Positions 1 through 64,000 of a stretch of DNA of 64,000 bases are shown here, piece after piece. Source of the DNA: an uncultured Bacteroidales bacterium (lineage in GTDB: Bacteria > Bacteroidota > Bacteroidia > Bacteroidales > VadinHA17). The DNA lies in the NCBI GenBank assembly GCA_963792925.1, contig CAWBYC010000005.1:306946-370945 (forward strand), written 5' to 3'. Position 1 is the stretch's first letter; each line of letters opens with the position of its first letter. The notes beneath the pieces were generated by a model, which saw nothing but the letters and a program-made list of their open reading frames with translations, was not told the DNA's origin and did not search any database. Position numbers and translations under genes: made by a program.

Positions 1-1
1 T

Positions 2-76
2 CAGAGTAGGTATATTGGGAAGAGACGATAAGATCAATATCGTTAATGCCCAGGCTATTAATAAATACCTGGAGTA
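2..76 (+). CDS. 3' end of an unidentified CDS that runs off the window start (partial)
   Basis: The frame is open from position 2 to the TAG at 74-76 (...RVGILGRDDKINIVNAQAINKYLE*). It is too short to assign a product. Confidence 0.3.
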
Positions 77-166
77 GGGGCGAAGAAAAATAATCAGTTT
101 TAGCATATCAGTTTTTGAGAATATCAAAATTAAACCTTTATGCCTTATAGTTATACGATAAAAGAC

Positions 167-174
167 TAAATTTG
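167..174 (+). promoter_or_regulatory. Candidate Bacteroidota -7 promoter element (TAnnTTTG) upstream of prfB
   Basis: TAAATTTG at 167-174, 16 nt before the prfB ATG at 190. It matches the Bacteroides -7 consensus TAnnTTTG. Confidence 0.35.
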
Positions 175-189
175 TCCCAAAATTCGAAA

Positions 190-1284
190 ATGGTAACTAA
201 CGAACAGATAAAGGATTTATCGGGACGCCGCGACGCGTTAAGGAGGTACCTTTGACATACAGGGTAAACTCGATCTGATAGCAGAAAAAGAAAGTCTTTC
301 CACACGGCCCGGCTTATGGGACGACCCTAAAAAAGCCGAGGAGCTTCTAAAAAGCATAGCACAGTTAAAAAGCTGGACATACAGCCTTCGACAAAATTAA
401 TTCTGCGATAGATGATATCAGCGTGATAAGCGATTTTTACCGTGAGGGCGAAGCTAGCTGAGGAAGATGTTGATAACCAGTATAAAAACTGCACTATCAA
501 TGATCGAAGATCTTGAAGTGAGAAACATGCTGCAGAAAGAGGAAGATCAGCTTGGCGCAATTCTCAAGATAAACTCAGGTGCCGGAGGGACAGAAAGTAA
601 CGACTGGGCAGCAATGCTGATGCGGATGTATCTGCGCTGGGCAGAAAGAAACAACTATAAGGTAAAGGAACTTGATTACCAGGCCGGCGATGAAGTCGGA
701 ATAAAAACAGTAACACTTGAAATTGACGGAGAACGTGCATATGGTTACCTGAAAAGTGAAAACGGAGTGCATCGTCTTGTAAGGATTTCTCCTTTCAATG
801 CCCAGGGAAAACGGCAGACAACATTCGCTTCAGTTTTTATCTCACCTCTTGTGGATAATAACATTGAGATTGAAATTAACCCTGCCGATATTACCTGGGA
901 TACATTCAGATCAAGCGGAGCAGGAGGCCAGAATGTCAATAAAGTGGAAACTGCCGTGAGACTCAAACATCAAACCTTCGGGAATTGTCATTGAAAACCA
1001 GGAAACACGGTCGCAGCTTAACAATAAAGAGAATGCGATGAGAATCCTGAAATCGCAGCTTTATGAACTGGAGCTGAGAAAACAGAGGGAGGAGCAGGCA
1101 AAGATAGAAGGGTGAGAAGAAAAAAATTGAGTGGGGTTCCCAGATAAGATCATATGTTCTTCATCCATATAAAATGATCAAAGACCTCCGTACTAACCAT
1201 GAAACAGGCAATGTACAGGCAGTTCTCGACGGTGACCTGAATGCTTTTATAAAATCGTTCCTGATGGAATTTGCGGGCAAATAA
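190..1284 (+). pseudogene. prfB: Peptide chain release factor 2 (programmed +1 frameshift plus several additional, non-programmed frame disruptions)
   Basis: ATG at 190; frame 0 ends at CTT TGA C (250-256). The ORF 467..994 carries RF2 hallmarks (GAGGTES..DWA.ML.RMY..W, SPF tripeptide in [11 protein letters not shown] in [15 protein letters not shown]). The C-terminus ([12 protein letters not shown]...LMEFAGK*) continues in other frames to the TAA at 1282-1284. Extra frame breaks lie near 380-400, 455-490, 975 and 1113. Confidence 0.9.
241..256 (+). promoter_or_regulatory. prfB: prfB programmed +1 ribosomal frameshift site (SD-like AGGAGG, 3-nt spacer, CTT TGA C)
   Basis: The sequence is AGGAGG TAC CTT TGA C. 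CTT at 250-252 is in frame with the ATG at 190, followed by an in-frame TGA at 253-255 and then C. The architecture and spacing match the classical E. coli prfB autoregulatory site. Confidence 0.9.
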
Positions 1285-1376
1285 ATCTTTCCGTAATGAT
1301 CTGAATATGATAAAATTCATAAAAACTATGAGTAACGTTTCGTTTAATTTGTGTTTAATTATCAAAGCTGAAAAGA

Positions 1377-3249
1377 ATGGAGTCAAAAGGAAAAATTATT
1401 TGAGCAGTTTCCTCCGGTAACAACTCAGGGAGTGGATGGACAAAATAACCACCGACCTGAAAGGAGCTGATTTTAATAAGAGACTTGTATGGAAAACAGA
1501 TGAAGGGTTTGAAGTGAATCCGTTTTACCGGATGGAGGATATTGAGAATCTGATGTACATCGACACACTGCCAGGTGAATTTCCGTATATAAGAGGAACA
1601 AAAGTAAATGATAAAGCTGGCTGATCAGGCAAAATATTGAAGTAACAAATTACTCAAAAGCTAACAGGAAAGCCCTGAACATTCTTATGAAAGGATTGAT
1701 TCACTTGGCTTTATATTAACTGACCCGGAGTCAGTCACGAAAATGAATTTTGATTTTCTCCTTGAAAGGATCTTCCTCGGAGGTGATCGAATTAAATTTT
1801 TACTCCGAACGGAAAAGCAAAAGAGATAGTTGAGCTTCTTAATAAACTATGCAGTGAAATCTTCTTCTGATCTGACCAAAATAGCTGGCGCTATTGAAGC
1901 AGATCCCCTGAGCCGGCTCATTGATCAACGGGACATTATGCATTCCTCCTGAAGATGGGTTTGATTATCTGGCCGCTCTGGTGAATACTGCAGCTCCTCT
2001 TCCCAATTTCAGGGTACTAAATCATTAATGCTTCAAACTTTACAAATGCAGGAGCTGATATTTTCAGGAACTGGCATTCGCAGTTTCAATGGGCTGTGAA
2101 TATATGACACAGCTTACTACAAAGAGGAATTAAAACTGAAATAGCAGCTTCAAAGATCGGGTTTACTTTTGGCACAGGATCAAATTATTTCCCTGAGATC
2201 GCAAAACTAAGAGCTGCCCGCCTTCTCTGGTCTGTTGTGTTAAATGGGTTCAGTCCTGAGGGTGCTGAGAATATAAAAATGAATATTCATTGCGTAACAA
2301 GTGAATGGAATAAAACAATCTATGATCCTTATGTAAATCTACTTAGAACCCAGACTGAAGCTATGTCTGCTATACTTGGCGGCACTGACTCTCTCACGGT
2401 AGAACCATTTGATACTGTATTCAGGCAACCCGATGAATTTTCTGAACGAATAGCACGTAACCAGCAGCTGATCCTTAAAGAAGAAGCCTATTTCGACAAG
2501 GTAGCTGACCCCGCTGCCGGCTCATACTATATTGAAAATCTTACCAGTCTGATTGCCGAAAATGCCTGGAAGCTATTCATTGAAATTAGAAGAAAAAGGA
2601 GGATTTCTTTCCTGTCTGAAGTCGGGATATGTACAGGAAAAATTATCAGAATCAGCAAAAAAGAAACAGAACGATCTGGCAACAAGGAAAACTTCTCTTC
2701 TTGGCACAAATCAGTTTCCGAACACACAGGAAAAAATCACGGATACCATTGACATGGACAGGGTCTTTAAAACAAAACCTGAAGGTAAAGATCTTATTGT
2801 TGAAGCTATCACATTATTAAGAGGATCACGGCAATATGATAAGCTTCGGATTGCAGTGGACAAAGCGCGAAAGGCGGCCTGTGGTTTTTCTCCTGCAGAT
2901 CGGTAACCCTGTGATGAGAAAAGCCCGTTCACAGTTCTCTGCCAACTTTTTCGGTTGTGCGGGTTACGAGATTATTGATAACAGGATTTTTGAAACAACA
3001 GATGAAGCCATAAAAAGTGCAGGGGAATCTGCTGCCGATATAGTTGTGATCTGCAGTTCAGATGAAGAGTATCAGCTTTTTGCTCCTGCCATATTCAATG
3101 CGTTAAAAGACAAAATGATAATTGTAGTAGCCGGCAATCCGGCATGCGGCGATGCGCTCCGTTCACTAGGGATTGAAAACTTCATACACCTGAAATCGAA
3201 TGTGGTCTCAATCCTCACAGACTTTAATAAGAAGCTGGGAATAGATTAA
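1377..3249 (+). pseudogene. mutA: Methylmalonyl-CoA mutase small (beta) subunit, heavily frame-disrupted
   Basis: Several fragments match MutA. The N-terminus reads LFEQFPPVTTQ/EWMDKITTDLKGADFNKRLVWKTDEGFEVNPFY. The core reads HCVTSEWNKTIYDPYVNLLRTQTEAMSAILGG...ARNQQLILKEE...DPAAGSYYIENLT. The C-terminal B12-domain-like part reads RKARSQFSANFFGCAGYEI...VVICSSDEEY. There is no ORF of 60 aa or more in 1625-2236, so there are at least 7 breaks. Breaks at 1391-1395 (A5) and 1428-1430 (G3) sit in homopolymers. Confidence 0.85.
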
Positions 3250-3250
3250 C

Positions 3251-3280
3251 ATAATACATCGCCTGTAATACATAATACAT
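3251..3280. repeat. Intercistronic motif ATAATACATCGCCTGTAATACATAATACAT (family also at 38545-38570 and 57387-57420)
   Basis: The core CATCGCCTRT...ATAATACAT is shared with the two other sites. This copy lies in the 36-bp mutA-mutB spacer. Confidence 0.6.
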
Positions 3281-3285
3281 TAAAA

Positions 3286-5437
3286 ATGCGACCACAATTC
3301 AAATATACTGATCTGAAAAATCTTCATCTCAACAAACAGGATATCAGGTGAATGGGAGAAGAAAAATAAAATAGAAAAGGATTGGGTTACCCCCGAAAGA
3401 ATTCCGATAAAGAGCGCGTATACAAAAGAGGATCTTCAGGGGATGGAGCACCTTAATTATGCAGCCGGTATCCCTCCGTTTTTACACGGGCCATATTCAG
3501 GAATGTACGCCATGCTTCCCTGGACAATAAGACAATATGCAGGATTTTCGACGGCGGAAGAATCAAATGCGTTTTACCGGCGCAATCTGGCTGCAGGTCA
3601 AAAAGGATTGTCAGTTGCTTTCGATCTGGCTACACACAGAGGATATGATTCAGATCATGAACGGGTAACAGGCGACGTTGGAAAAGCCGGAGTTGCGGTC
3701 GACTCGATTCTTGATATGAAAATTCTTTTTGACCAGATCCCTCTGAATAAGATGTCGGTATCAATGACCATGAACGGAGCAGTTCTTCCTGTCATGGCAT
3801 TTTATATTGTTGCTGCACTTGAGCAGGGGGCAAGGCTTGATGAACTGACCGGTACAATACAGAATGACATATTGAAGGAATTCATGGTGCGGAATACTTA
3901 TATCTATCCCCCTGAATTCTCGATGCGGATTATCGCCGATATCTTCAGGTATACCTCCGAAAAAATGCCCAAGTTCAATTCAATAAGCATTTCAGGATAT
4001 CATATGCAGGAAGCAGGTGCAACCTGTGATATTGAGCTTGCATATACTCTGGCTGACGGACTTGAATATCTTAGAACAGGTATAAAAGCCGGTTTGGATA
4101 TCGATGCGTTTGCACCAAGACTTTCATTCTTCTGGGCTGTTGGCATGAATCATTTCATGGAAATTGCCAAGATGAGGGCAGCAAGAATGTTATGGGCGAA
4201 GATTGTCAGCGATTTTCATCCGAAAAATCCAAAATCGCTGGCTCTGAGAACACATTGCCAGACTTCGGGATGGAGTCTTACAGAACAGGATCCATATAAT
4301 AATGTCGGTAGAACCTGTATTGAGGCAATGGCTGCCGTACTGGGCCATACACAGAGCCTGCATACAAACGCTCTTGATGAGGCAATTGCACTGCCAACAG
4401 ATTTTTCGGCCCGAATTGCCAGGAATACCCAGATATATATACAGGAAGAGACACAGGTCTGCAGGGCGATCGATCCCTGGGCCGGGTCGTACTATGTGGA
4501 GACTCTTACCAACGAGATTGTACAACGCGCATGGGAACATATCAAAGAGGTGGAAAACCTCGGAGGAATGGCAAAAGCAGTGGAATCTGGAGTCCCCAAA
4601 ATGAGAATTGAAGAGGCCGCCGCGCGGGCCCAGGCTAAAATTGACTCGGGTATTCAGACAATTGTGGGGACAAATAAATATAAGCTTGAGAAAGAAGATC
4701 CTCTCGAAACTCTCGAAGTTGATAATTCGGCTGTAAGAGAATCGCAGATACTCAGACTGGCAAAACTCCGGGCTGAGAGAAATGAAAATGAATGCCAGAG
4801 TGCACTCGAAGCAATTACAAAATGTGTTCAGACAGGTGATGGAAACCTCCTTGAACTGGCAGTGGAGGCCGCTTCAAAACGTGCAAGTCTTGGCGAAATA
4901 TCTTATGCATGTGAAAAAATTGTTGGGAGGTACAAAGCTGTGATACGGACAATATCAGGTGTTTATTCATCGGAGTATAAATCTGATGATGATTACAATG
5001 AAGCAAAGGCACTCGTTGCAAAATTTGCTGGGCGAGAAGGCCGTCAGCCAAGGATCATGATCGCGAAGATGGGTCAGGACGGGCACGACCGCGGGGCAAA
5101 AGTTGTCTCGACAGGATATGCGGATATTGGCTTCGACGTAGACATCGGGCCGCTTTTCCAGACACCCGCCGAGGCTGCAAAACAGGCCGTGGAAAATGAT
5201 GTCCATATACTGGGCGTTTCCAGTCTGGCCGGTGGACATAAAACATTGGTTCCACAAGTAATAACAGAGCTAAAGAACCTGGGAAGGGAAGATATTCTTG
5301 TAATTGCAGGAGGTGTTATCCCTCATCAGGATTATCAGTTTCTATATGATTGTGGCGTGGCTGCAATTTTCGGTCCGGGAACATCAATCTCGAAAGCCGC
5401 TAAACAGATATTGGAGATCCTGCTGGAAATCAGTTAA
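3286..5437 (+). CDS. mutB: Methylmalonyl-CoA mutase large (alpha) subunit. One frame break near 3345-3350; intact ORF 3443..5437
   Basis: The 664-aa ORF has the MCM catalytic barrel ([21 protein letters not shown]) and a C-terminal B12-binding domain ([11 protein letters not shown]). Upstream, [21 protein letters not shown] / [31 protein letters not shown] is the expected N-terminus split over two frames. Confidence 0.93.
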
Positions 5438-5513
5438 TATGACTATATTCCACTTCTGAATACCTGTGAATTGAAAAAATACCTTTAATTTGCATTCAGG
5501 TAATTAGATCCAA

Positions 5514-6092
5514 ATGAAAAATATTTATTTATTATTCGTTCTTATTGTTTTATCAGTTAGCGGCTGCAAAAGCGCAAATCATCTTTCCGGGAGTCTTCCG
5601 TCAAATATAACTGAACAGACAATCGTTAAGGATGATGCAGCTCCGGATTTTTCTGATCAGACAACCTGGATTCTCGGATATTTTAATCCTGAAAGGTTAA
5701 CTCACTATCCTTATTCCACGTTCTACACGACAGGGTTTGATGAATATATGCCCAAATCTGATGCGATTAATAAGCTTATGGATTTAAGCAGGGAAAATCT
5801 GAAGATCAAAGTAGTCATGGGAACATGGTGCCCCGACAGCAGAAGAGAAGTGCCCCGGTTCATGAAAGTCCTTGATACATGGCAGTTTCCATTATCAGAT
5901 GTAACTTTTATCGGTGTTGACAATGCTAAACTTTCCCCTGTCGGAGAATACACCAGTCTCGATATAGTAAGGGTACCGACATTTATCATATATAAAAATA
6001 ATATTGAAGCCGGACGCATCATTGAAAATCCTTCGACGTCTTTAGAACAGGATATGGTAAACATCCTTACAGGAATGAATAACAATAAATAA
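5514..6092 (+). CDS. Thioredoxin-fold lipoprotein (CxxS motif)
   Basis: Signal peptide with a lipobox-like LSVSGC; WCPDSRREVP thioredoxin-like motif; the VPTFIIY strand typical of the Trx fold. Confidence 0.6.
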   Translation: MKNIYLLFVLIVLSVSGCKSANHLSGSLPSNITEQTIVKDDAAPDFSDQTTWILGYFNPERLTHYPYSTFYTTGFDEYMPKSDAINKLMDLSRENLKIKVVMGTWCPDSRREVPRFMKVLDTWQFPLSDVTFIGVDNAKLSPVGEYTSLDIVRVPTFIIYKNNIEAGRIIENPSTSLEQDMVNILTGMNNNK

Positions 6093-6100
6093 CTTAAATC

Positions 6101-6607
6101 ATGGAAGAGGTTAAAAAAAATACGGGGCAAAATCTGGGAATTGCTGCACTTATTACGGCTGTTATTACATTTGTACTTGCAGTTATTCCGTGTGTTGGCC
6201 TGATAGCTATTATTCCGGGAATCATAGCTATTGTAATTGCATCAGTAGGCCTTTCACAGGCATCAAGAAACAACTCACCGAGGGGAGTGCTGGTTGCCGG
6301 ATTGATAATCGCGATTATTGCATCGATGATCTCTTTCTCTCAGATCTTCGTAGTTGGGAAAATTGCCCAGAAGGCCGATGGTTGGCCTAATAACATTCAG
6401 AATATAATAAATGATGTCCAGGACAATGTTACAAAAGAGTTTGAAGATGCAAATGTTTCAATAAAAGTGGAAAGTAACGGCGACAAGGTGGAAATAAATA
6501 CCAGCCCCGACAAAATGCAAAAGGAGAGACAGCTGGAAGACCTCGAGGAAGGAAGTCAGACTAGTGATACCACACAGAAAAATGACACGGTTACAAAGAA
6601 AAAATAA
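6101..6607 (+). CDS. Small membrane protein of unknown function (hydrophobic N-terminal half, acidic C-terminal tail)
   Basis: Two to three hydrophobic helices (LGIAALITAVITFVLAVIPCVGLIAIIPGIIAIVIASVGL, VLVAGLIIAIIASMISF) followed by a charged tail. No family was recognised. Confidence 0.5.
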   Translation: MEEVKKNTGQNLGIAALITAVITFVLAVIPCVGLIAIIPGIIAIVIASVGLSQASRNNSPRGVLVAGLIIAIIASMISFSQIFVVGKIAQKADGWPNNIQNIINDVQDNVTKEFEDANVSIKVESNGDKVEINTSPDKMQKERQLEDLEEGSQTSDTTQKNDTVTKKK

Positions 6608-6626
6608 GGAAAGACAAAATCTCAAA

Positions 6627-7037
6627 ATGAGGTTCCGTAACGAACCTTACCTCATCATAAATATAATTTTTGCCGGAGTAATAGTGCTGATCTTTGCATA
6701 CTCCGGCATTTTTTCGCCCGACAAAGATAACTTTCCCGTAACCTGTATCCATCAACAGTTAACCGGAGAGCCATGTGTTTCTTGCGGATTATCGCACAGT
6801 TTTTCATTGATAATACGGGGAAGGATTGAAGAGGCATACACCTGGAATCTTTATGGGATGAGGATTTTTTTGTTTTTCGCGTTACAACTCATCCTGAGAG
6901 CAGGCTTCTCAGTTTTCTATATTATATACCCCGATACGCGAAAGCAATTGATACTTACCGATTGCATTGGTTCAGGAATAATCTTCCTGATTGCTTTCTG
7001 GCCGTATATAGTTTGGATATTCAAAAGCCCAACCTGA
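6627..7037 (+). CDS. Membrane protein, DUF2752-like (CxxCG motif)
   Basis: MRFRNEPYL start; a TM helix followed by GEPCVSCGLSHSF, then two more TM helices. The start was chosen at the internal Met of ORF 6564..7037, which otherwise overlaps the upstream gene. Confidence 0.45.
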   Translation: MRFRNEPYLIINIIFAGVIVLIFAYSGIFSPDKDNFPVTCIHQQLTGEPCVSCGLSHSFSLIIRGRIEEAYTWNLYGMRIFLFFALQLILRAGFSVFYIIYPDTRKQLILTDCIGSGIIFLIAFWPYIVWIFKSPT

Positions 7038-7108
7038 GCACAAAATATCGCATGAATTAATTTTATTTTATTTTATCTTTTTGCTTAAGCCAAGAGAATG
7101 CTTAAAAC

Positions 7109-7576
7109 TTATTCATTCATCTCCCCCAGAATATCATACAACACGCTGCTTTCAAAACCCTTTGATTGCCCATACCGAAGGAGTTTCGCCTTAAGATCTA
7201 ATTGATTTTTAGCTTTAATGCTCCGTCTGTGTCCTTCCAGAACACCCCTGATGAATTTAACATACTGGTCATGATCAATTTCATCCAGAGCAGAACCTAT
7301 AATATCAGAAGGCAGTTTTTTGCTTTTCAGATGCGAAGCAATCTTGACCTTACCCCATTTATTATATTTAAATTTATCCCTTACAAATGCGTGTGCATAC
7401 CGCTTTTCGTCAATGAACTTTTCCCTGATCAGAATACCTATGATCTTCTCAATGTCGGTTTTCTCAACACCCCATAATGAAAGTTTTTTGCGTATATCTT
7501 CGCTGCACAGCTCCTTGTGTGAACATTGAGCCATTGATTTGTTCAGCGATACTTTGAATATTTCAGACTCTGGCAT
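7109..7576 (-). CDS. recX: Recombination regulator RecX
   Basis: Three-repeat helical RecX signature (CSEDIRKKLSLWGV..., IDEKRYAHAFVRDKFKYNKWGKVKIASHLKSKKL). Confidence 0.8.
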   Translation of the reverse strand: MPESEIFKVSLNKSMAQCSHKELCSEDIRKKLSLWGVEKTDIEKIIGILIREKFIDEKRYAHAFVRDKFKYNKWGKVKIASHLKSKKLPSDIIGSALDEIDHDQYVKFIRGVLEGHRRSIKAKNQLDLKAKLLRYGQSKGFESSVLYDILGEMNE

Positions 7577-8435
7577 TTTTTTTGGCTTTTAGTATCCTGT
7601 CTTTCCCATTTATATCCTGAACCACTATGATGTCAGAGAAATCAAATGAACTAACAAGCTGAACCACAGGCATTCCCATGGCTTCATTGATCTCAAAGTA
7701 TAATCGTCCTCCGGGCAAGAGTATTGTGTCGGCAATTTCCAGAATGGATTTGTAATAAATAAGAGGATCAGAATCAGAAACAAATAATGCAAGCGGAGGT
7801 TCAAACCCGAGCACATTTTTGGCCATCTTTTCTCTTTCAGTATCTCTTACATAAGGAGGATTACTCACAATGATCCCCGCTTTTTCAATACCTCTGAACT
7901 CAAAGTTGAGTATGTCGTTTTTTAGAAAAGTGACTTTTACTTTATTCAGTACTGCGTTCTTTCCGGCGATAATTATTGCCTCATCTGAGATTTCAATTCC
8001 GGTGAGTTCAGCAAAAGGAAGATTTTTTGCCAGAGAAACCGTGATACATCCTGAACCTGATCCAAAATCAATTATTTTCCCGGTAAATCCCTTATTCTCC
8101 CTTAGAATGAGGTCTACCAGTTCTTCAGTCTCAGGCCTGGGAATAAGTGTTGAACTGTTAAGCTTAATGGTACAATCATAAAAGACAGTTTCACCTATTA
8201 CATATTGAAGCGGTTTACCTGTTTTCAGATCTTTAACAAATTCAATAATTTTTTCCGCCTCCACATCTTCTATGATATGATGGTCGTCATAAAGCTGGTG
8301 CAACTTTGTTATGCCGGTAACAGTCTTAATAAGGATATCAGATACAACTTTAATTTCAGGATCGCTAAAGACATATGCAAGTTCGTTCCTGATAAAAATT
8401 CTGATTTCTTTTATTGTTTGTATCTTAACAGCCAT
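7563..8435 (-). CDS. prmC: Release factor glutamine N5-methyltransferase (PrmC/HemK)
   Basis: SAM motif DFGSGSGCI and catalytic NPPY (VSNPPYV). Overlaps recX by 14 nt. Confidence 0.88.
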   Translation of the reverse strand: MAVKIQTIKEIRIFIRNELAYVFSDPEIKVVSDILIKTVTGITKLHQLYDDHHIIEDVEAEKIIEFVKDLKTGKPLQYVIGETVFYDCTIKLNSSTLIPRPETEELVDLILRENKGFTGKIIDFGSGSGCITVSLAKNLPFAELTGIEISDEAIIIAGKNAVLNKVKVTFLKNDILNFEFRGIEKAGIIVSNPPYVRDTEREKMAKNVLGFEPPLALFVSDSDPLIYYKSILEIADTILLPGGRLYFEINEAMGMPVVQLVSSFDFSDIIVVQDINGKDRILKAKKNARV

Positions 8436-8461
8436 AAGTCAAATTTAGGTATTTCACGGTA

Positions 8462-9518
8462 ATGACCGAAACGGATGATAATAAATTCATACGAAGATGC
8501 CTTGAACTTGCATCTGGCGCCGAGGGATTGACCTATCCGAACCCTATGGTGGGTTGTGTTATAGTTCATAATGGCATTATAATTGGTGAAGGTTACCATC
8601 TGAAAGCAGGTAATCCACACGCTGAAGTCTTAGCCATAAACTCGGTTACTGACAGGCTTAAACTCAAAGAATCAACTCTTTATGTCAATCTTGAGCCCTG
8701 TTCTCACTTTGGGAAAACACCACCATGTGCTGATTTTATTATTTCAAATGAGATCCCGCGTGTTGTAATCGGATCTGTTGATACCAGCGACAAGGTATCA
8801 GGGCAGGGGGTGAAAAAGCTGAAAGATGCAGGTTGTGACGTTGATACAGGGTTCATGGTGGAGGAATGCAGGAGACTGAACAGACGGTTTTTCACTTTTC
8901 ATGAAAAAAGAAGACCATACATAACTCTGAAATGGGCTCAGAGCGCTGATGGATACCTCGATATGAAGAGAAATCCTGGATCATGTCCCCCTCCCTAACT
9001 GGATTACCGGCAAGCCTGAAAGAATTCTTGTCCATAAATGGAGAGCTGCCGAGCAATCAATCCTTGTAGGTGCAGGTACTGTGAGGTCAGATTCGCCAAG
9101 ACTCGATGTTAGGGAATGGAGCGGAGCCAATCCTTTAAAGCTTATACTAAGCAGTTCAGGTGATCTCAGCCACGAATCAACCATGCACAATACTGACAGC
9201 AGGGTGATTGTATTTACCCATAATCATGATTCTGTAATTCCCGGAGCGGAGATTATCGTTCTCCGGAGAGATGAGACTTCCTCAGTGCAGATTATAGATT
9301 TTCTGTATTCCGCCGGCATTCAATCTTTATTTATTGAAGGCGGCGCAGATGTACTTAATCATTTCATTAAGACCGGTTTATGGGATGAGGCACGGATTTT
9401 TACGGGTCAGGCTTTTTTTAATGACGGAGTTAAGGCACCTGCTGCAGAAGGGCATCTGTTCTCAAAACAAGCCTTCAGCCTGAGCACTCTTGAAATCTAC
9501 TTAAAAAATGGAAAATAG
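8462..9518 (+). pseudogene. ribD: Bifunctional riboflavin biosynthesis protein RibD (deaminase/reductase), single frame break in a C-run
   Basis: Deaminase zinc motifs HAEVLAI and PCSHFGKTPPC. The reductase part (NWITGKPERILVHKWRAAEQSILVGAGTV...) continues in another frame. The break lies in GTCCCCCTCCC at about 8985-8995. Confidence 0.88.
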
Positions 9519-9580
9519 ATAATCCGAGAAATATTTCTAATTTTGGTTGTTGTAGAGAAATTTAATTTAGTACAAACGAT

Positions 9581-11937
9581 ATGAAGAAGCGAGTAATTTT
9601 CATGGCAACCATGATCCTGGTGGCTGTATGTGCTTTTGGGCAAAGTGCTAAGAAGTATTACAAAGCAGGCACAGAATTCGTAGAGAATCTGAAAGTATGA
9701 TGACGCCATCGTTCAGTTTACAAGTGCTATTAATCTGGAACCATCCAACCCCGATTATTATTATGCAAGAGGCGAAACATATGAAAAACTGCTGAAATAT
9801 CCTGAGGCTAAAGCGGATTTTGAAAAAACTCTTGTATTCTCCCCGAAAGATGTAGACGCAATGGTCCGTCTGGGAGCAATCTGCAATAAGCTGGGCAGCT
9901 TCGAGGAGGCGCTTAAGATTCTAAATCATGTTTCATCAATTGACAGAAGAAATACAAAGGCTTATCCGGAAAAGGTTATCACCCTTACAAATATGGGGCG
10001 GTACGATCAGGCTTTGCAGGTTTCCGATACCGCTCTGATCATTAAGGATACTCCCATGGATTACTACTGGCGGGGTATTATTTACAGGAAACTTAATAAT
10101 GATGTTCTTGGAAAAAGGGAATTGGAAAAATCCATTTCCAAAGATAAAAAACTGGCTGAACCACGGATAGAACTTGCCGACCTGCTCATTTCGGCCAATC
10201 CGAAGGAAGCAATGAATCAGTGCAATGAAGTGATAAAGAATAATGACCGTAATACAGCTGCTTATATCGAGAGGAGTAAAGTGTTCAGGAAAACCCTTGA
10301 CTATCCGAATGCTATCAATGATATTTCCAAAACCATTCTTATCGATCCTGCCAATCCTGAATTTTACTTTGAACGTGGCTATATGCTACCAGGAATTTAA
10401 TCAGCATGTAAATGCTATAAATGATTTTTCAAAGACAATCACTCTGAATACTGCTCTGAAGACAGAGGATCCGGGTGTTTATTATGCACGCGCCAAATCA
10501 TATGAAGAAATTTTGGACTATGATAAAGCCAGAGCCGATTACAATAAGATTACCTCTCTTTCCAAATATGATGCAAAAGCACGCGAAATGCTCGATCTCT
10601 CTCAGAAAAGACTTTATGAAATAAACAAGGAAACCGATCCTCCCGAATTAGCTATAGTCAGCCCGTCACCTGTAAAAGATACCGTTGAGATCAAAGGTGA
10701 TAAAACCACCCTCCTCATTTCCGGTTCACTCAGAGACAAAAGCAAAATAAAATCATTTACTATCAATAATGAGAATGTTATGCTCGTTGAAAAGAACGGA
10801 GTCTCAGATTTTCTTGCAAACATAAATGTTAGCGGGGTAGATAAAATAGTCTTCTCGGCGAAGGACGATTATGACAATGAAAAAGTTGTTAATTACGCTC
10901 TGAAACGTACCGAAATTAACGCACCCAAAGGTTATGATTGTGGCGCCTTATACATCTGAAGAAGGACAGGTATTTCTCGATTCACCGACCCCTAATATTG
11001 CGATTCAGGGAAAGATCTCAGATGAGAGCCCGATCAAATCGATCACAGTGGGGAACTTCACCGCAAGCTATAATCCGAATGAATTAAATCCTGCCTTTAC
11101 AGCTACCCTCGATATCTCGAATTTAAATAAATTTAAGGTTGTCGCTGAAGATATTTATGGCAATAAACAGGAAACTGAATTTGTGATAAACAGGGAAGGA
11201 GCCGGTATCGCAGCAGGCAATCCGATGGGCCGCACATGGGTCGTATTCATCGAAAATTCAAGTTATGAGACCTTCGCAAGTCTCGATGGCCCAATAAAGG
11301 ATATCAGTGCAATGCAGAAGAGCACTTGCCAATTATCAGATACACAACACTATATACAATAAAGATATGACAAAGGCGGAGATGGAACGATTCTTCAATA
11401 TAGAACTCCGCGACCTTGTCAAGAAAAACCAGGTTAAATCCTTAATGGTTTACTATGCCGGTCATGGCAAATATATAAATGACATAGGCTACTGGATCCC
11501 TGTTGATGCAAAACGTGATGATGAATTCACGTATTTTAATATAAATGCACTCAAAGCAGGGTTACAGGGTTATACCGATGTAGTGGTCCATACTCTGGTT
11601 GTATCAGATGCCTGTGAATCGGGTCCGGGATTTTATTCGGCATCGCGTTCTGCAAATGAGTCACCTACATGCGACAATACTGTTGCAACAGGTTCTAAAT
11701 CTGCACAGGTATTTTCATCAGCAGGGTATGAACTGGCAGTTGACAATTCGAAATTTGCAGCAACTTTTGCAAATACTCTGATGAATAATAAGAATGCGTG
11801 CTATACCTATAGAGAGTATTGTCAAAACAGTGACAGATGCTGTCAAAACCGATAAGGGTCAGAAACCAAAATTCGGCAGGATCCAGGGACTTGAGGATAT
11901 GAATATGCTCGGTACATTCTTCTTCATTACAAAATAG
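9581..11937 (+). pseudogene. Secreted TPR-repeat / beta-sandwich / caspase-like (peptidase C14) multidomain protein, frame-disrupted at 5 or more positions
   Basis: Signal peptide MKKRVIFMATMILVAVCAFGQ. There are multiple TPR units (YYARGETYEKLLKYPEAKADFEKTL...). Two Ig-like segments follow at about 10.6-11.2 kb. The C-terminal caspase dyad context is YYAGHG ... VVSDACESG. Breaks lie near 9697, 10380, 10945, 11330 and 11810. Confidence 0.75.
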
Positions 11938-12001
11938 GTTATATGCCAGCCTGAACATTATAAAGTGCCAGGCAAAATATTTTGTCTGGCTTTTACTTTA
12001 T

Positions 12002-15000
12002 TTGTATGTTGTTATACAACCGGCAGCGGCTCAAAACTATTTCTTCGATAATTACAGTATCAAGCAGGGTCTCAGCGAACAGAAAGTATATACTCTTCTC
12101 CAGGATTCAAAAGATTATATATGGCTCGGAACTGCTAATGGTCTTTCACGGTTCGACGGTAAAAAATTTGAAAATTTCACTTCGCGCGACAGTCTTGGCT
12201 CAGGGGGGGTAAAATCAATAATGGAGGACTCCCTTGGATATCTGTGGTTCGGACATATTAACGGGGGAGGTATATCGCGTTTCAACGGACGTACATTTGA
12301 ACAGATCAGGTTTGACTCATTGACTATAACGGGAGATATAACAAGTATTGTCACAGATAAAGGATAAAATCTGGTTTACCTCGACCACCGATGGGGCAAT
12401 TCAGGCTGATTTTCCCATAAAAGACATAAAGCATATCAAAGCCAGACAATACAGAGGCAAAGAAGGACTGAGTGATCAGGTTTACGGGTCAAATCTAAAC
12501 AGGGATGGCTCATTTATCTGTATTACTGATGTGGGTTTGAGAAAATTCAATACGGCTCAGGTCAGGTTTGAAAATTACAGGATGCCTCATATGACTACAT
12601 ATTTTACCACAACTTGTCTTCTTCAGGACAGGAACGGGAATATGTGGTTTGGCACCTACAATGGGGGAGTCTATAAATACTCCATGTCTGAAAAGTGGAT
12701 GGAGATGATCGATCTTCCGAAAGCAGGCATCTCGAGTAACTGGATAATGTGCTTAATGGAAGACAGTAAAGGCCGGATCTGGGCAGGAACGTGGGGTGGA
12801 GGTATAGCTGTTTTTGAAGGGAAGAATATACGCAGGTTCAATGTTGAAAATGGATTGAAGGCTTCAAAAATATATGATATAATCGAAGATGTAGAGGGTA
12901 ATATTCTGATTGCTGATCAGGATAACGGGCTCACTATATTTAAAGGCGATGCGTTTGAGACAATAAATGAAAAAGAGATACTCCCCGATCCGAATGTGAA
13001 TGCTATTTATAAGGATTTCAAAGGAGCCATGTGGTTTGGTACAAATAATGGCATCACCACGATACTTTCCGGACAAAAAAGCTGGAGTTCTATAACAGGA
13101 ATAACAATCTGATCTATGATGATATCAGGTTTTTCAAAGAGGATCAGAGATGGAAATCTATGGATCGGGTCAAATGCAGGCGGTGTGATTATGTATAACA
13201 TGAAAACATCAAAGTTTGAAGCCCAGCCTTATATTAATTCAATTCTCCCTGACATAGGCCAGGTAAAAGCTCTCGAAATTGATAAAGAGAATAATCTATG
13301 GATCGGTACAGTCGAAGGAGTGGCAGTAGGAACAATTAATGAGCAGAATTTTCAGAGATACACAGTCATGGACAGTCTCACAGTATCCAATATTACATGC
13401 TCTGTATTGTGATCCTGCAGGAAATATGTGGATCGGGATTGAACCGCAGGGCCAAAAGCCAGGTCTTATAAAATATGACGCTGCAAAAAAAGGATTTTAA
13501 GTCCGTTACAGCCCTCCCGGGAATTACTCCAAAAACAATGGTTATGGACAAAAAGGGAGTGCTGTGGATTGGAACAGGCCAGGGTGTAATTGCATTCGAA
13601 ATGATACGATAATATCTGTTTTGTCACAGGGAAAAAGGATTGCTTTCTAATAATATGAATCTTCTGGCAATAGGGGATGATGGGAGCATATATATAGGAA
13701 CAAACATCGGATTAAACAGATATTTTCCTGACAGTAAAAGAATTTATTCTTACACCGAAAGAAATGGATTTTCAGGCATTGAAGCCAAACCAAATGCAGT
13801 TTATAAAGAAGCATCCGGAGATCTTTGGTTTGGCACAGCCAATGGCGCAACACGCTTTAGTCCCGGTGAAGCTGAAACCAACAACCTGGAGCCATTGACT
13901 CATCTCCTGAGCATGCGGGTGAATTATGAGCCCCGGGAAATGAAACCCGGGATGAAACTTAAAATATACCGAGAGATCAGTATTGTTCGACTATTATAGT
14001 ATTTGCCTTACAAATCCCGATGTTGTAAGATATAAAGTAAAACTGGAAGGCGCAGATGTTGACTGGCAGCCTGTGACCGATCAGACGAGAGCGATATTCC
14101 CCGCATTGCCTCCCGGTAAATACACTTTCAAGGTGATGGCCAGCAACAGTCAGGGAGTATGGAACAGTAAGCCGGTTACATTTCAGTTTCATTATTAAAC
14201 CGCCTTTCTACCAGACATGGTGGTTTATTCTGATCGTCATTTATTCTCATTGTAATAATTATTGTCATTTATATAAAGATCAGGGAACAGAATCTGAGAA
14301 AGGAAAAAATAATTCTTGAGGAAAAGGTCGAGGAGAGAACTGCCGAGGTTGTTCAGAAAAGCATGGAGATTGAGGAGAAAAACAGGGATATTACTGCGAG
14401 TATAAGCTATGCCGAACGGATCCAGAGAGCGATGCTGCCAAAGGAGGACACTTTTCAGGAAACTTTTGTCCTGTTCATGCCCAAAGATATTGTGAGTGGT
14501 GATTTCTACTGGATGTATGATAATGGCGACTGGCAGTTTATTGCAGTGGTTGACTGTACCGGCCATGGGGTCCCGGGGGCATTCATGTCGATTATCGGCC
14601 ATAACTCGCTTAATAAAGTTGTAAGGGAATATGGTCTCACTCGACCTTCGGCAATTGTCGACCAGTTAAACATTGAAGTAATGAAGGCTTTGTTGCAGCG
14701 GCATGAAAAGGCTATCACCGACGGCATGGATCTTGCCCTTGATTGCTTTCAATAAAAAGAATTTTACACTTGAATTTGCAGGTGCGTATAACCCGCTTTA
14801 TCTTGTCAGAAAAGGAGAGGTTATTTGTTTACAGGGGCGACAGGTATCCGATAGGGATGACGACAACTGATGAAAAGAAAAACTTCACAAATCAGATTGT
14901 AGATATTCGTCCGGGTGACATGATATATATGTGTACAGATGGGTATGCCGATCAGTTCGGATCAGATGAGGTCAAGAAATATAAATCGGCAAATGTTAAA

Positions 15001-15220
15001 AAGCTGCTTGCCTCAGATATGGGATCTTCCTATGCATGAACAGAAGAACAGGATTGAAAATGAGATATTGACCTGGAAAGGTGACCTTGAACAGGTAGAT
15101 GATATAATGTTTATCGGTACAAAGATTCCGGAGCATCTAAATTCTTGCCAGCTTCCTGCGGATCGGGATGCCAGTCTTCCTTTTTTCCGAGACGATACCA
15201 TCACCTCCTCCGGTGGATAG
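12002..15220 (+). pseudogene. Two-component-regulator-propeller (Reg_prop) / Y_Y_Y / TM / PP2C-SpoIIE phosphatase protein, frame-disrupted at 8 or more positions
   Basis: Repeated 'LWFGT.NGL..F' propeller blades. A Y_Y_Y-like segment (YKVKLEGADVDWQPVTDQT...YTFKVMASNSQGVWN) is followed by the TM segment WWFILI. The SpoIIE domain reads SISYAERIQRAMLP...GDFYWM...VDCTGHGVPGAFMS...DGMDLAL...TDGYADQFG. The exact start and stop are uncertain. Confidence 0.75.
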
Positions 15221-15243
15221 CAATTTCCCACATCCCCTTATGT

Positions 15244-15716
15244 TCATATCTGAGAAAATTTCCCGATACCATATTGTTCAAGAAACGCGATTAATGAGTC
15301 GTAAAAATTCAGAGTATTCAGAATAATGATCGGTCCTTTGTAAATCCCAAGCTGTTTAAGAGTCATCGCTTCGGTTAGTTCTTCAAGTGTACCGACACCT
15401 CCGGGTAATGCAACTACTGCATCGGCCATTGCAAACATCTTCTTTTTCCTTTCCCCCATGTCCTGCGTGAATATCATTTCTGTAACAGATGCATGATCCC
15501 ATCCTTCGTCTTTCATAAATGTAGGAATTACACCTGTAATTTTGCCACCATTTTCAATTACTGAATCAGCAAGTTTCCCCATCAGGCCGATTCCTCCGCC
15601 TCCATACACAACATCCATGTTAGCTTCGGCCAGAAGATTCTCCAAATCTGGTAGCTGCAATTCACATATTCATTGTCTATCCGGCTGCTCGATGAGGCAA
15701 AAACACAAATTGTCAT
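15244..15716 (-). pseudogene. LOG-family (TIGR00730) nucleotide phosphoribohydrolase, one frame break near 15660
   Basis: GGGGIGLMG and PGGVGTLEE motifs. The N-terminus MTICVFASSSSRIDNEYVN (ATG at 15716) is in a different frame from ORF 15244..15660. Confidence 0.8.
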
Positions 15717-15728
15717 AACGGTATTATT

Positions 15729-15765
15729 AAAAAGGCCGTTACAGCTGATCTGAACGGCCCTGTTT
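15729..15765 (-). terminator. Rho-independent terminator downstream of trxA
   Basis: The stem GGCCGTT (15734-15740) pairs with AACGGCC (15753-15759), with a 12-nt loop. It is followed on the minus strand by a T-run (the A-run at 15729-15733 on the plus strand). Confidence 0.65.
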
Positions 15766-15779
15766 TAAATGTTAATATT

Positions 15780-16097
15780 TTAAATAAGGGCATTCAGTTT
15801 TGCTACAAAATTGTTTTTCGGAACTGCGCCCACCTGTTTGTCAGCAACTTTTCCATCCTTAAAGAAAAGTACAGTAGGGATGTTCCTGATACTATATTTT
15901 GCTGCAACCTCAGGGCTGCTGTCAACATCACATTTTACTATAAGTGCTTTTCCTTCATATTCATGTGAAATCTCATCCATAATTGGAGCAACCATTCTGC
16001 ATGGGCCGCACCATTCTGCCCAGAAATCAACCATAACCGGTTTATCGGATTTGATAACCACTTCATCAAAGTTCCCATCATTTACCTCTATTGCCAT
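15780..16097 (-). CDS. trxA: Thioredoxin
   Basis: 105 aa with the canonical WAEWCGPCR active site. Confidence 0.95.
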   Translation of the reverse strand: MAIEVNDGNFDEVVIKSDKPVMVDFWAEWCGPCRMVAPIMDEISHEYEGKALIVKCDVDSSPEVAAKYSIRNIPTVLFFKDGKVADKQVGAVPKNNFVAKLNALI

Positions 16098-16150
16098 AAT
16101 TATTAATGATTTTAAAAATTTGCAAAGTAATTATTCTTCTGCAAAGATAA

Positions 16151-19100
16151 CTAATTCACTTTAAACTCTATCCCCGGATGATCCTCAAGATAGGTGATAA
16201 ATTCATTATTCAGCCTTACCCGGTATGTTCTGGAAAACATAGGGAGAGAAATTTTATCATCAGGATCGAGAAACAGGAATTTAAGTTCTGTTTCGCCTTT
16301 ATGTTCTGAATAAGTTCTTTCAGATCGTTAATCAATTCGTTATCGATATTTACAGGATCAATTTTAATAGTTACTGATTTTATGAGTTCATCCTTAACAC
16401 TTGACAGGAGGTTTATAGTTTTTATTTTGAATTCAATTTCATCCTCTTTGTATTTTCGTTTCTGGACCCTTCCTTTCACCAGAAGATAATACCCGACGAT
16501 AAAAAACTTGCTGTTTTCAATATAATCTTTATCAAACAGCATGAACCGGAATGAATCGGAATAATCCTGCAAGGGTAAAGGAGCCATATGGTTTCCCGTT
16601 CTTTCCGATTCCTGTTCTGACATCGATCACCATGCCTGCAACGGTAACATCCCTGTCGAGATATTCACGAAGGTTCTGGAGATCAGCAAGGGTGGCTGTT
16701 GTGAAAGTACTTATCTCAAGTTTAAAGTCATCAAGAGGATGTGACGACAGGTAAATCCCGATAACTTCTTTTTCCCTGTTGAGCTTTTCCAGTTTTGGCC
16801 AGTCGGGGCAATATGCAGGTTCAGGTTTTATCATATCAAAACCGCCTGTTTCCCCGAAGAGTGATTGCTGGTTTGAGGTCTTAACCGTCTTGGAATTATT
16901 ACCATATCTGATAAGACTTTCGATAAAACTTGAGCCTTTTGTATCGAGAGAAAAATATTGTGCCCTTATGATCTTCGTGAAACAATCAAATGCTCCTGCC
17001 ACTGCCATTGCCTCAAGGTTCTTTTTGTTCAGAGAGTTGAGATTGACTCTTTCAACAAGATCGTAAATATCTTTGTAAAGTCCGTTCTTTTCGCGCTCTT
17101 CTATTAGTTGCAACACTGCACTTTCACCAACACCTTTTATTGCTCCCAGACCGAAACCTGATATTTCCGTCTTTATTTACTGTGAATTTCACATTACTCT
17201 CATTAACATCAGGGCCCAGGACCTCCATGCCCATCCTGCGGGTCTCATCCATGAAGGTTGTGATCTTTTTTATGTCACTGATGTTCCTGCTGAGAACGGC
17301 AGCCATATATTCAGCCGGGTAAGTTAGCCTTAAGATAACCTGTCTGAAAGGCAACAAGCGCATAACAGGTTGAATGTGATTTATTGAAAGCATATTGTGC
17401 GAAGGCTTCCCAGTCGGACCAGATCTTATTTACGATTTTAACATTATAACCCTTTTTGGAACATCCCTCCTGGAACTTTAACCTTCATCTCATCCATGAT
17501 GGAGCGTTTCTTTTTCCCCATGGCTTTTCTGAGAGAATCGGCTTCGCCTTTCGAAAATCCGGCCAATTCCTGCGATAGTAGCATCACCTGTTCCTGATAG
17601 ACCGTAATTCCGTATGTGTCATCGAGGTATTTCTCCATTACCGGGATCGGGTAATCTATTTTCTCCGTACCATGCTTTCTGCGGATGAACTTTAGGAATA
17701 TATTCCATAGGCCCGGGACGGTAGAGGGCATTCATGGCAATCAGATCTTCGAGCCGGTTAGGTTCAAGATCCCTGAGGTATCTTTTCATACCGGTCGATT
17801 CAAACTGAAATATGCCTGTTGTTTCGCCATTACTGAAAAGCTCGAAAGTTTTTTTATCGTCAAGAGGCAGGTCATCTATATCAATCAATATGCCTTTTGA
17901 TTTTTTGATATTATCAATTGCATCTTTTATGATTGAGAGAGTTTTCAGACCAAGAAAATCCATTTTCAGAAGACCTACTGATTCCACATGGCTTCCGTCA
18001 TACTGAGTGGCATAGAGATCAGTATCTTTTGCCGTGCATAGAGGGATATAATTATCGAGAGAATCCTTACCTATTATTATACCGCAGGCATGAACGCCTG
18101 TTTGTCTTACAGAACCTTCGAGAACTTCAGCATATTTAAGTGTCTGGGCTATAAGTTTGTTTGAGGATTCCCGTTCGCGTGCCAGTTCAGGCACTTCAGC
18201 ATATGCATCTTTTAAGTGTTATCCCCGGCCGGTCAGGAATAAGCTTTGCAAGCCTGTCAGCATCGGGCAAAGGTAGTTTCTGAACCCTTGCAACATCGCG
18301 GATTGCCATCTTGGCTGCCATTGAGCCAAAGGTAATAATGTGAGCTACTTTATCATGGCCATATTTATTTACAACATATTGCAGTACGGCTTCCCTTCCG
18401 TCTTCATCAAAATCGATATCAATATCAGGCATTGATATCCGGTCGAGATTAAGGAAGCGTTCAAAAAGCAGGCCGTATTTTATCGGGTCTATATCGGTTA
18501 TCCTCAGACAATACGCCACTGCTGATCCGGCGGCGGATCCCCTGCCCGGACCAACGGAAACGCCCATTTCACGTGCGGCGCGAAGAAAATCCTGTACGAT
18601 AAGAAAGTATCCGGGGAAGCCCATTTTTGCCACCATTTCAAGCTCAAAATCGAGCCGTTCAGTTTGTTCATCTGTAAGGGTTCCCCATCTGTTGTTCTGC
18701 GCCTTTGTAAGTAAGATATCTGAGGTAATCGTCTTTGTCGGTATAACCTTCCGGAAGATCAAATTCCGGCATAATAGGATCGTGGTCGAGCTTATATTTT
18801 TCAATTTTCGCAACAAGTCCGGCCACATTATCAATTGCTTCAGGAATGTCGTGGAAGATTGCCCGCATCTCATCTTCACTTTTTACATATTCCTGTTTGG
18901 AGTATCTTAATCTGTTTGGATCATCGAGGTCCTTTGCAGTATTGAGACAGATAAGCCTGTCATGTGCTTCAGCATCTTCAGCATTAATAAAGTGGATGTC
19001 ATTGGTTGCTATAAGCTTGACATTAAATTTCGCGGAGAGCTTTTTAAATGCCTCAATAACTTTTTGCTGAAGCGGAAATGCTGATCTGTCGGCTTCCGGG

Positions 19101-19642
19101 TCGTAGGTTTCGTGCCTTTGTATTTCAAGATAGAAATCATCGCCAAAGATGTCGAGATAATCCTTAAGTGAAGCTTCCGCTCCTGACAGTGTCCCATTGA
19201 GTATTTCATCCTGAATTTCGCCAGCCAGGCAGGCAGAGGAAGCAATAAGCCCTTCTTTGTATTTAATAAGAAGTTCTTTATCGATCCGGGGTTTGTAGTA
19301 AAATCCTTTGATCCAGGCAATTGAAACCAGTTTTATAAGGTTTTTATATCCTGTCAGGTTTTTAGCCAGGAGGATAAGATGGTCCCCTGAGCGGTCTTCT
19401 TTTCCTGATACATCTGCGATAGATCTTTTGGCAACATAAATCTCACATCCTATAATTGGTTTTATGCCCTTTTTTACGGCAGCATTATGAAATTCTTTAA
19501 CGCCGAACATGTTGCCGTGATCAGTTATGGCAATTGCTTCCATGCCCAGACCCTTGACCCTGTCTATAAGCAATCCGATATTGGATGCGCCATCCAGTAT
19601 AGAGTATTGGGTATGAACGTGTAAGTGAGCAAAACCTGCCAT
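16151..19642 (-). pseudogene. dnaE: DNA polymerase III alpha subunit, split into 8 or more frame fragments
   Basis: The N-terminal PHP domain reads FAHLHVHTQYSILDGA. The polymerase core reads GPGRGSAAGS.VAYCLRITDIDP and MPDIDIDF. The HhH and OB-fold parts are also present. The fragments are 18668..19642, 18196..18879, 17619..18194, 17444..17731, 17124..17393, 16532..17116 and 16216..16623. The final C-terminus (...FLFLDPDDKISLPMFSRTYRVRLNNEFITYLEDHPGIEFKVN*) ends at 16151. Confidence 0.9.
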
Positions 19643-19816
19643 GATACTTCTTTGAATTTTGAAATCTTTTAATATGCAAAAATACTCAAAATAGCTTTAT
19701 GACTGAAATCCTTTTATCAGGATGCAGTAATTAAATAAAAACAGTCATTTAGTTTTATTTATTAAGAAAAATGCGTTTTATGTGAACAAATATGTAATAT
19801 ATTATTAAAATGATTG

Positions 19817-19824
19817 TAAATTTG
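19817..19824 (+). promoter_or_regulatory. Candidate -7 promoter element (TAnnTTTG) upstream of the SusC-like gene
   Basis: TAAATTTG lies 77 nt upstream of the ATG at 19901, in an AT-rich 258-bp divergent intergenic region. Confidence 0.3.
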
Positions 19825-19900
19825 TTTAACGAAGCTAACCTGTTTAAATGTCGATAAAAATTAATTTGTTAACCGCTTTATAAATCCTAAAATAAACACT

Positions 19901-22900
19901 ATGAGAAAAGTTCTATTTTTATTTTCCCTGTTCTGTGGCCTTTTGCTTCCGGCCATGGCGCAGCAAAAAACGATTACAGGTACTGTTACCGGTGCCCTGG
20001 ATAATCAACCTGTTATTGGTGCTACCGTATTGGTAAAAGGCACCTCAAATGGAGTTATTACCGATATGAATGGAAAGTATCAGATTGCCGCACCACAGGG
20101 CGCTTCGCTGGAGTTTCGGTATGTGGGGATGAAGACGACGGAAGTCGTAATAGGAACTGCATCAGTTTATGACATAGCTCTTGATTATGATCTGGTAGGT
20201 GTTAATGAAGTGGTCGTTGTCGGCTATGGAACACAGATCAAGTCAAAAGTTACCGGGAGCATATCAAAGGTAGACGGGGACCTTCTTAAGAATATTCCTG
20301 TTCCGACTATTGAGCAGGCACTTCAGGGTAAGACAGCAGGGGTATTCATTGAATCAGTTAACGGAAAATCGACCGGAACGACAAACATGAGAATCAGAGG
20401 TTCCTCATCAATAACTGCAACAAACCAGCCTCTTTTTGTTGTAGACGGGATCCCTATCAGCACTGAATCGTTAAACTTTTCCGGAGCAGTGATCAACCCT
20501 CTGACATCAATAAATTTTAATGATGTTGAATCAATAGATATTCTAAAAGATGCTGCTTCAGCAGCCATTTACGGGTCACGTGGCGCTAATGGTGTGGTTC
20601 TGATCACAACCAAAAAAGGAATGAGCGGAGCAACAAAACTTGATTTTACAATACAGTCGGGATTTAATGAAGCCTCACATAAGAGAGACTTCATGAATGC
20701 AAAACAATATGTGCAGTATTTTGAAGAGGCTGCCTATAACAGCGATCTGATAGATGGTATAGATCCTATAAATGACCCCACCACATATGATGACTCCTGG
20801 TTAGCATTTGTACGCGGCCGGTTTCAGAGATATTCAGGATGGGCCACCTATACGGATCCCTATCTTGCGGTAAATACAGACTGGCAGGATCAGGCATTTC
20901 AGAAGGGCAAGATCTTCTCAGCTGATATGTCAGCAAGAGGAGGGAATGATAAATTAAAATATTTTACAAGTCTGTCATACAATAGCACAGAGGGGATTCT
21001 GGTCTCAAACGGCATAGAGAAGATTTCGGCCAGGCTGAATATTGATAATAAGGTAAACAAGTTTATCGACCTTGGATTCTCCTTAAGCCTGAACCGTACA
21101 AAAATTGACCAGGTGTCGGCAGACAATGCTTTCTCCACACCTATGCAGCTTGTGGCTCTTACACCAATAACACCGTTAAGGGACCTTTCAGGTAATCTGT
21201 ATAATACACCAACTACTACCTATTATAACCCTCTTCTTGATGTTGAATATGCAAGCAGAAATATTCTTGAATACAGAACTGTTGCCAACGGATATCTGAC
21301 TTTCAATATAATTGATGGACTGAAATGGAGGAACGAATTTGGTTTTGATCTGTACAACCTGAAGGAAAATGCACGTTATGGCAAACTCACCGATACCGGA
21401 ACAGGGGTAAATGGTTATGGATTCGCTAATTATGCTCAGAACCAGAATCTTACTTCAAAATCTTATTTCGATTTCATAAAGAGTTACGGTGATTATAGTG
21501 TGAGCGCTGTTTTAGGAACTGAATTTCAATATACGATTGTTGATAATGCCAGGGCAGAGGGTCAGCAATTTCCTCTTGATGAATTAAAAACTCTTGCCAG
21601 TGCCGGTCTGATTACTGCTGCCACATCGACCCTTACAGAATACAGTTTTCTTTCATATTTTTCAAGGGTTAACCTTGATTATAAATCAAAGTATCTGCTC
21701 ACTCTGTCAGGTCGCGCTGACGGATCCTCAAGATTTGGAAAAAATAACAGATATGGAGTATTCCCTGCTGCTTCTCTTGGATGGGTACTGACAAAAGAAA
21801 ACTTCCTGTCACAGAATACATTTTTAAGTTTCCTTAAACTAAGGACCAGTTACGGTCTAACCGGTAATGCCGGTATTGGTAATTTTGGTCATCTGGGACT
21901 ATATGGAGTCGGAAACTACAATAGTATTGCAGGTCTTATTCCAAGCCAGATCAGAAATCCTGATCTTGGATGGGAATCCACCCGGCAAATTGATTTTGGC
22001 ATCGACTATGGGTTCTTTAAAAACCGTATATCGGGTGAAATCGATTACTATATAAAGAAAACCCGTGATCTGTTGCTCAATGTACCAATTCCGGAGACAT
22101 CAGGATATTCCATCCAGCTGCAAAATATCGGATCAGTAGAGAATAAGGGATTCGAGTTTATTCTCAATACCAATAATATCACAGGAACATTTACCTGGAA
22201 CACAAATCTTAACTTTTCCTTTAATAATAATAAAGTTAAGAGTCTTGGAGGCCAGTCAATCATAGATCAGGGTAGTGCCCGTTATATGAACGTTGTGAAA
22301 GTTGGTGAGCCAATCGGTGTCTTTTACGGTGCTGAGTATGCCGGCGTTAATCCAAACAACGGTGACGCATTATGGTATGTCAATACCAAAGATTCCGAGG
22401 GGAATGTCACAGATCACACATCCACTACCAGCGATTTCAATTCGGCAAATTTCGTAGTTCTGGGTACTCCGACACCAAACCTGATCGGTGCTCTGACAAA
22501 TACTCTTGCATATAAGGGTATTGAAGTGAGTTTTACATTTCAGGGTGTAACAGGAAATAAGATCCACCTCATTGGGGATCAGTGGATGGGGGCAAATGGC
22601 GTCTGGTTCGATAACCAGCTTACCTCACAGCTTGACAGCTGGAAAAAGCCCGGTGATGTAACCAACGTGCCTCAGGCAAGATTTTATTACGATAACGGAG
22701 ACCAGAGCCGTAGCAGCAGATATCTCTCAGATGGTTCATACGTAAAATTACGCTCTTTGATGGTTAGCTATGAACTGCCGAAAAAATTGGTCAGCAAAGC
22801 TGGCCTCGACAGAATGAGAATATTTGTTCAGGGTCAGAATCTTCTCACTTTTACAAAATACGAAGGATGGGATCCTGAAGTGTCGACTGATTTCCTGAAT

Positions 22901-22981
22901 GACAATGTGACTTCGGGTTGCGATTTTTATTCAGCACCTCAGGCCAGATCAATTGTTTTCGGTATTAACATCGGGTTATAA
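19901..22981 (+). CDS. SusC/RagA-family TonB-dependent outer-membrane receptor
   Basis: 1026 aa with a signal peptide and an N-terminal carboxypeptidase-regulatory-like domain ([31 protein letters not shown]). It has a plug domain ([27 protein letters not shown]) and a long beta-barrel. A SusD-like gene follows immediately. Confidence 0.93.
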   Translation: [1026 protein letters not shown]

Positions 22982-23002
22982 TAAAACATAAAATCAGAAA
23001 CG

Positions 23003-24349
23003 ATGAATAAATTAATTTCAATAATATCAATAGTTGTACTCTGTGGTATATTCACCGGATGCGACAAATATCTCGATCTAAAACCTTCTCAGAGTATTAA
23101 CGATGGCGTAGCTCTGTCAACCGACGAAAGCGTAAAGCTTGTTCTTCAGGGAGCCTACTCTCAATATGCATTGCCGGGGATCTATGGCGGAAATGTTCTC
23201 CGGAATGCCGAACTGCTGGGCGGCGATAATGAGATACAATGGGTTGGAACTTATATCGATCCACGCCAGATATTCAATAAAACAATGATAGCCACCAATT
23301 CAGAAGCAGAAGCTCACTGGGCTGATAGTTATGGAGTTATAAATACAGTGAACAATGTCCTGAGTGTTCTTACAGTTGTAAAAGAGGCTGATCGTGATGT
23401 TGTGGAAGGTGAAGCCCTTTTCCTGAGAGGTCTCATGTATTTTGATCTTGTTCGTTTTTTTGCTGAACAGTATGAATTTGGAACAGCTAACACACAACTT
23501 GGAGTTCCATTGGTGCTGACACCAACAGGGGTGATCAGTGAAAGCAATTATGTACACCGGAATACTGTAGATGAGGTTTATGCACAGGTAATAACAGACC
23601 TTACGGCAGCAGCTGCAAAACTTCCTGAAGACAATGATGTGTATGCATCGAGTGGTGCCGCGAGAGCGCTTCTGGCAAGAGTCTACCTGCAGAAGGGCGA
23701 GTATGATAAAGCAAGAGACAATGCCAGTCTTGTTATTGAATCGGGTATGTATTCAATTCTATCATCCTATGCAGAGGTATTTGATAATGATAATAATTCA
23801 GCCGAGGATATTTTTGCAACACAGATTACTCCCCAGGACAGATTCAGTGCGATGACAGAGTATTTTTCTGTTCCGGAATTTGGCGGTCGCGATGGTGATA
23901 TTGAAATCCTTGATGGTCACATGAATCTGTATAGCCCGGGTGACGACAGATTAAATATGTTTAATGTCAGGAATGGCGCGGTGCGAACTGATAAATGGAA
24001 CAACCAGTACGGTGTTATTAATGTGATCCGTCTGGCTGAAATGTATCTCATCAGAGCGGAATGTAATCAACGTCTTGCTACAGCTATAGGAGCAACACCT
24101 CTTGATGATTATAATGTGATTCATACAAGAGCTGGTCTGACAGCCGCTACAAGCGTTACTCTTGATAATATCATTTATGAGCGCAGACTTGAGCTCGCTT
24201 TCGAAGGTTTCAAGATACACGATTTGAGGCGATTGCATCAGAATGCCGGGACTCATCCATACAATGATCCAAAACTTATCTTTCCAATTCCTGCAAGGGA
24301 AATTCAGGCAAATCCGGGGCTTAAAAACGAGCAGAATACCGGATACTAG
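23003..24349 (+). CDS. SusD/RagB-family nutrient-binding outer-membrane lipoprotein
   Basis: Lipoprotein signal (VLCGIFTGCD), a TPR-like helical core (RALLARVYLQKGEYDKA) and the C-terminal RRLELAFEG...RR motif typical of SusD. It starts 21 nt after the SusC-like gene. Confidence 0.9.
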   Translation: MNKLISIISIVVLCGIFTGCDKYLDLKPSQSINDGVALSTDESVKLVLQGAYSQYALPGIYGGNVLRNAELLGGDNEIQWVGTYIDPRQIFNKTMIATNSEAEAHWADSYGVINTVNNVLSVLTVVKEADRDVVEGEALFLRGLMYFDLVRFFAEQYEFGTANTQLGVPLVLTPTGVISESNYVHRNTVDEVYAQVITDLTAAAAKLPEDNDVYASSGAARALLARVYLQKGEYDKARDNASLVIESGMYSILSSYAEVFDNDNNSAEDIFATQITPQDRFSAMTEYFSVPEFGGRDGDIEILDGHMNLYSPGDDRLNMFNVRNGAVRTDKWNNQYGVINVIRLAEMYLIRAECNQRLATAIGATPLDDYNVIHTRAGLTAATSVTLDNIIYERRLELAFEGFKIHDLRRLHQNAGTHPYNDPKLIFPIPAREIQANPGLKNEQNTGY

Positions 24350-24373
24350 TAGAGTTAGGTTTTAACTGGGAGG

Positions 24374-24399
24374 CGGCAGCAGAATTTCGCTGCCGTTTT
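24374..24399 (+). terminator. Rho-independent terminator after the SusD-like gene
   Basis: The stem CGGCAGC (24374-24380) pairs with GCTGCCG (24389-24395), with an 8-nt loop, followed by TTTT. Confidence 0.6.
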
Positions 24400-24442
24400 G
24401 CATTTAATTATTATCTGATAACACACATACAAATTAATATTA

Positions 24443-24450
24443 TATCTTTG
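24443..24450 (+). promoter_or_regulatory. Candidate -7 promoter element (TAnnTTTG) upstream of rpsP
   Basis: TATCTTTG lies 46 nt upstream of the rpsP ATG. Confidence 0.35.
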
Positions 24451-24496
24451 CAGCCACAATTTTTTAAACAATTTAAATAAAAAAGCGTAAGAATTA

Positions 24497-25096
24497 ATGG
24501 CAGTTAAAATCAGATTAGCTAGAAAAGGCCGCAAGAAGCTGGCCTTCTACCACATTGTGGTTGCAGATAGCAGATCGCCACGTGATGGCCGATACATTGA
24601 AAAGATAGGATCATATAATCCTATTACTAACCCCGCTACCATCGAACTCGATTTCGATAAAGCGCTTGGTTGGCTGCAAAATGGCGCATTACCTACCGAT
24701 ACTTGCAGGGCAATCCTGTCTTACAAAGGTGTGCTTATGAAAAAACATCTTCTTGAAGGTGTTAAAAAAGGCGCTTTTGATGAGGCTGAAGCAATAAAAA
24801 GATTCGAAGAGTGGATTAAACAGAATGAAGCTAAAATCGAAGCTAAGAAATCAAACCTTGAGAAATCTCAGGATGATGAATTAGGCAAGAGACTCTCAGT
24901 TGAAAAGAGCGTAAATGAAGCAAGAGCAGCAAAACTTGCAAAGAAAAACGCTGATCTGGCTGCAAAAGCAGCGGCTGGTGACAAAGCTTTAGTTGATACT
25001 ATCAACGAAGAAGCTGCATCAGAAGATACTACAGAGGAAATTGCTCCGGAAGAAACTGCATCAGAACCGGCAGCAGATGATAAGCCTCAGGAATAG
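24497..25096 (+). CDS. rpsP: 30S ribosomal protein S16 with a long K/A/E-rich C-terminal extension
   Basis: The N-terminus [42 protein letters not shown] is canonical bS16. Residues from about 85 to 199 are low-complexity. Confidence 0.93.
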
Positions 25097-25123
25097 TGAA
25101 TAGTCATAAGGATCATCGATCCA

Positions 25124-25642
25124 ATGGCTTATAACACTGAGATATTACTGGGCAGAATCACAAAGGTGAGCGGCTATGAGGGAGCTGTGGCAGTTAAGTT
25201 AGAAAAAATCTTTACTGAAAATATACCCCATATGGAATCGGTCTTTCTCGAAATTGAAGGGAGACCGGTTCCTTTTTTTATAAACGACTCGGACTATTCC
25301 GGAGCCGATATTCTGAAACTGAAGTTTGACGATTACGCAACAGCAGATAAGATAAGTGAATTCGTTGGCTGCAGGGTATTCCTGACTTCAGAGCCAAAAA
25401 CGAAAGGCAAAAAGAAAGTCAGTATGACTTACATAGGGTACAATGTTTATGTAAACGACGATGAGCTTCTTGGTGAAATAACAGAACTCATTCCGATAAA
25501 TGATCAATGGCTGATAAATGTTAAGTCGCCTGACAAAAAAGATATTCTCATTCCTTTTCATGAAGATTTTATCGTGAACATCGATAAAAAGAAGAAAATG
25601 GTAGTCATGAATCTTCCCGAGGGACTTACAGACCTTAATTAA
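25124..25642 (+). CDS. rimM: 16S rRNA processing protein RimM
   Basis: It sits directly after rpsP. The N-terminus LLGRITKVSGYEGAVAVK and a C-terminal PRC-barrel-like part (ILIPFHEDFIVNIDKKKK) fit RimM. Confidence 0.85.
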   Translation: MAYNTEILLGRITKVSGYEGAVAVKLEKIFTENIPHMESVFLEIEGRPVPFFINDSDYSGADILKLKFDDYATADKISEFVGCRVFLTSEPKTKGKKKVSMTYIGYNVYVNDDELLGEITELIPINDQWLINVKSPDKKDILIPFHEDFIVNIDKKKKMVVMNLPEGLTDLN

Positions 25643-25718
25643 TTTTTATAAAGAGTGCAGCTTTTCCGGGAAAAGCATGTCTTTCTTTAGAATTAATTAA
25701 TTTTTAAACTACCACATT

Positions 25719-26420
25719 ATGAAAAGGGCAATAATCGTATCAGTATTTATTCTTGCTATAATTGCTTCTGCCGGCATTGCGAACGGTCAGACGGATACAA
25801 AAGAAACAAGGGATGTAAAAGATTTTACCAAGGTTGGGTTTGGCGTATCGGGGAATCTTTACATTAACATCGGACCTGAATTCAAAGTAGTACTTGAAGG
25901 TTCAAAAAGAGATATTGATCAGATAATCACGGATGTTTCCGGTGGTAAGCTCATTATTAAGAAGGACAACTGGAGATTCAATATGAATGAAAAGGTTACT
26001 GTTTATGTTACAATGCCTGAATTGAAAGGACTGGGAGTTTCGGGTTCGGGAAGAGCTGAGATTAAAGATCCCGTAAAAACAAATGATCTCAACCTGAGCG
26101 TAAGCGGAAGTGGAAAATTGTATGCAACTGAAATTTCAGTTACAAGTCTCGATTGCAGCATATCAGGTTCCGGCGATATAATTGTCGAAGACGGCAATGC
26201 ATCCGATGCAGGTATATCTGTTAGCGGTTCAGGAAACTATATGGGAGAATCTTTGAAAATTGATAAGGCTGACATCCATATTTCAGGTAGCGGAAATTGC
26301 AGCTGCAATGTTACAGGATCATTAAAAGCGAGTGTATCGGGAAGCGGAAATGTTAACTATGAAGGCGATCCCAGGGTAGACGCACATGTATCGGGATCAG
26401 GTAAGGTCAGGTCAAGATAA
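25719..26420 (+). CDS. Secreted DUF2807-like protein (putative beta-helix, repeated VSGSG motifs)
   Basis: Signal peptide plus a repeated xSGSGxx periodicity (VSGSGRAE, VSGSGKLY, ISGSGDII, VSGSGNYM, ISGSGNCS, VSGSGNVN, VSGSGKVR). Confidence 0.65.
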   Translation: MKRAIIVSVFILAIIASAGIANGQTDTKETRDVKDFTKVGFGVSGNLYINIGPEFKVVLEGSKRDIDQIITDVSGGKLIIKKDNWRFNMNEKVTVYVTMPELKGLGVSGSGRAEIKDPVKTNDLNLSVSGSGKLYATEISVTSLDCSISGSGDIIVEDGNASDAGISVSGSGNYMGESLKIDKADIHISGSGNCSCNVTGSLKASVSGSGNVNYEGDPRVDAHVSGSGKVRSR

Positions 26421-26421
26421 T

Positions 26422-26991
26422 TTACTTTCTGATAATCCTGAAAGTACCGTCGGAATTTATTTTGATGACCGGAGAAGGAACACTTTTGCTTCGGTCATCC
26501 TGCCGGTATTTAACAACGTAATCAACTGCATCAGTAATTTCTTTTTCTATTTCGCTGAAATTTGCCGGAGATGGTTTCCCGCTCAAATTAGCTGAGGTAG
26601 AGACTATTGGTTTTCTGAAACGGCTTATTAAATCATTGCAGAATTCCTCTTTGCAGATCCTTATTGCTATTGATCTGTCCTCACTGCAGACACCAGGCGC
26701 AAGATTTTTTCCCTCAGGATAAATTACTGTAAGAGGAGTATCGGAAACATCGGTAAGTTGATAAATAATTTCCGGAATCTCTTTGACATATCTTTCCACC
26801 ATTCCTATGCCGTCAGCAAGAATTATCAGGCTTTTATTTTCTTCTCTCGATTTCAGTTTAAATATCCTGTTTACAGCTGCCTCATTGGTAGGATCACATC
26901 CCAGGCCCCAGATTGTATCTGTTGGATAAAGAATTATACCTCCTTTTCTGAGAGTATTAAGCGCTTCTTTTATGTCTTCGGGGGAAGTCAT
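26422..26991 (-). CDS. tsaC: Threonylcarbamoyl-AMP synthase (Sua5/YrdC/YciO family, single-domain)
   Basis: 189 aa with ILYPTDTIWGLGCD and STSANLSGKPSP motifs. Confidence 0.8.
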   Translation of the reverse strand: MTSPEDIKEALNTLRKGGIILYPTDTIWGLGCDPTNEAAVNRIFKLKSREENKSLIILADGIGMVERYVKEIPEIIYQLTDVSDTPLTVIYPEGKNLAPGVCSEDRSIAIRICKEEFCNDLISRFRKPIVSTSANLSGKPSPANFSEIEKEITDAVDYVVKYRQDDRSKSVPSPVIKINSDGTFRIIRK

Positions 26992-27755
26992 TTAGCTCGT
27001 TCAACACTTTTGTTTAGAATACGTAATTTCTTGTATTTGTTGAAGGTTGATTTTGCATAGAGTGAACAGATTACGAAACCATTCTTTCCGTCGAGGAAAC
27101 CTCTGTTGAAAATATACGACCTGAAAAATCCCCAGGCATAATGTATATAAGGTGTGAAAATGTTAGCCTTCCTTCCGGCTTTATGAAATTCTTCAGCTCC
27201 GATGATCGAATATCTTTTCATTTTTTCCCTGTGGTCCTGGAGTGAAGCAAAAGGCCAGTGTAACAAGTCGCCTTTAAGTCTGCCGATCGTAGCGCCGTTT
27301 GACATTATGAATTTTTCATGGAGATTTAATTCTCCCCATTTTCCATGATCAGAGTAGAAAAGTCTCAGTTGTCTGTCGGGATACCATTCGGAATGATTAA
27401 TCCATCGTCCACAATAATTACCTCGTCTGTTAAACTGGTAGCCATCGAAATCCCATCTGTCTTTGATAGCTTTTATTGATTCCCTGAGTTCTTCGCTTAA
27501 TGCTTCATCAGCGTCAAGTGAAAGGATATTCTTATAAGTGGCAAGTTGCATTGCGAAGTTTTTCTGATCGCGGTAGCCTTCAAATGCATGTTTTATAAAG
27601 CGGACATTATATTTTTTGCAAATCGCTTCTGTTGAGTCTGTAGAAAACGAATCTACAACAACAATCTCATCAGCAATTCCATCCAACGACGCCAGACACT
27701 TATCAATGAATAATTCTTCGTTAAAAGTGATTATTACGGCAGATATTTTAGGCAT
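26988..27755 (-). CDS. Family 2 glycosyltransferase
   Basis: The N-terminus ISAVIITFNEE...VVVDSFSTD...LDADE is a GT-A fold with a DxD-type motif. Overlaps tsaC by 4 nt. Confidence 0.8.
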   Translation of the reverse strand: MPKISAVIITFNEELFIDKCLASLDGIADEIVVVDSFSTDSTEAICKKYNVRFIKHAFEGYRDQKNFAMQLATYKNILSLDADEALSEELRESIKAIKDRWDFDGYQFNRRGNYCGRWINHSEWYPDRQLRLFYSDHGKWGELNLHEKFIMSNGATIGRLKGDLLHWPFASLQDHREKMKRYSIIGAEEFHKAGRKANIFTPYIHYAWGFFRSYIFNRGFLDGKNGFVICSLYAKSTFNKYKKLRILNKSVERAK

Positions 27756-27903
27756 ACAATGTCAATGCTTAGGATTGTTTCCAAATTTAACACAAAATCA
27801 ATAATTAGCAATAATTATTATACCAATTCAAAACTCGTGATTAAGAAATTTATTGTAAAGCGGCAAAAGTTATGCCGAAATGTGGCCCCGTAATACTGAT
27901 GAT

Positions 27904-29136
27904 TTACCATGTGATGTTTCCTAGTCTTTCCATAGCCTGGAGTACGTTCTCATGTGTGGCAAATGATGAGAACCTGAAGTATCCCTCTCCCGACGGCCCA
28001 AAGCCTGATCCGGGAGTTCCGACCACATGCGCTTCATGAAGCAGCTTATCAAACAGTTCCCATGATTTTATCTGCCTGCCTGAATTAGCCCATACATAAG
28101 GGGAATTTATCCCGCCGAAGACCTGAAATCCCATTTTTGCAAGATTTTCCCGCAGGACCCTGGCATTGTTCATATAGTAGTTGATGGTAGTTCTTGTTTC
28201 TTTTTTGCCTTCCGGAGTAAAGATCGCTGCAGCGGCTTTCTGCACAGGGTAAGACACTCCGTTGAATTTTGTTGTATGTCTTCTGAACCAGAGGGGATAA
28301 AGAGGTTTTTCTGTTCCATCTGCAGTTGAAGCAACCAGATTCCTGGGGATAACAGTATATGCGCACCGGGTTCCGGTAAAACCGGCAGTTTTTGAGAAAC
28401 TTCGGAATTCGATTGCCACTTCCCTGGCTCCCTCAATCTCATAAATGGTATGAGGAATTTCCGGGTCAGAGATATAAGCCTCATATGCTGAATCATAAAG
28501 GATGATGGATTTATTTCTGATTGCATAATCGATCCATCTTTTTAATTCAGTTTTACCAGCTGTTGTTCCGGTCGGATTGTTGGGGTAACATAGGAATATT
28601 ATATCTACTTTCTTTTCAGGAATCTGGGGGATAAAGTTATTTTCAGCATTACAGGGAAGATAAACAAGCTTGTCGTAATACCCGTTGCCAAGATATTCGC
28701 CTGTCCGGCCTGCCATAACGCTTGTGTCGACATATACGGGATAAACAGGATCCTGCATGGCAATGACGTTATTCATTCCAAAAATCTCCAGAATGTTCCC
28801 TGTATCACATTTTGATCCGTCAGATACGAAAATCTCATCAGCTTTAATATCGGCACCGCGATCGGAATAGTCATTTTTTGCAATTGCTTCGCGCAGGAAA
28901 TCATACCCTTGTTCAGGTCCGTAACCTTTAAATGTAAGCACGTTTGACATCTCTTCGACACCTTCATGAAAAGCGCGTATTACGGAAGGTGTAAGTGGCT
29001 GCGTAACGTCGCCGATACCCATTTTTATGATGTCGGCTTGTGGATTGTTTTTCTGAAATTCCCGAACACGTCTTGAAATTTCAGGGAAAAGATAACCGGC
29101 CTGAAGTTTTAAATAATTATCATTAATCTGCGCCAT
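27904..29136 (-). CDS. dapL: LL-diaminopimelate aminotransferase (DapL)
   Basis: [24 protein letters not shown]...GIGDVTQPL...NPTG...[13 protein letters not shown] is a DapL-type class I aminotransferase. The start was chosen at the internal Met (29136), because the 29181 start would leave only 6 bp before the divergent lysA. Confidence 0.85.
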
Positions 29137-29153
29137 TTTGTATATTTTAGCCG

Positions 29154-29161
29154 CAAATATA
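29154..29161 (-). promoter_or_regulatory. Candidate -7 promoter element (TAnnTTTG on the minus strand) for dapL
   Basis: The reverse complement of CAAATATA is TATATTTG, 18 nt upstream of the proposed dapL ATG at 29136. Confidence 0.3.
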
Positions 29162-29187
29162 TTAAAGTTACCATTCAACATAAAACA

Positions 29188-30444
29188 ATGAATTATATTT
29201 ATTCGAAAGTAAGCAGCGAAAAGAAGTTTTTTGGCAACACCGACCCATTTCAGTTATCGGAAATGTATGGGAGCCCTCTCTATGTTTATAATGAAAATAT
29301 CCTGCGCAGAAGATGTCGTGACCTTAAAGGACTTATATCCTATTCTAATTTCACTGTCAACTATTCGCTGAAGGCAAACAGTAACCTCGAGCTTGTTAAG
29401 ATTGTCAGAAGTGAGGGATTGAGAGTTGATGCCATGTCTCCGGGTGAGATCTACATAAATATGCTCGCCGGGTATAAACCGGAAGAAATATTATTCATCA
29501 GCAATAATGTGAATGAAGATGAATTAAGATATGCCATTAATGCAGGCGTAAAGATCTCTGTCGATTCTGTTTCGCAGCTTGAGATGTTTGGAAAGATCAA
29601 CCCCGGAGGAAAAGTGGCATTCAGGCTAAATCCCGGTGTCGGTGCCGGTCATCATGAAAAAGTGACTACAGCAGGACAAAAGACAAAGTTCGGGATCGAA
29701 ATGAGCCATATTCCCCAGGTAAAAAAAATTATTAAAGAGTATAATCTCAGGCTAATCGGTATTAACCAGCACATCGGTTCGCTCTTCATGAACAGTGAAG
29801 CCTATCTGGAGAGCACAGGTAATATACTTTCAATAGCCACAGAATTCGACGACCTGGAATTTATTGATCTCGGTGGCGGATTCGGGATTCCTTATGAGAA
29901 GCAATCCAATCAATCAAGGCTCAACCTTCAGGAACTGGGCGGAAAACTCTCTGATATCATTCATTCCTGGACTTCAGATTATGGGAAAGATATAGAATTC
30001 AAGATTGAACCCGGGCGTTATATAGTTGCAGAATCAAGTATCCTGCTGGGATCGGTAAATGCAATAAAAATGAATTATAATATTAAATATATAGGCACCG
30101 ACCTCGGTTTTAATGTGCTTATACGTCCTGTTATGTATGACTCTCATCACGATATTGAGATATACCGGATGAATGATACGCCTTCACTGAAGGAGGAAAC
30201 AGTGACTGTAGTGGGCAATATCTGTGAAACGGGCGATATAATTGCCAAAGACAGGAAACTTCCTGAAATTATGGAAAAAGACATTCTTGGAGTTCTCGAC
30301 AGCGGAGCTTATGGATATTCAATGAGTTCTAATTACAACAGCAGGCTGCGACCTGCCGAGGTACTCATAGAAGCTGATGGCAATCCCCGTCTTATACGCA
30401 GGAGAGACACTCTTGATGACCTTGTCAGAAATTTTACACTTTAG
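29188..30444 (+). CDS. lysA: Diaminopimelate decarboxylase
   Basis: 418 aa with a fold-III PLP decarboxylase pattern ([31 protein letters not shown]). Confidence 0.88.
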
Positions 30445-30468
30445 TATCCTGGTTATATTCAGCTAATT

Positions 30469-31347
30469 ATGGAAAGAAATAGTTTTGTCAAAATGCATGG
30501 ACTGGGTAATGAGTACATTGTCCTTGAGAGTACAAATATAGATTTCACTCTTACAAAACAGGCCATAAGACGTTTGTGCAACATCCATTTCGGGATCGGC
30601 TCCGATGGTATTGTTTTGAAGGTCCCGTCAACAAAAGCTGATTTCGGGTTCAGAGTTTATAACCCTGATGGTTCAGAAGCAGAGAAAAGTGGCAACGGAC
30701 TTCGTATTTTTTGCAAGTATCTGCATGATTATGGTTTTGCAAAGTCTCCGCAATTTTCAGTTGAAACACTCACCGATATTGTTTACGCTGAAATTGTTGA
30801 GGAAAAAAACGGCAAAGCAATGCTGATCAGGGTCGATATGGGGAAGGCTATCTTTGCATCACGTGATATACCTGTTAGTTCGGATCAACCCGAATTTATC
30901 GCTCAAAAAATAGTGGCAGGCGACAGGGAATTTGAAGTTAATTGTGTATCGGTGGGAAATCCGCATTGTGTTGTTATCAAGGAGGATCTTGATGAAAATG
31001 AAATCAGGACATATGGCCCTTTACTTGAAAATCATCCGTTGTTTCCCAACAGGATCAATGTGCAATTTGCCAGGGTTCTTTCCGAGCATGATGCGCAGAT
31101 AATGATCTGGGAACGGGGAGCAGGCTATACACTGGCATCGGGCAGCTCTTCCTGTGCGGCATCATGCATCCTGGTTAAGAGAGGTTTAATAAAGGGTGAT
31201 CTTACAATGCATATGCAGGGAGGTACGCTTAAAATTCAGATTGATAAGGATTGGAACATTCGCATGACAGGTGAAGTTCGCGAAATAGCGAAAGGGATTT
31301 TGAGTTTGGAACTGCTTGAAGATCTGAATAATATCATTGAGGGTTGA
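30469..31347 (+). CDS. dapF: Diaminopimelate epimerase
   Basis: FVKMHGLGNEY; catalytic Cys contexts GNGLR and VSVGNPHCV...ERGAGYTLASGS. Confidence 0.88.
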   Translation: MERNSFVKMHGLGNEYIVLESTNIDFTLTKQAIRRLCNIHFGIGSDGIVLKVPSTKADFGFRVYNPDGSEAEKSGNGLRIFCKYLHDYGFAKSPQFSVETLTDIVYAEIVEEKNGKAMLIRVDMGKAIFASRDIPVSSDQPEFIAQKIVAGDREFEVNCVSVGNPHCVVIKEDLDENEIRTYGPLLENHPLFPNRINVQFARVLSEHDAQIMIWERGAGYTLASGSSSCAASCILVKRGLIKGDLTMHMQGGTLKIQIDKDWNIRMTGEVREIAKGILSLELLEDLNNIIEG

Positions 31348-31518
31348 AGCTTCACCAACTTTTATGAAACCAGAAGAATTGGTATAGGGACAGGTCTCAA
31401 ACCTGTTATTATACCAATTGCCAGGTCAATACTATATATTGTCTTGTTTAGATTCGTTTTAAATTACAATCCGATTGAAGAACATATATTTTTCGTTTGT
31501 ATTATTAAAAATCTAATA

Positions 31519-31526
31519 TAGTTTTG
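31519..31526 (+). promoter_or_regulatory. Candidate -7 promoter element (TAnnTTTG) upstream of hppA
   Basis: TAGTTTTG lies 58 nt upstream of the ATG at 31585. Confidence 0.3.
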
Positions 31527-31584
31527 TACCGGCGAATTTTTTTTAATTTCTAAACCTTTAAATTTTAATTTAATAACGGATAAC

Positions 31585-33877
31585 ATGATTAGTACTTTAT
31601 TTTGGATTGTTCCAATTTCAGCGCTTCTGGCATTATTGTTTGCCTGGATCTTTTACAAAGGAATGATTGTACAGGAACAGGGAACCGACAAAGATGAAAG
31701 AAATTGCTGCGTACGTTAGCGAGGGAGCTATGGCATACCTCAGACGTCAGTATTCAGTTGTAGGCAAGGTATTTATAATCCTTGTTGTATTACTATCGAT
31801 ACTGGCTTATATGGGTATACAGAACCCATTTGTGCCGATTGCTTTTCTTACAGGTGGTTTTTTCTCGGGCTTATGTGGTTACCTGGGAATGAAAACTGCA
31901 ACAGCTGCTTCAAACAGGACAGCCTGGGCTGCTTCAAAATCGCTTAACAAAGGATTACAGGTAGCATTGCGAAGTGGTGCTGTTATGGGTCTTGTAGTTG
32001 TTGGTTTTGGACTTCTTGACATCGCAATATGGTTTATATTGCTCAATAAGGCGGTTTTTACTCCTGAGCATATGGCAAATGGCCTTCATTTCCTTGGCCT
32101 TACATTTGTTGCCGCAGGAACCGATGAGCATCAGAAATTTATTGAAATAACAGCTACTATGCTTACATTTGGTATGGGTGCTTCAACACAGGCTCTTATT
32201 TGCACGTGTTGGTGGTGGTATCTTTACAAAAGCTGCTGACGTTGGTGCTGACCTGGTTGGTAAAGTTGAAGCAGGTATTCCTGAAGATGATCCACGTAAC
32301 CCTGCAACTATCGCTGATAACGTAGGTGATAACGTAGGTGACGTTGCCGGTATGGGTGCCGACCTTTACGAATCTTATGCAGGTTCAATCCTTGCAACTG
32401 CCGCTCTGGGTGCTGCACTTCCAATCACTTGCACCGGGTGATCAGATGAAAGCAATTATTGCACCTATGATGGTATCTGCTATTGGTATTATCCTATCAA
32501 TTGTAGGAGTTTATATGGTAAGAACAAAAGAAGATGCTACTCCGAAAGCTCTTCTCCGTGCTCTTCTGCTTGGTACCGGAGGTAGTTCAGCTCTTATTCT
32601 TGCAGTACTCGCTGGAATGGCTGCTATTGACTGGATCACATGGGGCGTCTTTGGCGCTGCTGTTTCAGGTCTTGTTGCAGGTGTTATTATTGGCCAGTCA
32701 ACTGAATATTTTACATCAGATGGCAATGCACCCACACAGGGTATTGCAAAACAGTCACAACAGGGTCCTGCTACAGTAATTATTGAAGGTATGGCTGTAG
32801 GCATGTATTCAACATGGATCCCTGTAATCACAATCGTTGCCGGTATCATTGCCGCATATGGTTTTGCAGGTGGTTTCCATAGTTTTGCAAATGGCGTTTA
32901 CGGTATAGGTTTTGCATCTGTAGGGATGCTTTCCACTCTTGGGGTTACTCTTGCTACTGATGCTTTCGGACCGATTGCTGACAATGCAGGAGGAAATGCT
33001 GAAATGGCCGGACTACCTGAAGAAGTAAGAGAAAGAACTGATGCTCTCGACGGTCTTGGCAACACCACAGCCGCTACAGGTAAAGGATTTGCTATTGGTT
33101 CAGCTGCCCTTACAGCTCTTGCACTTATGGCTGCTTATATGGAAGAAATCAGGATGTGGCTAACAAGAATGGTTGATAAAGCTCCTGAAGGATTTAAACA
33201 GATTGGTGATACCTTATTCTATCATAACACGATGCCTGCCGTACATGATGGTCAGGTAGCAGTGAATCTTGCCAATGCAAACATTAAAGATTTTGTTTCT
33301 GCCTATGATCTCTCAGTTTTCAATCCGATCCTTCTTGGTGGCATCTTTATCGGAGCTATGATGGCATTCCTTTTCAGTGCCATGAGCATGAAAGCAGTGG
33401 GAAGAGCTGCCGGTAAAATGGTTGATGAAGTAAGACGTCAGTTCCGCGAAATTCCGGGTATCATGGATGGTACTGGAAAACCTGAGTATGCAAAATGTGT
33501 TGAGATCTCAACAGCAGGTGCGCAGAGCGAAATGCTGGTTCCTTCACTGATGGCTATTGCTGTTCCTATGGTAGTTGGTATTGTACTCGGAGTTCCCGGA
33601 GTTATCGGTCTGCTTGCAGGAGGTATGAGCAGCAGGATTTGTTCTTGCAAGTATGCTTAATAATGCAGGCGGCGCCTGGGATAATGCCAAAAAATATATT
33701 GAAAGAGGCAATTATGGCGGCAAGAAAAGCGAATGTCATAAAGCCACAGTTGTTGGTGATACAGTTGGTGATCCTTTCAAAGATACATCAGGCCCGGCTC
33801 TTAACATCCTCATCAAACTGATGTCGATGGTATCTGTTGTGCTTGCGGGTCTTACAGTTGCATGGAGTCTGTTTTAG
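31585..33877 (+). pseudogene. hppA: Membrane-integral pyrophosphate-energised cation pump (K+-dependent-type signature), 4 or more frame breaks
   Basis: Conserved M-PPase motifs [26 protein letters not shown] and [26 protein letters not shown] carries Ala at the K+-dependence determinant. The fragments are 31585-31720, 31667..32239, 32169..32441, 32338..33660 and 33653..33877. Confidence 0.9.
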
Positions 33878-33902
33878 TCAATAGATAATTCATATAATAT
33901 AA

Positions 33903-33938
33903 AAGGGGATACGCTTCGGCAGATCCCCTTTTTTTTTT
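33903..33938 (+). terminator. Rho-independent terminator after hppA
   Basis: GGGGAT (33905-33910) pairs with ATCCCC (33923-33928). An inner GC-TTCG-GC tetraloop hairpin sits between them, and a 10-nt T-run follows. Confidence 0.8.
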
Positions 33939-33971
33939 GATTAATGGTAAAGACCTCCGGGGGAAATTTCC

Positions 33972-34401
33972 CCTCCTTTTTTCAGGCTAATCTTTTTTCA
34001 CACCTTAACTGAGAATAATACTTTTGAAAATTTGTACAGTCCTCGGAGATCCCTCGCTCATCCACCTTATGTTCACAACTATCTGTAAATGAGTGGGGTG
34101 GATTCGCTCGGGATGACAGTCGGTTATAGAGGACAAGGGGGGAAGGAAGAAGCGGCGATTCGACCGGAATCTTTTAAATGTTGAAAATTATTGTTTCGAA
34201 TCGCCGCTTCTTCCTTCCCCATATCCACCTAAAAACGTGTCATCCCGAAACTCATCCACCCCTAAACACAACTCTAAAGCAATGGTTATAAGGTGGATGA
34301 GTTGAGGGATCTCCCAAACATTTACCGATTTTTATTAACTCATTCTTGCTTTTGGTGATACAAGGGAAAAGATGTGATGTAAGATTAGTTGAAAAGGGAG
34401 G
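33972..34401. repeat. Four-tier nested palindromic element, copy A (about 430 bp)
   Basis: There are four nested arm pairs. M1 is 33972-34004 / 34365-34401. M2 is GGAGATCCCTCGCTCATCCACC at 34045-34066 / 34292-34315. M3 is GGTGGATTCGCTCGGGATGAC at 34097-34117 / 34239-34260. M4 is GGGGGGAAGGAAGAAGCGGCGATTCGA at 34137-34163 / 34196-34220, a perfect 25-bp stem with a 32-nt loop. Confidence 0.85.
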
Positions 34402-34436
34402 ATACTAATGTCCTGGTGTTATAGCCTACTCTTATG

Positions 34437-35171
34437 TTATTGTTTCAGCGCCGCTTTTGTGAATTTGAATTCGGGTATATCCTGATCAAATTTTACACTC
34501 GTCATTTTGAATTCCGTACCGCTTCCTTCCTTTAACATATCCTTGTATACAATTGTCATCGGGAACCACCGACCCCCGATCTGCCTTATATCCGAAAGCG
34601 TACTTCTTTTCAGAAGCTGTCCGCCTTTGGCATACATCTCCTGTTTTAATGGTACATAATGCTCGGTATCAACCCAGATTTTCTGAGAATGATAAGCGAC
34701 ATCCTCAACTTTCGCGGTTAATTCCAGCACATAGGTATTTCTGCCATCGATTGTCTCATTTCCAATTACTTTTGCAGAGTACACATCGGTGAGCTTCCTG
34801 TCATCCATCATATCTTCATACGAAAGATCCGATCCCATAACTGACTGGCGAAGCATATGCCCTGAAATTTGAATTATCCTGTCGGTTGAAGGCGAATATA
34901 TCCATAATTGATTTTCAAGCTTGAGCATCTTTGTCCCTTTATCCCGGGCAGGGGAGAGATACTCTGTAAATGACTTTTTATTGCCTTCAGAATATGAGAT
35001 TGATGTCATGCTCCGGTCTGTCCGGCGACCATGAATTATCATCTCCGATTCAAAAACCCTGTTTTTTGATGACATGTTTTTGTCTACCTTATCCAAAATG
35101 GTATTGGCATCAGGTTGTGTGCCGAAGTTCATTAGAAAAATGACAGGTAAAATGTTGAGTATCTTATTCAT
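34437..35171 (-). CDS. LolA-like outer-membrane lipoprotein-sorting family protein (secreted)
   Basis: 244 aa with a signal peptide. The pattern (...KMLKLENQLWIYSPSTDRIIQISGHMLRQSVMGSDLSYEDM...) is typical of LolA-like proteins that accompany FtsX/MacB-type ABC systems. Confidence 0.65.
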   Translation of the reverse strand: MNKILNILPVIFLMNFGTQPDANTILDKVDKNMSSKNRVFESEMIIHGRRTDRSMTSISYSEGNKKSFTEYLSPARDKGTKMLKLENQLWIYSPSTDRIIQISGHMLRQSVMGSDLSYEDMMDDRKLTDVYSAKVIGNETIDGRNTYVLELTAKVEDVAYHSQKIWVDTEHYVPLKQEMYAKGGQLLKRSTLSDIRQIGGRWFPMTIVYKDMLKEGSGTEFKMTSVKFDQDIPEFKFTKAALKQ

Positions 35172-35243
35172 ATCATATATTTAATTTAACAAGTCGCTTG
35201 AAAACCGATTTATTTACCGCCCAAGGGACAATCACCTTCCTAG

Positions 35244-35261
35244 CCCCCTTCGGAAAGGGGG
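35244..35261. repeat. GC-rich hairpin 'word' CCCCCTTCGGAAAGGGGG in an intercistronic gap
   Basis: A perfect 7-bp stem with a 4-nt loop, in the 112-bp gap between the FtsX permease stop (35284) and the LolA-like start (35171). Confidence 0.6.
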
Positions 35262-35283
35262 AATCGGTGCACGGCTCGATGGT

Positions 35284-36558
35284 TTAAACTTCCAATTCAT
35301 GAAAGAGCTGTGATGTTCTTCTTTTATAAATTGCGAAACCAGCCAGAGCGCTTCCAAGAACTGTCGCAATCAGTCCCGGGAAAAAACCAACATAGAACAA
35401 TCCCGGAGTGACTTCCGCTCTGTAAACCGTAGGAATCATCATGCCTACATTGTTGACTATACCCGACATATCGAGCCCGTAAGTCTGCATGTAATATGCC
35501 CCGCCCAAACCTAATCCTGTTCCAATAAGTGAGCCAATGATACCGATAAGTATCGCTTCATAGATTGTTGTCAGGTAGATATGCTTTTTTTCCTCGCCCA
35601 GGGCAAGACGTATTCCAAATTCGCTGTATCTTCTTAATCCTCCAAGCAGTCCGGTATTCCACAAAACGATTGACATGGCAAAAATGAAGATCGAAGCCAT
35701 CATTGTGCCTGAACTATCGGCAAGCTTCAGGTAGTCTCCCAGACCTTCCTGTTCTATGAGCCGTGACATTACGGGGGAAAATTCATCATTTTTATCACTA
35801 TATTTTGCATTGAATGAATCTTCGATTTGTTTTGCCTTGAGGTCATCATAGACACCATCTCTGAAATATCCCAGTACTTCGCTCGATCCGTCCTCCATGT
35901 CGAGCGCGGTCTGAGCATCGCTAATATCCATAAATATCGCTCCTCTGTCGAGCATGGCATTACCGAATCTCATCGTTCCGCTGATCTCGAAGGTTTTAAA
36001 CATCATGCTTCCGTTCATCGTCGAGCCAAAGAGCGTTATTTTATCTCCGACACCAACCTTGAATCTGTTAGCGAAATCATCACTGATGAGAGCCTGACCC
36101 TGCCTTACCGGGACTGTGCCTTTCACAAGAGATTTTGTAATATTCATGCGTTCCGGTTCATTGCTTCCGGGAGTAAGAAAGTCTATTGCTGTACCCATAG
36201 CCTGGCCCTGGCCTCTTGTTTCCCCTACTGAATCAGGAACGTCCAGAAGCCCCCCAGTCTGGATACGTTCTACCCATTCCATTTCAGGATATTCTTCCTT
36301 AAGTCGGATCATCAGATCTGTAACATTAAGCAGGGCCAGATCGTTTGGCAGCTGATCAGCATTCTCAGAATAAGCTCTGGTGAGTACTTTCACATGTCCG
36401 GTATAAAATCTTGCATTGAGGTCCGTAATATCATTAAAGATCCCTTTCATGAATCCGCTCATAAATACCGTAAGAAAGACTCCCAGTGCTACAACTATTA
36501 TGGGCAATAGACTTCTGCTCCTGTCACGCAAAATTCCTTTAAATAAAAACTTTATCAT
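35284..36558 (-). CDS. ABC transporter permease, FtsX/MacB family
   Basis: 424 aa: an N-terminal TM helix, a large periplasmic domain and a C-terminal FtsX 3-TM bundle. Confidence 0.8.
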   Translation of the reverse strand: MIKFLFKGILRDRSRSLLPIIVVALGVFLTVFMSGFMKGIFNDITDLNARFYTGHVKVLTRAYSENADQLPNDLALLNVTDLMIRLKEEYPEMEWVERIQTGGLLDVPDSVGETRGQGQAMGTAIDFLTPGSNEPERMNITKSLVKGTVPVRQGQALISDDFANRFKVGVGDKITLFGSTMNGSMMFKTFEISGTMRFGNAMLDRGAIFMDISDAQTALDMEDGSSEVLGYFRDGVYDDLKAKQIEDSFNAKYSDKNDEFSPVMSRLIEQEGLGDYLKLADSSGTMMASIFIFAMSIVLWNTGLLGGLRRYSEFGIRLALGEEKKHIYLTTIYEAILIGIIGSLIGTGLGLGGAYYMQTYGLDMSGIVNNVGMMIPTVYRAEVTPGLFYVGFFPGLIATVLGSALAGFAIYKRRTSQLFHELEV

Positions 36559-37724
36559 GATAATTTTCCTTTCAAAGCGTCAGTAGGTTTCATCCTGGCT
36601 ATTTTACGGGCAGGCAGATAGCTGACAATGGTTGCTGTTATGACTACAATTATTATCGTTACGAGAATCAGATGCAGACTATAGTATGGGAAGATTTTTT
36701 CTGCAATAGGAAGATCGGTCGCTTTGGTAGCGGCTTTCATGGATAGGCCGACCTTGCCCAGTAGCAGGAATAGTGGTATTCCATAAAGTGCTCCTACGAT
36801 AGTTGCCAGGATGCTGTGGGCGCCACCTTCAACTGTAAAGATCCCGACAACCTGTAGTCTGGTCATGCCAAGTGCAATATAGGTTCCAATCTCCTTCTGC
36901 CTGCGGAAAATTGACAAGACCTGGGTATCGAAAATTGCAATAAGCGCAATAATGAGCAGCAGACCTTCCATGATTGATCCACCGGCTTTCTTTGCCTGTA
37001 TTATCTTATCAATATCTGCGAGAAGATAATTCTGATCCCTGAATATCCAGTCTCCCATTTCCTTAAGTTGAAACTGTTTCCCGGCCACCAGCATGGTGAC
37101 TTCATTATTCATACCCATCATTTTCTGCAAAACATCCAGTCGGAGATATATTTGCCCTTTGTCGGCAGCTGGCACATCGCATTTGAATATTGAAGCTATT
37201 TTGATATCACGGGCATCGAATGTCCCGTTTTTATCACGCCATCTCAGCAACAGTTTGTCGCCGACTTTCAGTTTTGCCGATTCGGCCATCCTGTTGCCAA
37301 TAATGGCATAATCAAATTCATCGGAAGGTTTTAGTTGGGACGTTGGCAGTTTAAGAACAGTCTGCCCGGGATCAATACCTTTGAGCATAACTGTCTCAAG
37401 CCTTCCCTGCGGGAAAGCAGTAGCCTGGGCTATCAAAACCGGCACGAGATTTTTTTTATCGATCTCCGATTGAATTTCTGCATTGACCGGTCCGTGTGAA
37501 TCCTGTATGGTAAATGCATCAAACTTGTCATATTTTGGGTGCCAGAACTGCCCGTAACCTATTTCCCAATCGCGGGTATCATTACGGCTCGTCCTGTTCC
37601 ATCCGTCAATCACTCCATTATAAAAAATAATAATTACAAAGGCAAAGGAGAGAACCGCTACATTCAGCCAGGTCCTCAGACCCGCGCCTATCAGGTTTTT
37701 AAATGCTAATTTTAGTGATAACAT
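36555..37724 (-). CDS. ABC transporter permease, FtsX/MacB family
   Basis: 389 aa with the same architecture as the downstream permease. The two overlap by 4 nt. Confidence 0.8.
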   Translation of the reverse strand: MLSLKLAFKNLIGAGLRTWLNVAVLSFAFVIIIFYNGVIDGWNRTSRNDTRDWEIGYGQFWHPKYDKFDAFTIQDSHGPVNAEIQSEIDKKNLVPVLIAQATAFPQGRLETVMLKGIDPGQTVLKLPTSQLKPSDEFDYAIIGNRMAESAKLKVGDKLLLRWRDKNGTFDARDIKIASIFKCDVPAADKGQIYLRLDVLQKMMGMNNEVTMLVAGKQFQLKEMGDWIFRDQNYLLADIDKIIQAKKAGGSIMEGLLLIIALIAIFDTQVLSIFRRQKEIGTYIALGMTRLQVVGIFTVEGGAHSILATIVGALYGIPLFLLLGKVGLSMKAATKATDLPIAEKIFPYYSLHLILVTIIIVVITATIVSYLPARKIARMKPTDALKGKLS

Positions 37725-37728
37725 AGTC

Positions 37729-38430
37729 TTAGTTCTTTGCGTCGGTTACCGGAACATCTTTTACTACTTTGCCATCTTCGAGTCTTACAATCCGGTTCAG
37801 GTATTGCATAACCTTTTCATCATGAGTGGCAAAAAGAAAAGTTGTATTTAATTCCCTGTTCAGACTTTTCATGGTCTGAAGTATGTGATGGGAATTCTCT
37901 GAATCGAGATTTGCTGTTGGCTCATCGGCCAGTACGATCTCAGGACGTTTTACCATCGACCGGGCAATTGCAACGCGCTGACATTCACCTCCTGACAGCA
38001 TCGCCGGTCTCGATTTTACTTTATCAGTGAGCCCAACCCATTCCAGAGCATCCATTACTGCTTTCTTCCTTTGGGCACCAGACAAATTCTGGAGAAGAAG
38101 AGCGAATTCAACATTCTCATAGACAGTATAAACGGGTAAAAGGTTGAAGGTTTGAAAAATGAAGCCAATATGACGGTTTCTGAGAACCGCTGATTGCTTA
38201 TGGGATAGCGATGCTATTGATTTTCCGAGAACAATTACATCGCCTTCCGATGGGGAGTCAAGCGAACCAATAATATTAAGCAGGGTGGTCTTACCCGATC
38301 CGCTTGGTCCCACCAGGCCGGTAAATTCGCCTTTTCCAAAATCCATGCTGATGTTTTTGAGTGCGGTGAATTCGGCCTTACCTACAGGGAACCGTTTTAC
38401 GAGATTTTCAATTTTTACGATTTTGTCCAT
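37729..38430 (-). CDS. ABC transporter ATP-binding protein (LolD/MacB-type)
   Basis: Walker A GPSGSGKTT, signature LSGGECQR, Walker B VLADEPT. Confidence 0.9.
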   Translation of the reverse strand: MDKIVKIENLVKRFPVGKAEFTALKNISMDFGKGEFTGLVGPSGSGKTTLLNIIGSLDSPSEGDVIVLGKSIASLSHKQSAVLRNRHIGFIFQTFNLLPVYTVYENVEFALLLQNLSGAQRKKAVMDALEWVGLTDKVKSRPAMLSGGECQRVAIARSMVKRPEIVLADEPTANLDSENSHHILQTMKSLNRELNTTFLFATHDEKVMQYLNRIVRLEDGKVVKDVPVTDAKN

Positions 38431-38436
38431 GTTTAA

Positions 38437-38621
38437 GCGTTTATCGTTTATCGATTTTTAATATTAAGAACTTACACAGAGTTGCACAGAGGACCACAGA
38501 GTTTCACAGAGTAAGCCCCATGCTCCCTGCTCCATGCCCTCCGCCACATCGCCTGTCGCCAATAATACATTCCACCTCTGTGGCTCTCTGTGGTCCTCTG
38601 TGGTTCTCTGTGTAAGTTCTT
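38437..38621. repeat. Composite intercistronic repeat: CGTTTATCG tandem, a CACAGAG-periodic inverted repeat, and the ACATCGCC...ATAATACAT motif
   Basis: GCGTTTATCGTTTATCGA is at 38437-38454. The left arm AAGAACTTACACAGAGTTGCACAGAGGACCACAGAGTTTCACAGAG is at 38466-38511. The right arm CCTCTGTGGCTCTCTGTGGTCCTCTGTGGTTCTCTGTGTAAGTTCTT is at 38575-38621. CACATCGCCTGTCGCCAATAATACAT lies in the loop at 38545-38570. Confidence 0.85.
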
Positions 38622-38630
38622 CATTTCTTA

Positions 38631-39776
38631 TTAATGATTGAATACGAACATCACCTGAACACCTTTTCCTGCAAACAGGTTCTGCCCAAGTCCCTGAGCC
38701 GGTATGTTATAATCCACCGGGTTCCAGAATCCCATCAGGTAAAATGTAATATTATTAAATTGTTTCTGCCAGCTGATAAAATTATAGGTTTTCCTGTTAT
38801 TCCAGTCAAAATATACAATCCCGCTGATGTTGTCGAAGAGCCCTATAGGGTATGAAGCAGACAACAGCGAGAAGGTGGTGGTGTTTTGAAAAGCGAATGG
38901 TTTTTTATCGTATGAGGCAAGTAATTGTTCAAATATTACATATAAGCCATTGCCTGCGTTGAAAGTGTAGTCGGTGCCAAGATTAAGTATTTCCTGGTTT
39001 GTGAATATTCCCAGATCCTTGTTCTTTTTAGCCCATGAACCTTCAAACCATAATCCCACAACGAGGTCGAGCTTGATGTCGAAACCAAGTTTATTCTCAG
39101 GCACTTCACTGAATTCAGGTATGGATGCGTTTAATTTCCTCGTATCAGAGATCCGGTAATTATAAGTTATTGCTGCTTCACCTGTCGGGACAGGAATCTG
39201 AACCCTTCCACCCGCCTCAGGATAGCGGCTGTTTGTGCCTGCCGGTTCCCATCCTCTTGGTTTTGTATTTCCATAGAGACCCCAGAGCCAGATATTGGCA
39301 TTATTCAAGAAATAATATCTTCCCAGAACACCCCAGACTCCGTCTGTCAGTTTCAGCGGATCGCGGGGATCAATCTGATCAAACCACATAAGAGGCCGCA
39401 GGAGGGATGCAGAACCGAAATTTAATTTCTGCAGACCTGCACGGAGCTCAAGCTGATGCGAAGAGTATCTTACCCAGGCACGATAGGGCTTTATCTGGCC
39501 AGAGGTTTTGAGAGAGTCAAATGGATTCAATCCGGCACTTCCGTTTATGTTTGCCGAGATTTCAAAATCAATCAGATGATCATTTTTCAGTAGAATACCC
39601 GAATTCAATTGAGGAATATATCTCACCCCGGAGTAGAGAGGAAGCTTATTCCCACCGTTATAGTTTATCCATGCTGATGCCTGCCCTTTAAAGGTGAGGC
39701 TGTCCTGTGCCTTACAATATGGAGGAAGGATAATAAGCAGAAGCAGAAGAAATATTATGCCGGTGTTCTTTTTCAT
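38631..39776 (-). CDS. Putative outer-membrane beta-barrel protein of unknown family
   Basis: Signal peptide (IFLLLLLIILPPYCKAQ) and an alternating aromatic/hydrophobic beta-strand pattern throughout. Overlaps the TetR gene by 4 nt. Confidence 0.5.
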   Translation of the reverse strand: MKKNTGIIFLLLLLIILPPYCKAQDSLTFKGQASAWINYNGGNKLPLYSGVRYIPQLNSGILLKNDHLIDFEISANINGSAGLNPFDSLKTSGQIKPYRAWVRYSSHQLELRAGLQKLNFGSASLLRPLMWFDQIDPRDPLKLTDGVWGVLGRYYFLNNANIWLWGLYGNTKPRGWEPAGTNSRYPEAGGRVQIPVPTGEAAITYNYRISDTRKLNASIPEFSEVPENKLGFDIKLDLVVGLWFEGSWAKKNKDLGIFTNQEILNLGTDYTFNAGNGLYVIFEQLLASYDKKPFAFQNTTTFSLLSASYPIGLFDNISGIVYFDWNNRKTYNFISWQKQFNNITFYLMGFWNPVDYNIPAQGLGQNLFAGKGVQVMFVFNH

Positions 39777-40363
39777 CGGTTAGCTGAAGGTGAAATACCA
39801 TAAAGAAACATATTCGCCAATTCCATAACAAGCTCGCGGGGTGTATTAAATAGCTTCATCACATCTTTATCAGTCAGCATTGGAGCAGATTTTTGCATAA
39901 AAAGGAACATAAATTCTATATTAAGGTCTTTCCTGATCCATCCCTCAATCTGTCCCGCTTTAAATAGCTCAAGAGTTTCCATCCACATTAATTTCGATTT
40001 CTCTTCTATGTATGAAGTCAATCCTAATTCCGGGTTATTATAAAAATCACTCAGGAACTCTTCACTGATATCAACTGTTCCTTCAAGTTTTAACTGAAGA
40101 ATCTTTTTCATCTTTTCGGATGGGGAAGTCTTTCCCTGCATTAGTTCCCTGAATTTTATTAAACCATCATTGGCAACCTTATCAAAAACAGCCCTGGCAA
40201 CTTCGAGTTTATTTGGGAAGAATCTGTAAAATGTCATCTTGCTCGTTTTAGCGTCCCGGCATATCTCATCAATTGTTACTCTCCGAAAGCCATATTTCCA
40301 AAACAGCTTTTGAGCTGATTGCAGGATTGCAGTGCATTTCTTATTGCTTATTAATACTTCCAT
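39773..40363 (-). CDS. TetR/AcrR-family transcriptional regulator
   Basis: N-terminal HTH (FWKYGFRRVTIDEICRDAKTSKMTFYRFFPNK). Confidence 0.88.
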   Translation of the reverse strand: MEVLISNKKCTAILQSAQKLFWKYGFRRVTIDEICRDAKTSKMTFYRFFPNKLEVARAVFDKVANDGLIKFRELMQGKTSPSEKMKKILQLKLEGTVDISEEFLSDFYNNPELGLTSYIEEKSKLMWMETLELFKAGQIEGWIRKDLNIEFMFLFMQKSAPMLTDKDVMKLFNTPRELVMELANMFLYGISPSANR

Positions 40364-40461
40364 TTAAGCTTATGATTATCGAAACAAAAATATACAAAAA
40401 ATCAATAAGTATACTAAAAAAGTAAATAAATAATAAAATAGTAATATTTAGGGAAAAGCGT

Positions 40462-40490
40462 AAAAAAAGACACTCTTTATATGAGTGTCT
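40462..40490 (-). terminator. Rho-independent terminator downstream of the NhaD-like transporter gene
   Basis: The minus strand reads AGACACTC-ATATAA-GAGTGTCT followed by T7 (the plus-strand A-run at 40462-40468). Confidence 0.75.
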
Positions 40491-40551
40491 AAGAGAAGAC
40501 TTTTACCACAACTATGTTAAATGTTTGAATATAATCTCTTTTATGTGATTA

Positions 40552-40651
40552 CCCCCTTTCTTATTCCCGCAAAGCGGGAAACGATGCCCTGGCTCGTCTG
40601 AACCCAGTCAGGGCAGTCTCCTTCCCCTGGGGGAAGGTCGGGAAGGGGGTC
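40552..40651. repeat. Cluster of GC-rich hairpin 'words' immediately 3' of the NhaD-like gene
   Basis: TTCCCGCAAAGCGGGAA, TGCCCTG...CAGGGCA and CCTTCCCCTGGGGGAAGG are flanked by CCCCCTTTC ... GGGAAGGGGG. Confidence 0.6.
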
Positions 40652-40658
40652 AATTTCT

Positions 40659-42074
40659 TTATTTCAGAAGCTGTAGATAACCGATTGTTCCGGGCAGATT
40701 CAGAGCTTCTCCCTTATTCCCCAAAGGACAACCAGGTACAGGACAGTTTATTACTTTATGTTCTTTATTATCAGCGGGCTCCCATCCCATGATCAGGAAT
40801 AAAGCAAAGAAGCCAATTAAGAATGCTACAATAACATGCCATCCGCCTGTGACCCATCTGACAACATCTCTGTCAGCAGGGAATTTATTTGTAATCGCAA
40901 CTCCGGCGGATGAGCCAAACCAGACCATCGAGCCTCCGAAACCGACACTGTATGCCAGCATGCCCCAGTCAAAATGTCCCTGATCGAGACAAAGTTTTGT
41001 GAGGGGGATATTATCGAATACGGCTGAAAGAAATCCCAATGAAAGAGCTGTTATCCATGAAGCACTTGGCAGTTCCTCTACAGGCATCATGGAAGCGCTA
41101 AGGACCAGGCAAAGCAGGAATGTGGTACCCTTTAAGGCACCCTGAACTTCTTTCCAGGGGATGGGACTGAGGAATGCACTTATTATGATTGCAATCCACA
41201 CTCCAAGAGCTGGCATGTCATAAAGAATATTTGATATTATTGCACCGGCAAGAATTAGTCCGACACTAATCAGCTTAATCCCGACAATCCTGGCATTGGG
41301 TTTCGGATCTTTCTGAATCCTGTGAAATTTGTCCTGTTGCTTTGAGGCAAAGTATGCAAAAAACATCAGAGCAAAAATGGACGCTATGAATGCATGAAGG
41401 ACGTTGAAAGCGCTGACTCCGTCTATCCACATCATCGTAGTTGTAGTATCACCGACGACACTTCCTGCACCACCGGCATTACTTGCTGCGACAATTGCAG
41501 CAATATAGCCAATGTGAACTTTCTTTTTGAATACCACAAGGGCAATTGTCCCACCGATAAGCGCAGCTGCAATATTATCGAGAAAGGATGATAATATAAA
41601 TACAAAGATCAACAGCACAAATGGTCCTTTCCAGTCATCGGGAAGAAACCTTGGAAGCATATCGGGTACCCCTGATTCTTCAAAGATTTTTGACAATACT
41701 GCAAATCCAAGTAAAAGCCCGAGCAGGTTTAGAATTATTCCCCATTCGCCCTGTCGTAAACTTTTATCCATCAGCTGTTCGCCAATAGGAGTTGTTCCGA
41801 ACAGATGTCCAAAAAGATGAAACCCCGGGTCAAAAACAAGCTTAAAAGTCAGCAATACAGTCAATCCGATTACTGCAACCCAAAACGTCTGTTTATGAAA
41901 GAGAGCAACACCAACAAGAATTAGTCCGAATATTACAAATTCAAGTCTGATAGGTCCGATGGCGGGAACAGATGTGCCCGCAGCGAAAAGGCATACAGGT
42001 GAAAACAATACAGCTATTAACATCAACATTTTCTTACCGTTACCGGAGAGAAGCGTGCGAAGAAAGTCTTTCAT
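40659..42074 (-). CDS. Ion transporter of the NhaD/ArsB/citrate-transporter (IT) superfamily
   Basis: About 471 aa and polytopic, with 11 or more TM helices. The start was chosen at MKDFLRTLL (42074); the longer ORF start at 42164 adds a non-membrane-like leader. Confidence 0.6.
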   Translation of the reverse strand: MKDFLRTLLSGNGKKMLMLIAVLFSPVCLFAAGTSVPAIGPIRLEFVIFGLILVGVALFHKQTFWVAVIGLTVLLTFKLVFDPGFHLFGHLFGTTPIGEQLMDKSLRQGEWGIILNLLGLLLGFAVLSKIFEESGVPDMLPRFLPDDWKGPFVLLIFVFILSSFLDNIAAALIGGTIALVVFKKKVHIGYIAAIVAASNAGGAGSVVGDTTTTMMWIDGVSAFNVLHAFIASIFALMFFAYFASKQQDKFHRIQKDPKPNARIVGIKLISVGLILAGAIISNILYDMPALGVWIAIIISAFLSPIPWKEVQGALKGTTFLLCLVLSASMMPVEELPSASWITALSLGFLSAVFDNIPLTKLCLDQGHFDWGMLAYSVGFGGSMVWFGSSAGVAITNKFPADRDVVRWVTGGWHVIVAFLIGFFALFLIMGWEPADNKEHKVINCPVPGCPLGNKGEALNLPGTIGYLQLLK

Positions 42075-42279
42075 TTTTAAATTGAATTTTATGAATGTTG
42101 CATCGGAAAAAAGAAGGCGGCAAGATAAAAACAATTTTGAATTTCTTATTATTAACAGGGTCAATAAAACTGCACTAAAGTTTAAATATACTGTTGATAT
42201 GTTTTAAAGCCTCATTTTTTTAAGATTCAATTATTATCTTGTTGCCGAAACATATAATACTTAACTCAATTGAACTAAT

Positions 42280-43380
42280 ATGAAGATCTTATCCAAATTA
42301 CTTATTTTCTCTGTATTGGGAACTGTTCTGACCGGTTGTTATTCGGCGCAAAAAGCAGTCCCTGGAGGTAATCTCAAAATTAAGAACGTAATACTGATGA
42401 TTGGTGATGGGATGGGACTCCCTGATGTCAATTCAGCGATGAGTGTTTCGGATAAGCCTCTTAATATTGAGAGATGCCAGGTAATCGGATTACAGAAAAC
42501 ATATTCGTCCGACAATTACATTACTGATTCCGGAGCAGCAGGAACTGCGCTTGCAACCGGGACAAAGACAAAAAACGGAGCGATCGGAATGGATCCTCAG
42601 GGAAATCGTGTGCGTTCGATCCTTGAAATCGCTGAAGAAAACGGGTTGGCTACGGGTCTTGTTTCCACTTCTTCAATAACACACGCCACGCCGGCATCAT
42701 TTATAGCACACCAGTCGAACAGAGGAAGTTATGAGGATATCGCATCTGATTTTCTGAAAACTGATATTGATGTCTTCATTGGAGGCGGTTATGATCATTT
42801 TGCAAGAAGAAAGGATAATCTGATTCTGACCGACAGTCTTAAACTCAGAGGTTACGAGGTGGATACTACTTTGGAAAAAATTCTTGGATCAACATCCATG
42901 AAGCTTGCAGGGTTTACTGCTCCCGTGCATAATCCTTACAGGTTAAAGGGAAGGGGCGACATGTTGCCTCAGTCTTCAGTTAAGGCGATTGAAATATTGA
43001 ATAAAAACAAGAAAGGATTTTTCCTGATGATCGAAGGATCACAGATTGATTGGGCGGGTCACGCGAATGTGGCAGATACATTAATCGATGAAACGCTCGA
43101 TTTTGATAAGGCGGTAGGAGCAGTACTTGATTTTGCAAAGCGTGACGGTCATACGCTTGTAATTATAACAGCTGATCATGAAACCGGAGGAGTAACAATT
43201 ACAGGTGGCGACAGACAACTGCATAAGGTGAGTTTAAGTTTTTCGACTAAAGATCATACCGCCGTAATGGTGCCTGTATATGCATATGGACCCGGTTCTC
43301 AAAAATTTGCGGGCATTTATGAAAACACCGCGATCTTTCAAAAGATGCTCGAATCTTTCAGTTTCGGGAAGACAAAGTAG
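42280..43380 (+). CDS. Alkaline phosphatase (PhoA family), lipoprotein
   Basis: Lipobox LTGCY, active-site context ITDSGAAGTALATG, and metal ligands (DWAGHAN, ADHETGG). Confidence 0.88.
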   Translation: MKILSKLLIFSVLGTVLTGCYSAQKAVPGGNLKIKNVILMIGDGMGLPDVNSAMSVSDKPLNIERCQVIGLQKTYSSDNYITDSGAAGTALATGTKTKNGAIGMDPQGNRVRSILEIAEENGLATGLVSTSSITHATPASFIAHQSNRGSYEDIASDFLKTDIDVFIGGGYDHFARRKDNLILTDSLKLRGYEVDTTLEKILGSTSMKLAGFTAPVHNPYRLKGRGDMLPQSSVKAIEILNKNKKGFFLMIEGSQIDWAGHANVADTLIDETLDFDKAVGAVLDFAKRDGHTLVIITADHETGGVTITGGDRQLHKVSLSFSTKDHTAVMVPVYAYGPGSQKFAGIYENTAIFQKMLESFSFGKTK

Positions 43381-43473
43381 TGCCCTGCATTCCAGATAAT
43401 AAACGATTAATCCGGTGTTTAAGGCTACAAAAATCTTAAATTGCAAGCGATTACAACTCTAAAATCAATAAAG

Positions 43474-44397
43474 ATGAAAAATATGAAATATATACTATTT
43501 GCGCTGGCACTGGTGGCAGTACTAAACTCCTGCGCACCTGTCTATAAATGTGGTGATACAATACCTGCAAAAGTCCCGGTTATGTGGAGTAAAAACCTGA
43601 AACTTACAGTTAGTGAAAGAGATAAATTGTGCAAGAATCTTGCTGCAAAAGAAAAAGAAAACAGAATGCTTAAAGATACAGTTACAAACCTTTCAGGCAG
43701 ACATAATAACCTAACCGAACAATATAATTCGTTGTATGGGAAAAACACTGTTCTGGAAGGGAAGTACAAAGACCTGATTAACGAGAACCTGTCAAAAACA
43801 GATCAGTTTAATAAGGCGATGCAGGCAAAATCCGACGAGCTTAATGATAAAGAAAAATTGCTTTCAGAAAGAGAGAACGCCCTTGCAGATATGCGGGTAA
43901 GGATTGCGCGGCAGGATTCCATCACAAAAAGGTTAAATACTATTTTGCATGATGCACTGCTCGGCTTTAACCCGGATGAATTGTCAGTTGAAATCAGAAA
44001 CGGAAAAGTTTATGTATCAATGTCAGATAAGTTGCTTTTCAAATCTGGAAGTTCTGCAGTTGAGGATAAAGGGAAAGAGGCTTTAAAGTTGTTGAGCGGA
44101 GTTCTTGAGAAGAACGCCGACATTGATATTCTCGTGGAAGGACATACCGACAACGTGCCCATAAAAACGGCTATATACAAAGATAACTGGGATTTAAGCG
44201 TTGCAAGGGCAACATCTATTGTAAGGATCTTAACTACAGATTATAAAATTGAACCAACCCGGATGACTGCATCAGGCAAGGGTGAATTCTTCCCAAAATC
44301 AGATAATGACACTCCCGAAGGCAGAGCAAAGAACCGGAGAACGGAAATTATCCTTTCTCCAAAGCTTGACGAAATAATGAAACTATTGCAGATCTGA
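43474..44397 (+). CDS. OmpA/MotB-domain lipoprotein with an N-terminal coiled coil
   Basis: Lipobox VLNSC. A roughly 130-aa heptad-rich segment is followed by the C-terminal OmpA-like peptidoglycan-binding domain (VEGHTDNVPI...NWDLSVARA...GRAKNRRTEI). Confidence 0.8.
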   Translation: MKNMKYILFALALVAVLNSCAPVYKCGDTIPAKVPVMWSKNLKLTVSERDKLCKNLAAKEKENRMLKDTVTNLSGRHNNLTEQYNSLYGKNTVLEGKYKDLINENLSKTDQFNKAMQAKSDELNDKEKLLSERENALADMRVRIARQDSITKRLNTILHDALLGFNPDELSVEIRNGKVYVSMSDKLLFKSGSSAVEDKGKEALKLLSGVLEKNADIDILVEGHTDNVPIKTAIYKDNWDLSVARATSIVRILTTDYKIEPTRMTASGKGEFFPKSDNDTPEGRAKNRRTEIILSPKLDEIMKLLQI

Positions 44398-44399
44398 GA

Positions 44400-44804
44400 T
44401 TAAGATCCCGGAGTTTTGTTTGTAGCCATCACCATTTTTACCTTAAGCCGTGAGCCTATCTCGAGAAGATCGGCAAGATCCTGAACGGAAAGGGTATATT
44501 CCATACGCAGAATAATGGTTGGTTCCTGCAATGTCGTTATCTGTGCCTTTAAAAGCGGTTCGATATCATTAAAGCTGACCTGATGGCTGTCGATATAATA
44601 TTTCTTATCCTTTGTAACGGAAATTGAGATCTGTTGCTTGCTTAGATTCTGTGCTGATCTGGAACTGGGCAGCAATAGTTTTATCACATTCGGATTGGCC
44701 AGTGAAGAGACGATCAGGAAAAACAGAAGCAGGAAAAACATAATATCGTTCAGAGACGAAGTACTCACTTCTGCCTTGAAATGTTTTTTTCTTTTAATGA
44801 TCAT
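44400..44804 (-). CDS. exbD: Biopolymer transport protein ExbD/TolR
   Basis: 134 aa with SLNDIMFFLLLFFLIVS (single TM) and a periplasmic domain. Confidence 0.85.
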   Translation of the reverse strand: MIIKRKKHFKAEVSTSSLNDIMFFLLLFFLIVSSLANPNVIKLLLPSSRSAQNLSKQQISISVTKDKKYYIDSHQVSFNDIEPLLKAQITTLQEPTIILRMEYTLSVQDLADLLEIGSRLKVKMVMATNKTPGS

Positions 44805-44805
44805 G

Positions 44806-45468
44806 TTACAGTACTTTTATTACCTCATTAACCTGTCTTTGCATATCAATCGAGTAACGGTCGATCATCATCTGAAGATAATGATAACAGCTATAGGCTA
44901 TTACGCCGACAATCAGTCCTGTGCCGCTGCAGATCATCTTCTGATATAATCCGCCGGCAATAATGCCGATACTTATATTATCGGCAAGGGAGATATTATA
45001 GAAAATTTTTATAACCCCGGCAATAGTTCCAATGAACCCCAGCATTGGTGCTATACCTGCAATGATACCAAGATAACCCGTGTTCTTTTCCATTTCGGAG
45101 ATTTCAAGATTGGCAGTAGCCTCCATATAATTCTCAATTTCCTTTGGTGTCTTGCTCTTCTGGCTCAAACCGCTTTCGAGTATTCTTCCAAGCGAAGTAT
45201 CACTGCTCTGGCTTTGTAACAGCGCTTCCTGCTGCTTTTTATTCCTCATTTCGCCAATAATATTAAATACCAGGTCCTGATCTACAACCGCTGTTTTTCT
45301 GATATAAAGAAACCTTTCAATGAAAAGATATATGCTGAATATTGATAGCAGGAGTATTGGTATCATGATGAATCCGCCTTTCATAAGCAATTCAAAAACA
45401 TTGTTGACGGCATTGGTATCTTTCAGATGAGGCTGATCTATTGCAAGGAGAAGGAAGTTGTACACCAT
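44806..45468 (-). CDS. exbB: MotA/TolQ/ExbB proton-channel protein
   Basis: 220 aa with three TM helices and the conserved GIAPMLGFIGTIAGVI. Confidence 0.85.
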   Translation of the reverse strand: MVYNFLLLAIDQPHLKDTNAVNNVFELLMKGGFIMIPILLLSIFSIYLFIERFLYIRKTAVVDQDLVFNIIGEMRNKKQQEALLQSQSSDTSLGRILESGLSQKSKTPKEIENYMEATANLEISEMEKNTGYLGIIAGIAPMLGFIGTIAGVIKIFYNISLADNISIGIIAGGLYQKMICSGTGLIVGVIAYSCYHYLQMMIDRYSIDMQRQVNEVIKVL

Positions 45469-45654
45469 TTTTTATCTTTTTAAGGACTCAAGTTAATTCG
45501 AACAAAAGTACAAACTCTTTAGGAAAAACAGGTAGTAACGATTAAATTTGGATTTTTAAGGGATGTACTGTTCTTAACTGAAGGTATATTTAGCGGGAGT
45601 GATAATTTTTCACGAAAATCTTCGTTTTTGAATAATAAATAAAACCAGACCGAT

Positions 45655-46362
45655 ATGACTGCTGCATTTTTGCAAATTACTCAGACTTTTGATACCCTGA
45701 ACAAAGCGGGTGCCACATCACTTCCCGTTCAGCATGCTCCCGAAGCTACAAGACTGATTGATATGATTATGAAGGGAGGTATCATAATGATACCGATCGG
45801 GGTGCTTTCAATAATTGCCGTGTATGTATTTATAGAAAGGTATCTGACTATCAGGCGTCATATTTCTTCGGATGTGGATTTTATGAACAGTATTCACGAG
45901 TATATACTTAACGGAAGAACTGACTCAGCGCTCACGTTATGCAGGAATACTGCAAAACCTATTGCAAGGATGATCGAGAAAGGTATATCGCGTTTGGGCA
46001 AACCAATAAAAGAAATTGAAGAATCCATTGAGATAGCAGGTAAATTTGAAGTTTACGATCTTGAAAAGAATATCCAGATTCTGGCTGTTATCGCAGGTAT
46101 AGCACCAATGTTTGGTTTCCTCGGAACTATTATCGGCGTTATAAAAATATTCTTCAATATTTCATTAACAAGCGACGTGAGCATAGGCAGCGTTTCTGCC
46201 GGTCTCTATGTAAAAATGGTTACCAGCGCGGCCGGATTGATTGTGGGTATAATGGCATATATCGGTTATCATTGGCTTAATATAATATTGAACAAGGCCA
46301 TACATCAGCTGGAATGGAATGCGATGAATTTCATTGACCTTCTTAAAAGTCCGTCAAAATGA
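45655..46362 (+). CDS. exbB: MotA/TolQ/ExbB proton-channel protein (paralogue, divergent)
   Basis: 235 aa with GIAPMFGFLGTIIGVI. Transcribed divergently from the other pair. Confidence 0.85.
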   Translation: MTAAFLQITQTFDTLNKAGATSLPVQHAPEATRLIDMIMKGGIIMIPIGVLSIIAVYVFIERYLTIRRHISSDVDFMNSIHEYILNGRTDSALTLCRNTAKPIARMIEKGISRLGKPIKEIEESIEIAGKFEVYDLEKNIQILAVIAGIAPMFGFLGTIIGVIKIFFNISLTSDVSIGSVSAGLYVKMVTSAAGLIVGIMAYIGYHWLNIILNKAIHQLEWNAMNFIDLLKSPSK

Positions 46363-46760
46363 TAGATCTTCGTAAGAAAAAAGATTTTACTGCCGAAGTT
46401 TTTACTTCAGCGATGAACGACATTATGTTCTTTCTTATGTTGTTCTTCATTATTATATCCACACTGCTGAATCCCAGCATGATCAGAGTATCATTGCCAA
46501 ACTCGCGAAGCAGCCAGTCGATACAGAAAAAAGAGATCAATGTTACAATGACAAAAGAGAAACTTTATTATGTCAATAATACTCAGGTCTCTTTCGATGC
46601 TCTTGAATCTCAGCTGAAAAACGAACTTTCGAAATCACCCGACGCCTTTATAATGCTGCGTTTTGACAATACTCTTCCTATTCAGGAATTGGTGGATGTG
46701 CTTTCTTTAGGGAACAGACTTAACTCAAAAATGATCATTGCCACTGCTAAAAGCAAGTAG
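46359..46760 (+). CDS. exbD: Biopolymer transport protein ExbD/TolR (paralogue)
   Basis: 133 aa with AMNDIMFFLMLFFIIIS. Overlaps the upstream exbB by 4 nt. Confidence 0.85.
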   Translation: MIDLRKKKDFTAEVFTSAMNDIMFFLMLFFIIISTLLNPSMIRVSLPNSRSSQSIQKKEINVTMTKEKLYYVNNTQVSFDALESQLKNELSKSPDAFIMLRFDNTLPIQELVDVLSLGNRLNSKMIIATAKSK

Positions 46761-46796
46761 GGTTTTTCCGCAGGTTTTCAAATTAAGCGGGGATCG

Positions 46797-47348
46797 TCAA
46801 ACAATTAGCTTTTCCTTGTTTTCCTGGTAAAGCTTCATGCTCTCGAGAACTATCTCATATGCTCTTTCCTTGCTCAGGAATTGTTCCACAATAACATTCT
46901 TGTGTTCAAGTTTTTTATAATCTTCAAAAAACCTTTTCAATTCAACAAGAGTGTGAGGAGGTAATTCGCCCAGTTCATTCATGTAATTTACTGACATATC
47001 GTTAGCAGCGACGGCTATTATCTTATCATCCCGTTCTGCCCCGTCAATCATTTCCATGGCCCCGATCACTTTTGCCTGAACAATACACATTGGGAACACA
47101 TCTATTGAGCATATCACAAGTATGTCGAGGGGGTCGTGATCGTCACAATATGTTTGTGGAATGAAACCATAATTTGCAGGGTAATGGACCGACGAGAACA
47201 GAACCCTGTCGAGTCGCAGAAGACCTGTTTTTTTTTCGAGCTCATATTTTCCTTTCGAACCTTTTGGAATTTCTATAATGCATTGAACCAAAGAGGGAGC
47301 ATTTATCCCGATATCAACGCAATGCCAGGGATGACTGCAGAATTTCAT
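46797..47348 (-). CDS. ppa: Soluble inorganic pyrophosphatase (family I)
   Basis: HPWHCVDIG..., EIPKGSKGKYELEK, YPANYGFIPQT, DGDPLD-like DHDPLDILV and DDKIIAV motifs. The start was chosen at the internal Met (47348). Confidence 0.88.
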   Translation of the reverse strand: MKFCSHPWHCVDIGINAPSLVQCIIEIPKGSKGKYELEKKTGLLRLDRVLFSSVHYPANYGFIPQTYCDDHDPLDILVICSIDVFPMCIVQAKVIGAMEMIDGAERDDKIIAVAANDMSVNYMNELGELPPHTLVELKRFFEDYKKLEHKNVIVEQFLSKERAYEIVLESMKLYQENKEKLIV

Positions 47349-47509
47349 ATTGTGAAATTTAATAAGAATCAAAGTTACAAATAAAGTTTGTTTCATGGAT
47401 AAAGTCCCCCATTCCTGATTTCTTACTCTTCACCCCGAGGAGATTTCCCATTCTCGCTTTTTTACTCCCAACCCCCTGAAGGGGCTTAATCCCAGTCGCA
47501 GTTCTTGAA

Positions 47510-48030
47510 CCCCCTTTCAGAGGGCCTAATCTTTCGTCACATCTTTTCGATACTCACCCCCAAACCCCATAGCCGTCAACCTAAGAGGTAAGGTGCAGAA
47601 ATACAATGGGTTAAATTTCCCCTCCTTTCTTTCGTCACATCTTTTTTCCTCTCAATACTGCCATTTACAAAAATGAAGCAATGAAGTATTCGTTATAATG
47701 ATCGGGAGATCCCTCAACTCATCCACCACATATCCAGAGCTTTAGAGACAGGATCAGAGGTGGATGAGTTTCGGGATGACAAATATTTTGTCAGTATTGG
47801 GGGAAGGAAGAAGCGGCGATTCGACCGAAATTTTTTAGAATGAAGAAAATGTTGATTCGAATCGCCGCTTCTTCCTTCCCAATTGTTCCCCTTATAAGCC
47901 GAACGAATCCACCTTTCTCATTTACAGATATTTAAACGCTTATGGTGGATGAGTGAGGGATCTCCAAGGTTTGATCAAATTTCCAAAATAATATTGACAG
48001 AAAGATGTGACTAAAGATTAGTTCAGGGGG
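47510..48030. repeat. Four-tier nested palindromic element, copy B (inner unit 47619-48030, plus an extra M1 module at 47510-47548)
   Basis: M1 is at 47510-47548 and 47619-47647 / 48000-48030. M2 is GGGAGATCCCTCAACTCATCCACC at 47704-47727 / 47944-47965. M3 is GGTGGATGAGTTTCGGGATGAC at 47759-47780, with a degenerate partner at 47898-47913. M4 is 47799-47824 / 47857-47880. The M4 stem is identical to copy A, and the outer tiers equal the reverse complement of copy A. Confidence 0.85.
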
Positions 48031-48117
48031 CAGTGGGTAAATGACCGGGAATGAGATACATCCTCTATTTGAGTCTAAAGAGTGTATATTTATATTATTT
48101 TTGAGAAAACAATCCTC

Positions 48118-49062
48118 ATGAAAATACCCGAACTGTCCGATATTGAATCTGCTTATACACGAATTAAACCATATGTTCACAATACTCCTGTTCTGAGCTC
48201 AGTACAGCTGAATGATATTTTCAACTGCGAACTTTACTTCAAATGCGAAAATTTCCAGAAAGTTGGGGCGTTTAAGTTCAGAGGAGCCATGAATGCTGTC
48301 CTTTCATTGAATTCAGATCAAAGGGAGAGAGGTGTTGTAACGCATTCTTCCGGCAATCATGCAGCCGCTCTTGCTCTTGCTTCGAGGATGAACGGCATAA
48401 AAGCCAATATTGTGATGCCGGAAACTGCGCCTGAGGTAAAGAAAAATGCCGTCGCAGGTTATGGAGCGAGTATTACATTCTGTAAACCTACTCTTGAAGC
48501 ACGTGAGAGCACTACAAATGACATAATGCATCAGACAGGGGCTACACTCATCCATCCTTATGATAATTTCAATGTCATTTGCGGCCAGGGAACAGCCGCT
48601 CTGGAACTTCTTCATGAAAGAGGAGATCTTGATGTTGTAATTGCACCGGTTGGCGGCGGTGGACTTATGAGCGGAACTTCAACATATGTAAAGGGATATA
48701 GCGGTAATATTCAGGTTTTAGGTGCCGAGCCTCTTAATGCCAACGACGCTTATATTTCATTTACCACCGGAAATCTTACACCCTCGGAAAATCCGTCAAC
48801 ATGTGCAGACGGACTGCTGACTTCACTAAGTGAACTTACCTTTGCCATTATAAGGAAGAACGTGGATGCCATTTATACGGTAAAGGAAGAATCAATTATC
48901 AGCAGTATGCTGCTGGTGTGGGAGAGAATGAAAATCATTATTGAACCTTCATCAGCCACAGTACTGGCTGTCATTAAGGAGAATCCTGGTTTATTCAGAG
49001 GTAAAAAAATTGGGCTTATTATTTCGGGTGGAAATGTTGATTTCAGAAAACTACCATTTTAA
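48118..49062 (+). CDS. PLP-dependent threonine/serine dehydratase-like enzyme (fold type II; serine racemase / threo-3-hydroxyaspartate ammonia-lyase-like)
   Basis: CENFQKVGAFKFRGA (PLP lysine context), HSSGNHAAALA and the GGGGLMSG phosphate loop. Confidence 0.8.
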   Translation: MKIPELSDIESAYTRIKPYVHNTPVLSSVQLNDIFNCELYFKCENFQKVGAFKFRGAMNAVLSLNSDQRERGVVTHSSGNHAAALALASRMNGIKANIVMPETAPEVKKNAVAGYGASITFCKPTLEARESTTNDIMHQTGATLIHPYDNFNVICGQGTAALELLHERGDLDVVIAPVGGGGLMSGTSTYVKGYSGNIQVLGAEPLNANDAYISFTTGNLTPSENPSTCADGLLTSLSELTFAIIRKNVDAIYTVKEESIISSMLLVWERMKIIIEPSSATVLAVIKENPGLFRGKKIGLIISGGNVDFRKLPF

Positions 49063-50147
49063 GCTTTCTTTTTGAAATATGCCACAATAGGATAGTGGTC
49101 GGAATATTTCATTTTGATGATCTCAAAGTAGATATTTTTGTATTTATTATCATATAGAATATAATCAATCCTGTTGGGAGGATAGTTTCCTTTATACGTA
49201 AAGCCCGCTCCGTATCCGGAATTTATAAATGAATCATTGAGCCCTTTTCTTATTTTCCTGTATGTATATGAAACCGGAGTATCGTTGAAATCTCCGACTA
49301 CCATAACTTTATAAGGAGATTTGTTTATATAGTCTTTTACGATTTGTGCCTGGATTGCTCTTTTCTGAAACCCTTTTTTGAGGCTGACTGACAGGCTTTT
49401 AACCTCGTTGATAGTTTTCTTGTCTCTTGAAGCTGTCATCTCTTCAATAAATGAGCGTTCCATTCTTCTTAGACGGAATGATTCCAGATGATTATTATAT
49501 ATTCTGACTGTATCACTATTTATAACAATATCAGTATAGATGGTAAGACTTGAGGAGGCGGGATGAACTATTTCGCCCCTCCTTATTATAGGATATTTAC
49601 TGAAGGTAACAATGCCATAATATCTGTTCTTCCCCGATTTGGTGACTTTCATATGTGAATAATATTTGCCACCGAGATATCCTATCATCAATGATTCTTC
49701 AACAGCCGGCTTTCCTACCAGAAAAAACTCCTGGAGACAGATGATATCAGGACTCTGGGATTTAAGGAATGAAAATATCCTCTTTTCAGAAGTGATCCCA
49801 TGATTATTCTCAAAAAAATTAAACAGACGGACATTGTAACTCAGTAATTTATAGGTATTCGTTTTATTCCCCGAAGGTTTGGATAGTCTGATATAATTCG
49901 ACAAATGAGTAAAGCCAATTGCAATTATTGCAACCGAGATCAAAGCCTCAAATCTTAACAGCATTGCCCAGATTATTACCAGGATAATGTTGATAAGAAG
50001 CAGATATGGGTAAGCCAGACCGAAGAATGCCGGGAGGGTAAAGTCTACAGGACTAACTACAACGGCAAGATAGGATAACAGAAGAGATATAGCGAAAATT
50101 CCATTAACGGCTAAAAGAATTCTATATAGGATCTTTCTCAATGACAA
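49059..50147 (-). CDS. Membrane-anchored endonuclease/exonuclease/phosphatase (EEP) family protein
   Basis: Three N-terminal TM helices followed by an EEP domain (LLSYNV..., ICLQE, GDFNDTP, SDHYPI). Confidence 0.8.
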   Translation of the reverse strand: MSLRKILYRILLAVNGIFAISLLLSYLAVVVSPVDFTLPAFFGLAYPYLLLINIILVIIWAMLLRFEALISVAIIAIGFTHLSNYIRLSKPSGNKTNTYKLLSYNVRLFNFFENNHGITSEKRIFSFLKSQSPDIICLQEFFLVGKPAVEESLMIGYLGGKYYSHMKVTKSGKNRYYGIVTFSKYPIIRRGEIVHPASSSLTIYTDIVINSDTVRIYNNHLESFRLRRMERSFIEEMTASRDKKTINEVKSLSVSLKKGFQKRAIQAQIVKDYINKSPYKVMVVGDFNDTPVSYTYRKIRKGLNDSFINSGYGAGFTYKGNYPPNRIDYILYDNKYKNIYFEIIKMKYSDHYPIVAYFKKKA

Positions 50148-50218
50148 GAGTTTGTAATAACAAAATTACCTTTTTTGATTATACCTGATAATTTTTATTC
50201 AGGCCGCTTAATTTGAAT

Positions 50219-51109
50219 TCAATTTTTTTTCTGGCTTTCTCTGAAAAGAGTTTCCTTTTCTTCTTTAGTCAGACTGTCATATCCTCCTTTGGATATCTTG
50301 TCCAATATGCTGTTTATGTTTTTCTGATGCTCTGCTTTAATTTTATTATACTCATACTCATTTGCTACCTTCTTATGGGTAACCTTCAGTTTTTTTCTGG
50401 GCTTAAACATAGTCACAAGGAAATCTAAAATTTTGTTTAAACCCTTACCGATGTCGTGTCCATGTCGCAGATTCATAATATAAACATAACCAAAAATTGC
50501 TCCGCCGATATGTGCCAGTTTTCCGCCTGAATTTGTGGAAAAGTTCATTACTGATGTGAGGACAAATATGGCCAGAGCCATATACTTTATTTTTATTCTT
50601 CCGAACAGAAACAACTGGATAGTGTAGTCAGGAACGTATGCTGCAATCGCTATTACGATGGCCATCACTGAGGCTGAGGCTCCTATTGCCACCGATTCTG
50701 CCACTACATCGGTATATACAGGAAAAATATTAAAAGAAAGAATATATACCAGGGCTCCGCAAATTCCCCCCAGAAGGTAGACTGCAATCAGTTTTCTTTG
50801 ATCAAGATATTCAAGGAAAATCCTGCCGAACCAGTAAAGCCATAGCATATTGAATAATATATGCCAGACATCCTTGTGAGTGAACATATATGTGATTAAT
50901 GTCCAGGGCCTGGCCAATAATGCTTTCAGCGAAGCAGGAACCGATAAGATATCGATTGCTTTTTCGGTTATTATGCTGTTCTTCAGCAGAAATCCGATAA
51001 TAGTAGTTATGGTAATTAGAATAAAAACTGCTATATTGATATATATCAGCCGGGTAAGATTATTTCCGTTTTTGAAAGTTAATTTTACGTCGTCCCAGAT
51101 TCCCATCAA
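50219..51109 (-). CDS. Rhomboid-family intramembrane serine protease
   Basis: HILFNMLWLYWFG and GASASVMA (GxSx catalytic Ser context), with a later AHIGGAIFG (His). Confidence 0.82.
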   Translation of the reverse strand: MMGIWDDVKLTFKNGNNLTRLIYINIAVFILITITTIIGFLLKNSIITEKAIDILSVPASLKALLARPWTLITYMFTHKDVWHILFNMLWLYWFGRIFLEYLDQRKLIAVYLLGGICGALVYILSFNIFPVYTDVVAESVAIGASASVMAIVIAIAAYVPDYTIQLFLFGRIKIKYMALAIFVLTSVMNFSTNSGGKLAHIGGAIFGYVYIMNLRHGHDIGKGLNKILDFLVTMFKPRKKLKVTHKKVANEYEYNKIKAEHQKNINSILDKISKGGYDSLTKEEKETLFRESQKKN

Positions 51110-51849
51110 TACAAAGTATTTGTTGTTTTTCTCCAGTATTTAATCAGAATATATCCGAACAGCATACCACCCAGATGAGCGGCATGGGCTATATTGCTTC
51201 CAGGCTGTGTTACTGCAAGAATCAATTCAAGAGCGCCATAGCCAATAACAAGGTATTTTGCCCTGATGGGCATAGGTGGGAAAAGCAGGAAGAGCTGGGT
51301 ATTCGGGAAAAGAACGCCAAATGCCAGCAAAACGCCGAAAATTGCACCCGATGCTCCGACTGTAGGAGTGTTCAGCAATAACTGAAGACTTTGCATGCTT
51401 GTCTCTGTAAAGACCTTTCCCTGTCTGAAGTATGCCGTCCCCTCTGAAAGTACTGCCTGCAGATTGTCGGGGCTCATACTGTTTACAAGGTGATTATATT
51501 GAAAGAAGATAACAGTTTCATGAGTAAATGCTGCCCCTAATCCACAAACAAGGTAAAATGTAAGAAACCTTTTGGGACCCCATACATTTTCGAGGATCGG
51601 ACCAAATATAAATAATGCGTACATATTGAAGAAGATATGCATGAACCCGCCATGCATAAACATATGAGTGATGATCTGTACGGGTTTAAACTGTTCCGAT
51701 TTCGGGAAATATAATCCAAGTATAGAATTCAGATCAACTCCAAAGACGCTCCTGGCAGCATAGTAAGCCAGAATCATCAATATGTTCAGCATAATAATAT
51801 TCTTCACTACCGGGGGTAATCCCAGAAAGCCTCTGCCGTATCCGTTCAT
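51106..51849 (-). CDS. Rhomboid-family intramembrane serine protease
   Basis: HIFFNMYALFIFG, GASGAIFGVL and AHLGGMLFG. Overlaps the downstream rhomboid by 4 nt. Confidence 0.85.
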   Translation of the reverse strand: MNGYGRGFLGLPPVVKNIIMLNILMILAYYAARSVFGVDLNSILGLYFPKSEQFKPVQIITHMFMHGGFMHIFFNMYALFIFGPILENVWGPKRFLTFYLVCGLGAAFTHETVIFFQYNHLVNSMSPDNLQAVLSEGTAYFRQGKVFTETSMQSLQLLLNTPTVGASGAIFGVLLAFGVLFPNTQLFLLFPPMPIRAKYLVIGYGALELILAVTQPGSNIAHAAHLGGMLFGYILIKYWRKTTNTLY

Positions 51850-51953
51850 TTTTCTATTTTTATTTTTTCTGTTTCCGCAATTGTCGGGCCAAAAATTGTA
51901 ATTAAACTCAATCAGTCAATTTGTCATTTTTACGTTACATTTCTTCCTTTTTT

Positions 51954-52017
51954 ACCCCCAAACCCCTAAAGTGGCCTTGTTTCTTGAACCCCCTTTAGGG
52001 GGCAGGGGGTTTAAACC
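51954..52017. repeat. GC-rich 'word' repeat overlapping the mutL stop codon
   Basis: The sequence is ACCCCCAAACCCCTAAAGTGGCC...TTCTTGAACCCCCTTTAGGGGGCAGGGGGTTTAAACC. Two modules recur: ACCCCCAAACCCC at 47566-47578 and TTCTTGAACCCCCTTT at 47502-47517. Confidence 0.7.
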
Positions 52018-53818
52018 TTTTATCAATATCCTCCAGGCTTATAATGCTTATAACCGGCTTTCCTTTTGGTGAATAATTTGGCGACTGACATGAAAAAAGT
52101 GTGTCAAACAGATCTTCCATTTCGCCCTGGCTCATCACTTTCCCGTATTGAATAGCTGAGGCACAAGCCATTCCTGCGGCTATTTTCTCTTTTGCCCCTA
52201 CTGAGGGTTCTGTTTGAGTATTTTTGTAATCCTCGAGTAGTATCTCCAGCATCTCCAGAGGATCGGATGACCCACTGTCAGCAGGTCGCCCTCTGATTAT
52301 AATTTTATTGTTACCCGAATGTTCGAAATTGAATCCAAGTAAAACAAGCTCCTTTTCAATTTCCTTCAGAATGAAATAATCGGAAGGATTAAGCTCAGCG
52401 GTAACCGGAAACATATCAACCTGACTGATAGCTCTGTTGTTGCTCAGACATTCAAGGAATCTTTCATAGAGAACACGTTCATGGGCTCTTTTCTGGTCGA
52501 TAAGCATAAGTCCTGATTTAACCGGACAAACGAAATATTTATTTTTTATCTGAAAGAATTTTCTTTGTGATTCCTGTATTTTTTCATATTTATCCGGATC
52601 CTGTTCTTCTTTTTCCAGGGTCGAGTAGAGTTTCTCCCAGTTTGCACTATTTTCTCTTTCAAATCTTTCAACGAACCCCGATCTTTCATTGTTCCTTTCT
52701 TCCCCTTCGAACGGATTGTACCGGGGATTTATTTCGATAACAGGCTGATCAGGCATTGAACCTGAAGATTTCATCATAACCGGAATATCAATAAGAGCTT
52801 CATTTTCAAAATCGAGTGACGGGACTATGTTGAACCTGCCGAGAGCTTCACGTACAGAAGCCATGAGTATCTGCCATATTGATCTTTCGTCCTCAAACTT
52901 TATTTCAGTTTTTGTAGGATGAATATTTATATCAATCGACGCCGGATCGGCTTCCATGAAAACAAAATAGGAGGGTATCGCTTCAACCGGCAAAATATTC
53001 TGATAGGCTTCCACAACTGCTTTATGAAAATAAGGATGTTTCATAAAACGGTTATTGACAAAGAAGAACTGTTCGCCATACGTGCGCCTGGCATTTTCCG
53101 GTTTACCAATGAATCCTTTAATTTTTATCAGACTGGTATCTGTCTCAAGTGTGATAAGATCCTGATTTATCTGCTTCCCGAAAACACCTATGATCCGTTG
53201 TCTTAAATTTCCGGAAGCCAGGTTATAGATCTCATTATCATTGTGATGAAGAGAGAATCTTATATCGGGATGAGCGAGAACGATCTTCTGAAACTCATTG
53301 ACTATATGTCTGATTTCTGTATTGTCGGATTTCAGGAATTTTCTGCGCGCCGGGATATTGTAAAAAAGATTTTTTACAGAAAAGCTTGAGCCGACAGGAC
53401 AACTGCATGGTTCCTGTGTTTCGACCTTTGAGCCATTGATAACTACCAGAACACCGGTATCGCTTTCTGCTCTTCTTGTTTTTAGCTCAACCATTGCCAC
53501 AGCTGCTATCGAGGCAAGCGCTTCTCCCCTGAATCCTTTGGTTGTAATGGCGAATAAATCCTGAGCTGAAGTTATTTTTGATGTTGCATGTCTCTCAAAT
53601 GACAACCTGGCATCGGTTTCAGACATTCCTGTGCCGTCATCAATTATCTGAATAAGAGTTTTACCTGAGTCTTTTATGATTACCCTGATATTTTTTCCTC
53701 CCGCATCGACTGAATTTTCAACCAGTTCTTTCAGAACGGAAGCAGGCCTCTGTATTACTTCCCCTGCAGCAATCTGGTTAGCTACGGAATCGGGCAAAAG
53801 TTTTATTACATCAGGCAT
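51995..53818 (-). CDS. mutL: DNA mismatch repair protein MutL
   Basis: The GHKL ATPase N-terminus reads IAAGEVIQRPASVLKELVENSVDAG...DDGTGM...GFRGEALASI. The C-terminal dimerisation domain reads QSPNYSPKGKP. The last residues (KPPAP*) are encoded by the repeat. Confidence 0.93.
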   Translation of the reverse strand: MPDVIKLLPDSVANQIAAGEVIQRPASVLKELVENSVDAGGKNIRVIIKDSGKTLIQIIDDGTGMSETDARLSFERHATSKITSAQDLFAITTKGFRGEALASIAAVAMVELKTRRAESDTGVLVVINGSKVETQEPCSCPVGSSFSVKNLFYNIPARRKFLKSDNTEIRHIVNEFQKIVLAHPDIRFSLHHNDNEIYNLASGNLRQRIIGVFGKQINQDLITLETDTSLIKIKGFIGKPENARRTYGEQFFFVNNRFMKHPYFHKAVVEAYQNILPVEAIPSYFVFMEADPASIDINIHPTKTEIKFEDERSIWQILMASVREALGRFNIVPSLDFENEALIDIPVMMKSSGSMPDQPVIEINPRYNPFEGEERNNERSGFVERFERENSANWEKLYSTLEKEEQDPDKYEKIQESQRKFFQIKNKYFVCPVKSGLMLIDQKRAHERVLYERFLECLSNNRAISQVDMFPVTAELNPSDYFILKEIEKELVLLGFNFEHSGNNKIIIRGRPADSGSSDPLEMLEILLEDYKNTQTEPSVGAKEKIAAGMACASAIQYGKVMSQGEMEDLFDTLFSCQSPNYSPKGKPVISIISLEDIDKRFKPPAP

Positions 53819-53933
53819 TAATCAAGATATTATACAATGTAGAGCTAACATTTCAATGGGATAACAGTTCATAATGAGAGGCCGATCACCCATTTTTAAA
53901 ACACTTACAAATATATATATAATAGATTAAAAA

Positions 53934-54215
53934 GTGACCAGAGTGACTAGAGTGCATGGAGTGCCTGATTTTTACCCCTAAATCCCCCAGGGGGGACTTT
54001 GGCTTTTCAGTAGACTTCATATTTTGTTTTATCCTTGAGTTTTTGCCTCAGATTTGAGAGTGAAAGCCAGAGCTTACCAAAATGCTTAAAGTCCCCCCTG
54101 GGGGATTTAGGGGTGAAGCCACGGAGGTGCCCTTTGCTTTGCGCCCTGTGCTATTAGCTCCTTTGTGTTCCTTTGCGCAACACTTCGTGCCCTTTGTGGT
54201 TAATGTATTTGTTTA
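53934..54215. repeat. Composite repeat region: 9-nt-periodic GTGACCAGA motif, a 140-bp palindrome, and CACAAAGG-type words
   Basis: GTGACCAGAGTGACTAGAGTGCATGGAGTGCC at 53934-53965 recurs as its reverse complement at 60786-60805. The arms CCCCTAAATCCCCCAGGGGGGACTTTGG (53975-54002) and AAAGTCCCCCCTGGGGGATTTAGGGG (54088-54114) form a palindrome. 54120-54215 contains GCCCTTTG-type repeats. Confidence 0.8.
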
Positions 54216-54221
54216 TGCCCA

Positions 54222-55340
54222 TTATGCTGTTTTCTTGTATCTTCTGACTGCAAGCGAAGTAAAACAAACCGCTATCAGTCCAAGGGACGATAATTCACGT
54301 CCGATATCAGTAATTGAAGATCCCTTTAACATTACCATCCTGTTAATTCTCATCAGATATGCTACAGGATTAATGAGATTGAAATCCTGGGCCCACATTG
54401 GCATGCTTTCGTAAGGAGTGAAGATGCCGCTCATAAGGATAAATATGATCATGCAAAAAAATGCGACGAACATAAACTGTTGCTGTGTAGCTGAAAATGT
54501 TGAAATGAATAATGCCAGACCAAGTACGGCGATCAGAAAGATTGTGCTTCCGGCGAACATTAGTAAAACACTTCCTTCAAAAGGAATGTTGAAGGCGATT
54601 TTTCCCAGGATCAATCCCAGGGCAAGATCTGTCAATCCTATCAAAAGGAACGGAGTCATTTTTGCAATTATGAAATGGTATTTTCTGACAGGAGTAACGT
54701 TTATCTGTTCGATGGTACCAACCTCCTTCTCTCTCACCATGTTAAGTCCTGCGAGCAGGAATCCGATGGCAGTAACAAGAATGACAAGAATACCCGGAAG
54801 CATATAAAATTTATAATTTAATAATTCATTGTACCAATACCTGTTGGTAATGTTAATCATCGGTAACGGGGTAACCGGCATCGTTGTAATATTATTTTTT
54901 ACAAGATCCAGATTGTAATCGCGCAAAACGCCGCTAAGGTAAGCCCAGGTGAGCTGAGCCGATGAAGCATTAACAGCATCAATTATTGCCATTATTTTTC
55001 CCTGATTCCCGGTTACGATGTCTTTGCCAAATCCTGATGGGATCTGTAGGATCATGCTGCATTTACCAGAGTAAAGCAGATTTTTGGCCTCCTCTTCTGA
55101 GAATGTTGAGTATCTGACTTTAAAAAATGTAGAGCCATTAAGCTTGTTTATCAGGCCTCTTGATTCAGATGTCTGATCTTTATCGATGATGGCAAGCCTG
55201 ACATCTTTCAGTTCCAGTGTTACTGCAGGTACCAATATGAGCATCTGCAATATGGGAACGGCAAAAATTGCTTTGGATATAAATTTATTCCGGAATATCT
55301 GGATAAATTCTTTTCTTATCAGGTAAAAAATTGTTCGCAT
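54222..55340 (-). CDS. ABC-2-type transporter permease (YbhR/YbhS-like)
   Basis: MRTIFYLIRKEFIQIFRNKF start, a large extracytoplasmic loop and a C-terminal 5-TM ABC-2 domain. The longer ORF start (55424, MLRFARND...) is a read-through of repeat sequence. Confidence 0.85.
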   Translation of the reverse strand: MRTIFYLIRKEFIQIFRNKFISKAIFAVPILQMLILVPAVTLELKDVRLAIIDKDQTSESRGLINKLNGSTFFKVRYSTFSEEEAKNLLYSGKCSMILQIPSGFGKDIVTGNQGKIMAIIDAVNASSAQLTWAYLSGVLRDYNLDLVKNNITTMPVTPLPMINITNRYWYNELLNYKFYMLPGILVILVTAIGFLLAGLNMVREKEVGTIEQINVTPVRKYHFIIAKMTPFLLIGLTDLALGLILGKIAFNIPFEGSVLLMFAGSTIFLIAVLGLALFISTFSATQQQFMFVAFFCMIIFILMSGIFTPYESMPMWAQDFNLINPVAYLMRINRMVMLKGSSITDIGRELSSLGLIAVCFTSLAVRRYKKTA

Positions 55341-55346
55341 TTTTTT

Positions 55347-55425
55347 GCGTTTATTGTTTATCGTTTGTCGTGTTTCGTTTCTTCGTCCAGTTACATGTAG
55401 GTCATTGCGAGCGAAGCGAAGCAAT
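55347..55425. repeat. Intercistronic repeat: CGTTTATCG-type tandem plus GTCATTGCGAGCGAAGCGAAGCAAT
   Basis: GCGTTTATTGTTTATCGTTTGTCGTGTTTCGTTTCTTCG (55347-55386) abuts the permease start codon. GTCATTGCGAGCGAAGCGAAGCAAT (55401-55425) resembles module M3 (GTCATCCCGAGCGAATCCACC). Confidence 0.75.
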
Positions 55426-55453
55426 ATCCATGCTTACTGTATCAATCTCCATA

Positions 55454-56563
55454 TTATTCCAACCTTATTTTAAAATTTCTTACACTCAATCCTACAAAAG
55501 CCGTTGTCATCAAAATCAGCACCAGTGTTTCCTTCCAGACATATAGTATTCCGGTTCCTTTAATCATTATGTTTTTGATGATTATTATGAAATATCTTGG
55601 AGGAAGAACTGAACTTATATAATCATAGATTTTTGGCATGTTTTCAATCGGATAAATAAATCCTGAGAGCAAAACTGTGGGCAGCATGATTCCTATTAAT
55701 GAGATAAATATCGCCTGCTGCATTGTTTTGGAGACTGTCGAGATAAGGATTCCAAGGGTCAGGCTCATTAATATATAAAGCATGCACTCGGCGAGCAGAA
55801 GTATGATGCTCCCCTTAACGGGCAGACCGAATACCAGCCACGATAGCAGAAGGATCAGGAGCACATTTACAAACGACAGGATGAAATAGGGTATAACCTT
55901 GCCCAGAATGATCTGTACAGGTTTCAAAGGAGAAACAAGCAATACCTCCATAGTCCCGAATTCTTTTTCCCTGGTAATGGTAACGGAAGTCATGAGTGCT
56001 GAGATCAGAATAAGAATGAGTGTCACCACACCAGGTACGAACATGACATTACTTTTGAGACTTGGGTTATAAAACATTTTTACTTCCGGGACAATACGTA
56101 TTGTGTTATTTGTTACCGGTCTCGAAAATTCAGTTGAAAAATCATTTACTATTGCTGAAGTGTAACTGGTTATAAGTGTAGCGGTGTTCGGCTCCGACCC
56201 GTCGGCAATTATGGTCAGAGATGCTTTTCCTTCATTCTGAAGTTTCTTTCCAAAGTCATTTTCAAAGACTATTACAGCTTTTGTTTTGCCTTTTTTAAGG
56301 ACTTTATCAATGTCGCCAAAAGAAGCAAGGGTCCCGGTTTTTTTGAAGAAACCCGAAGAAATGATCTTATCTGTAAGTTTCATAGTTACCTCGTCGTGAG
56401 ACAGATCGAGAAATGCTATCCCGGCATTCTTAATATCGTTACTGACAGCATATCCAAAGATCAGGATCTGTGCGGCGGGAATGCCAAATAGTATTATGAG
56501 TGTCCTGTAATCCCTGAAAATGTGCAGAAATTCTTTTTTTACAAAGCCGAAAAATCTTTTCAT
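55454..56563 (-). CDS. ABC-2-type transporter permease (YbhS/YbhR-like)
   Basis: 369 aa with the same architecture as the downstream paralogue. Confidence 0.85.
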   Translation of the reverse strand: MKRFFGFVKKEFLHIFRDYRTLIILFGIPAAQILIFGYAVSNDIKNAGIAFLDLSHDEVTMKLTDKIISSGFFKKTGTLASFGDIDKVLKKGKTKAVIVFENDFGKKLQNEGKASLTIIADGSEPNTATLITSYTSAIVNDFSTEFSRPVTNNTIRIVPEVKMFYNPSLKSNVMFVPGVVTLILILISALMTSVTITREKEFGTMEVLLVSPLKPVQIILGKVIPYFILSFVNVLLILLLSWLVFGLPVKGSIILLLAECMLYILMSLTLGILISTVSKTMQQAIFISLIGIMLPTVLLSGFIYPIENMPKIYDYISSVLPPRYFIIIIKNIMIKGTGILYVWKETLVLILMTTAFVGLSVRNFKIRLE

Positions 56564-56583
56564 GTATTCTGTTTTATAACCTG

Positions 56584-57327
56584 TTAAGTGTGCGCTTCCA
56601 TTTTTGGCCTTGCAATCTTTATGAATACCTCCTCGACAGAAATGGCACTATATTGTTTCTTAAGATTGTCAGGAGTATCAAGAGCAACTATTTTTCCCTC
56701 ATTCATTATTGAAATTCTGTCGCAATACTCAGCTTCATCCATGTAATGAGTGGTTACAAAAACGGTTATTCCTCTCGAAGCAGTCTCATAAATTGATTCC
56801 CAGAATTGCCTTCTTGTTATTGGATCGACTCCCCCTGTGGGTTCATCGAGAAAGACTATTCTGGGTTCATGCAGAACCGCAACTGAGAAAGCCAGTTTCT
56901 GCCGTAAGCCGAGGGGGAGATCAGAAATCATTCTGTTTTCATATTCCTGAAAATCAAGTTTTTCCAGTAGTTCAGTAAGTCTTTGTCGTATCAGCTGTCT
57001 TGACATCCCGTATATGCCTCCGTAGAGGATAATATTTTCTTTCACAGTCAGATCTTCATAGAGTGAAAATTTCTGACACATGTAACCGATATTCTTTTTG
57101 ATCTTCTCTGATTCTTTGTACGCGTCGAAACCTGCAACATTTACTTCCCCCGATGTTGGTTTTGATAGACCCGAAAGAATTCGGATGGCAGTAGTTTTTC
57201 CAGCTCCGTTAGCTCCCAGAAACCCGAAAATCTCACCGGCATAAACATCAAAATTAAGATTGTCGTTTGCTACAAAATCGCCAAACTTCTTTATCAGATT
57301 CTTAACGTGTATTACTTTTTCGGTCAT
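56584..57327 (-). CDS. ABC transporter ATP-binding protein
   Basis: Walker A GANGAGKTT, signature-like LPLGLRQK, Walker B VFLDEPT. Confidence 0.9.
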   Translation of the reverse strand: MTEKVIHVKNLIKKFGDFVANDNLNFDVYAGEIFGFLGANGAGKTTAIRILSGLSKPTSGEVNVAGFDAYKESEKIKKNIGYMCQKFSLYEDLTVKENIILYGGIYGMSRQLIRQRLTELLEKLDFQEYENRMISDLPLGLRQKLAFSVAVLHEPRIVFLDEPTGGVDPITRRQFWESIYETASRGITVFVTTHYMDEAEYCDRISIMNEGKIVALDTPDNLKKQYSAISVEEVFIKIARPKMEAHT

Positions 57328-57330
57328 GTA

Positions 57331-57420
57331 CGTTTGTCGTTTATTGTTTGTCGTTTATCGTTTGTCGTTTGTTTATTGTCTTCAGACACATCGCCTATCG
57401 CCTATAATACATAATACATC
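57331..57420. repeat. Intercistronic repeat: (CGTTTGTCG/TTTATCG)n tandem plus ACATCGCCTATCGCCTATAATACATAATACAT
   Basis: CGTTTGTCGTTTATTGTTTGTCGTTTATCGTTTGTCGTTTGTTTATTGTC (57331-57380) begins 3 nt from the ATPase start codon. The second motif is at 57387-57420. Confidence 0.8.
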
Positions 57421-57427
57421 CTTTGTC

Positions 57428-58342
57428 CTACTCTTTTTCCATGAGTTCAAGAAACCTGTCCTCAATACCTGCTTCTGTTTCGGTTATGGTTGCATCATTA
57501 AATTCCTCCCTGATAAGATATTCATTGAGAGATTTTTGTGAATAGTCATCAGTAAGAGTTACATGGATAGAATCTCCGAAAGGATAAGCGGTAAATACTC
57601 CTGAATTCTTACGCAGAGTTGTGATCAATCTGTACTTCCCGGAAGCCTTTACCATAAAAAGTTTCTTGCTGAAACCCTCTTTTATCTTCCGGGGAGTATC
57701 AACTGAGAGTATTTTGCCATTCTGTATAAGGGCAACCTTGTCGCATCGGATGGCTTCGTCCATATATGGCGTTGATACAATAATTGTGATGTTATATTTT
57801 TTCAGTTTACTCAGCATGTCCCAGAATTCCGACCGGGAAACTGCATCCACCCCGGTTGTAGGTTCATCGAGTACCAATAACCTCGGTTTATGGATCAGGG
57901 CGCAGGACAAGGCGAGTTTCTGCTTCATTCCCCCCGAGAGATTGCCTGCAATACGCTTTTTAAAAGGCTCTATATGCGAGTAAATATCCTTTATGAGCTC
58001 ATAATTTTCCTCAACTGTAGTCCCGAAGACTGTCGCATAAAAATTCAGGTTTTCCTCTACTGACAGATCCTGGTACAAACTAAATCTTCCTGGCATATAG
58101 CCGATGTTTTTACGGAGTTCTTTATAGTCTTTAACAACATCCATGTTCAGGACGGTCATGCTGCCTTTTTCGGGAAGCAGTAGTGTAGTTATGATCCTGA
58201 AAAGCGTCGTTTTTCCTGCCCCATCCGGACCGATAAATCCGAATATATCCCCCTCATCAACCGAAAAAGATATATCTTCCAATGCCTTTGTCGGACCAAA
58301 TGATTTAAATACCCCCGATGATTCAATAACCTTTGTCATCAT
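57428..58342 (-). CDS. ABC transporter ATP-binding protein
   Basis: Walker A GPDGAGKTT, signature LSGGMKQK, Walker B LVLDEPT. Confidence 0.9.
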   Translation of the reverse strand: MMTKVIESSGVFKSFGPTKALEDISFSVDEGDIFGFIGPDGAGKTTLFRIITTLLLPEKGSMTVLNMDVVKDYKELRKNIGYMPGRFSLYQDLSVEENLNFYATVFGTTVEENYELIKDIYSHIEPFKKRIAGNLSGGMKQKLALSCALIHKPRLLVLDEPTTGVDAVSRSEFWDMLSKLKKYNITIIVSTPYMDEAIRCDKVALIQNGKILSVDTPRKIKEGFSKKLFMVKASGKYRLITTLRKNSGVFTAYPFGDSIHVTLTDDYSQKSLNEYLIREEFNDATITETEAGIEDRFLELMEKE

Positions 58343-59235
58343 TTATTTTTTACATTAGTGAAAAGGGCTTCCCCGGGCATTCCCGATTTCAGGCTGCCAT
58401 CGTTGATGACATCGATATTTACGGCGTAAACCAAAACAACACGTTCCTCTTTGGTCTGAATGATTTTTGGGGTAAATTCTGCTTTTTCAGAGATATATGA
58501 GATGGTTCCCGGGAAAGTTATGTATCCTTTCTCTCCATTATCGATCCTAATGGTACATGTCTGCCCGGTTTTAATTTTTCCGATCTCTGCGCCACTGACA
58601 AACACTTTAAGCTTTATTACCGAGAGATCGGCTATCTTGACAAGCGGTTTTCCAGCGGCTGTCATTTCGCCGGCTTCTGAATATTTTTCAATCACGGTTC
58701 CCTTCAAAGGGCTTTTTACTGTGCATCTTCTGATCTGTTCATTTACAGTGGCTTTTCTTGCTTCATAGACTGAACGTTCGGCTGAAACAGAAGCCTTCTG
58801 AGTATTATTTGCCGAAATCTGTTTCTGAAGAACTGCAACCTGCCCGGCAAGGTCATCATACTGTTTTTGAGTAGCAGCCCCATCTTTCATCATTTTTTCA
58901 AACCTGGCTACATTGACATTCAGATTCTCTATCTGTTGATCAAGAATTTCATTCTGCGCGTTTATGGAAGAAAGCCGGATCAGCACAGCCTTCATGCCCG
59001 CTTCTATTTCAGCTTTTTGCAGATGCAGGACAGTTGTATCAATCAATGCGATTGTTGCACCTTTATCCACTAAATTACCTTCCACAGGTTCGAACTGAAT
59101 AATACGGCCGTTTGTTTCGGCAGAAACAATAACTTCAGTTGCTTCAAAATTTCCGAAAGCATCTGCTTTGTCAGTCTTGGTTGTGCAGCTTGTTAAAAGA
59201 GCGGCGGCGATTATTATCAATGAGATGGTTTTCAT
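58339..59235 (-). CDS. HlyD-family periplasmic adaptor (YbhG-like), lipoprotein
   Basis: Lipobox LLTSC, a coiled-coil hairpin region and beta-barrel/lipoyl segments. Overlaps the ATPase gene by 4 nt. Confidence 0.82.
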   Translation of the reverse strand: MKTISLIIIAAALLTSCTTKTDKADAFGNFEATEVIVSAETNGRIIQFEPVEGNLVDKGATIALIDTTVLHLQKAEIEAGMKAVLIRLSSINAQNEILDQQIENLNVNVARFEKMMKDGAATQKQYDDLAGQVAVLQKQISANNTQKASVSAERSVYEARKATVNEQIRRCTVKSPLKGTVIEKYSEAGEMTAAGKPLVKIADLSVIKLKVFVSGAEIGKIKTGQTCTIRIDNGEKGYITFPGTISYISEKAEFTPKIIQTKEERVVLVYAVNIDVINDGSLKSGMPGEALFTNVKNK

Positions 59236-59302
59236 GTCTTTCAGGGATATTGTGGGTTTATCTATTTTGTTACTTTATATGGTGACAGCGCGGTTTAGGG
59301 GT

Positions 59303-60652
59303 TTATTCAATCTCTTTTCCGCTTATGTTCATGTATTCAATTTTAGCCATTGAGAGATTTATTTTATGAATCTCATAGTTAATCATCGCCTGACGCTCCG
59401 AATTAAGCTGGTTGAGGTATTCGGTTGCAGTAATCGTACCATTCTGATATTGTGAATCGGATGACGCAGTGATCCTTTTTCGAAGAGCTATAAGTTCGGA
59501 ATCAGTGGAGGTGAGTGCTTCCAGGCTCTCGATCTCGGAGCTTTTTGCCTCTAAGAGCCTCTTCAGGTTATCAGTAAGATCGCTCTTACGGTCTTCAATG
59601 ATGCTTTGCTGAAATGAGATTATTTTCTTCTCATTTTTTGACTTACTCCAATCGAAAATATTCCATTTAAGACTTGCTCCTACAACATAATAAGGTGCAA
59701 ATTCATTCCTGAAAAAATTACTTCCCGGGGGATTACCGTAACCCAGTGATGCGAATCCCATCGCTTTTGGCATCCTTTTGCTTTCAATGACCTTCAGGCC
59801 TGCATTAAGCTGATCTTTTCTCAGGTCGAAAAGCTGCAGTTCAGGTCTTGTAAGCTCTTCAGTAAGGTTCTGAGATTGTGATGGCATCGCTAGTTCGGTT
59901 GATCCATTTATTTCGAGACCAGTAAGATTGGACAGGATCTTTAAAAATGCGGTTTTTCTTATCTCATTTTCTACAAGTTGCTGTTCTATCTTTAATTTTT
60001 CGGAAGTAAGAACATCTGCATCGGCTTTCAGGATCACCCCGTTCTCAATTCCTGACTTCATGGAGGCAATCCTCTGGTTAATTATCTCCAGGTAGTTATT
60101 TAAAAGTTCTTTTTGTCTGCCAATGAGCAGAAGATTAAAATAATAATTGTTTATCTGTCCCCGGAGTTTATACAAATCAGTCTCAGTCTGTTTCTGATTT
60201 ACGCTGAGGTCGGCTTTTTCGAGAGCCCTGGCTCCTTTGATTGCACCGCCATCGTAAATGACCTGATTTATATCGACTGTCACCTTATATTGTTCATTGG
60301 GGAGTGGTTTGATTGCACTGGCTATGCCCGGGATCGGAAGAGAGCCAAGGACACTGCTCATATCAATAACCGACGAATTATAAACCAGACTTCCATTTGC
60401 ATCGAGTGTGGGAAGCCATCCTTTTGCAAGGTTTTCATCCCTGAGTTTTGAAATATCCGAATAACCGGTTTTTTCCTTTGCCAGTGCATTGGAAGATGTC
60501 GCTTGTTCATAGCATTCTTTCAGTGTCAGGAGTTTTTGGCCATGAATCGGTCTGACAACTAATGTTATAATAAATATAATTAGTAATCTTTTAAATTGCC
60601 TGGCGTAACTGGAGCGCCTGGAGTATTTGTAAATGGAATTATATTTCTTCAT
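59303..60652 (-). CDS. TolC-family outer-membrane efflux protein
   Basis: About 449 aa starting at MKKYNSIYKY. Two tandem OEP repeats show the typical L(T/S)L.EC/A..A...N and coiled-coil pattern. The longer ORF start (60805, MTRVTRV...) reads through a repeat. Confidence 0.8.
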   Translation of the reverse strand: MKKYNSIYKYSRRSSYARQFKRLLIIFIITLVVRPIHGQKLLTLKECYEQATSSNALAKEKTGYSDISKLRDENLAKGWLPTLDANGSLVYNSSVIDMSSVLGSLPIPGIASAIKPLPNEQYKVTVDINQVIYDGGAIKGARALEKADLSVNQKQTETDLYKLRGQINNYYFNLLLIGRQKELLNNYLEIINQRIASMKSGIENGVILKADADVLTSEKLKIEQQLVENEIRKTAFLKILSNLTGLEINGSTELAMPSQSQNLTEELTRPELQLFDLRKDQLNAGLKVIESKRMPKAMGFASLGYGNPPGSNFFRNEFAPYYVVGASLKWNIFDWSKSKNEKKIISFQQSIIEDRKSDLTDNLKRLLEAKSSEIESLEALTSTDSELIALRKRITASSDSQYQNGTITATEYLNQLNSERQAMINYEIHKINLSMAKIEYMNISGKEIE

Positions 60653-60805
60653 ATGAATAAGTTTTTTCAGATTGATGTAAAAATTGCAGGTGTTTTTTGT
60701 TCTTAATTCCAATTCCAGCCAAATTCTTTGTTTTCCATCTTCATAATAATTTTCAACGTTTAATAATAATTTTCGATGTTTTTCAACTCTAGTCACTCTG
60801 GTCAC

Positions 60806-61417
60806 TTATTTTGTTATAGCTTTTATAACAAATTCAGCGGCAAAATCTTTTCTTTTTTCGATAAAATCATCGAAGTCAACATCAATTTTCTCAAGAATGC
60901 CTTCGATTATGCCCCTGGCTGCAAAGGGGAATACACTTATGGAAGCTATTGAAATCAAAAGCTGGGGCAGGGTTTTTTCTGTGATATTGTATTTATCAAG
61001 TTCATTTTTATGCTGGTTATACAGGTTAAACCAGAGAGTTTCGAAATGAATATTTTTGAGAAGTTTTTTAATTCTTGCGGGATTCCTGTTTATTTCGTTT
61101 AGGATAAATGCGGGGAGTTTAGGGTTTTCCAGGAGGAAAGTAATATGTTCCTTATAGAAGAATCTTATTTTAGCTTCGAGGCTCAGATTTTCGTCGAAGA
61201 CAGGTGCGAATTTTTTGAGCACTCTTGCTGCAAGCATTTCAAATACAGCATTAAAGAGCTGGTCTTTTGTACGGTAATAATAATGAAGCAATGCTTTGTT
61301 TATACCTGCATGGCTGGCGATATCCTGCATACGTGCGCCATCCATTCCTTTATCAACAAATACATCTGTTGCGGCTTCAAAGATTTTTTCTTCAGTAAGT
61401 TTATCATTGTCTGTCAT
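60806..61417 (-). CDS. TetR/AcrR-family transcriptional regulator (CecR/YbiH-like position)
   Basis: HTH FVDKGMDGARMQDIASHAGINKALLHYYYRTKDQLF. It is the first gene of the exporter cluster. Confidence 0.88.
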   Translation of the reverse strand: MTDNDKLTEEKIFEAATDVFVDKGMDGARMQDIASHAGINKALLHYYYRTKDQLFNAVFEMLAARVLKKFAPVFDENLSLEAKIRFFYKEHITFLLENPKLPAFILNEINRNPARIKKLLKNIHFETLWFNLYNQHKNELDKYNITEKTLPQLLISIASISVFPFAARGIIEGILEKIDVDFDDFIEKRKDFAAEFVIKAITK

Positions 61418-61681
61418 AATTCTGACTTTTTGGTTTAACTAATGGGTTTAACCGAATGGTCAAAAGTAATATGTTTTTTTATTTTGACCAAATATTTCAA
61501 AATATTTTTTTTAGGAAATGAATAAATTGTCTTATTTTAGTTGAATCAGATAGGTGATTCAGATTTTAAATGGCAGAAATCATATCACGACCGCAATTAA
61601 TATCCAAAACATTATATAATAAATCATGTTGTACAAATGACCTTAAATCATTAAATTCGTAACTGTTAAATAATCAATACA

Positions 61682-62524
61682 ATGAAATGGCAAGGCAGGC
61701 AGGGAAGCGGCAACATAGAAGATCGAAGGGGAATGTCAAGAGGTGGTGGTTTGGCTTTGGGTGGCGGAATCGGTGGAATTGTCATTCTTCTGATTGTAAT
61801 GTTGCTTGGGGGTGATCCGTCACAATTAATTAACGGACTAAAGGGCGATCCTGAAAGCGGACAGGTAGCTACGACAGAGGAAGAGGATCAGATGGCTCAG
61901 TTTGTGGCTGTCGTGCTGAAAGATACTGAGACCGTATGGGGTAAAATATTTGAACAATCCGGCACTACATATCAGCAACCCAAACTTGTACTTTTCAGGG
62001 GAGAGGTGGAGTCGGCATGCGGACTGGCAAGTACAGCAAGCGGACCTTTCTACTGTCCTTCTGATCAAAAGGTTTATATCGATCTGGCATTTTGTGACCA
62101 GTTAAAGACGCAGTTCGGGGCATATGGTGATTTTGCTGTGGCATATGTAATCGCTCATGAAATTGGACATCATGTCCAAAATCAGTTGGGAATTATCGAC
62201 AAGATCGAGAAACAAAAAGCAAGAGCGGGCAAAGCCAGGGCAAATCAATTATCTGTAAGGCTGGAGCTTCAGGCAGATTTTCTGGCAGGCATGTGGGCTC
62301 ATTATGCGGAGGAAATGCTGAAAACGCTTGAGTCAGGGGATATTGATGAAGCAATGACTGCAGCAGCGGCTGTCGGCGATGACAAGCTTCAGATGCAATA
62401 TCAGGGTCGGGTTGTTCCCGATGCTTTTACACATGGAACATCAGCTCAGCGTAAGGAGTGGTTCAGGAGGGGCTGGGAGTCGGGTGACTTTGAAAAGGGT
62501 GATACTTTCAAGGCAGATCTTTAG
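61682..62524 (+). CDS. ypfJ: YpfJ-family putative neutral zinc metallopeptidase
   Basis: The N-terminus reads MKWQGRQGSGNIEDRRG and is followed by a TM helix. The HEIGHH zinc motif is present. GPFYCP..D..VYIDL is characteristic of the family. Confidence 0.82.
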   Translation: MKWQGRQGSGNIEDRRGMSRGGGLALGGGIGGIVILLIVMLLGGDPSQLINGLKGDPESGQVATTEEEDQMAQFVAVVLKDTETVWGKIFEQSGTTYQQPKLVLFRGEVESACGLASTASGPFYCPSDQKVYIDLAFCDQLKTQFGAYGDFAVAYVIAHEIGHHVQNQLGIIDKIEKQKARAGKARANQLSVRLELQADFLAGMWAHYAEEMLKTLESGDIDEAMTAAAAVGDDKLQMQYQGRVVPDAFTHGTSAQRKEWFRRGWESGDFEKGDTFKADL

Positions 62525-62548
62525 TAAAATAATTTTCAATAAATCAAG

Positions 62549-62581
62549 GAGGGTGTCTCAAAAGGGCACCTTTTTTTTTTA
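62549..62581 (+). terminator. Rho-independent terminator after the ypfJ-like gene
   Basis: An imperfect hairpin GGTGTCT...GGGCACC (about 7 bp including G-U pairs) followed by T10 at 62571-62580. Confidence 0.6.
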
Positions 62582-62721
62582 AAGGATGTTCATTTCTTTT
62601 TGTTCGTCATTTCCGGTTTGCCACCACACCATCCCGCCCGAAACTGCCTGAAATCCTGGCGAAAATGGTTCTGTTTTCAAAAAAATGTCAGAAATAGTTG
62701 AATTTATAGAAAATTATATTT

Positions 62722-62729
62722 TATATTTG
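62722..62729 (+). promoter_or_regulatory. Candidate -7 promoter element (TAnnTTTG) upstream of the PadR gene
   Basis: TATATTTG lies 46 nt upstream of the ATG at 62775, within AT-rich near-palindromic sequence. Confidence 0.3.
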
Positions 62730-62774
62730 CAATATATAAAGAACTTATATATAACTTTATTAAAATATAAAATT

Positions 62775-63119
62775 ATGATACCATCCGACCTTATCAAAGG
62801 ATCCCTCAAAACAATCGTACTTAAGCTAATAAAAGAGGAAGGACCAATGCATGGATACCTCATTACACAAAAAGTTGAAGAGCTGACCGAAGGGAAAATA
62901 AAACTTACCTATGGCGCCCTTTATCCTATCCTTCATAAACTTGAAAAAGAGGGCATCCTCATTACCGCCACAGCAAACTATAATAACAGGTTAAGAATAT
63001 ACTATGCCCTTACTGACAAAGGCCAACGGGTAGTTGTTGAAAGAATAAAAGAGCTTAATGACTTTATCAACTCCCTCCAGCGTATTGTCAACCTTAAACC
63101 TGGTTTAAGCAATGCCTGA
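62775..63119 (+). CDS. PadR-family transcriptional regulator
   Basis: KGSLKTIVLKLIKEEGPMHGYLITQKVEELTEGKIKLTYGALYPILHKLEKEGIL is a winged-helix PadR signature. The start was chosen at the internal Met. Confidence 0.88.
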   Translation: MIPSDLIKGSLKTIVLKLIKEEGPMHGYLITQKVEELTEGKIKLTYGALYPILHKLEKEGILITATANYNNRLRIYYALTDKGQRVVVERIKELNDFINSLQRIVNLKPGLSNA

Positions 63120-64000
63120 ACTTAGCCTTCAACATATTGACCAGATCAGCAGAGATATAAGCCGGGAGGAAATATCATTCTCCCACCTCCTCGATGACCT
63201 GATTGACCATGTGTGCTGCGATGTCGAATATGAGATGCAAAAAGGCAAAAACTTCACTGAAGCTTATAAGGCAGTTAAAGAAAAAATGGGTCCGAGAAGA
63301 GTAAAAGAAATCCAGGAAGAGACACTTTATTTAGTCGACACCAAATATCGAAATATGAAAAATACTATGAAAATTTCCGGCGTTGCCGGAACAATTATGT
63401 ACGGATTTGCGGCATTGTTTAAAATCCAGCACTGGCCGCTTGCAGGTGTAATGATGAGCCTGGGAGCAATAATCCTTGCACTTGTTTTTTTACCTTCAGC
63501 TCTGGGAGTCCTCTGGAAAGAAACGCATAACAGAAAAAGAGTTTTCCTTTTTGTGTCATCCTTTTTTACCGGTCTGTTTTTCATTACAGGAACACTTTTT
63601 AAAATACAGCACTGGCCCCTGGCAGGGTGGTTTTTAAGTTTAGCTGCGCTTTCGGGAATATTATTTTTCATTCCTTCACTTACTCTAAGCAGGATAATGG
63701 ATCAGGAAAACAAAACGAAACGACCGGTCTATATTTTAGGGGCGCTCGGTATTATCTTTTACGGAACAGGGCTGTTTTTCAAAATTCAACATTGGCCATC
63801 CGCAACCATTCTCATGATCATCGGAGTGATTATCCTATGTGTTTTTGCTCTGCCGTTATATACCTGGCTTTCATGGAAAGATGAAAATCATGTGAAGACA
63901 CAATTTATATTCATACTGATTGGGTTTGTATTGATCGTTGTGCCCGGCGCTATGATCAACCTTAATCTTGAGGATTCATACAGCACCGGATATTTTACTC
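63112..64000 (+). CDS. Polytopic membrane protein with repeated 'LFKIQHWP' motif (partial, runs off window end)
   Basis: This ORF is not in the supplied track because it is open to the window end. ATG at 63112-63114 overlaps the PadR stop (ATGCCTGA). It has a soluble N-terminal domain (MPELSLQHIDQISRDISREE...). There are at least three TM-hairpin units, each containing FKIQHWP(L/S)A, at about 63421, 63601 and 63780. Confidence 0.7.
   Translation, partial: MPELSLQHIDQISRDISREEISFSHLLDDLIDHVCCDVEYEMQKGKNFTEAYKAVKEKMGPRRVKEIQEETLYLVDTKYRNMKNTMKISGVAGTIMYGFAALFKIQHWPLAGVMMSLGAIILALVFLPSALGVLWKETHNRKRVFLFVSSFFTGLFFITGTLFKIQHWPLAGWFLSLAALSGILFFIPSLTLSRIMDQENKTKRPVYILGALGIIFYGTGLFFKIQHWPSATILMIIGVIILCVFALPLYTWLSWKDENHVKTQFIFILIGFVLIVVPGAMINLNLEDSYSTGYFT

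Follow-up and report, generated by a model that had tools for sequence, protein, structure and literature searches.

Two intergenic segments of the window, by which we mean the whole 64,000-nt stretch of DNA that was analysed, are probably two opposite-orientation insertions of an undescribed, non-coding palindromic repeat of ~400 bp, a MITE/REPIN-like element of Bacteroidales chromosomes. We refer to them as copy A (about 33987-34388) and copy B (about 47624-48021). In copy A, the 32-nt loop of the central hairpin is flipped relative to its own flanks, and the explanation that we favour, with reasonable though not strong confidence, is that of a palindromic mobile repeat whose loop was turned around by an unprogrammed event mediated by the hairpin arms, be it recombination, a template switch, or conversion.

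Layout and orientation of the two copies

The element consists, in this order, of an M1 terminal inverted repeat, hairpin X1, the central hairpin C, hairpin X2, and the opposite terminal repeat M1', and measures ~400 bp from M1 to M1 in both copies. Copy A starts with its left M1 (CTAATCTTTTTTCACACCTTAA, 33987..34008, plus strand), continues with X1 (GGAGATCCCTCGCTCATCCACC...GGTGGATTCGCTCGGGATGAC, 34045..34117, minus strand), C (34139..34220, no strand assigned), and X2 (GTCATCCCGAAACTCATCCACC...GGTGGATGAGTTGAGGGATCTCCC, 34239..34315, plus strand), and ends with the right M1 (34367..34388, minus strand), which has two mismatches. The arms of its hairpin C are perfect 25-nt repeats (34139-34163 and 34196-34220), and the loop between them (34164-34195) is in the flipped state, designated p below. 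Copy B is reverse-oriented on the plus strand, and its X2-side M1 comes first (47624..47645, plus strand), preceded by half of a small hairpin, H (AAATTTCCCCTCC, 47613-47625). Hairpin X2 of this copy (47704..47780, minus strand) has the base GGGAGATCCCTC/TCGGGATGAC, the tip AACTCATCCACC...GGTGGATGAGTT, and a loop with GCTTTAGAG, and is the reverse complement of positions 34239-34315 in copy A. It is followed by the left arm of C (GGGGAAGGAAGAAGCGGCGATTCGA, 47800..47824), a 32-nt loop (47825..47856, plus strand) that is canonical (state q) relative to its own flanks, and the right arm (47857..47881); the arms, to which no strand is assigned, form 24 perfect pairs with the outermost base mismatched. 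Hairpin X1 (47900..47965, minus strand) carries the loop CTCATTTACAGATA and the outer stem GGTGGATGAGTGAGGGATCTCC, its inner stem being degenerate (CGAACGAATCCACC), and the X1-side M1 (48000..48021, minus strand) has one mismatch.

Both copies lie in housekeeping gene contexts, copy A where an H+-pyrophosphatase gene and a LolA-like gene converge with their 3' ends, and copy B between the divergent starts of the genes for a soluble pyrophosphatase and a PLP-dependent (threonine-dehydratase-like) enzyme. The H+-pyrophosphatase gene is broken in the window, either through indel errors in the assembly or as a pseudogene. Neither element wholly contains an open reading frame of at least 80 aa; one of 82 aa (47932-48180, minus strand) overlaps the X1-side end of copy B and extends into the flank.

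The original prediction was that the outer tiers of copy B equal the reverse complement of those of copy A, whereas the loop of the central hairpin points the same way in both. The first part was borne out for every outer module. Module M2 of copy B (47704-47727, GGGAGATCCCTCAACTCATCCACC) matches copy A only as the reverse complement of 34292-34315 (24/24), and M3 (47759-47780) only as that of 34239-34260 (22/22). Likewise, the spacer k-mers GCTTTAGAG (at 47739 in copy B) and CTCATTTACAGATA (at 47917), each of which occurs once per strand across the whole window, recur in copy A solely in reverse complement, at 34272 and 34080, respectively. In a formal local alignment, copy A scored 255 against the reverse complement of copy B and 143 against copy B itself. 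Identity of the flanks was 65% between the left side of copy A and the reverse-complemented right side of copy B, and 68% between the right side of copy A and the reverse-complemented left side of copy B, compared to ~50% for the wrong (direct or crossed) pairings.

The loops proved to be in direct orientation, also as predicted. Their direct alignment gave 25/33 matches and a score of 15, which was reached by 0 of 5,000 shuffles, whereas alignment to the reverse complement scored -2, within the shuffle distribution (P ~0.3). On the plus strand, both loops read CCG...TG(T/A)T. Independently of these alignments, a repeat finder classed the flanks as inverted (pairs I1 and I2) and the 85-nt centre as direct (pair D2). 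The spacers that adjoin the stem are colinear with the flanks in the family alignment described below, therefore the flipped segment is confined to the 82 nt of stem and loop.

Some details of the layout had to be revised. The stem of hairpin C (module M4, GGGGAAGGAAGAAGCGGCGATTCGA) had been described as identical in the two copies, which is correct for both arms of copy A and the left arm of copy B, but not for the right arm of copy B, in which the outermost base differs. What had been taken for the outermost tier of copy A (GGGGGAAATTTCCCCTCCTTTTTT, 33959-33985) is a separate module, the resident hairpin H, which adjoins the left M1 and lies outside the element. Since relatives without the element also have this hairpin at locus A, it is no tier of the element; the sequence has a direct match at 47608-47648. 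Two other peculiarities of copy B are real: its right-hand M3 is degenerate, with GGGATGAC missing, and there is an extra M1 end module (CTAATCTTTCGTCACATCTTTT, 47526..47547, plus strand) with 0 mismatches to the M1 pattern. The latter stands alone outside copy B, past the end of the element and after an unrelated module of ~75 nt.

A repeat family of uncultured Bacteroidales

Further copies were searched for with an exact 19-mer of the C stem in a collection holding one genome per species. This yielded 56 genome loci, 48 of which belong to MAGs of uncultured Bacteroidales/Bacteroidia (~19 MAGs, one of them labelled Ignavibacteria). With few exceptions, these 48 have a complete hairpin C within the same scaffold. 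The remaining eight matches are single arms in unrelated phyla, consistent with chance expectation. With a polarity-specific X1 pattern, 12 loci were added from metagenomes of fens and peat. A single MAG contained up to 13 C-bearing loci, with different flanking sequence at each.

A multiple alignment of 14 copies showed sharp M1 ends and colinear flanks. The first half of the scaffold reads GGAGATCCCTC, variable tip, TCGGGATGACA, and a spacer of ~20 nt up to hairpin C, and the second half continues from there with another ~20 nt of spacer, TGTCATCCCGA, variable tip, and GAGGGATCTCC. Each X hairpin is composed of a conserved base (GGAGATCCCTC/TCGGGATGAC) and an exchangeable tip, and hairpin C has a perfect stem of 24-25 bp and a loop of ~30 nt. 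In the subfamily to which the window belongs, the scaffold is bounded by M1 (CTAATCTTACATCACATCTTTT), and this module (CTAATCTTnnnTCACATCTTTT) is inverted at both ends in copies A and B and in at least 12 other copies.

With regard to a phage or plasmid origin, none of 2.9 million viral contigs contained the C 19-mer, and the element had no blastn match among plasmids. At gathering thresholds, no Rfam family matched anywhere in the window, and a permissive scan of 47400-48100 returned only generic miRNA-precursor-like hairpin matches on both strands. A full-text literature search for motif strings of the element gave only unrelated matches to eukaryotic primers, and one on MITEs and Bacteroidetes turned up no element matching this repeat. 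The family consists of MITE/REPIN-like nested palindromic repeats, thus a known type of element, but the family itself is undescribed, and it is widespread in uncultured Bacteroidales of peat and soil.

Relatives of the window differ in the presence of the element. At locus B, a syntenic contig (L076/L078) has an empty site with a spacer of 79 bp, compared to 721 bp in the window. The divergent pyrophosphatase/PLP-enzyme gene pair is kept in this contig, its PLP enzyme is 83% identical to that of the window, and the gene order is the same over ~13 kb. In a second relative (L077/L079), the spacer at locus B measures 170 bp and has a different repeat inside. At locus A, where the insertion point adjoins the small resident hairpin H (AAATTTCCCCTCC-TTTTTTCAA-GGAGGGGAAATTT), relatives with a LolA-like protein that is 94-95% identical carry different elements at the same, orthologous spot. 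The presence of different inserts at one point in close relatives indicates that locus A is an insertion hot spot with rapid turnover. At both loci, the short-read contigs of close relatives break off at a distance of ~100 nt from the flanking genes, as would be expected of a repeat. The repeats break short-read assemblies and create insertion hot spots beside housekeeping genes.

One copy (L060) is flanked by a 9-bp direct repeat (AGTGCAACT), and another (L058) has, like several others, inverted or unrelated flanks; a consistent target-site duplication of fixed length was not found across the copies and loci examined. Neither was a cognate transposase with M1-like ends present within ~4 kb of the copies or among IS256-family candidates. 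An all-against-all comparison of 470 ORFs, located within ~4 kb around the copies at 68 loci, revealed no recurrent transposase or recombinase, and the only recurrences were common paralogues and syntenic genes. Mobility is therefore deduced from the dispersal of the copies and from their presence or absence among relatives, and the element may be moved by a transposase.

Hairpin structure, loop orientation, and tip exchange

In a total of 103 X units, the base pair GTCAT[Y]...G[R]AT is C-G in 80, T-A in 20, and mismatched in 3. The left and right X hairpins of four elements differ at this base pair and yet each is Watson-Crick, which speaks for hairpins that form locally and not for a purely long-range palindrome. 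Covariation is also seen in the outer part of the C stem, which is extended by 3-7 further pairs that vary in sequence (GGGAA/TTCCC, AGGT/ACCT, GGGT/ACCC, and others). At the base of each X hairpin there is a tandem G-A/G-A mismatch, on the outward-reading strand only, and the minimal X tips are GAA-type mini-hairpins, such as ACGAAGT and GCGAAGC. Both tandem G-A/G-A mismatches and GAA-type mini-hairpins are stable in single strands. When folded as single-stranded DNA, whole elements reached z-scores of -11 and -14. Judged by these patterns, the hairpins are a real and maintained feature of the element, and there are signs that they form in vivo.

Such structures could mean that the element functions as single-stranded DNA or RNA, with the orientation of the loop being selected relative to the chromosome, i.e., to the direction of replication or transcription. 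This would fit with the covarying local hairpins and with the shared plus-strand orientation of the two loops in the window, and the restriction of the G-A/G-A mismatches and GAA mini-loops to the outward-reading strand is what is expected for a single-strand form. However, absolute loop orientation showed no association with either the sign of the GC skew or ORF strand bias at 22 loci, although this comparison is noisy with loci of 1-8 kb. Moreover, tips are freely exchanged between near-identical copies (see below), which is hard to square with a conserved RNA, there was no Rfam match, and convergent gene ends around copy A and divergent starts around copy B provide no shared transcriptional context. 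Therefore, we consider selection on strand quite unlikely.

The orientation of the loops relative to their flanks was compared across the family. Polarity was read from the asymmetric flanks, ATATCTGTAAATGAG in the X1 loop and TCTAAAGCA in the X2 loop, and both polarity and loop were readable in 25 copies. The canonical state q (AACAAAAA...CTTCGG or ATCAAC...TTTCGG) is found in 22 of them: copy B, eleven in the MAGs MFD01721 and MFD05942, and ten from metagenomes. The other three, copy A, L026, and L050, have the reverse-complement state p, and in two further copies the loops are unrelated. Both orientations of the centre thus occur in nature. The original prediction had left it undecided which copy of the window has its centre flipped relative to the flanks; on the family comparison, copy A carries the flipped arrangement and copy B keeps the ancestral one.

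In a neighbour-joining tree of the flanks, L026 falls inside the q copies of its own genome, L050 is their sister, and copies A and B pair on long branches. The loops of L026 and L050 share 81-88% identity with reverse-complemented q loops of their own genome, compared to 65-72% with other p loops. For the loop of copy A, the best matches (74-76%) are the canonical loops of copy B, L057, and L019, again in reverse complement. The flipped loops are therefore reverse complements of the local canonical lineage and not kin to one another, indicating that the flip recurred. According to these comparisons, the p state arose at least two times independently, and probably three times, every flip being an exact reversal between the TCGA ends of the stem. 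The flipped loops have diverged by 12-35% since flipping, so that the flips are old, fixed events. Flips of the X1 and X2 loops were not found among the 14 aligned copies, and inspection of the Co_metawrap_757 subfamily revealed no flips either.

It could be argued that flipped loops are artefacts of assembly or polishing, whereby reads of other copies, wrongly oriented on the palindromic arms, overwrite the loop. The arms are identical in both orientations in all copies, which makes multi-mapping plausible, and the H+-pyrophosphatase gene of the window (~31586-33875) is split over at least five frame segments, compared to an intact ortholog of 762 aa. However, the three flipped loci are spread over two independent assemblies, the sequence of each flipped loop is unique and does not duplicate any other sampled loop, and a clean inversion of 32 nt with its limits exactly at the stem is not what indel errors produce. 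An artefact is in our view extremely improbable.

The recurrence of both states could also reflect a programmed invertible switch, with the 25-bp inverted repeats serving as the substrate of a site-specific recombinase, in the manner of the invertible promoters of Bacteroides or of Hin/Gin. Indeed, perfect 25-nt inverted repeats bracket an asymmetric segment, the sequence of the stem is strongly conserved, and both states exist in nature. However, a segment of 32 bp is very short, to our knowledge far shorter than any characterised invertase substrate, and it has no recognisable promoter. In addition, no recombinase gene recurs within ~4 kb of the copies, and the states are skewed (22:3) and stable within lineages, as illustrated by the orthologous copies L031 and L055, which share the same loop orientation over ~7% divergence. 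The divergence of the flipped loops since flipping also speaks against a switch, and we regard it as very improbable.

The same orthologous pair provides a measure of how quickly the loop changes. The flanks of L031 and L055 are 92-94% identical, and within the element 133/139 positions are identical outside the loop versus 25/35 in the loop (Fisher P = 1e-4). By this measure, the C loop is a hot spot that evolves much faster than the rest of the element, a sign that it is fragile. Its length varies between 21 and 35 nt and is mostly 29-33 nt. The C stem is identical across species with 7-25% divergence of neutral DNA, a conservation that is partly due to ascertainment since the search used the exact stem. 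Stem conservation and loop length together hint at a sequence-specific recognition by some protein, which would not be explained by a purely passive model.

Modular shuffling, another process that had been proposed to account for the pattern, was seen directly, in the form of near-identical copies with different hairpin tips between fixed junctions. Metagenome copies that are >90% identical elsewhere contain three unrelated X2 tips (TCCCGCTTCAGCGGGA, AACTCATCCACC...GGTGGATGAGTT, and ATTCCGACAA...TTGTCGGAAT), spliced exactly between GTCATCCCGA and GAGGGATCTCC, and these tip types recur in other subfamilies. Going by these junctions, the short conserved stems are anchors, and whatever lies between them gets exchanged. 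The X anchors are not palindromic, so the orientation is kept in an exchange, whereas the C anchors are perfectly palindromic, so the orientation can reverse. This difference between anchors would be the simplest account that unifies tip swaps and loop flips.

Origin of the flip and known systems

The C arms form an exact palindrome, hence each arm has homology to the other as well as to both arms of any further copy, whichever way these are oriented. If an event involves the arms alone, only the asymmetric loop would be reversed and the flanks would stay as they are. Candidates are intramolecular recombination between the two arms, a switch of template during replication across the hairpin, and ectopic gene conversion, in which another copy, paired in the 'wrong' orientation, donates a short tract. 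For classical double-strand recombination, 25-bp repeats that lie 32 bp apart are very short, thus replicative or conversion routes seem more likely. A large inversion between copies A and B through their homologous parts was also worked through on paper and rejected, as it cannot flip the loop relative to the flanks, and the 13.6-kb spacing of the two copies is presumably no cause of the flip. The original prediction, which invoked recombination across palindrome arms or modular shuffling, is therefore supported by the family data, and for the molecular mechanism we infer an unprogrammed by-product of palindrome instability and not a switch. The element itself would have no host function, and the loop flip is probably a recurrent, passive consequence of a perfect palindrome and mechanistically ordinary. 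This passive model does not account for how strongly the C stem is conserved, how little the loop varies in length, and how cleanly the cassettes are swapped, and these points leave a small chance that a dedicated hairpin-processing enzyme, discussed below, takes part.

Flipped loops could also stem from insertion. Hairpin C might be an independently mobile mini-element, consisting of two 25-bp terminal repeats and a remnant of ~30 bp, that inserts either way into a larger palindromic host, in which case the flip is simply the orientation of insertion. The stem is indeed identical in subfamilies with unalignable flanks, and the length of the loop is constrained. Nesting also recurs, with elements located in or beside hairpin H and different elements at one site across strains, and one copy (L015) contains 726 nt of foreign DNA between the C arms. 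However, hairpin C is always found at the same position, preceded by GGGATGACA and ~20 nt and followed by ~20 nt and TGTCATCCC, and it has no flanking direct repeat. The spacers of flipped copies are colinear with those of canonical copies, and the loops are reverse complements of canonical loops of the same genome, so that an independent hairpin C would need precise excision and reinsertion at the identical base. With the one candidate parent, from the IS256 family, refuted as well, we consider this origin unlikely.

The candidate parent came from L015, in which the C arms lie 745 nt apart and enclose a fragment of an IS256-family transposase (Transposase_mut, profile positions 160-377 of 379). 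This would have made the C arms the terminal repeats of an IS256-family insertion sequence, and C a mini-MITE derived from it. However, the fragment is internal and truncated at both ends, and the full relatives L069-L071 (two-ORF transposases) end in GTTTACACAAAAA-type repeats and have no C-arm sequence, so that the idea was rejected.

Finally, the 25-nt arms of C, together with the X-hairpin bases GTCATCCCGA/GAGGGATCTCC, might be sites for a dedicated strand-specific enzyme, such as an HUH/Y1 nuclease or a hairpin-resolving recombinase. Acting on extruded hairpins, such an enzyme would produce flip and flop of the C loop and a clean replacement of tips at fixed junctions, and would occasionally capture foreign DNA, e.g., the 726-nt transposase fragment of L015. 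We judge its existence to be highly doubtful. If it were true, the family would offer a handle on a new DNA-hairpin-processing activity and represent a hairpin-cassette exchange system of a kind undescribed in bacteria. The family provides natural evidence for long perfect palindromes being extruded and processed in vivo. On a practical note, flips and swaps can mislead alignment-based repeat typing and the polishing of long-read assemblies.

The element resembles MITEs and similar repeats (Correia/NEMIS, ERIC, and the MITEs of P. gingivalis; PMC10969869, PMC4596501) in that it is short, non-coding, and has terminal inverted repeats. Like MITEs, it occurs in many dispersed intergenic copies that are present or absent between relatives, and it has a strong potential for secondary structure and internal modular variants. 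It differs from MITEs in having neither an identified cognate transposase nor a consistent target-site duplication. Furthermore, its interior is made up of three hairpins with conserved bases and swappable tips, and the central stem is far more conserved than the termini.

A second comparison concerns REP, BIME, and REPIN sequences, in which REP doublets form hairpins and owe their mobility to RAYT Y1 transposases. An X unit in its minimal form (GTCATYCCGA + 7-8 nt + GAGGRATC) is an imperfect palindrome of ~30 nt, which is the size of a REP. As in REPINs, two X units are inverted around a spacer, here around C, and clusters are mosaic as in BIMEs. The strand-asymmetric mismatches of the X units suggest a single-stranded form, again as in REP/REPIN. 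However, X units begin with TGTCAT, and the GTAG/CGTC tag of REPs is absent. Compared to REPINs, the element has an extra, long central hairpin, and no RAYT gene was found near the copies (loci of ~8 kb). The superfamilies of REP sequences have been surveyed (PMC3733652).

Bacteroides invertible promoters, Hin/Gin, and fimS share with the element a segment that lies between inverted repeats and occurs in either of two orientations. In the element, however, this segment is 32 bp, has no promoter or coding content and no nearby recombinase, and its states are skewed and lineage-stable. The terminal palindromes of AAV (a parvovirus) and the telomeres of poxviruses flip and flop when a site-specific nick is followed by hairpin transfer at the termini of a linear replicon. 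Here too, the two states differ only in the inverted, asymmetric interior of a palindrome, but the element is internal to the chromosome, and we know of no nicking enzyme for it.

The loop flip is the same phenomenon as the minute inversions of plastids, in which a loop bracketed by a short inverted repeat occurs in either orientation, recurrently and homoplasiously, while its stems do not change. For non-coding DNA of chloroplasts, such hairpin-associated minute inversions were described by Kelchner and Wendel (1996), as cited in PMC2903610, and inversions of plastid trnH-psbA are also known (PMC2903610). The plastid inversions concern single-copy loci and usually shorter stems, whereas the hairpin of the element is located inside a multi-copy, mobile-type repeat, so that ectopic conversion between copies is an additional possible route. 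With this family, there is a clean example from bacteria, in multiple copies, of hairpin loops that invert recurrently, as has been documented mainly in plastid DNA, and the family displays loop hypermutability and hairpin-tip swapping as well.

Replacement of hairpin tips and loops

The ~400-bp nested-palindromic element carries two X hairpins, X1 and X2, each with a conserved base and an exchangeable tip, on either side of a central hairpin, C. Eight metagenome copies (L057, L058, L060, L062-L064, L066 and L068) are near-identical except for a swapped X2 tip. The replacement is clean, bounded by GTCATCCCGA and GAGGGATCTCC, and brings in a hairpin of 16, 38 or 53 nt; these tips are also present in other subfamilies. 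X2 tip replacement among the metagenome copies is a cassette-like exchange. In MAG MFD05674, the X-type unit GTCATCCTGAGCGAAGCCGAAGGGT was found head-to-tail in two to four or more copies adjoining the central hairpin (L024:2620-2740; L037:4330-4400 and 5190-5250), and therefore the small palindromic unit is also capable of tandem amplification.

At locus L015 (MAG MFD05705.bin.1.156), hairpin C has its two arms separated by 745 nt (L015:3883-4646). Between them lies a truncated IS256-family transposase pseudogene, which covers positions 160-377 of the Pfam Transposase_mut profile, contains one in-frame stop and directly adjoins a C arm on either side. The true relatives of this insertion sequence have ends unrelated to the C arms, and the loop of the L015 central hairpin has been replaced by foreign DNA.

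Flanks of copies A and B

At locus A, the site of copy A, a small resident hairpin, AAATTTCCCCTCC-TTTTTTCAA-GGAGGGGAAATTT, adjoins the terminator of the H+-pyrophosphatase gene (window 33959-33985). At the identical point at this hairpin (compare L083:759-1084 and L084:2138-2520), three strains carry three different repeat elements, with a LolA-like protein that is 94-100% identical, and the hairpin at window 33959-33985 is an insertion hot spot. Next to different copies, its 7-9-nt loop is found either way round, as TTTTGAA or as TTCAAAA. The H+-translocating pyrophosphatase gene itself (window 31586-33875) is split into at least five reading-frame segments, compared to an intact 762-aa ortholog in L083, which reflects either a pseudogene or assembly indel errors in this region.

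Copy B is flanked by the additional small G/C-run hairpins CCCCCTGAAGGGG, CCCCCTTTCAGAGGG and CCCCCTTTAGGGGG, and also by a CATTCCnG...TTTACCC pair (window 47400-47525 and 48022-48090). These flanking modules were found again near window 51930-52015. In view of these extra repeat modules, what is inserted at locus B (690 bp) is a mosaic of several modules and not a single element.

Other inverted repeats in the window

An 84-nt inverted repeat with 80% complementarity (window 44990-45073 and 46080-46163) lies within two divergent MotA/ExbB paralogues, one on the minus strand (44806-45468) and one on the plus strand (45655-46362), and represents coding similarity of these paralogues rather than a repeat element. 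Two inverted 49-nt arms, 86% complementary with a 64-nt spacer, are located at window 38463-38624, in the intergenic region upstream of a 381-aa gene, and each arm consists of four CACAGAG-containing units. The 381-aa gene is adjacent to a bAvd/23S-IVP-like gene in contig L078, whose synteny with the window stops there. At window 53971-54117, the 30-nt inverted repeat TTTACCCCTAAATCCCCCAGGGGGGACTTT is 97% complementary with an 87-nt spacer; the motif AGTGACCAGAGTGACTAGAGT lies immediately upstream (53929-53953), with an inverted second occurrence at 60786-60810. The TTTACCCCTAAATCCCCCAGGGGGGACTTT/AGTGACCAGAGTGACTAGAGT repeats form a palindromic family distinct from the A/B element.
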